A stretch of 22,450 nt of DNA from Treponemataceae bacterium (GTDB lineage: Bacteria > Spirochaetota > Spirochaetia > Treponematales > Rectinemataceae). Positions 1 to 22,450 of this stretch are shown in pieces. The DNA is taken from NCBI GenBank assembly GCA_963677895.2, contig CAXXGJ010000028.1, positions 1 through 22,450 on the forward strand, given 5' to 3'. Below the pieces are notes generated by a model. It saw only the letters and a program-made list of their open reading frames with translations. It ran no database searches and was not told where the DNA came from. The stretch's first letter is position 1. The number at the start of each line of letters is the position of its first letter. Position numbers and translations under genes: made by a program.

Positions 1-1497
1 GCTCTCCTCGATGACGGGCGGATCGGCCAGCTTATAGGCTTCGGAATAGCTCACGACATGGATGATCTGAGGACTGGTCTCGTCGCGAGGCTCGATGTCG
101 TCCATCATGGCGGTCACCGCGGCCAGCTGGGCCTTGGCCCGCTCGGGTTCTGGCGAGAAATAGTCCAAGCCTCCCCGCGGCTGGAGGAAGACCCTGAAAT
201 TCCCGTCCTCGAGCCCTTTCACCAGCTTGAGAAGGGTCCTGGCCTTGGCGAGGTCCTGGATGCCCCAGAGGTATTTGGGCGTATTGAACATTATCTGCAG
301 GACGAGGTTCCGGATGCCCTGCAGCTTGGCGGCCTTGGCCGCGATATAGCCCGACACGATATAGCCTAGGTCGTCGCTGCCCCTGAAAGCGAAATGATGC
401 GGCACGTTCATCTCGAGCGGTTTGCCCGTCGAGGCTATGTAGCGCATGGCCTGAAAATGCTCCCTGAGGTTTTCAAGCACCGAATTGGGACCTCTTCCGT
501 CCAGCTTGCAGAACCACCACAGGGAAAGCGCGTGCCAGGCTATATCGATCGTTTCCTCGTACATCCTGGCGAGGGCCGGCACATCCTTGGTGCCCGCGTA
601 GGTACGCACCAGCATGGGGCGCGCCGCCTTCCATACAGCCGCGAACTCGGCGGCGCTGGCGAGGGGAACGCCGCCGCCGTTGATCTTGCCTTCCCAGTCT
701 TCCCCGAAATTGGATTGGCTGAGCTGGGAAGTGCCGATCGAGAGAATGTCCAGATAGCCGCCCGAGGCCAGCCGCTTCACCCACTCGGTGAAAAGCCTGA
801 CCGCTTCCTTCCTGTCGGGCAGGTAGGGGCCGGCATGGACGCGTATGAGGGGCGGGAGCTTTCGGGCAGTGCCATGGGCGATCCTCGCCGTCAGCCTGTC
901 GCCCCAGGCGCCGAATCCGGGAGAGTCGGACCTGTTGACGGGCTTCACCGCGTTGTAGCGGCCTTCCTTCACGAGGGACTCGCCGAAAGCCATCCTCGCG
1001 ACGTCGTACTTGAGACCTTCGGAGAAGGTTTGCGGCATCATGTCCTCATCTATGCCGAGGATGCGCATCGTCTCGTGGGGCGCTTCGTCGCCCCGGAAAA
1101 CGCCTGTCAGATCGGGATGCCGGGCGAGCGCCGCCTCGCAGGCTTCAGGAAGCCCGGCGAAAAACAGCCCCCTGATAGGACCGCCATCCGAAAGAAGCAT
1201 TTTCTCGCGGTGGAGGAACTCATATAGGACTTCGAAAAGATGGAGGGCATCGGCGGGGTCCAGCCGGTAGCTGAAGCCGAGCACCGAAATTTTCCTGTTG
1301 CGAAGCCAGGCACGAAGCACGGTGCCGCCCTCGTGCCTGGAAAGGGATTCGATATCGCCGCCGACATCGGCGTCGGCGATGCGGGATTCTATGCCGCAGT
1401 CCTCCAGGACCTGGGCGAAGGAAAGCATCCCGAGGGTATGCACGTCTATCGAAGGCCGAATAAGGCCGAAAACGTCATGTCTGGAAATTTTAAACAT
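1..1497 (-). CDS. Cobalamin (B12)-binding domain protein fused to a putative TIM-barrel catalytic domain; 3'-partial (runs off the window)
   Basis: Absent from the ORF track because no stop lies in the window. Hand translation from ATG 1497 (RBS AGGAGGT just upstream) is open for 499 codons: MFKISRHDVFGLIRPSIDVHTLGMLSF (DxHxxG cobalamin motif)...LGFSYRLDP...FFAGLP...LDILSIGTSQLSQ...NGGGVP...LVRTYAGT...WHALSLWWFCKLDGRGP...QIMFNTP...IIHVVSYSEA. Confidence 0.85.
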   Translation of the reverse strand, partial: MFKISRHDVFGLIRPSIDVHTLGMLSFAQVLEDCGIESRIADADVGGDIESLSRHEGGTVLRAWLRNRKISVLGFSYRLDPADALHLFEVLYEFLHREKMLLSDGGPIRGLFFAGLPEACEAALARHPDLTGVFRGDEAPHETMRILGIDEDMMPQTFSEGLKYDVARMAFGESLVKEGRYNAVKPVNRSDSPGFGAWGDRLTARIAHGTARKLPPLIRVHAGPYLPDRKEAVRLFTEWVKRLASGGYLDILSIGTSQLSQSNFGEDWEGKINGGGVPLASAAEFAAVWKAARPMLVRTYAGTKDVPALARMYEETIDIAWHALSLWWFCKLDGRGPNSVLENLREHFQAMRYIASTGKPLEMNVPHHFAFRGSDDLGYIVSGYIAAKAAKLQGIRNLVLQIMFNTPKYLWGIQDLAKARTLLKLVKGLEDGNFRVFLQPRGGLDYFSPEPERAKAQLAAVTAMMDDIEPRDETSPQIIHVVSYSEAYKLADPPVIEES

Positions 1498-1501
1498 CGT
1501 A

Positions 1502-2536
1502 TCACCTCCTAGTCCGGATCGAACGGCTGAGGGCCGCCTCGATGATAGCCAGGATATATTGCTTCTCCGAGAGATGCGCCTGCCGCGCGCAGGCCTCGAA
1601 CCAAGCGTCGGGAATCATGGGCTGGCCGTTGATTTCGATGGCCCAGAATTTCCCGCCGGCGAAAATCATGTCGCATCGGGAATAATCCCTGATATCCCCC
1701 GCCGACGAGAAGGCCGCGGCCGCGAAGGCCCGGGCCGCCTCGCGCAAGGATCCGTCCGCTATCGGCCGGGCTTCGGTCCTGCTGCCGTCCTTATCCTCTG
1801 TCGTGACCACGTGAATGCCGGGAGGATCGATAAAGACAATTTCCACGGGCATGAGGAGCCTCTCCTCGCCGTTGCCGATGCATGCGCAGGTGATTTCGCG
1901 GAAATCGGGGTAGAGCCCCAGGTAATGCTCGATGAGGATATGCCTGAAATCCTTGCCCAGGCTGGCGACGAGGGAAGCCAAGGCTTTCATGTCGAAAACG
2001 ACCGAATCCTTCGTGATGCCGCGGGAGTTGCCGGCGTCCGACGGCTTCACGATGCAGGGAAAGGGGGGAATCGAGGACCTGTCCACGGCGGAAAGATCGG
2101 AACCTGAGTTCAAGGAGAGGAACTCGGGCGTGGATATTCCGTCCTTTACCCATTTTTCCTTGAGCGCCGTCTTGGAAAGAGCGAGCTCTATGATATCGGG
2201 AGGGGAGCCCACATAGGGGATTCCCCTTCCCTCCAGCCAGCCATGCACGTTTATCCTGGCGTTCGCCGGGCAGGCGACGCCGACGGGCATCGGGGAGGAC
2301 TCGGGCAAATGGTCGGGGGCGCTGAAAACAAGGTCGGGGCCGAATTCGGCGATGAGGGCGGAAAGCATAGCGATGGAGTCGGGGCATGCCAGCCTGGCGG
2401 TGAATCCGCCGTCGGCGAGGATCGACGCGAACCGGCCGAAGCGCCGATCGTCGGCCATGGCCACGGCGGGATTGGAAGAACGTGAAAAAAGGATCAGTAC
2501 TCTTAAGGATCTTGCGTTTTTCGGCGCATCATCCAA
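1502..2536 (-). CDS. ATP-grasp ligase, D-Ala-D-Ala ligase-like
   Basis: ATP-grasp motifs IPYVGS, LALSK, PCIVKP, GNSRGI, LIEHYL, REIT, RCD, IEIN. TTG start preceded by AGGAGG. The stop overlaps the RBS of the B12 gene. Confidence 0.8.
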   Translation of the reverse strand: MDDAPKNARSLRVLILFSRSSNPAVAMADDRRFGRFASILADGGFTARLACPDSIAMLSALIAEFGPDLVFSAPDHLPESSPMPVGVACPANARINVHGWLEGRGIPYVGSPPDIIELALSKTALKEKWVKDGISTPEFLSLNSGSDLSAVDRSSIPPFPCIVKPSDAGNSRGITKDSVVFDMKALASLVASLGKDFRHILIEHYLGLYPDFREITCACIGNGEERLLMPVEIVFIDPPGIHVVTTEDKDGSRTEARPIADGSLREAARAFAAAAFSSAGDIRDYSRCDMIFAGGKFWAIEINGQPMIPDAWFEACARQAHLSEKQYILAIIEAALSRSIRTRR

Positions 2537-2654
2537 AACGTGGTGCCTCCTGAAAAGAAGGATACATTGAGTTTAACACAGGAAAACCGAAAAAAGTCCC
2601 GCGCGGGCGAAAAAAACAAAATTTCCGGCCAGGGGCCGCGGTCCCCGTCGATAC

Positions 2655-2683
2655 TTTACCTAATTGTATCGCTACTATATAGT
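2655..2683 (+). promoter_or_regulatory. Candidate sigma70 promoter, possibly for a leaderless transcript
   Basis: TTTACC-N17-TATAGT with ATG 2691 following 7 nt later and no Shine-Dalgarno sequence. Confidence 0.4.
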
Positions 2684-2690
2684 TCATTCC

Positions 2691-3581
2691 ATGCTTTTCA
2701 TCGACAGACCAGACGGCAAAAAAGTCCGACAAGCCCATGCGCTCAACGCGCTTATGCCCTACATGATGCGCGGACGCAATCAATCGGCCGTGTACTATGA
2801 GAAGGACGTGGATGTCGAGAATATCCTGCGCTTCGTGAGGGCGAGAAACTCGGGACTGAAGAATCAGAACGAGAATTCGGGCCAGGATCGATATTCATTG
2901 TTTTCCCTCGTTCTGGCGGCGATGGTGCGGACCGTGGCGATCAGGCCGGAACTCAACCGTTTCATACACGGCAAGGCCCTCTACCAGCACAACGACATTA
3001 CCATGTCATTCATCGTGAAGCAGAAAATGACGGAAGAAGCTCCGGAAGGAAGCGCGAAGGTTGTTTTCAAGCCCGAGGATGATCTCGATACGGTGACGCT
3101 GAAGGTAAACAAGGCTATCAACTATGTGCGGGAAGTAGGGGAAGGCGGGGACGGCGAGAAGATAGCCAAGCTCGCCCACAGCATTCCCGGCGCCAAGGCT
3201 CTCCTCATCGGTCTCTACAGGATTCTCGACCGCTTCAATCTTGCCCCGAAAGGCCTTATCGAAGTGGACCCCTTCTACGCCACCCTCTTCTTCGCGAATT
3301 TGGGCAGCATCGGACTCGACGCGCCCTTCCACCATCTTTACGAATGGGGCACCATTAGCTTCTTCGTGGTGATGGGCAAACTCACGCAGAAGGACAGCCA
3401 CCACGGCCCCTTCGGCACGAAACACCACTTCATAAATTTCAAGGTAACGGTGGACGAAAGGATTTCCGACGGTCTCTACTTCGCGCGCTCGGCCTCGGTC
3501 TTCTACAGGCTCATCGCCAGTCCCGAACTGCTCGACATGCCCCTGGAGCAGGCCAAAGCCCAGCTGGAAAAAGGCATATAG
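2691..3581 (+). CDS. Stand-alone 2-oxoacid dehydrogenase E2-type acyltransferase catalytic-domain protein
   Basis: RPELNRFI, FFANLGSIG, VTVDERISDG (E2 DHRxxDG-like). No lipoyl or E3-binding domain. Start placed at ATG 2691. Confidence 0.8.
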   Translation: MLFIDRPDGKKVRQAHALNALMPYMMRGRNQSAVYYEKDVDVENILRFVRARNSGLKNQNENSGQDRYSLFSLVLAAMVRTVAIRPELNRFIHGKALYQHNDITMSFIVKQKMTEEAPEGSAKVVFKPEDDLDTVTLKVNKAINYVREVGEGGDGEKIAKLAHSIPGAKALLIGLYRILDRFNLAPKGLIEVDPFYATLFFANLGSIGLDAPFHHLYEWGTISFFVVMGKLTQKDSHHGPFGTKHHFINFKVTVDERISDGLYFARSASVFYRLIASPELLDMPLEQAKAQLEKGI

Positions 3582-3584
3582 CCG

Positions 3585-3845
3585 CTAGGCGCTCTCCTTC
3601 TTGGTGCCGCTCGCGGGACAGGTCTCGCAGCTCTTGGCGGCGCTCTTCGTCGACGCGCTGCCCGCTTTCTTGGAGTCGGTGATATAGAAACCACTGCCCT
3701 TGAAGATGACGCCGGTTCCGCCGCCGATCAGGCGCCTGACGGCTCCGCCGCACTTGGGGCAGACCTTGACAGGATCCTCGGACATGGACTGGAACTTTTC
3801 GAAAGTAAGATTACACTCTCGGCATTCATACTCATACGTAGGCAT
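3585..3845 (-). CDS. FmdB family zinc-ribbon protein
   Basis: MPTYEYECRECN...CPKCGG...FKGSGFYITD is the FmdB signature. Confidence 0.92.
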   Translation of the reverse strand: MPTYEYECRECNLTFEKFQSMSEDPVKVCPKCGGAVRRLIGGGTGVIFKGSGFYITDSKKAGSASTKSAAKSCETCPASGTKKESA

Positions 3846-3944
3846 TTAGATTAACCTCGGTCTAGCGAAATGATGAAATGTTGGTTCGAGTAGAAAATAT
3901 AGCGAAAACCTCCCGGAACGTAAAGTAGGCGCGGAGAAGCTCCC

Positions 3945-5181
3945 TCATGCCTTGATCACGCCCAGCCTTCTTCCAACCTTGGTAAAAGCCTCCACGGCGA
4001 AGTCGATCTGCCCCGGTTCATGGGCGGCGGAAATCTGCACCCTTATGCGAGCCTTGCCCCTCGGCACGACGGGGAAGGAGAATCCGATGACATAGATGCC
4101 TTCCTCAAGAAGGGCATCGGCCATGTCGTGGGCCAGTTTTTCGTCGTACAGCATGACCGGGCAGATAGGATGGACGCCGGGTCTGATGTCGAAAGCCCGC
4201 CGCCGTCATCTTCTCCCTGAACCGCCTGGTATTCGCCTCGAGCTTGTCCCTCAGGGCGGTCGACGCGCTGAGAAGTTCGAGAGCCTTCAGCGTGCCTCCC
4301 ACGATGGAGGGCGCCACGGTGTTGGAGAAGAGATAAGGCCGGGCCTTCTGCCTCATGTACTCGACGATTTCCTTCCTGGCGGCGATCACGCCGCCGGAAG
4401 CCCCGCCCAGCGCCTTGCCGAAGGTGGTGGTGATGATGTCCACCCTTCCCTTCACGCCGCAATGTTCCCAGGTGCCGCGCCCCGTCGCCCCGGTGAATCC
4501 GGTGGCGTGGGAATCGTCCACCATGACGAGGGCGTCATATTTCTCGGCGAGCGCGCATATGGATTTGAGATCGGCGATGTCGCCGTCCATGGAGAAGACG
4601 CCGTCCGTGGCGATCATGCGAATCCTCGCGTCAGACGCCTCTTTCAGGCAGCGCTCGAGCCCCTTGGCCACCTTGCCGGTGTCGGGGTCGGTCTCTTCGA
4701 TATCGCGCATGTCGGCATGCTTAAAAACGATGCGTTTGGCCTTGCAGAGCCTGACGCCGTCGATGATGGAAGCATGATTGAGGCTGTCGGTTATGATCGC
4801 GCAATTCTCGTCCAGCAGAGGCTCGAAGACGGCGCCATTGGCGTCGAAACAGGATGAGAAGAGAATGGCGTCCTCGGTGCCGAGGAACTCCGCGACCCTG
4901 CGTTCGAGAAGCTTGTGGGGACTCTGGGTGCCGCAGATGAATCGGACGGAAGCCATTCCGTAACCCCATTCCTCCATGGCCGCTTCGGCCGCCGCCCGGA
5001 TTTCGGCGTTGTTCGCGAGGCCAAGATAGTTGTTGGCACAGAAGTTGAGGACTTCATTGCCGCCCACGACCCTGATAGCCGCGTCCTGAGGCGTCGCGAT
5101 GACGCGTTCATCCTTGTAGAGACCTTCCGTCCTGATGGCCGAAAGTTTCTGCCGCAGCTCTTCCTTGATCAAACCGTACAT
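3945..5181 (-). CDS. kbl: Glycine C-acetyltransferase (2-amino-3-ketobutyrate CoA ligase); apparent 1-nt insertion frameshift near 4192-4194
   Basis: [71 protein letters not shown]. The C-terminus ([22 protein letters not shown]) is in another frame; removing one base restores [18 protein letters not shown]. Confidence 0.95.
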
Positions 5182-5226
5182 CGATTCCTCCCAATGTTGC
5201 CGTCACGCGATTGTCAGGACCGCTTT

Positions 5227-5790
5227 TCAGGATCGCGGCCGCGCGCGGAAGAAGCCCATGATGCTTCCCGCGAGCCCGCCAGCGATATGGGCGAACTGCG
5301 AGATATTGTCCTGCTTCGCGAGCGCGTCCCATACCTGGCCGCCCAGGTATACGATCATGACGAGAATGAAGGTGAGCGGTATTTCGCCCTTGTTGAAGTT
5401 CGTGATGGAGGCGAGGATGATCATCATGAAGACGATGCCCGAGGCGCCCAAAAGGACGGTGTTCGGGAAAATAAGCACGTTCAAGAGCCCCGTGGTCGCC
5501 GCCGCGACTATGATGCTGAGGAGGATGAATCCCGATCCGTAGGCCATCTCCAGAATGGGACCCAGGAGGAGGATCATCGTGAAATTGCCCATGTAGTGCT
5601 GAACCGAACCATGGCCGAAAATATAGGTGAAAAGCTTCAGGTAATCGGTGAAAACATTGGTCCTGAAGGGGGCCGGCGTGGAAAACCAGTTGGACGTGAG
5701 CGAAGGCATTATGGTGATGGAAAGGATGAGGACGATGGCCGAAAGAAAGGTGAAAGTGAGCGTCACGGGCGCGTTGTAGCGAATCCTCAT
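5227..5790 (-). CDS. Rhomboid family intramembrane serine protease
   Basis: Multiple TM helices, HxxxxHxxxN, catalytic GASG and AHIAGG motifs. Confidence 0.9.
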   Translation of the reverse strand: MRIRYNAPVTLTFTFLSAIVLILSITIMPSLTSNWFSTPAPFRTNVFTDYLKLFTYIFGHGSVQHYMGNFTMILLLGPILEMAYGSGFILLSIIVAAATTGLLNVLIFPNTVLLGASGIVFMMIILASITNFNKGEIPLTFILVMIVYLGGQVWDALAKQDNISQFAHIAGGLAGSIMGFFRARPRS

Positions 5791-5847
5791 AGCGATCCTC
5801 CTCTCCGGAATTTCGATCCGGTTATCGTGGCGATGGAAGCGATGACC

Positions 5848-6630
5848 TCAAATATCGAGGGCAAGCGAAACGGGGCAATGATCCGAACCCATGACCTTGG
5901 TCTGGATGTCGGCCCCGGCGAGCGCCGGGAGGAATTCCGGATCGATGCAGTGGTAGTCCAGACGCCAGCCCACGTTGTTGGCCCTGGCCTGGGGAGCCCG
6001 ATAGGTCCACCAGCTGTAATGCCCTGGCTCGGGACAGAGATGGCGGAACGTGTCGATATAGCCGGCGCTCGTGTATTTATCCATCCAGGCCCGCTCTTCG
6101 GGCAGGTAGCCGGGATTGCCCACGTTCTGGTCGGGCCTCGCGAGATCGATGGGCTTGTGGGCAATGTTATAGTCGCCCGCGACGACGACATGGCGTCCCT
6201 TGGCCCGCAGTCCGTCGCAGAAGCCGAGCATGGCGTCGCAGAAACGCAGCTTGTACTCGATTCTCGCTCCCGCTTCCTGGCTGTTGGGAAAGTAGGCGGA
6301 GACGAGGACGAAATCGTCGTAATCGGCTATGACGACGCGGCCTTCGTCGTCGAATTCGGGGATGCCCAGCGTGGAGACGGAGCTGGCTTCCCTCTTCGAG
6401 AAGATGGCGGTGCCGGAATAGCCCCTGCGTTTGGCGCTGGACCAGTAGACGGCATAAGGCTTGCCGTCTCCCCTGAGGGGATTCTGCAGTTCGAGGGGAA
6501 GCTGGTCGGGATGGGCTTTAGTCTCCTGAAGACAGATGAAATCGGCGTCCTCGGCCTTGAGCCAATCGAGAAAACCCTTGCCCGAGCAGGCCCGTATTCC
6601 GTTCACGTTCCACGATAAAAGCTTCTTCAT
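5848..6630 (-). CDS. xth: Exodeoxyribonuclease III (AP endonuclease)
   Basis: SWNVNGIRA, LQETK, GYSG, EGR, YFPN, GDYNIAH, WWTYR, GWRLDY, SDHCP. Confidence 0.97.
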   Translation of the reverse strand: MKKLLSWNVNGIRACSGKGFLDWLKAEDADFICLQETKAHPDQLPLELQNPLRGDGKPYAVYWSSAKRRGYSGTAIFSKREASSVSTLGIPEFDDEGRVVIADYDDFVLVSAYFPNSQEAGARIEYKLRFCDAMLGFCDGLRAKGRHVVVAGDYNIAHKPIDLARPDQNVGNPGYLPEERAWMDKYTSAGYIDTFRHLCPEPGHYSWWTYRAPQARANNVGWRLDYHCIDPEFLPALAGADIQTKVMGSDHCPVSLALDI

Positions 6631-6644
6631 GCGTTTTCCTTCGT

Positions 6645-6950
6645 TCAGGTTCCCAGAATTGAATCGATGAGTCCCTTCAAGGCTGGATCAATGGTGGAGG
6701 GAGCGCCCGCGTTGGTGACATCAATCTGGAATATTCCATCCTTGAAGACGATGGGGCTCTGTTCGTCGGGGAGGGGCAATTCTTCGTCTTCGGTCGACAG
6801 CTCGCGGATCGCGCGGGCGAAGCTCTCCCGGGGCGATTGCTTCGCGGCGCCGAAAAAGCCGGAAGCCTTCGTTTCCCTGAGCGCCGCCGCGGCATATCGC
6901 CGCGTACCGGGGGAAAAAGCGCCCTGGATGGTTTCTGGTTCTGATTTCAT
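6645..6950 (-). CDS. Hypothetical protein
   Basis: 101-aa ORF co-oriented directly upstream of xth with normal codon usage and a natural-looking C-terminus (IVFKDGIFQI...IDPALKGLIDSIL). Confidence 0.6.
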   Translation of the reverse strand: MKSEPETIQGAFSPGTRRYAAAALRETKASGFFGAAKQSPRESFARAIRELSTEDEELPLPDEQSPIVFKDGIFQIDVTNAGAPSTIDPALKGLIDSILGT

Positions 6951-7090
6951 GACTATGGGAGATAAGATACCGCGAATTCGTATCGAGCGCCATACCCCGG
7001 AGCGCTTCGCGAAGGGGCGCGCGCCGCAAAGTTGGCGCGTTCAGCAAAGCCGGCGCGGTTTCGTATTCACCGTAAAAGTGGTACATTGAT

Positions 7091-10036
7091 ATGGTGAAAC
7101 ATGACACGACCATCCGACCATCCCGCCGGTTCCGGGATTTTTTTATAAGGGCGGCTTTTTCATCGCTGATCCTATTCCTCTTCGCGCTGCCCGGCCGCGT
7201 TGAGGGCCAAGCCGTCCGATCCTTCTCCCGCGTGGAGCATATCCGCACGGATTCCTTCGATATATATTTTCCTCCTTCCCTCGATGAGCAGGGGCAGAGA
7301 CTCGCCGCCTTCGCCGACAAAACCATGGAGGATCTCCTGGATTTCTTCGGAACGGCGGCTGGAGGCAAAGAATCGGCCGGGTCCGGCATCACTTTTCCCA
7401 GCGGCAGGATCGCGGTTCTCCTGAGCGATGTCGAACCCGATCTGAATGGCTACTCGACGGCCTATCCTTCCAACAGGATCGTCCTCTACGTTTCGTCGGC
7501 CGGCCCCTCTGGCGAGCTGGCATCGCTGGACGACGAACTGCGCTCGGTTTTCATCCACGAGCTTACCCATACGATAACCGTCAATATGCGCTCTCCCTTC
7601 TGGGCGGCGCTGGCCGCGGTCGGCGGCGATTTCGTGGCGCCGGTATCCTGGATCATGCCCGAGGCTCTCGTCGAGGGGACGGCCGTATGGGTGGAGAGCC
7701 GGTATGGGGAGATGGAGACTCCGGCGCTGCCGCGGACGGGGAGGCTGCATGACCCCGCCGCTCTCGAGCCCGTTTACCTGGATATGCTGCAAGGAAGGCG
7801 GCGGGGCTTATGGGACGTGTCGGGCGTAGCCGACTATCCGGGTTCCGGGGGAATGCCCTACTATTACGGCGCCCTCTTCGCGAGTTTCATGGAAGAACGC
7901 TATGGCGGCGAAAGCATCCGGGACCTCTGGAGCCTGGCCGCGCAGGGCAACCTTTTCACGGGCTTCGACGGCACCTTCGGCACGCGAGGCCTCCTGGGGA
8001 AGTACAGCGGACGGCAGCCCGCCGCGCTCTGGAACGAGTTCCTGGATTGGCTCGGGAGCCGGGCCGAGGAAGCGGCTGGCCCGCAGGACGCCGCGATCGC
8101 CGCGGCGGGCAGGCGCATAGGCGCCTTCCATGCCGACGAAAAACGTCTCTACTACCTCGACCAGGAAAGACGGAACGTCTTCGCGCTGGATCTTGAATCC
8201 CGCCAAGCCAAACCACTCAAGCTATTTCCGGGCGATGGCTACATCGAGGATGTGTGGATTTCGGCCGACGGCGGCTCGCTGGGCATAGATTGGATAAAGA
8301 TTGGATCCGGCGGCCGTGTAGAGCCCGCCAGGTATTTCTATGACCTAAACAGCAAAACCATGAGCCAGCCCCAGGAGCGCGAGGTCGAAGAAATCGGCGC
8401 CGCCATGGTCAACCTGGAGCCCGGAGCCCCGCTTCCTTTCCTGCACAAGACAAGGCTTGATCCATCTACGGGCTATCAATACGGACTCGTCAGAATGGGC
8501 ACGCGCGTAATGCCCGCGCGCCTATCAGCCGATGGCGCCATGGAAATCCTGGACAGCCCCCTTCTTTTCGTCCGTTCGTTGGCTCTGGCGGGTAGCCCTC
8601 CTCCGGGACAAAGCGACGGCTTCGGACAGCTCATCGCCATGAGCGTGGCTTCCGAAGGCGGACTCTCCCGGATCGCTGTCCTCGCGGAAACGACCGAGGG
8701 ATGGAAGCTTTATCTGCAGAAAACGGCGCCCGACGGCGGCGCTTTTTCCCCGGTTTTCGCGGGCAGGAAGCGACTTATATACAAAGCCGCGCTCGGGGAC
8801 GGCGAACAGGAACTGCGCGTCACGCGATTCGACGAATCGACCATCGCTTCATACGCCGGGCCTCTAGACGTCGCCTGGAAGCCTCTCGAGACGATGAGAG
8901 CCTTGCTCCCGTCGCGATCGGCCCCGACCTCCGCTTCGACGGAGAACGAAGAGAAGATCCATGAGCGGCTCAAGCCCACCCTTTTCCCCCGCCTCCTTTC
9001 CGCGAGCCTCTATCCATTCGTTGACAGCGAGTCGGCGGGATTGACCTTCATAGGCTCCGATCTCACCGAAAGGCTGTCCTGGGAAGCCTCGGCGGGATGG
9101 GATTATATCGCCAACGTGCCCGAAACTTCATTTACGATGGGCCTTGCCGTCGATGAACATTACCTAGCCATCGCGGCCATCGATTCCACCGACTCCAGCT
9201 CGGCGGGCATCCTCGCCCCTACCCGCATGATAGGCGCCGCCATGGGCTACCGTTACAATCATTACCTTTTGCCCGTCAACCGAAGATTCTGGACGAGCGC
9301 CGCCGCGAGCTTCGCCGGCCTCGACGAAGGCTACACCGTCGCCGATTACATTTTTCCAAATTTTGACTACCGTTCGGCGGGCGGCTCCGTCGCGGCCGGA
9401 TATTCCTCGATGCGCGCCCTTCCCTTCGCCCCCTTCGACCGCCAGGGCATAGCCTTCTCGGGAGGCGGCGATTACGAAGTCCTTCCGGGCACGGTTTCGG
9501 CCTTTTCCTTCTCGGGAGCCCTATCCTTCGCCATCCCCCGACCCGCCGCCAAGCTCTCGCTCTACGGAGCCTGGACACCCTCGAACGAACTGCTCTTCCA
9601 TCCCATGGGACGCTACTACGCGGTCGGCGGGGCGTATCATTCGTCGGCGCTCTCGACCCCCTACCCCGACTATGAGGAATATGCCCTCATGGGCTCGGGC
9701 TCGTCCTGGTACGGCTTCGGCGAGCTCGCCGCGCGCATTGCCACCTTCGAGCTATGGGAAGCCATAGGCCCCATTCCAATGCCCTTCCTCCCCTCCTGGA
9801 CCATCCGCCGCGTTTCCTTCTGGGGCGGACTGCGCGCGGCTCTCCTCGAACAGGCCGGCCTCCCCGTCCTGCCCTATTCCGCCTTCGCGCGCATGGAAAC
9901 CGACATAGCGGTCCTGGCGGGACTTGCGGCGGAAGCGCACATTGCGTTAAACATTGAAGCTTCCTGGGCCTTCTCCTCCGAGCTGTCGGGAGGACAGGCC
10001 CTGCACCTGGATTTTGGCATGGGAGTGACCTACTGA
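7091..10036 (+). CDS. Large exported protein: signal peptide, HExxH zinc-peptidase-like domain, probable beta-propeller and probable C-terminal outer-membrane beta-barrel
   Basis: Signal peptide (FFIRAAFSSLILFLFALP), IHELTH...EALVEGTA gluzincin pattern, amphipathic beta-strands in the C-terminal third ending LDFGMGVTY. Confidence 0.7.
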   Translation: MVKHDTTIRPSRRFRDFFIRAAFSSLILFLFALPGRVEGQAVRSFSRVEHIRTDSFDIYFPPSLDEQGQRLAAFADKTMEDLLDFFGTAAGGKESAGSGITFPSGRIAVLLSDVEPDLNGYSTAYPSNRIVLYVSSAGPSGELASLDDELRSVFIHELTHTITVNMRSPFWAALAAVGGDFVAPVSWIMPEALVEGTAVWVESRYGEMETPALPRTGRLHDPAALEPVYLDMLQGRRRGLWDVSGVADYPGSGGMPYYYGALFASFMEERYGGESIRDLWSLAAQGNLFTGFDGTFGTRGLLGKYSGRQPAALWNEFLDWLGSRAEEAAGPQDAAIAAAGRRIGAFHADEKRLYYLDQERRNVFALDLESRQAKPLKLFPGDGYIEDVWISADGGSLGIDWIKIGSGGRVEPARYFYDLNSKTMSQPQEREVEEIGAAMVNLEPGAPLPFLHKTRLDPSTGYQYGLVRMGTRVMPARLSADGAMEILDSPLLFVRSLALAGSPPPGQSDGFGQLIAMSVASEGGLSRIAVLAETTEGWKLYLQKTAPDGGAFSPVFAGRKRLIYKAALGDGEQELRVTRFDESTIASYAGPLDVAWKPLETMRALLPSRSAPTSASTENEEKIHERLKPTLFPRLLSASLYPFVDSESAGLTFIGSDLTERLSWEASAGWDYIANVPETSFTMGLAVDEHYLAIAAIDSTDSSSAGILAPTRMIGAAMGYRYNHYLLPVNRRFWTSAAASFAGLDEGYTVADYIFPNFDYRSAGGSVAAGYSSMRALPFAPFDRQGIAFSGGGDYEVLPGTVSAFSFSGALSFAIPRPAAKLSLYGAWTPSNELLFHPMGRYYAVGGAYHSSALSTPYPDYEEYALMGSGSSWYGFGELAARIATFELWEAIGPIPMPFLPSWTIRRVSFWGGLRAALLEQAGLPVLPYSAFARMETDIAVLAGLAAEAHIALNIEASWAFSSELSGGQALHLDFGMGVTY

Positions 10037-12499
10037 TGTCCACGCAGCACAGCGCCCTCGTCGAGGCCGGCCAAAGACTGACGCCGCAGATCTGCGGAGA
10101 ACTCGTGCAAGCCATCGAGTCGGCCGGCGGCATCGAAGTATTCGCCATCGGCAGCCTCGACGAGGCCGGCCTCGTCCGCGAGGTGGAAATCGTCGCCCGC
10201 GGGACCATCGATACCGTTCCCGCCCTCGGCCCCTACTTCGAAAAAGGCTCCGTCCTCATCCACAATCATCCTTCGGGCTACCTCCAGCCCTCCGAGGCCG
10301 ACGTCGCCATCGCGGCCGACGCGGGCACCTACGGAGTCGGCAGCTACATCGTCAACAACGCGGTCTCGGAACTCTACATCGTGGCCGAACCGGCGCGCAG
10401 GAAATCCTACCGGATGCTGGACGAGGAAGGCCTCTCCGGCGCCCTCGACCAGGGCGGCAAGCTTTCCCAGAAAATGCCCGCCTTCGAACCCCGCGCCTCG
10501 CAGATCGCCATGACCTCCGACGTGGCCTCCCTCTTCAACCAGGGCGGCATCCTCGCCGCCGAAGCCGGCACCGGCGTCGGAAAATCCTTCGCCTACCTCG
10601 TGCCGGCCATGGCCTGGGCCCAAGGCAACGAGGAAAGAGTCGTCATCTCCACCGCCACGATAAACCTCCAGGACCAGCTCTTCTCCAAGGACATCCCCCT
10701 CGTCGCCTCGATCTTCAAGAAAAAGCTGAAGGCCGTCCTCGTCAAGGGCAGATCCAACTATGTCTGCAAGCGGAGACTGGGCGAGGCCATCGAGGAGGAA
10801 GGCCTTCTCCTGGACGACGAGAGCCCCCTCAAGCGAATTCTCGCCTGGGACGAATCGGGCGGCTCCGGCGACAGGGCCGACCTGCCTTTCCGCGTCGAGG
10901 ACCAGGTGTGGAACAAGGTCTGCTCCGAGGCCGACGCCTGCATTTCGATACGCTGTCCGAGCAGGGAGCGCTGCCACGTGATCTCGGTGAGGAAAAACGC
11001 GGCCGACGCCCAGATCATCGTCGTCAACCATCACCTGCTTTTCGCCGACCTGGCCTCCCGGCAGCGGGGTTCGGGCCTCGAGCAGACCTCCATCCTCCCG
11101 GCCTATTCCTCCTTGATCCTGGATGAAGCCCACTCGATCGAAGCGAGCGCGACGAGTCTCTTCACCGAGAGTTTCACGCGCTTTTCCGTCGTCAAGAAAC
11201 TCTCCCGGCTCTGGCGCAAGAACAGGACGGGACAGTTCGGCGCCCTCGCGAAGCTTTCCGTCATCCCCGCGATCGGGAAATCCCTCCTCAAGTCCTTCGA
11301 GCCGGCGGTGAAGGAAATCCAGGGCTCGATGTCGGACCTGGAAGCCGCCACCATCCGCCTTTTGTCGACCGAGACGACCCTGCGGCTCAGGGAGAAAAAC
11401 CAGGAGATCGTCTCCTCGGTCTGCGAACCGGCGGGCAGGCTCCAGCGCTCCATTCTCGCCCTCACGAAGATCATCGCCGACATCCTGGAGACCCTGCCCG
11501 AATCGCGCGCCCAGGACCCCTCGGCCTTCGAGGCGCGGATCATAGCCCGAGGCTTAAACGAGTTGGCCGATCTCATCGCGAGGCTCAAGGATTTCGACGC
11601 GAATCCCGACACGATCTTCTGGCTCGAAAAATCGCGCACCTCGCAGAAGGACATCTTCATATCGTTCAACGCCACGCCCCTCGAGGTGGCGGCCATCCTC
11701 GAACGCTCGGTCTTCGAGAAGGTGAGGACGGTGGTCTGTACCTCGGCCACCCTGTCGGTGGGCGGCAGCTTCGATTTCTGGATGAAGCGGATCGGCATTT
11801 CCAAGCAGCGCGAGGACGTGGAGACGAAGCACTACCCCTCGCCTTTCCCCTTTTCCTCGAACGCCATCCTGGCCGTGGATTCGCAGGCGCCCGAGCCCGC
11901 AGAAGGCCAAGGAAGCTTTCAAAAGCTACGTGGGCGACGCCGTCGTCCGCCTCCTCACGGCCTCCAGGGGGCGGGCCTTGGTCCTCTTCACGAGCTACGA
12001 CATCCTTTCGGCCACCTTCGAGAAGGCCAAGCCCGTCATGGAGAAGGCCGGCATCACCTGCTTCAGGCAGGGCATGGACGACCGCTCTCGGCTCCTCACC
12101 ATGTTCAGGAACGACATCTCGTCGGTCCTCTTCGCCACCGATTCCTTCTGGGAAGGCGTCGACGCGCCCGGGGAGACGCTTTCGATGGTCGTCATCACCA
12201 AGCTGCCCTTCAAGGTTCCCAACGATCCCATCCAGCAGGCCCGCGCCGAGGCCGTCGAGAAGCGCGGCGGCAATTCCTTCATGGAAATCAGCGTGCCCGA
12301 GGCCATCATCAAGTTCAAGCAGGGTTTCGGCAGGCTCATCCGCCACTCCGACGACAGGGGCGTGGCCGTCGTTCTCGACCAACGTCTCGCCACGGCTCGA
12401 TACGGCCAGCTTTTCATCGAAAGTCTCCCGAAATGCAAGCTGATCACCGATGGCATCGAGACGATAGCCCTGGAAGTGGAGCGATTCCTGGACGCTTGA
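10036..12499 (+). CDS. DinG/YoaA-family ATP-dependent helicase with N-terminal JAB/RadC-like domain; apparent 1-nt insertion frameshift at 11896-11898
   Basis: EAGTGVGKS, STATINLQDQL, KGRSNYVC, Fe-S cysteines, DEAH, TSATL. The second frame carries LFTSY, FWEGVD, KLPF, QGFGRLIR. N-terminal HNHPSGxxxPSxxD. Confidence 0.92.
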
Positions 12500-12509
12500 C
12501 GCTTTTTCC

Positions 12510-12538
12510 TTGCCCCATCTCGACAGCGCTGGTACAAT
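12510..12538 (+). promoter_or_regulatory. sigma70 promoter candidate for manA-yaiI
   Basis: TTGCCC-N17-TACAAT with extended -10 TG (TGGTACAAT). Confidence 0.6.
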
Positions 12539-12566
12539 GCGAGGCGATGCAAGGAAAATCGACATC

Positions 12567-13824
12567 ATGAAAGATACCTCGGCCCCCGTTTTCAAGCTCG
12601 AAAACACGATACGCAACTACGCGTGGGGGAGCTATAACGGACTTTCGCTCTATGCTGGCGTCGTCACCGACTCAGGGAAGCCTTCGGCCGAATGCTGGAT
12701 GGGCTCGCATCCGGACGCTCCCTCCTCTCTCCTCCTGCCGGACGGCAAGGCTCTTCCCCTCCCGAAGTACATCCACGACAATCCCATGAAGAGTCTCGGC
12801 GAGGAGGTTTTCGCCGAGTTCGACGACCTGCCCTTCCTTTTCAAGGCGCTTTCCGCCTCGATGCCCCTCTCCATCCAGGTGCATCCCGACAAGGCGCGCG
12901 CCGAGATCGGCTTCGAGCGCGAGGAAAAACGCGGTCTCGCCGCGATCGGCGCCCGAGCGCGACTACAAGGATAGGAACCACAAGCCCGAGCTGGCTGTCG
13001 CCCTTTCACCCTTTTCGGCGCTCTGCGGTTTCAGGAGCGCGGGCGAGGCCGCGGAAATGCTGGGTCCCGAGCTTTGCGGGTATTTCGGTTTTTCGGCCCT
13101 CGACGCTGAGGCCTCGCTGCGCGGTCTTTTGGGGAAGGCTCTCGCCCTGCGCGATAAAGAAAGGACGCTGCTCGAGCTCAAAGCGACTTCCCGCGCGCGG
13201 GATCTCGCGAAGAGCGAGGATGAGGGCGCGAGAATCGCCGGACAAACCGTCCTCATGTGCTTTCAGCACTATCCCCATGATCCGGGCGCGATTTCCCCGC
13301 TTTTCATGAATGTGCTTTTCCTCGAGCCCGGGCAGGGCATCTATATTCCCGCTGGCGTCATGCATGCGTATCTGAAGGGCACGATTCTCGAGATTATGGC
13401 CACCTCCGACAACGTGATCCGGGGCGGGCTCACGCACAAGCATGTCGATGTCGACGATCTCCTCGGCACCCTCGATTTCAAGGCCGAGCCTACGCTCATC
13501 GAGCCCGTCGCCGGTATTTCCGGCGCGCGCGAGGTTTTCTGGCCTACGCCGGCGCGCGAATTCGCACTCTCGCGCTTCGATCTTTCCGACCAGAAGCACG
13601 CCGAAGTGAAGCCAAACGGTCCCGAAATTCTTCTTTGCACCGCGGGCCAGGCCACCATCGACTGCTCTTCCGACGCCAATCCATCCATCGTCCTCAAGCG
13701 AGGCGAATCCGTCTTCGTGGGAGCGGCCTGCAAATCCTATTCCCTGCGCGGTCCCTGCACGGTCTACCGCGCTCGCGTAGGCTCGCTCGCCTCCTCTCAT
13801 GTAGTTCCCGAGGCGTCGCCATGA
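12567..13824 (+). CDS. manA: Mannose-6-phosphate isomerase, class I; frameshift near 12952-12954
   Basis: NYAWGS, AECWMGSHP, LPFLFK, LSIQVHP, then after the frame change RDYKDRNHKPEL, HAYLKG, EIMATSDNVIRGGLT. Confidence 0.93.
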
Positions 13825-14276
13825 CGATCTGGGTGGATGGGGACAGCGCCCCGCGCGACATCCGCCCTATCCTCGTGCGCCGCGGCGCAAACATCCCCGT
13901 GCGCTTCGTCTCAGCCCGCAAGCTTCCCGACGTGCCCCCTGCCCTCGCTATCCTAGTGCCCGCGGGACCTGATGCCGCCGACCGCTACATCGAAGAAAAC
14001 GCCTCGTTGGGCGACCTCGTCGTCACCCGCGACATCCCCTTCGCCGAGCGCCTCGCTGAAGCGGGCATTACCGCGATCAGCGACCGCGGCGAACTCTACA
14101 CGAAAGAAAACGCTTCCGAGCGCCGTTCCCTACGCGATGCCGCCGCCGAACTTCGCTTTTTGGGCATGGCGCCAGCTTCACCAAAGGGGTCACATAGAAC
14201 GGCTAAGGAAACAAAACAGTTTGCGGATGGGTTGGATAGGGCGCTAGTAGCGTTAAGAAATCTGAATCCTTTATGA
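13821..14276 (+). CDS. yaiI: YaiI/YqxD (UPF0178, DUF188) family protein
   Basis: MTIWVDGDS, DAADxxI, GDLVVTRDIP, RGELYT, FADGLDR. ATGA overlap with the manA stop. Confidence 0.88.
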   Translation: MTIWVDGDSAPRDIRPILVRRGANIPVRFVSARKLPDVPPALAILVPAGPDAADRYIEENASLGDLVVTRDIPFAERLAEAGITAISDRGELYTKENASERRSLRDAAAELRFLGMAPASPKGSHRTAKETKQFADGLDRALVALRNLNPL

Positions 14277-14335
14277 TTGTATAGCATTATTATTAAAGAA
14301 ACGTATAATAATTGTTAGGTCGAGAGGAGAGAAAA

Positions 14336-15202
14336 ATGAAAAAAGACGATAAAGTTTTTTGTATGTGTAAAAATTGTGCTGGTAAAAGAAATCATGATGT
14401 AATGTATTCATATACAGAAGAAACAAATCCTGAATATCGCATAGATATTTCATATGCAATAATTAAATGTCGAGGCTGTAATAATATATCATTTTTACGT
14501 CAGGTTGAAGATTACGAAGTAATGATTCCCATAGATGAAGAAAAGTATGAACCAGAAACTACTCAAGAAATTTATCCAAAATCAATTGAAGATTATAAAG
14601 AGAATAGGGATATATACCTTATTCCTGAAATTGTAAGAAAAATATATATGGAAACTATATCAGCAATAAAAAATGGACAATCAATAATTTCAGGAATAGG
14701 TCTTCGTGCAATTATTGAAGCAATATGTAATGATAAGGATATCAAAGGTAGAGACTTAAAATTTCGAATTAATAAATTGGCTTCTCTTGGCATAATTGCT
14801 AGAGATGATGCAAGGCGGCTTCATGCGATTAGATTTTTAGGAAATGATGCAGTACATGATATTAAACCTGCAAAAAAAGACTCTATTATAATAGCATTAA
14901 ACATAATTGATCATACTATACAATCACTTTATACATTTAATGATAGTGGTGAATATTTAGAGCTTCCCATTAATGAATATATTGATTTAGAAAAGTTAAT
15001 ACTTTTAGCATTAAAAAAAATGTCGATTGGAACTAAATTTACTTTTGCAGGAATATTAGGAAAAGATATTAGAAGGGTGGAAGATGTTGAAATCATGGAA
15101 AAAGAGTTTTTTGAGAAAGTAAAATGTGGAAATTATAAAGAAATTAATAGCCAAGTAACATTAGAGAATAATAAAAATAAATATGAAAAAATAATGGCCT
15201 AA
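14336..15202 (+). CDS. DUF4145 (HEPN-like) domain protein with N-terminal zinc finger; cassette 1
   Basis: ATG 14336 after AGGAG. CKNC...CRGC, then LRAIIEAIC...LKFRINKL...LHAIRFLGNDAVH. The stop TAA lies inside the attC R'' GCCTAAC. Confidence 0.85.
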   Translation: MKKDDKVFCMCKNCAGKRNHDVMYSYTEETNPEYRIDISYAIIKCRGCNNISFLRQVEDYEVMIPIDEEKYEPETTQEIYPKSIEDYKENRDIYLIPEIVRKIYMETISAIKNGQSIISGIGLRAIIEAICNDKDIKGRDLKFRINKLASLGIIARDDARRLHAIRFLGNDAVHDIKPAKKDSIIIALNIIDHTIQSLYTFNDSGEYLELPINEYIDLEKLILLALKKMSIGTKFTFAGILGKDIRRVEDVEIMEKEFFEKVKCGNYKEINSQVTLENNKNKYEKIMA

Positions 15203-15321
15203 CAAATGCTTCAATTTTATAAAACATTTTGGCATGGTTTTTGCGAAAAGTTCACACAAAAACCATGCCAATCCTTCGCTTCGATCAGGAACAGGCGTAA
15301 AGATTTAAGCCAATATTAGGT
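15197..15321 (+). repeat. attC-like site 1 (125 bp)
   Basis: R'' GCCTAAC; L'' GCTTCAA pairs with L' TTAAGC leaving one extrahelical base; perfect 15-bp stem TTGGCATGGTTTTTG (15229-15243) / CAAAAACCATGCCAA (15257-15271); R' ATTAGGT (G>A). Confidence 0.85.
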
Positions 15322-15345
15322 TTATTATATAGCTAAGGAGTTGTT

Positions 15346-15759
15346 ATGAAAAAAAATCAATATATTATTGGTAATTGGCTAATATATACAGTACTTATTG
15401 GACTAATTCCGACATTTTCAAAGATAATTATATTCTTAACAGTAAATGATGAAAAAATTAGTTCTATATTTGATCCTCTTGATTTTGTTTCTTTTGGGTT
15501 AGTGTTATGTGTATCAATAATTACACAAATTCAAAAATATAATAGAGATAAAAGCTGGAAAATATTTTCTATTGGAATAACAATATTTTTATTAGTATTT
15601 TATGGAATATTATTTTCTGAATCATATTTATCAAAAAAGCTACCTAATACTATAAATTATAATAGTTTAACAATTATTACACTTATAATTGCAGGAATAA
15701 ACTTTGTATATGCATTTTCAGTATTTTATAAGACAAATTTGGAGAAGAAATATGCTTAA
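15346..15759 (+). CDS. Hypothetical membrane protein with about 4 TM helices; cassette 2 gene 1
   Basis: TAAGGAG RBS; four hydrophobic stretches. Confidence 0.8.
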   Translation: MKKNQYIIGNWLIYTVLIGLIPTFSKIIIFLTVNDEKISSIFDPLDFVSFGLVLCVSIITQIQKYNRDKSWKIFSIGITIFLLVFYGILFSESYLSKKLPNTINYNSLTIITLIIAGINFVYAFSVFYKTNLEKKYA

Positions 15760-15886
15760 TATGATTATTCCTATAGCCATTATAATTTCAATAGTAGTTT
15801 TGTCATTTTCCATGTATACTATTATATCAACTAGAAATAGATACTATAAAGAATATCAAAGGAGAAAACACCATGAACAATATTAA
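15752..15886 (+). CDS. Small single-TM protein (44 aa) with basic tail; cassette 2 gene 2
   Basis: GGAG at 15741 then ATG 15752; overlaps both neighbours; MLNMIIPIAIIISIVVLSFSMYTIISTRNRYYKEYQRRKHHEQY. Confidence 0.65.
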   Translation: MLNMIIPIAIIISIVVLSFSMYTIISTRNRYYKEYQRRKHHEQY

Positions 15887-16826
15887 ATCATTTATATATT
15901 TAGATAGCTATAAGTTGTATTCAATATCTTCTCAAATATTTGAAGGACTTACAGAATCAGTTATAGAGTATACTGGAAAGGAAGCACTTACAAGTGAAAG
16001 CCAAAAAGGTCCAATTGCAAGTGGAAAAATTATTGGTGATATTCTAAAAAATAGTGAAGGAAGAAAAGAAATAAAATATTTGTATGATTATGCTTACATT
16101 TTATTTGAAAAAGCATTGATCGAAAATGAAAAAGTAAATGTTTATGGATATGGAGATACTACATCAGTAAAAGTTGGTGAAAAGCCATTTATTAAGATTA
16201 AGGGAAAAATCAAATTTAAGGATTCAAAAAAAACAATTAATACGTTTAAGGAATTTAATAGAATAGGTGAAGCACTATCGTATGTTACTACATATTCATC
16301 ACAGGGTCAGATAAAAAGAGGCATTGACGAAAAAGTAAATAGTATAACAGATAGAAATCAAAAAGTAAGAGTTAGAGCAAAATTAGAAGCTGAAGTCAAA
16401 GCAAATCTAAGAACAGCTATGGAATCAAATGGATTGCATATGGATGAAAAATATTTAGAAAAAATGGCAGAAATTTTAGAATATGGATATAAAGATGCTT
16501 TTGAAATCGAAATGCCTTTTAAAATGGAAGATAATGTAGCAATAATTTCGTGTCTCTTAAATAGAGAATACTTACGAGAAAACGAAAATTTAATTATTAA
16601 CAAATATTCTCGTGCAACTGAAAGAGAAATAACCCTATTTGGAATTGAAACCCAAAAATATGGACCGAAGATAAAAAGTGAAAATGAAAAAAATGAAGGA
16701 GTTAAATCATTGAAACAATCTATGAGCGCTATGACAGATGCTATAATTGCAGTTGAAGATAATTTTATTGGAAAAGAAGAAAATGAAATAATTATAGATC
16801 CAATTGCAATATATCTTGAGCTGTAA
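15873..16826 (+). CDS. DUF6414-like protein; cassette 2 gene 3
   Basis: AAGGAG RBS. N-terminal IKSFIYLD..KLYSISSQIFEG and C-terminal IIIDPIAIY match my recollection of DUF6414. Confidence 0.7.
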   Translation: MNNIKSFIYLDSYKLYSISSQIFEGLTESVIEYTGKEALTSESQKGPIASGKIIGDILKNSEGRKEIKYLYDYAYILFEKALIENEKVNVYGYGDTTSVKVGEKPFIKIKGKIKFKDSKKTINTFKEFNRIGEALSYVTTYSSQGQIKRGIDEKVNSITDRNQKVRVRAKLEAEVKANLRTAMESNGLHMDEKYLEKMAEILEYGYKDAFEIEMPFKMEDNVAIISCLLNREYLRENENLIINKYSRATEREITLFGIETQKYGPKIKSENEKNEGVKSLKQSMSAMTDAIIAVEDNFIGKEENEIIIDPIAIYLEL

Positions 16827-16834
16827 AAATCAAA

Positions 16835-16953
16835 ACCTAATAACCGCTTCAACTATATAAATCATTTGGTATGGTTCTAGCAAAAAGATTGCGCAAGAAC
16901 CACACCAAGCCCTTCAGGTACTGATTTAAAGAAAGGTTAAGCAATTTTTAGAC
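16835..16953 (+). repeat. attC-like site 2 (119 bp), same family as site 1
   Basis: R'' ACCTAAT, L'' GCTTCAA, stem TTGGTATGGTTCTAGC / GCAAGAACCACACCAA, L' TTAAGC, R' TTTAGAC. Box spacings are identical to site 1. Confidence 0.8.
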
Positions 16954-17014
16954 GGACGCTCTGCCGCGTTTCGCATACAGTAAAAGCACGGATAATTCGT
17001 AAAGGAATTAAAAA

Positions 17015-17338
17015 ATGATTGGAAAATATAAAATCATAACGCTTTGCGGAAGCACACGCTTTAAAGAACAATTTATTGAACAACAGAAGAGATTAACGCT
17101 TGACGGTGTCATAGTTATGTCAGTCGGACTTTTCGGGCACTCTGGCGACACAATAACTGACGAACAAAAGATCATGCTTGATGATATGCATAAGCGTAAA
17201 ATCGACATGGCTGACAGTGTTTTCGTTATAAACGTTGGTGGGTATATTGGATCGTCAACAAGAAGCGAGATTGATTACGCACTCTGCATGGGCAAATCGG
17301 TTGATTATCTTGAGCCGCCTAACCATGATTTAACCTGA
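17015..17338 (+). CDS. Small nucleoside 2-deoxyribosyltransferase-like protein; cassette 3
   Basis: IITLCGSTRF...KIDMADSVFVIN..GYIGSSTRSEIDYA resembles the NDT-like flavodoxin fold with a conserved Glu. AAAGGA RBS. Confidence 0.7.
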   Translation: MIGKYKIITLCGSTRFKEQFIEQQKRLTLDGVIVMSVGLFGHSGDTITDEQKIMLDDMHKRKIDMADSVFVINVGGYIGSSTRSEIDYALCMGKSVDYLEPPNHDLT

Positions 17339-17376
17339 CTCAGTCTGCAACTTCGCAGGTTAAATAGTAGCTAAGA
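17317..17376 (+). repeat. attC-like site 3 (60 bp, short type)
   Basis: R'' GCCTAAC, perfect 10-bp stem ATTTAACCTG (17328-17337) / CAGGTTAAAT (17356-17365), R' GCTAAGA at the same spacing as the other sites. Confidence 0.7.
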
Positions 17377-17390
17377 AAATTGGAGGAATA

Positions 17391-18758
17391 ATGCCAATGC
17401 ATTCAAGGATCACTCTTTCTATGACGGTCCTGCTTGTATTTTTAACTTCCTGTACATCAAACCCCTATGTCACAAAAGAAATTGACACGAAAAATCCTTA
17501 CCAAAGGGATTTTTTGATTCTTGCTGATTACATTCGTAAAAACCATGCCGGTTTTTACAAGACTCCTTTGCAGACAGTTTCATTTCATGATTATGACGAG
17601 TTAGTCGCCACGACTGCGCAGAGGCTTAAGAATGTCAGCAATACTTCTGATTTCTATTACGAAATCGCTCCATTCATCACTTCATTGCATGACGGACACA
17701 CAAGAATCAATACATCGGTTGGAAAATCTATGGGCATTGGCGCTTGGTGGTTCGATTATAAGCTTATCATTACTTCTGTCACCGATCCCTCGGCCGCCGA
17801 AATCCTGTATTCAGAGATTATGGCCATATCCGGCAAGCCAGTTGGAGACATCGAAAAAATCGCCAATCAGTTTATTCCTGCGGATATGGGCCAGGATGAC
17901 TATAAAAAAATGTATAGCCCTGACCTGATGCTATCCAGTTTCCTTCTTCTTCACTTGGGGCTGATGAACGAGAGAGAGGAAGTTGAGCTTACAGTGGTGC
18001 AAAATGGTGAGAAAAGGAATATTACCTTAGGGTGTACCTTCCCTTCTGCCTCAAGCGCATACGCCATTCCGGCAAGATTCCGAAACGATACTACTGAAAT
18101 TAAGCCTGGTAATACGTACGCCATCATTCCAGATTCGAACAGTTTATATGTGCAGCTTAATTCTTTGCCTCAATCAGGTTATTCCGAGTTTTGGCATGAA
18201 GCATTCGCTTTCGCGCGAAAGAATAAAGCGACCTCCCTTATTCTTGACCTAAGAAATAATTCTGGAGGAAACAGCATTTGGTGCAATGAATTTCTTTCGT
18301 ATATCATCGATAAGCCTAGGGATCTCTATGTCTACGATGGCTGGAAATCCAATTTTCCACATGGAAATGTTAAAGTCTCCAAAGGGCTCTGGCATATGGC
18401 ACCAAAAAATCGCGAACTTTCCTTTACAGGAAAAATCGTGGTTTTGACGAGTCGTCAAACATTCAGCTCGGCGACTTTTTTCGTCGTCGCGATTAAAGAC
18501 AATGATTTAGGAATCATCATAGGCGACCAAGTCGGAAACGGTTCCATACGTTATGGTTTCATGTCCGATCCTATCACCTTGCCGTATACGAAAATAAAGT
18601 TCGCGACGACCCACTATATCTGGGCAAGAGCCAATAAAGAAATGCTCACCAAGGAAGGCGCTTCGATATTGCCCAATATCAGGGTTTATGAAACAATCGA
18701 GGACCTGAAAAGCGGAACCGATCCAGTCTATGAGAAGGCGATAGAGTACTTGGAATGA
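17391..18758 (+). CDS. S41 family peptidase, lipoprotein
   Basis: GGAGGA RBS, lipobox LLVFLTSC, LHDGHT, LILDLRNNSGGN, TFSSA, IIGDQVG. Confidence 0.88.
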   Translation: MPMHSRITLSMTVLLVFLTSCTSNPYVTKEIDTKNPYQRDFLILADYIRKNHAGFYKTPLQTVSFHDYDELVATTAQRLKNVSNTSDFYYEIAPFITSLHDGHTRINTSVGKSMGIGAWWFDYKLIITSVTDPSAAEILYSEIMAISGKPVGDIEKIANQFIPADMGQDDYKKMYSPDLMLSSFLLLHLGLMNEREEVELTVVQNGEKRNITLGCTFPSASSAYAIPARFRNDTTEIKPGNTYAIIPDSNSLYVQLNSLPQSGYSEFWHEAFAFARKNKATSLILDLRNNSGGNSIWCNEFLSYIIDKPRDLYVYDGWKSNFPHGNVKVSKGLWHMAPKNRELSFTGKIVVLTSRQTFSSATFFVVAIKDNDLGIIIGDQVGNGSIRYGFMSDPITLPYTKIKFATTHYIWARANKEMLTKEGASILPNIRVYETIEDLKSGTDPVYEKAIEYLE

Positions 18759-19801
18759 TGTTCGATATTATCATTATCGGCGCGGGTCCTGCCGGCGCAA
18801 CATTCGCGCGATTGGCGGAACGACACCTAAATATACTCCTCGTGGAAAAAAGCCTGGATCGTGAAAAATGCTGCGGAGGCCTTGTGGCGCCCGACGCGCA
18901 GAAAATGTTCGCGCGCTTCGATCTTGGAATTCCCAAGGAAATAATATCCGATCCACAGCTCTTCTACGTCAGGTCCATCGACCTTGAAACCAATCGCGAG
19001 GGCAAATACCAAAGACATTACACCAATATAAACAGAAGGCTACTCGATCAATATCTTATCAAGAAATTGCCCAGCAACGTGAAGCACATGGCCGGGGGGC
19101 AGTATTTAGGGCATAGGCAAGAGAAGGGCGAGATCATCGTATCCATACGACATAACGGAGAAGTAGCGGAACATTCATGCAGGGTCCTGGTGGGCGCCGA
19201 TGGCGCCCATTCATCGGTGAGGAAAGCTCTTTACGACGATTTTCACAAAATCAGGAAATACCTGGCAATTCAGGGAGAATATAGGCTGGAAACATCCATC
19301 AACCACTATGCCGTGTTTTTCGACCGGGGCATAAGCGATTTTTACTCCTGGCTGATACCGAAGGGCGACACCGTTCTGGTTGGAGGCGCCTTTGACGAAA
19401 GGAATAACGCCAAACAAAAGTACCGGAAATTGATCGAGGAAGTGGTTTTATATGGCTATAGCTTGGGGGCTCCAGTAAAGCTGGATGCGTGCTATCTATT
19501 ACGCCCGCGGTTGAGGGACATAAAAACCGGCCAAGGCGGCGTCGCGTTGATAGGCGAAGCCGCCGGCCTTATCAGCCCAAGCTCGTCGGAAGGATTGAGC
19601 TACGCCTATCGAAGCGCCTATACGCTGGCCAAAACGCTACAAGATGCCGCCGCCTTCGATATCAAGAAGTATGATAAAGGCATCCTCGGACTTCGGATAA
19701 ATATCTTCATGAAAAACATCAAGGGACTCTTCATCTACAATTCTTTTTTAAGGAACCTGATATTCAAGATGAATATCGGCACCATTAAAAATGGCCGATA
19801 G
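18755..19801 (+). CDS. cbrA: FAD-dependent oxidoreductase, CbrA (YidS)/geranylgeranyl reductase family
   Basis: GAGPAG, KCCGGLVAPDAQ, DPQLFYVRSID, YQRHYTNINR, VGADGAHS, FYSW..PK, IGEAAGLISPSSSEGLSYA closely follow E. coli CbrA. Confidence 0.85.
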   Translation: MMFDIIIIGAGPAGATFARLAERHLNILLVEKSLDREKCCGGLVAPDAQKMFARFDLGIPKEIISDPQLFYVRSIDLETNREGKYQRHYTNINRRLLDQYLIKKLPSNVKHMAGGQYLGHRQEKGEIIVSIRHNGEVAEHSCRVLVGADGAHSSVRKALYDDFHKIRKYLAIQGEYRLETSINHYAVFFDRGISDFYSWLIPKGDTVLVGGAFDERNNAKQKYRKLIEEVVLYGYSLGAPVKLDACYLLRPRLRDIKTGQGGVALIGEAAGLISPSSSEGLSYAYRSAYTLAKTLQDAAAFDIKKYDKGILGLRINIFMKNIKGLFIYNSFLRNLIFKMNIGTIKNGR

Positions 19802-19823
19802 CATCAAGCCGCTATTTCCCGCC

Positions 19824-20156
19824 TTAAATCCCGCGCCCTTTGGAACCTGAAGTCTCTAGAGATTCCTGATAGATGTCGGCGTAGGTTTTCAAGCCTTTGA
19901 TCAGGTCGTCGCAGAAAGCCGCCACGTCGCTGCCCGTCACTTCAAGCACGCCCTTGCCCGAGGCCACGCCCTCCTCAAAAAGATCCATGATCCCCAAGAG
20001 TAAATTCGTCCCTTCGGCCAACTCGACAGGGCCGGCCTTGAAGAGGTATTTTTGAATTTCCTTATAAACGATCCGGTACTCTTTCGGGAGCGCTTTGACG
20101 CGCGCCACATGGGCTCGCCACTCTTTTTTCCCTTCGATGATATCGTGCATGCTCAT
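19824..20156 (-). CDS. DUF1048 domain protein
   Basis: KKEWRA..ARVKALPKEY...LFEEG..G..VLEVTGSDVAAFCDDL. Confidence 0.88.
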   Translation of the reverse strand: MSMHDIIEGKKEWRAHVARVKALPKEYRIVYKEIQKYLFKAGPVELAEGTNLLLGIMDLFEEGVASGKGVLEVTGSDVAAFCDDLIKGLKTYADIYQESLETSGSKGRGI

Positions 20157-20165
20157 GGTATTCTC

Positions 20166-20513
20166 CTATTTGCCTAATTTTTTAGCGACAGCGTGGTTGA
20201 GTTGCGCTCGCCACTTGTCTTGGAAAGACTTCGCCCCTTCTTCGCCGACGAGGGCTGAACAGAAGCCTTTGATATCGTCGCCCAATACTTCTTGAACAGT
20301 CTGCCCCTCCGCCGCTGTTTCTTCGAGGAGTCCCAGCACGCCGTCAATGATGGGCATGAGGTTGCGGCCGGTGAAGTCTGAACGCGGCCATAGATTGGCT
20401 TTGATTTTTTCCCATGCCGCCTGATAATCGGCGGGCAGTTTTTTGGCTCGCGACTCAAAAGCCTTCAATGCTTTATCCATGTCGCTGCCGGTGATTTTTT
20501 CCCAAAAGTTCAT
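20166..20513 (-). CDS. DUF1048 domain protein
   Basis: MNFWEKITGSDM...RAKKLPADY...VLGDDIKGFCSAL. The ATG overlaps the padR stop, and GGAG lies upstream. Confidence 0.88.
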   Translation of the reverse strand: MNFWEKITGSDMDKALKAFESRAKKLPADYQAAWEKIKANLWPRSDFTGRNLMPIIDGVLGLLEETAAEGQTVQEVLGDDIKGFCSALVGEEGAKSFQDKWRAQLNHAVAKKLGK

Positions 20514-20840
20514 TCTTGGCTCTCCTTCAGCTCGTCCAATTTCGATGACAAGAATTCCCATTTTTCCCAGAACTTCAGCAGTTCCTTGCGCCCCGAGTCG
20601 TTCAACGCGAAAAACTTGCGCGGCGGACCCATATCGGAGGGTCTTTTTTCCATGTCCACGAGCTCATTCTTCTCAAGCCGTACCAAAATCGTGTAGACCG
20701 TTCCTTCCACGACATCGGTGAAGCCAAGAGCGTTCAGCCCGCCTCGTTATTTCATAACCGTAGGTTTCTCCGCGGCTTATGATTTCAAGAACGCAGCCCT
20801 CAAGCACGCCTTTCAGCATTTCAGTCAGGTTTTCCAGCAC
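20510..20840 (-). CDS. PadR family transcriptional regulator; apparent 1-nt insertion frameshift at 20738-20740
   Basis: TEMLKGVLEGCVL...ETYGYEI continues in another frame as EGTVYTILVRLEK...GPPRKFF. Removing one base restores RRLNALGFTDVVEG. Confidence 0.9.
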
Positions 20841-20852
20841 GATCAGCCTCGC

Positions 20853-20923
20853 TATTCGGTATGACGTATATTCAGTATCACTGACTACCACTACACAGTA
20901 ATACTTATTAGCTTGACTGTCAA
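20853..20923 (-). promoter_or_regulatory. padR promoter with three tandem putative operator boxes
   Basis: Minus strand TTGACA-N17-TACTGT. Boxes (plus strand) TATTCGGTATGACGTATA, TATTCAGTATCACTGACTA (TCAGT-N3-ACTGA dyad) and TACACAGTAATACTTATTA. Confidence 0.65.
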
Positions 20924-21036
20924 TAGTAATTATTTAAAAAAGGTAGTTTCACACGCGCTTCGCGTACTGCTCGCCCGAGGCGTTGAAGTGGACGATTATG
21001 CCGAGTACTATAGAAAGCATCAAGGAAAGCGGAAAA

Positions 21037-21585
21037 ATGACCCCCATCTCACCCGAATCCAAATACTTCCCCTTGAGCCTCGAATCCCTGCGGGCGCTCG
21101 GCGGCTGGGCCGCGGACTGCGCGGAGAGGGTCTTGGGCGTATACGAGGCATTTTCGGGCGAGGATCCGCGCCCTCGCGAAGCCATAGAAGGGATCAGGGC
21201 ATTTGCCGCCGGGGGCGCCAGGACCGCCAAGCTGCGTACCCTCGCCCTGGCAGCCTATGCCGCGGCCAGGGAATCGAACGATCCTGCGGCATCGGCCGCC
21301 GCCAATGCCGCATGCCTCGCGGCCTCGAGTGCCTACACCCATCCCTTGGCTGATATCCAGCAGACAAAACACATTCTCGGCCCTGCGGCCTACGCGGCTC
21401 TCGCCCTGGAATTCAGCCATCCCGAGGATACGGATATAGGCGACCGGGAGATCAGCTGGGCTATAGAGCGCATCCCGCGGGAAGCGCGGGAAATTCTTCT
21501 CCATATGCCCGCGAGAAATCCCGGAACGGGAAATCGCCTCGACCGGCTGATGTACGATCTGGACGTGGGTATTCGAGGAAAATAA
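21037..21585 (+). CDS. Imm5-like putative immunity protein (helical)
   Basis: LGGWAADCAERVL..YE...EDPRPREAIE...AYAAAR...AAANAA..A.AYTHP matches the family pattern. Start is uncertain. Confidence 0.75.
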   Translation: MTPISPESKYFPLSLESLRALGGWAADCAERVLGVYEAFSGEDPRPREAIEGIRAFAAGGARTAKLRTLALAAYAAARESNDPAASAAANAACLAASSAYTHPLADIQQTKHILGPAAYAALALEFSHPEDTDIGDREISWAIERIPREAREILLHMPARNPGTGNRLDRLMYDLDVGIRGK

Positions 21586-21591
21586 TTACGC

Positions 21592-22022
21592 TTAGGCTTT
21601 TCCCAGCATCTTCAGGATTATGTTCGCGGGGAAAATCTTCCGCTTCATTACGACGGACAAGGCGTACAGGCCCTGCGCCGCTCCAATAACGAAGATCGCG
21701 ATATGCATGGCGTTTATTTCTTCCATTACCCAGCATTGGATGACGATCCAGCCAAGCGTGACGGCGGCCATCGCTCCCTGAACATATGGGGCGAATCGCG
21801 CATTTTTCCAGACGACTATCCCCGTCCCTATGTGCCCGATCCCTATCACGATGAGGAGGGTCAAAACGGAATGAAGAAATCGCTGAATGGGCCATTCCGC
21901 AAGATATCCGTCGAAATGCCAAAGGGTCCCGCCGGCGTCGATGCCGCCGCGTATCCGCCCAACAAGCCCAACATGCCGACAAAGAAATGCAGCGCTATCA
22001 CCGCGATCCTAAGTATTTTCAT
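21592..22022 (-). CDS. Hypothetical 4-TM membrane protein; frameshift near 21863-21867
   Basis: Two abutting ORFs join as ...LRNGPFSDFFIPx-LTLLIVIGIGH..., giving one continuous membrane protein. Confidence 0.7.
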
Positions 22023-22150
22023 AGACAAAACATCGACAGCAAAATGCGCGATCTCAATAGGGATTTTCATGGGTAAAATCTAGAAAATCCGCAACTATGC
22101 TGCGGAAAATCGTAAAAACTCCAGCAAGGCTCGTCGCGGCGCTATAGTTT

Positions 22151-22159
22151 TGGTAGAAT
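22151..22159 (+). promoter_or_regulatory. Extended -10 element upstream of the XRE gene
   Basis: TGGTAGAAT (TGn-TAGAAT). Confidence 0.45.
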
Positions 22160-22190
22160 GAAAGTCCGTGGGCGCGCGGAGCGGGGAAGC

Positions 22191-22450
22191 GTGGAATTCA
22201 ACGAAAAACTGCAGTTCTTCAGAAAGAAGAGCGGCTTGACTCAGGAACAGCTGGCCGAAAAGCTCAATATATCCAGGACCGCCGTGTCGAAATGGGAGAG
22301 CGGCAGGGGATTCCCCAATATAGAGGCGCTCAAGAACATTTCCAAGGTTTTTCAGATCCCATCGATGACCTTCTTTCGGGCGAGGAACTCATCACTATCG
22401 CCGAGAGCGATAACGCCGCTGGTCTGGATAAGGTCTACAGCCTTGCCTTC
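22191..22450 (+). CDS. XRE family HTH transcriptional regulator, 3'-partial; frameshift near 22358-22360
   Basis: Hand translation from GTG: MEFNEKLQFFRKKSGLTQEQLAEKLNISRTAVSKWESGRGFPNIEALKNISKVFQI, then IDDLLSGEELITIAE in the shifted frame. Confidence 0.9.
   Translation, partial: MEFNEKLQFFRKKSGLTQEQLAEKLNISRTAVSKWESGRGFPNIEALKNISKVFQIPSMTFFRARNSSLSPRAITPLVWIRSTALP

Follow-up and report, generated by a model that had tools for sequence, protein, structure and literature searches.

A conserved attI-like site behind yaiI heads an array of integron cassettes with no adjacent integrase in a Rectinemataceae spirochete

The window analysed in the current study (the whole stretch of 22,450 nucleotides from a Treponemataceae bacterium of the Rectinemataceae) contains three consecutive integron cassettes situated between a yaiI/YqxD-family gene and a gene encoding an S41 peptidase (Table 1). 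The start of yaiI overlaps the end of manA, and its product also matches NF001095, with a score that stays under the cut-off. The S41 gene constitutes the right flank in all five genus-level loci of sufficient length and is either a native flank or an old cassette devoid of attC; a covariance model derived from contig C39 of the same assembly found no attC match 3' of it. Two single-base insertions split dinG and manA on the contig, and a search of the stretch against Rfam yielded nothing genuine (a single chance match, E 0.99). The source assembly is 93% complete and holds three copies of the yaiI locus (the window and contigs C4 and C13), which are likely derived from co-binned strains, with flanks that are 91–98% identical.

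Table 1. Features of the yaiI–S41 interval, with positions counted from the first nucleotide of the window
Feature	Position	Strand	Evidence or remark
yaiI/YqxD-family gene	13821..14276	+	PF02639, E 6.8e-24; fixed left flank at all orthologous loci
attI-like dock	14298..14320	+	homology break; nine inserts; attI matrix score
Cassette 1, 1,001 bp	14315..15315	+	limits: dock and attC1
Cassette 1 protein, 288 aa, Cys4 zinc finger and DUF4145 (HEPN)	14336..15202	+	PF13643, E 1.3e-16
attC1	15197-15321	+	102.7 bits, E 2.5e-27; R'' GCCTAAC, R' decayed to ATT
Cassette 2, 1,632 bp, two genes	15316..16947	+	R'' matches upstream R' 6/6
Cassette 2 protein, 137 aa, hydrophobic, probably membrane	15346..15759	+	no family reaches cut-off
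Cassette 2 DUF6414 protein, 317 aa	15873..16826	+	PF19952, E 2.3e-18
attC2	16835-16953	+	69.2 bits, E 1.3e-17; decay of both core triplets, to AAT in R'' and to TTT in R'
Cassette 3, 423 bp, distal	16948..17370	+	common to C4, G001 and G002
Cassette 3 protein, 107 aa, family unnamed	17015..17338	+	no Pfam, PADLOC or NCBIfam match
attC3, short form, 60 nt	17317-17376	+	R' GCT
S41 peptidase gene, right flank	17391..18758	+	PF03572

A preliminary description, made from the sequence alone, had read three intergenic palindromes as attC sites, and their positions proved to be correct. A covariance model was trained on 27 attC sites, all from C39, where a search for further copies of the repeats revealed that this attC family is common, with 50 sites in a 46-kb cassette array. 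attC1 and attC2 matched the model strongly, whereas attC3 matched weakly, although at exact coordinates (+ strand: 11.6 bits, E 0.61; − strand: 15.5 bits, E 0.046). Despite its weak score, attC3 gains support from its orthologue in C4, which is canonical (AAC/GTT), with R and L boxes that fold with probabilities of 0.98 and 1.0. Each window site shows an extrahelical base in its L''/L' stem, and its bottom strand folds (z-scores against shuffles of −4.3, −3.7 and −2.4 for attC1, attC2 and attC3), and 0/200, 0/200 and 3/200 shuffles, respectively, fold equally well. In the same order, the pairing probabilities are 0.26, 0.52 and 0.99 for the L boxes (C39 median 0.87) and 0.78, 0.83 and 0.13 for the R boxes (C39 median 0.99). 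The normally invariant triplets have been lost to differing extents: AAC persists in two of the three window sites and GTT in none, as opposed to 48 of the 50 C39 sites that retain GTT (p 4e-4, with three sites being a small sample). attC1, whose R'' includes the stop codon of the cassette 1 gene, shows 18 differences from its closest C39 site, 14 of them G/C to A/T changes, while attC2 has no differences listed relative to a separately assembled X1 contig. Judged by their sequences, the window sites are decayed members of the C39 family, and since all three lack GTT, the cassettes in the window are likely immobilised.

The proposed cassette spans agree with the comparison of sister loci, in which homology breaks at 14314-14319 and returns at 16934 or 17378. 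The matches of each R'' to the start versus the end of its own cassette were likewise as first counted: 5/6 versus 5/6 for cassette 1, 6/6 versus 4/6 for cassette 2 and 5/6 versus 3/6 for cassette 3. This footprint of a circular intermediate is weak when taken from three cassettes, yet it is general in the C39 array, where the four variable positions of cassettes shorter than 1.3 kb all match upstream in 19/21 and downstream in 4/21 (p 5e-4). Moreover, cassette 3 opens in C4, G001 and G002 with TTAGGC, to which its own R'' is exactly complementary. The R'' of cassette 2 also matches ATTAGGT at 7/7, for which a crossover shifted by one base and a general G/C to A/T decay are equally explanatory. 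Between the two genes of this cassette, the C39-derived model found no attC match. With at least two clustered attC sites and no adjacent intI, the array is a CALIN, as had been suggested.

The lone GTTAGGT reported at 14314-14320 is present as well, but two features of the locus had been missed: that the attC sites have decayed and that this GTT, which is intact, belongs to a conserved and repeatedly used attI-like dock. From the sequence, we infer that the crossover lies between G14314 and T14315, 38 nt past the yaiI stop. When the region behind yaiI was compared across relatives, as the preliminary description had advised, nine orthologous loci exhibited nine different inserts, all starting from the dock G, with turnover at a single base. 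Three of these loci are from the source assembly (the window, C4 and C13) and six from other assemblies (G001, G002, G017, L074, L075 and L080); the comparison leaves out seven distant loci with at most 44% identity (L081-L086 and L095). The R'' of the first cassette complements the R box of the dock at 7/7 in G001, L080 and L074, at 6/7 in the window, C4 and C13 and at 5/7 in L075. Dock-bearing yaiI genes fall within a single clade (support 100/100), in which one locus, L078, has AT-rich genes and no dock. It is also evident that the arrays are polar. Additional cassettes occur between the dock and cassette 3 in the window, C4 and G001 and never beyond cassette 3, two more attC ends precede cassette 3 in the public runs X2 and X3, and an internally deleted cassette 3 sits directly at the dock in G002. 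Cassette 3 is likely the oldest of the array. The G017 locus has a cassette-type leader on a contig that ends before any attC, and among 150 candidates scored per genome, the model recognised no attC for G002 or G017, whose arrays are likely missing from the assemblies rather than truly absent. An empty dock, with yaiI fused directly to the S41 gene, was not found among the loci compared. A joint in X2 that omits 15296-16932 was considered as an excision and set aside, as it rests on 40 bases within a repeat.

To quantify the resemblance to attI, a matrix was built from 14 intI-linked attI sites. The window dock scores 7.6, slightly short of most true sites, and ranks 18th among 73,308 GTT (67th without the two bases flanking the G), remaining within the top 0.2% even versus AT-rich GTT contexts, and the resemblance covers the 16 bases upstream of the GTT. 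The array heads on C13, C6 and C30 rank 3rd, 13th and 35th, while all yaiI loci without a dock (10/10) score under −4. Dock scores (1.6-12.6) fall mostly under the leave-one-out scores of true attI sites (8.3-21, with a single outlier at −12), and the matrix is not predictive by itself: array heads account for 4 of the 40 top genome sites, and it recovered no head in G001 region L112 or in the G019 regions scored (5/5). A literal dock pattern, too strict for a survey, occurs at 5 places in 4 of the 61 family genomes. The dock is a simple site that resembles the intI-linked attI of the host family, and comparison of the loci points to preferred, polar entry of new cassettes. As in attG sites, a GWT core (GTT at 14314) is situated outside an integron; attG sites are otherwise marked by a sequence unlike attI and a CRGM motif right of the cut, whereas the left half of the dock is attI-like and its right half is hidden, as no empty site turned up. 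In addition to the yaiI dock, contig C3 of G001 (2.36 Mb) has four further array heads resembling attI, all with footprints of 7/7, the unusual GTTATAT among them. attI sites are associated with a Pc promoter. A role of the dock as a promoter is unsupported: scanning 14150-14420 with the sigma-70 consensus gave no + strand match and one − strand match, as in shuffles, and a TATAAT five bases 5' of the G is without a −35 at consensus spacing.

Neither TIGR02249 nor PF00589 has a match on the 22.4-kb contig, where 14 kb to the left and at most 8 kb to the right of the array were covered, and the upstream gene is indeed yaiI rather than intI; lacking an adjacent intI, the array is not a complete integron. 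A search of the assembly for intI, also proposed at the outset, returned no IntI above the cut-off, and the best tblastn matches (28-29% identity) are ordinary tyrosine recombinases. The claim that the array has no integrase is valid for the locus only, because both congeneric genomes encode IntI (in G001 on C1, C5 and C7) and the genes adjoining intI in the congeners are likewise absent from the source assembly.

We consider it probable that the array is a CALIN headed by a conserved attI-like dock, likely a satellite, and likely loaded in trans by a Treponema-type IntI of the host, with the acting integrase being assumed from the congeners. Several steps would follow. Firstly, an IntI encoded elsewhere in the genome would recombine the dock, at G14314|T14315, with the attC of a circular cassette in its folded bottom-strand form, and each new cassette entering there would displace older ones rightward. 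Secondly, transcription of the co-oriented manA-yaiI genes would run on into the cassettes, or a promoter in the AT-rich end of yaiI would drive them. Lastly, the attC core triplets of the window copy mutated after entry, a change that would lock in the cassettes, and the dock GTT stayed intact. The dock itself may have originated by copying of a true attI.

An alternative that we regard as unlikely is that the array is a relic of a complete integron, from which an intI between yaiI and attI was deleted or whose attI and array moved to a place behind yaiI, with the differences between loci then being remnants of a long ancestral array and not later captures. A single deletion would suffice for this, as intI is co-oriented and immediately upstream of attI in the congeners (and in the available text on Treponema integrons, PMC3607928), the attI resemblance spans about 17 bases and IntI was not found in the assembly. 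However, the G lies 23-44 nt past the yaiI stop as opposed to 137-173 nt past intI stops, there is no intI remnant, and no intI match was detected 3' of yaiI at the 15 loci tested. In outgroups, yaiI adjoins an epimerase gene or a convergent gene, and G001 has an intact intI elsewhere in addition to five such heads. Furthermore, the nine first inserts would require a long ancestral array trimmed differently every time. It also seems quite improbable that the locus reflects an ordinary attG event, with a single entry at a random GWT, growth at attC and an attI likeness due to chance or AT-richness. With growth at attC3, additions would lie right of cassette 3, whereas all extras are on the left, the first cassette is different at every locus, and the dock's rank among AT-rich GTT contexts argues against chance, even though most top-scoring matrix sites are without a cassette. 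IntI does insert at GWT sites throughout the genome, and the efficiency at hotspots approaches that of attI, but in the available text these hotspots differ from attI by sequence and structure (10.1101/2022.09.11.507474). A strong, re-used attG hotspot would converge with the explanation that we favour. Homologous recombination between strains, exchanging the whole yaiI-S41 interval, is very doubtful as the main source of variety: it would reshuffle alleles and cannot create nine G|TT junctions with matching R'', each of which needs an integrase event. Such exchange is compatible with flanks that are 90-96% identical, with the faster divergence of the final 90 nt of yaiI relative to its remainder and with an X1 contig in which cassette 2 of the window type is joined to cassette 3 variants of the C4 type, although this mosaic is possibly an assembly-graph path. 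Finally, a foreign array misjoined to yaiI by the assembler, for which the three locus copies and the two single-base insertions could be cited, is largely refuted and scarcely credible, given that an 853-bp contig of X1, a run that may be of the source sample, spans 14027-14879 with 0 differences and that six loci of other assemblies have the same junction type.

CALINs, secondary-site insertion and one attI-bearing CALIN are already published. According to the available text of Cury et al. (2016, PMC4889954), CALINs may originate by intI loss, rearrangement or secondary-site insertion and, like the present array, are small, comprise at least two attC and have no intI nearby; attI was searched there for classes 1-3 only, whereas the left edge of the array behind yaiI is identified, clade-conserved, attI-like and followed by varied first cassettes. 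The attG/SALIN of Loot et al. (10.1101/2022.09.11.507474) similarly involve insertion at GWT cores outside an integron and hotspots, which in the available text are experimental, in E. coli and unlike attI, while the dock is natural, long-lived, similar to the host attI and builds polar arrays. The published precedent is an integrase-less prophage array headed by a near-exact attI copy, in which turnover was not demonstrated; in contrast, the dock is chromosomal, diverged from attI, present several times per genome and represented by nine alleles. The CALINs of Xanthomonas (10.1101/2025.06.18.660453) are also integrase-less arrays at fixed chromosomal loci, away from ilvD, but they were interpreted as ancestral activity, and neither proximal turnover nor an attI-like head is named in the available part of that report. 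Treponema chromosomal integrons (PMC3607928, available text) have the same attC type, in long forms of 115-132 bp, and share their intI-attI-cassettes layout with the congeners, whereas in the window yaiI takes the place of intI and the spacer measures 38 nt instead of about 160. In the openly accessible literature (subscription journals and preprint supplements excluded), we found no paper on attI-like CALIN heads and, among the papers listed, no mention of a secondary attI. The present locus provides a natural CALIN case in which the entry point is base-exact, re-used across a clade and present in several copies in an intI-bearing genome, and the origin of CALINs in trans is therefore directly testable.

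As for cargo, the product of cassette 1 is predicted from its sequence to be a RAZR/PD-T7-4-like anti-phage RNase. Like RAZR in the available text of PMC13017515, it has an N-terminal Cys4 zinc finger and a DUF4145 HEPN domain whose catalytic R and H are eight residues apart (R146/H154 in RAZR, R166/H174 here). RAZR/PD-T7-4 systems are further characterised by rings that assemble upon phage infection and by abortive infection. Across 70 aligned sequences, C45, C48, R166 and H174 are invariant, and C11 and C14 are kept in at least 90%. The match to the PADLOC PD-T7-4 profile is weak (E 1.7e-6), and the protein differs from RAZR by an additional C-terminal domain of about 80 residues. Its predicted fold has a pLDDT of 90 from the alignment and 34 from the single sequence; the best PDB match is the HEPN structure 7AE6 (E 0.015), with none at E 0.001, and there is no sequence match among solved chains. 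The DUF6414 protein of cassette 2 has 369 relatives, and its gene was not found in 300 other genomes of the order or in the plasmids searched. The expectation that homologues of these genes are flanked by attC sites elsewhere held for cassette 3, which has a 72%-identical relative as a cassette of an intI-linked array in G001, and not for cassettes 1 and 2, with the cassette 1 relatives in 2 of the 300 order genomes not being flanked by C39-type attC.

The dock is likely used for anti-phage genes, and the unnamed genes at docks are candidates for new anti-phage systems. More tentatively, it is conceivable that the integron is two-tiered, with a large silent library at intI and, downstream of host genes, several integrase-less attI docks that capture large anti-phage cassettes, which are then locked by decay of their attC cores as the dock remains open. 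Large cassettes unsuited to the library would be caught in trans at the docks and expressed from host transcription. If true, this would explain, in concrete and testable terms, how many small CALINs and defence hotspots originate and what life cycle they follow. Matches to defence models are found for 6/13 at docks versus 6/50 in the library. Cassettes at docks also exceed those of the library in size (median 1,273 versus 825 bp), and those exceeding 1 kb make up 7/10 at docks versus 6/49 in the library, which contrasts with the small size reported for integron defences in the available text of 10.1101/2024.07.02.601686.

The GTT at 14314 and the three palindromes downstream of it lie where the preliminary description had placed them. 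A pattern scan of the source assembly for attC sites returned 28 matches, compared with 0–2 in five block shuffles, the majority of them on contig C39, a 46-kb stretch of co-oriented cassettes that is cut at both ends and holds 50 plus-strand attC sites by model. With a covariance model built exclusively from 27 C39 sites, attC1 scored 102.7 bits and attC2 69.2; attC3, of short form, gives weak scores (11.6 and 15.5 bits) and is assigned because its orthologue on C4, a contig with another copy of the locus, has canonical boxes. The counts previously read as the footprint of circular intermediates also hold, as R'' matches the R' at the start and at the end of its own cassette at 6/6 and 4/6 positions for cassette 2, 5/6 and 3/6 for cassette 3, and 5/6 at both for cassette 1, and the same footprint is evident in 19 of the 21 cassettes of C39 with lengths below 1.3 kb. 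Together with the C4 orthologue, the sites, model scores and footprint therefore bear out a cluster of attC sites without a nearby intI (CALIN), with cassettes spanning 14315–15315, 15316–16947 and 16948–17370 as first proposed. A short GACGC-type palindromic leader directly follows the R box at 16948–16975 and at most cassette starts.

The array is real, and its distinctive features are the decay of three attC sites and a RAZR-like first cassette. The GTT core is absent from 3/3 window sites versus 2/50 in C39, and is intact at the dock, the GTT site behind yaiI. Among satellite sites of the source assembly (those in small arrays away from C39), 8/15 retain both core triplets versus 47/50 in C39 (p 7.5e-4). 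Changes relative to the nearest C39 site are mainly from G/C to A/T (14/18 and 11/17). For attC2, the site covered by this recheck, the unusual bases recur in a contig from public run X1, which may be the source sample; the window contig has two probable single-base errors elsewhere. Since IntI is described as cutting the bottom strand at AAC (10.1101/2022.09.11.507474), the window cassettes are likely poor recombination substrates now.

The best-fitting explanation, and in our view a probable one, is that yaiI is followed by a satellite attI-like dock, which would have been filled in trans; the dock itself may be an attI copy or a drifted hotspot. Window homology stops at 14318–14319 in both C4 and C13 (a third copy), and a GTT-like site is found 23–44 nt past the yaiI stop in nine loci (repeated loci entered once), each with a different following sequence, the weakest being G017, where only the leader precedes the contig end. 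No such site was found at ten other yaiI loci, nor seen at seven further loci read by eye only. In a yaiI tree, which omits L080 as too short, the site-bearing genes form a single clade (support 100/100) that includes the siteless L078. The first-cassette R'' matches the complement of the dock R box at 7/7 positions in three loci, 6/7 in three and 5/7 in one. Cassette 3 is common to the window, C4, the intI-bearing congener G001 and a further genome, G002, and is distal-most in 4/4; it adjoins the dock directly in G002, different cassettes precede it in the other three, and runs X2 and X3 contain two additional attC ends preceding it. Since insertion at attC3 adds rightward, at least the cassette adjoining cassette 3 has, to judge from these alignments, entered at the dock each time. 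No empty dock site was found. At the C4 and L075 docks the junction reads GTAAGAT, not GTTAGAT, which may be decay or a non-canonical crossover that is tolerated. The last 90 nt of yaiI (window 14184–14273) are AT-enriched (G+C 0.41–0.54) and diverge faster than the rest of the gene (identity 0.80–0.86 versus 0.89–0.92) at the tree's seven site-bearing loci of genus level, a pattern missing from loci that lack the site (0.58–0.72); it could reflect an embedded promoter or local mutagenesis next to the dock.

A matrix of the 16 bases preceding the G in 14 intI-linked attI sites drawn from the order and its family, with three Treponema-like sites excluded and 2/19 loci yielding no site, places the yaiI dock 18th among 73,308 GTT, or 67th without two positions forced by site picking. 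Small-array heads on C13, C6 and C30 rank 3rd, 13th and 35th, and those on C2 and C5, a second orthologous pair in which homology breaks at the same G, score 4.7 and -3.8. Of the 40 best-ranked sites only 4 are array heads, true attI sites outscore most docks, and the matrix search recovered no array heads in one G001 region or in all five scored regions of genome G019. In G001, intI lies on C1, C5 and C7; the yaiI dock is on contig C3, as are four further array heads with 7/7 footprints. The left halves of the C6 and C30 docks are near-identical to the yaiI dock, and a gene-less first cassette (156 nt to attC) begins with the same bases on C30 and on G001 C3 at ~1,654,000 (L108).

Further docks in the source assembly (G000)
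Locus	Position	Strand	Content
L102 and L103 (second dock with turnover)	C2 ~328,200; C5 ~7,600	- / -	orthologous flanks, different defence-like cassettes
L104	C6 ~171,300-173,450	-	UG17 reverse-transcriptase cassette
L105	C30 ~16,000-19,200	-	gene-less first cassette, followed by a UG9 reverse transcriptase (split gene) and its PolA partner

No IntI reached the cut-off in the source assembly; 24 of 40 relatives searched exceed it, including both congeners. Relatives carry intI co-oriented with the cassettes and 137–173 nt from intI stop to attI; co-orientation with attI behind the intI stop is also the layout described for Treponema (PMC3607928). Because orthologues of the congeners' intI-adjacent genes are also absent from the source assembly, the missing intI is likely an assembly gap rather than a demonstrated loss. 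A relic of an integron that lost intI fits worse than a dock filled in trans and is unlikely. The three G001 intI copies (L070–L072), which encode ~430 aa, have a long extension at the N terminus and each stand at the head of a separate array, may represent mixed strains or genuine multiplicity.

Published precedents cover CALINs and the possibility that they originate at secondary sites (PMC4889954), insertion at attG, a GWT core outside integrons (10.1101/2022.09.11.507474), a CALIN with an attI of its own (PMC9892861), and fixed loci that carry CALINs (10.1101/2025.06.18.660453); clade-wide turnover at attI-like satellite docks was not found reported in the portions of the literature accessible to our search. 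A plain attG event with growth at attC likewise fits worse than loading of a dock in trans, and we consider it slightly less plausible than a relic.

The source assembly comprises 3.5 Mb in 39 contigs (completeness 92.8%, contamination 5.5%), and the closest titled yaiI records come from Rectinemataceae (Spirochaetota). It contains manA-yaiI-[array]-S41 peptidase in three versions (on C28, the contig that the window spans in full, on C4 and on C13) with 90–98% flank identity, likely co-binned strains; strain swapping alone fits worse than in-trans filling of the dock and is very improbable. Mis-assembly fits worse as well and can practically be dismissed. Window G+C falls from ~0.61 to 0.23–0.32 between 14,300 and 17,000. 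Contigs C4, C13 and C5 largely duplicate others of the assembly, window 1–4857 matches the end of C14 at 99.2% identity, and a ~160-bp stretch (18654–18815) occurs twice in C4, flanking a 7-kb transporter insertion. An extra G at 11889 and at 12939 breaks the dinG-like and manA genes; the C4 copies lack both insertions, which are likely assembly errors.

The protein of cassette 1 combines a Cys4 zinc finger with a DUF4145 HEPN domain, with R166/H174 invariant across 70 aligned sequences, an architecture like that outlined for the anti-phage system RAZR/PD-T7-4 (PMC13017515); its structure model (pLDDT 90) best matches HEPN toxin 7AE6, weakly (E 0.015). Cassette 2 carries genes for a probable membrane protein and a DUF6414 protein, and cassette 3 encodes an unnamed protein, a relative of which, at 72% identity, is found within an array linked to intI. 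PADLOC matches were obtained for 6/13 yaiI-dock genes (E 1e-4), the single strong one being Shedu SduA and the rest TIR, HNH and AAA ATPases. The matches number 17/28 over all satellite loci (including DRT reverse transcriptases, SoFic and PDC-M19) and 6/50 in C39 (2/52 excluded as cut genes), a comparison in which longer genes match more often, ATPase matches are generic, and the 28 genes include some that lie past the last attC, a split gene entered twice and loci related by descent. Cassettes at docks exceed those of the C39 library in size.
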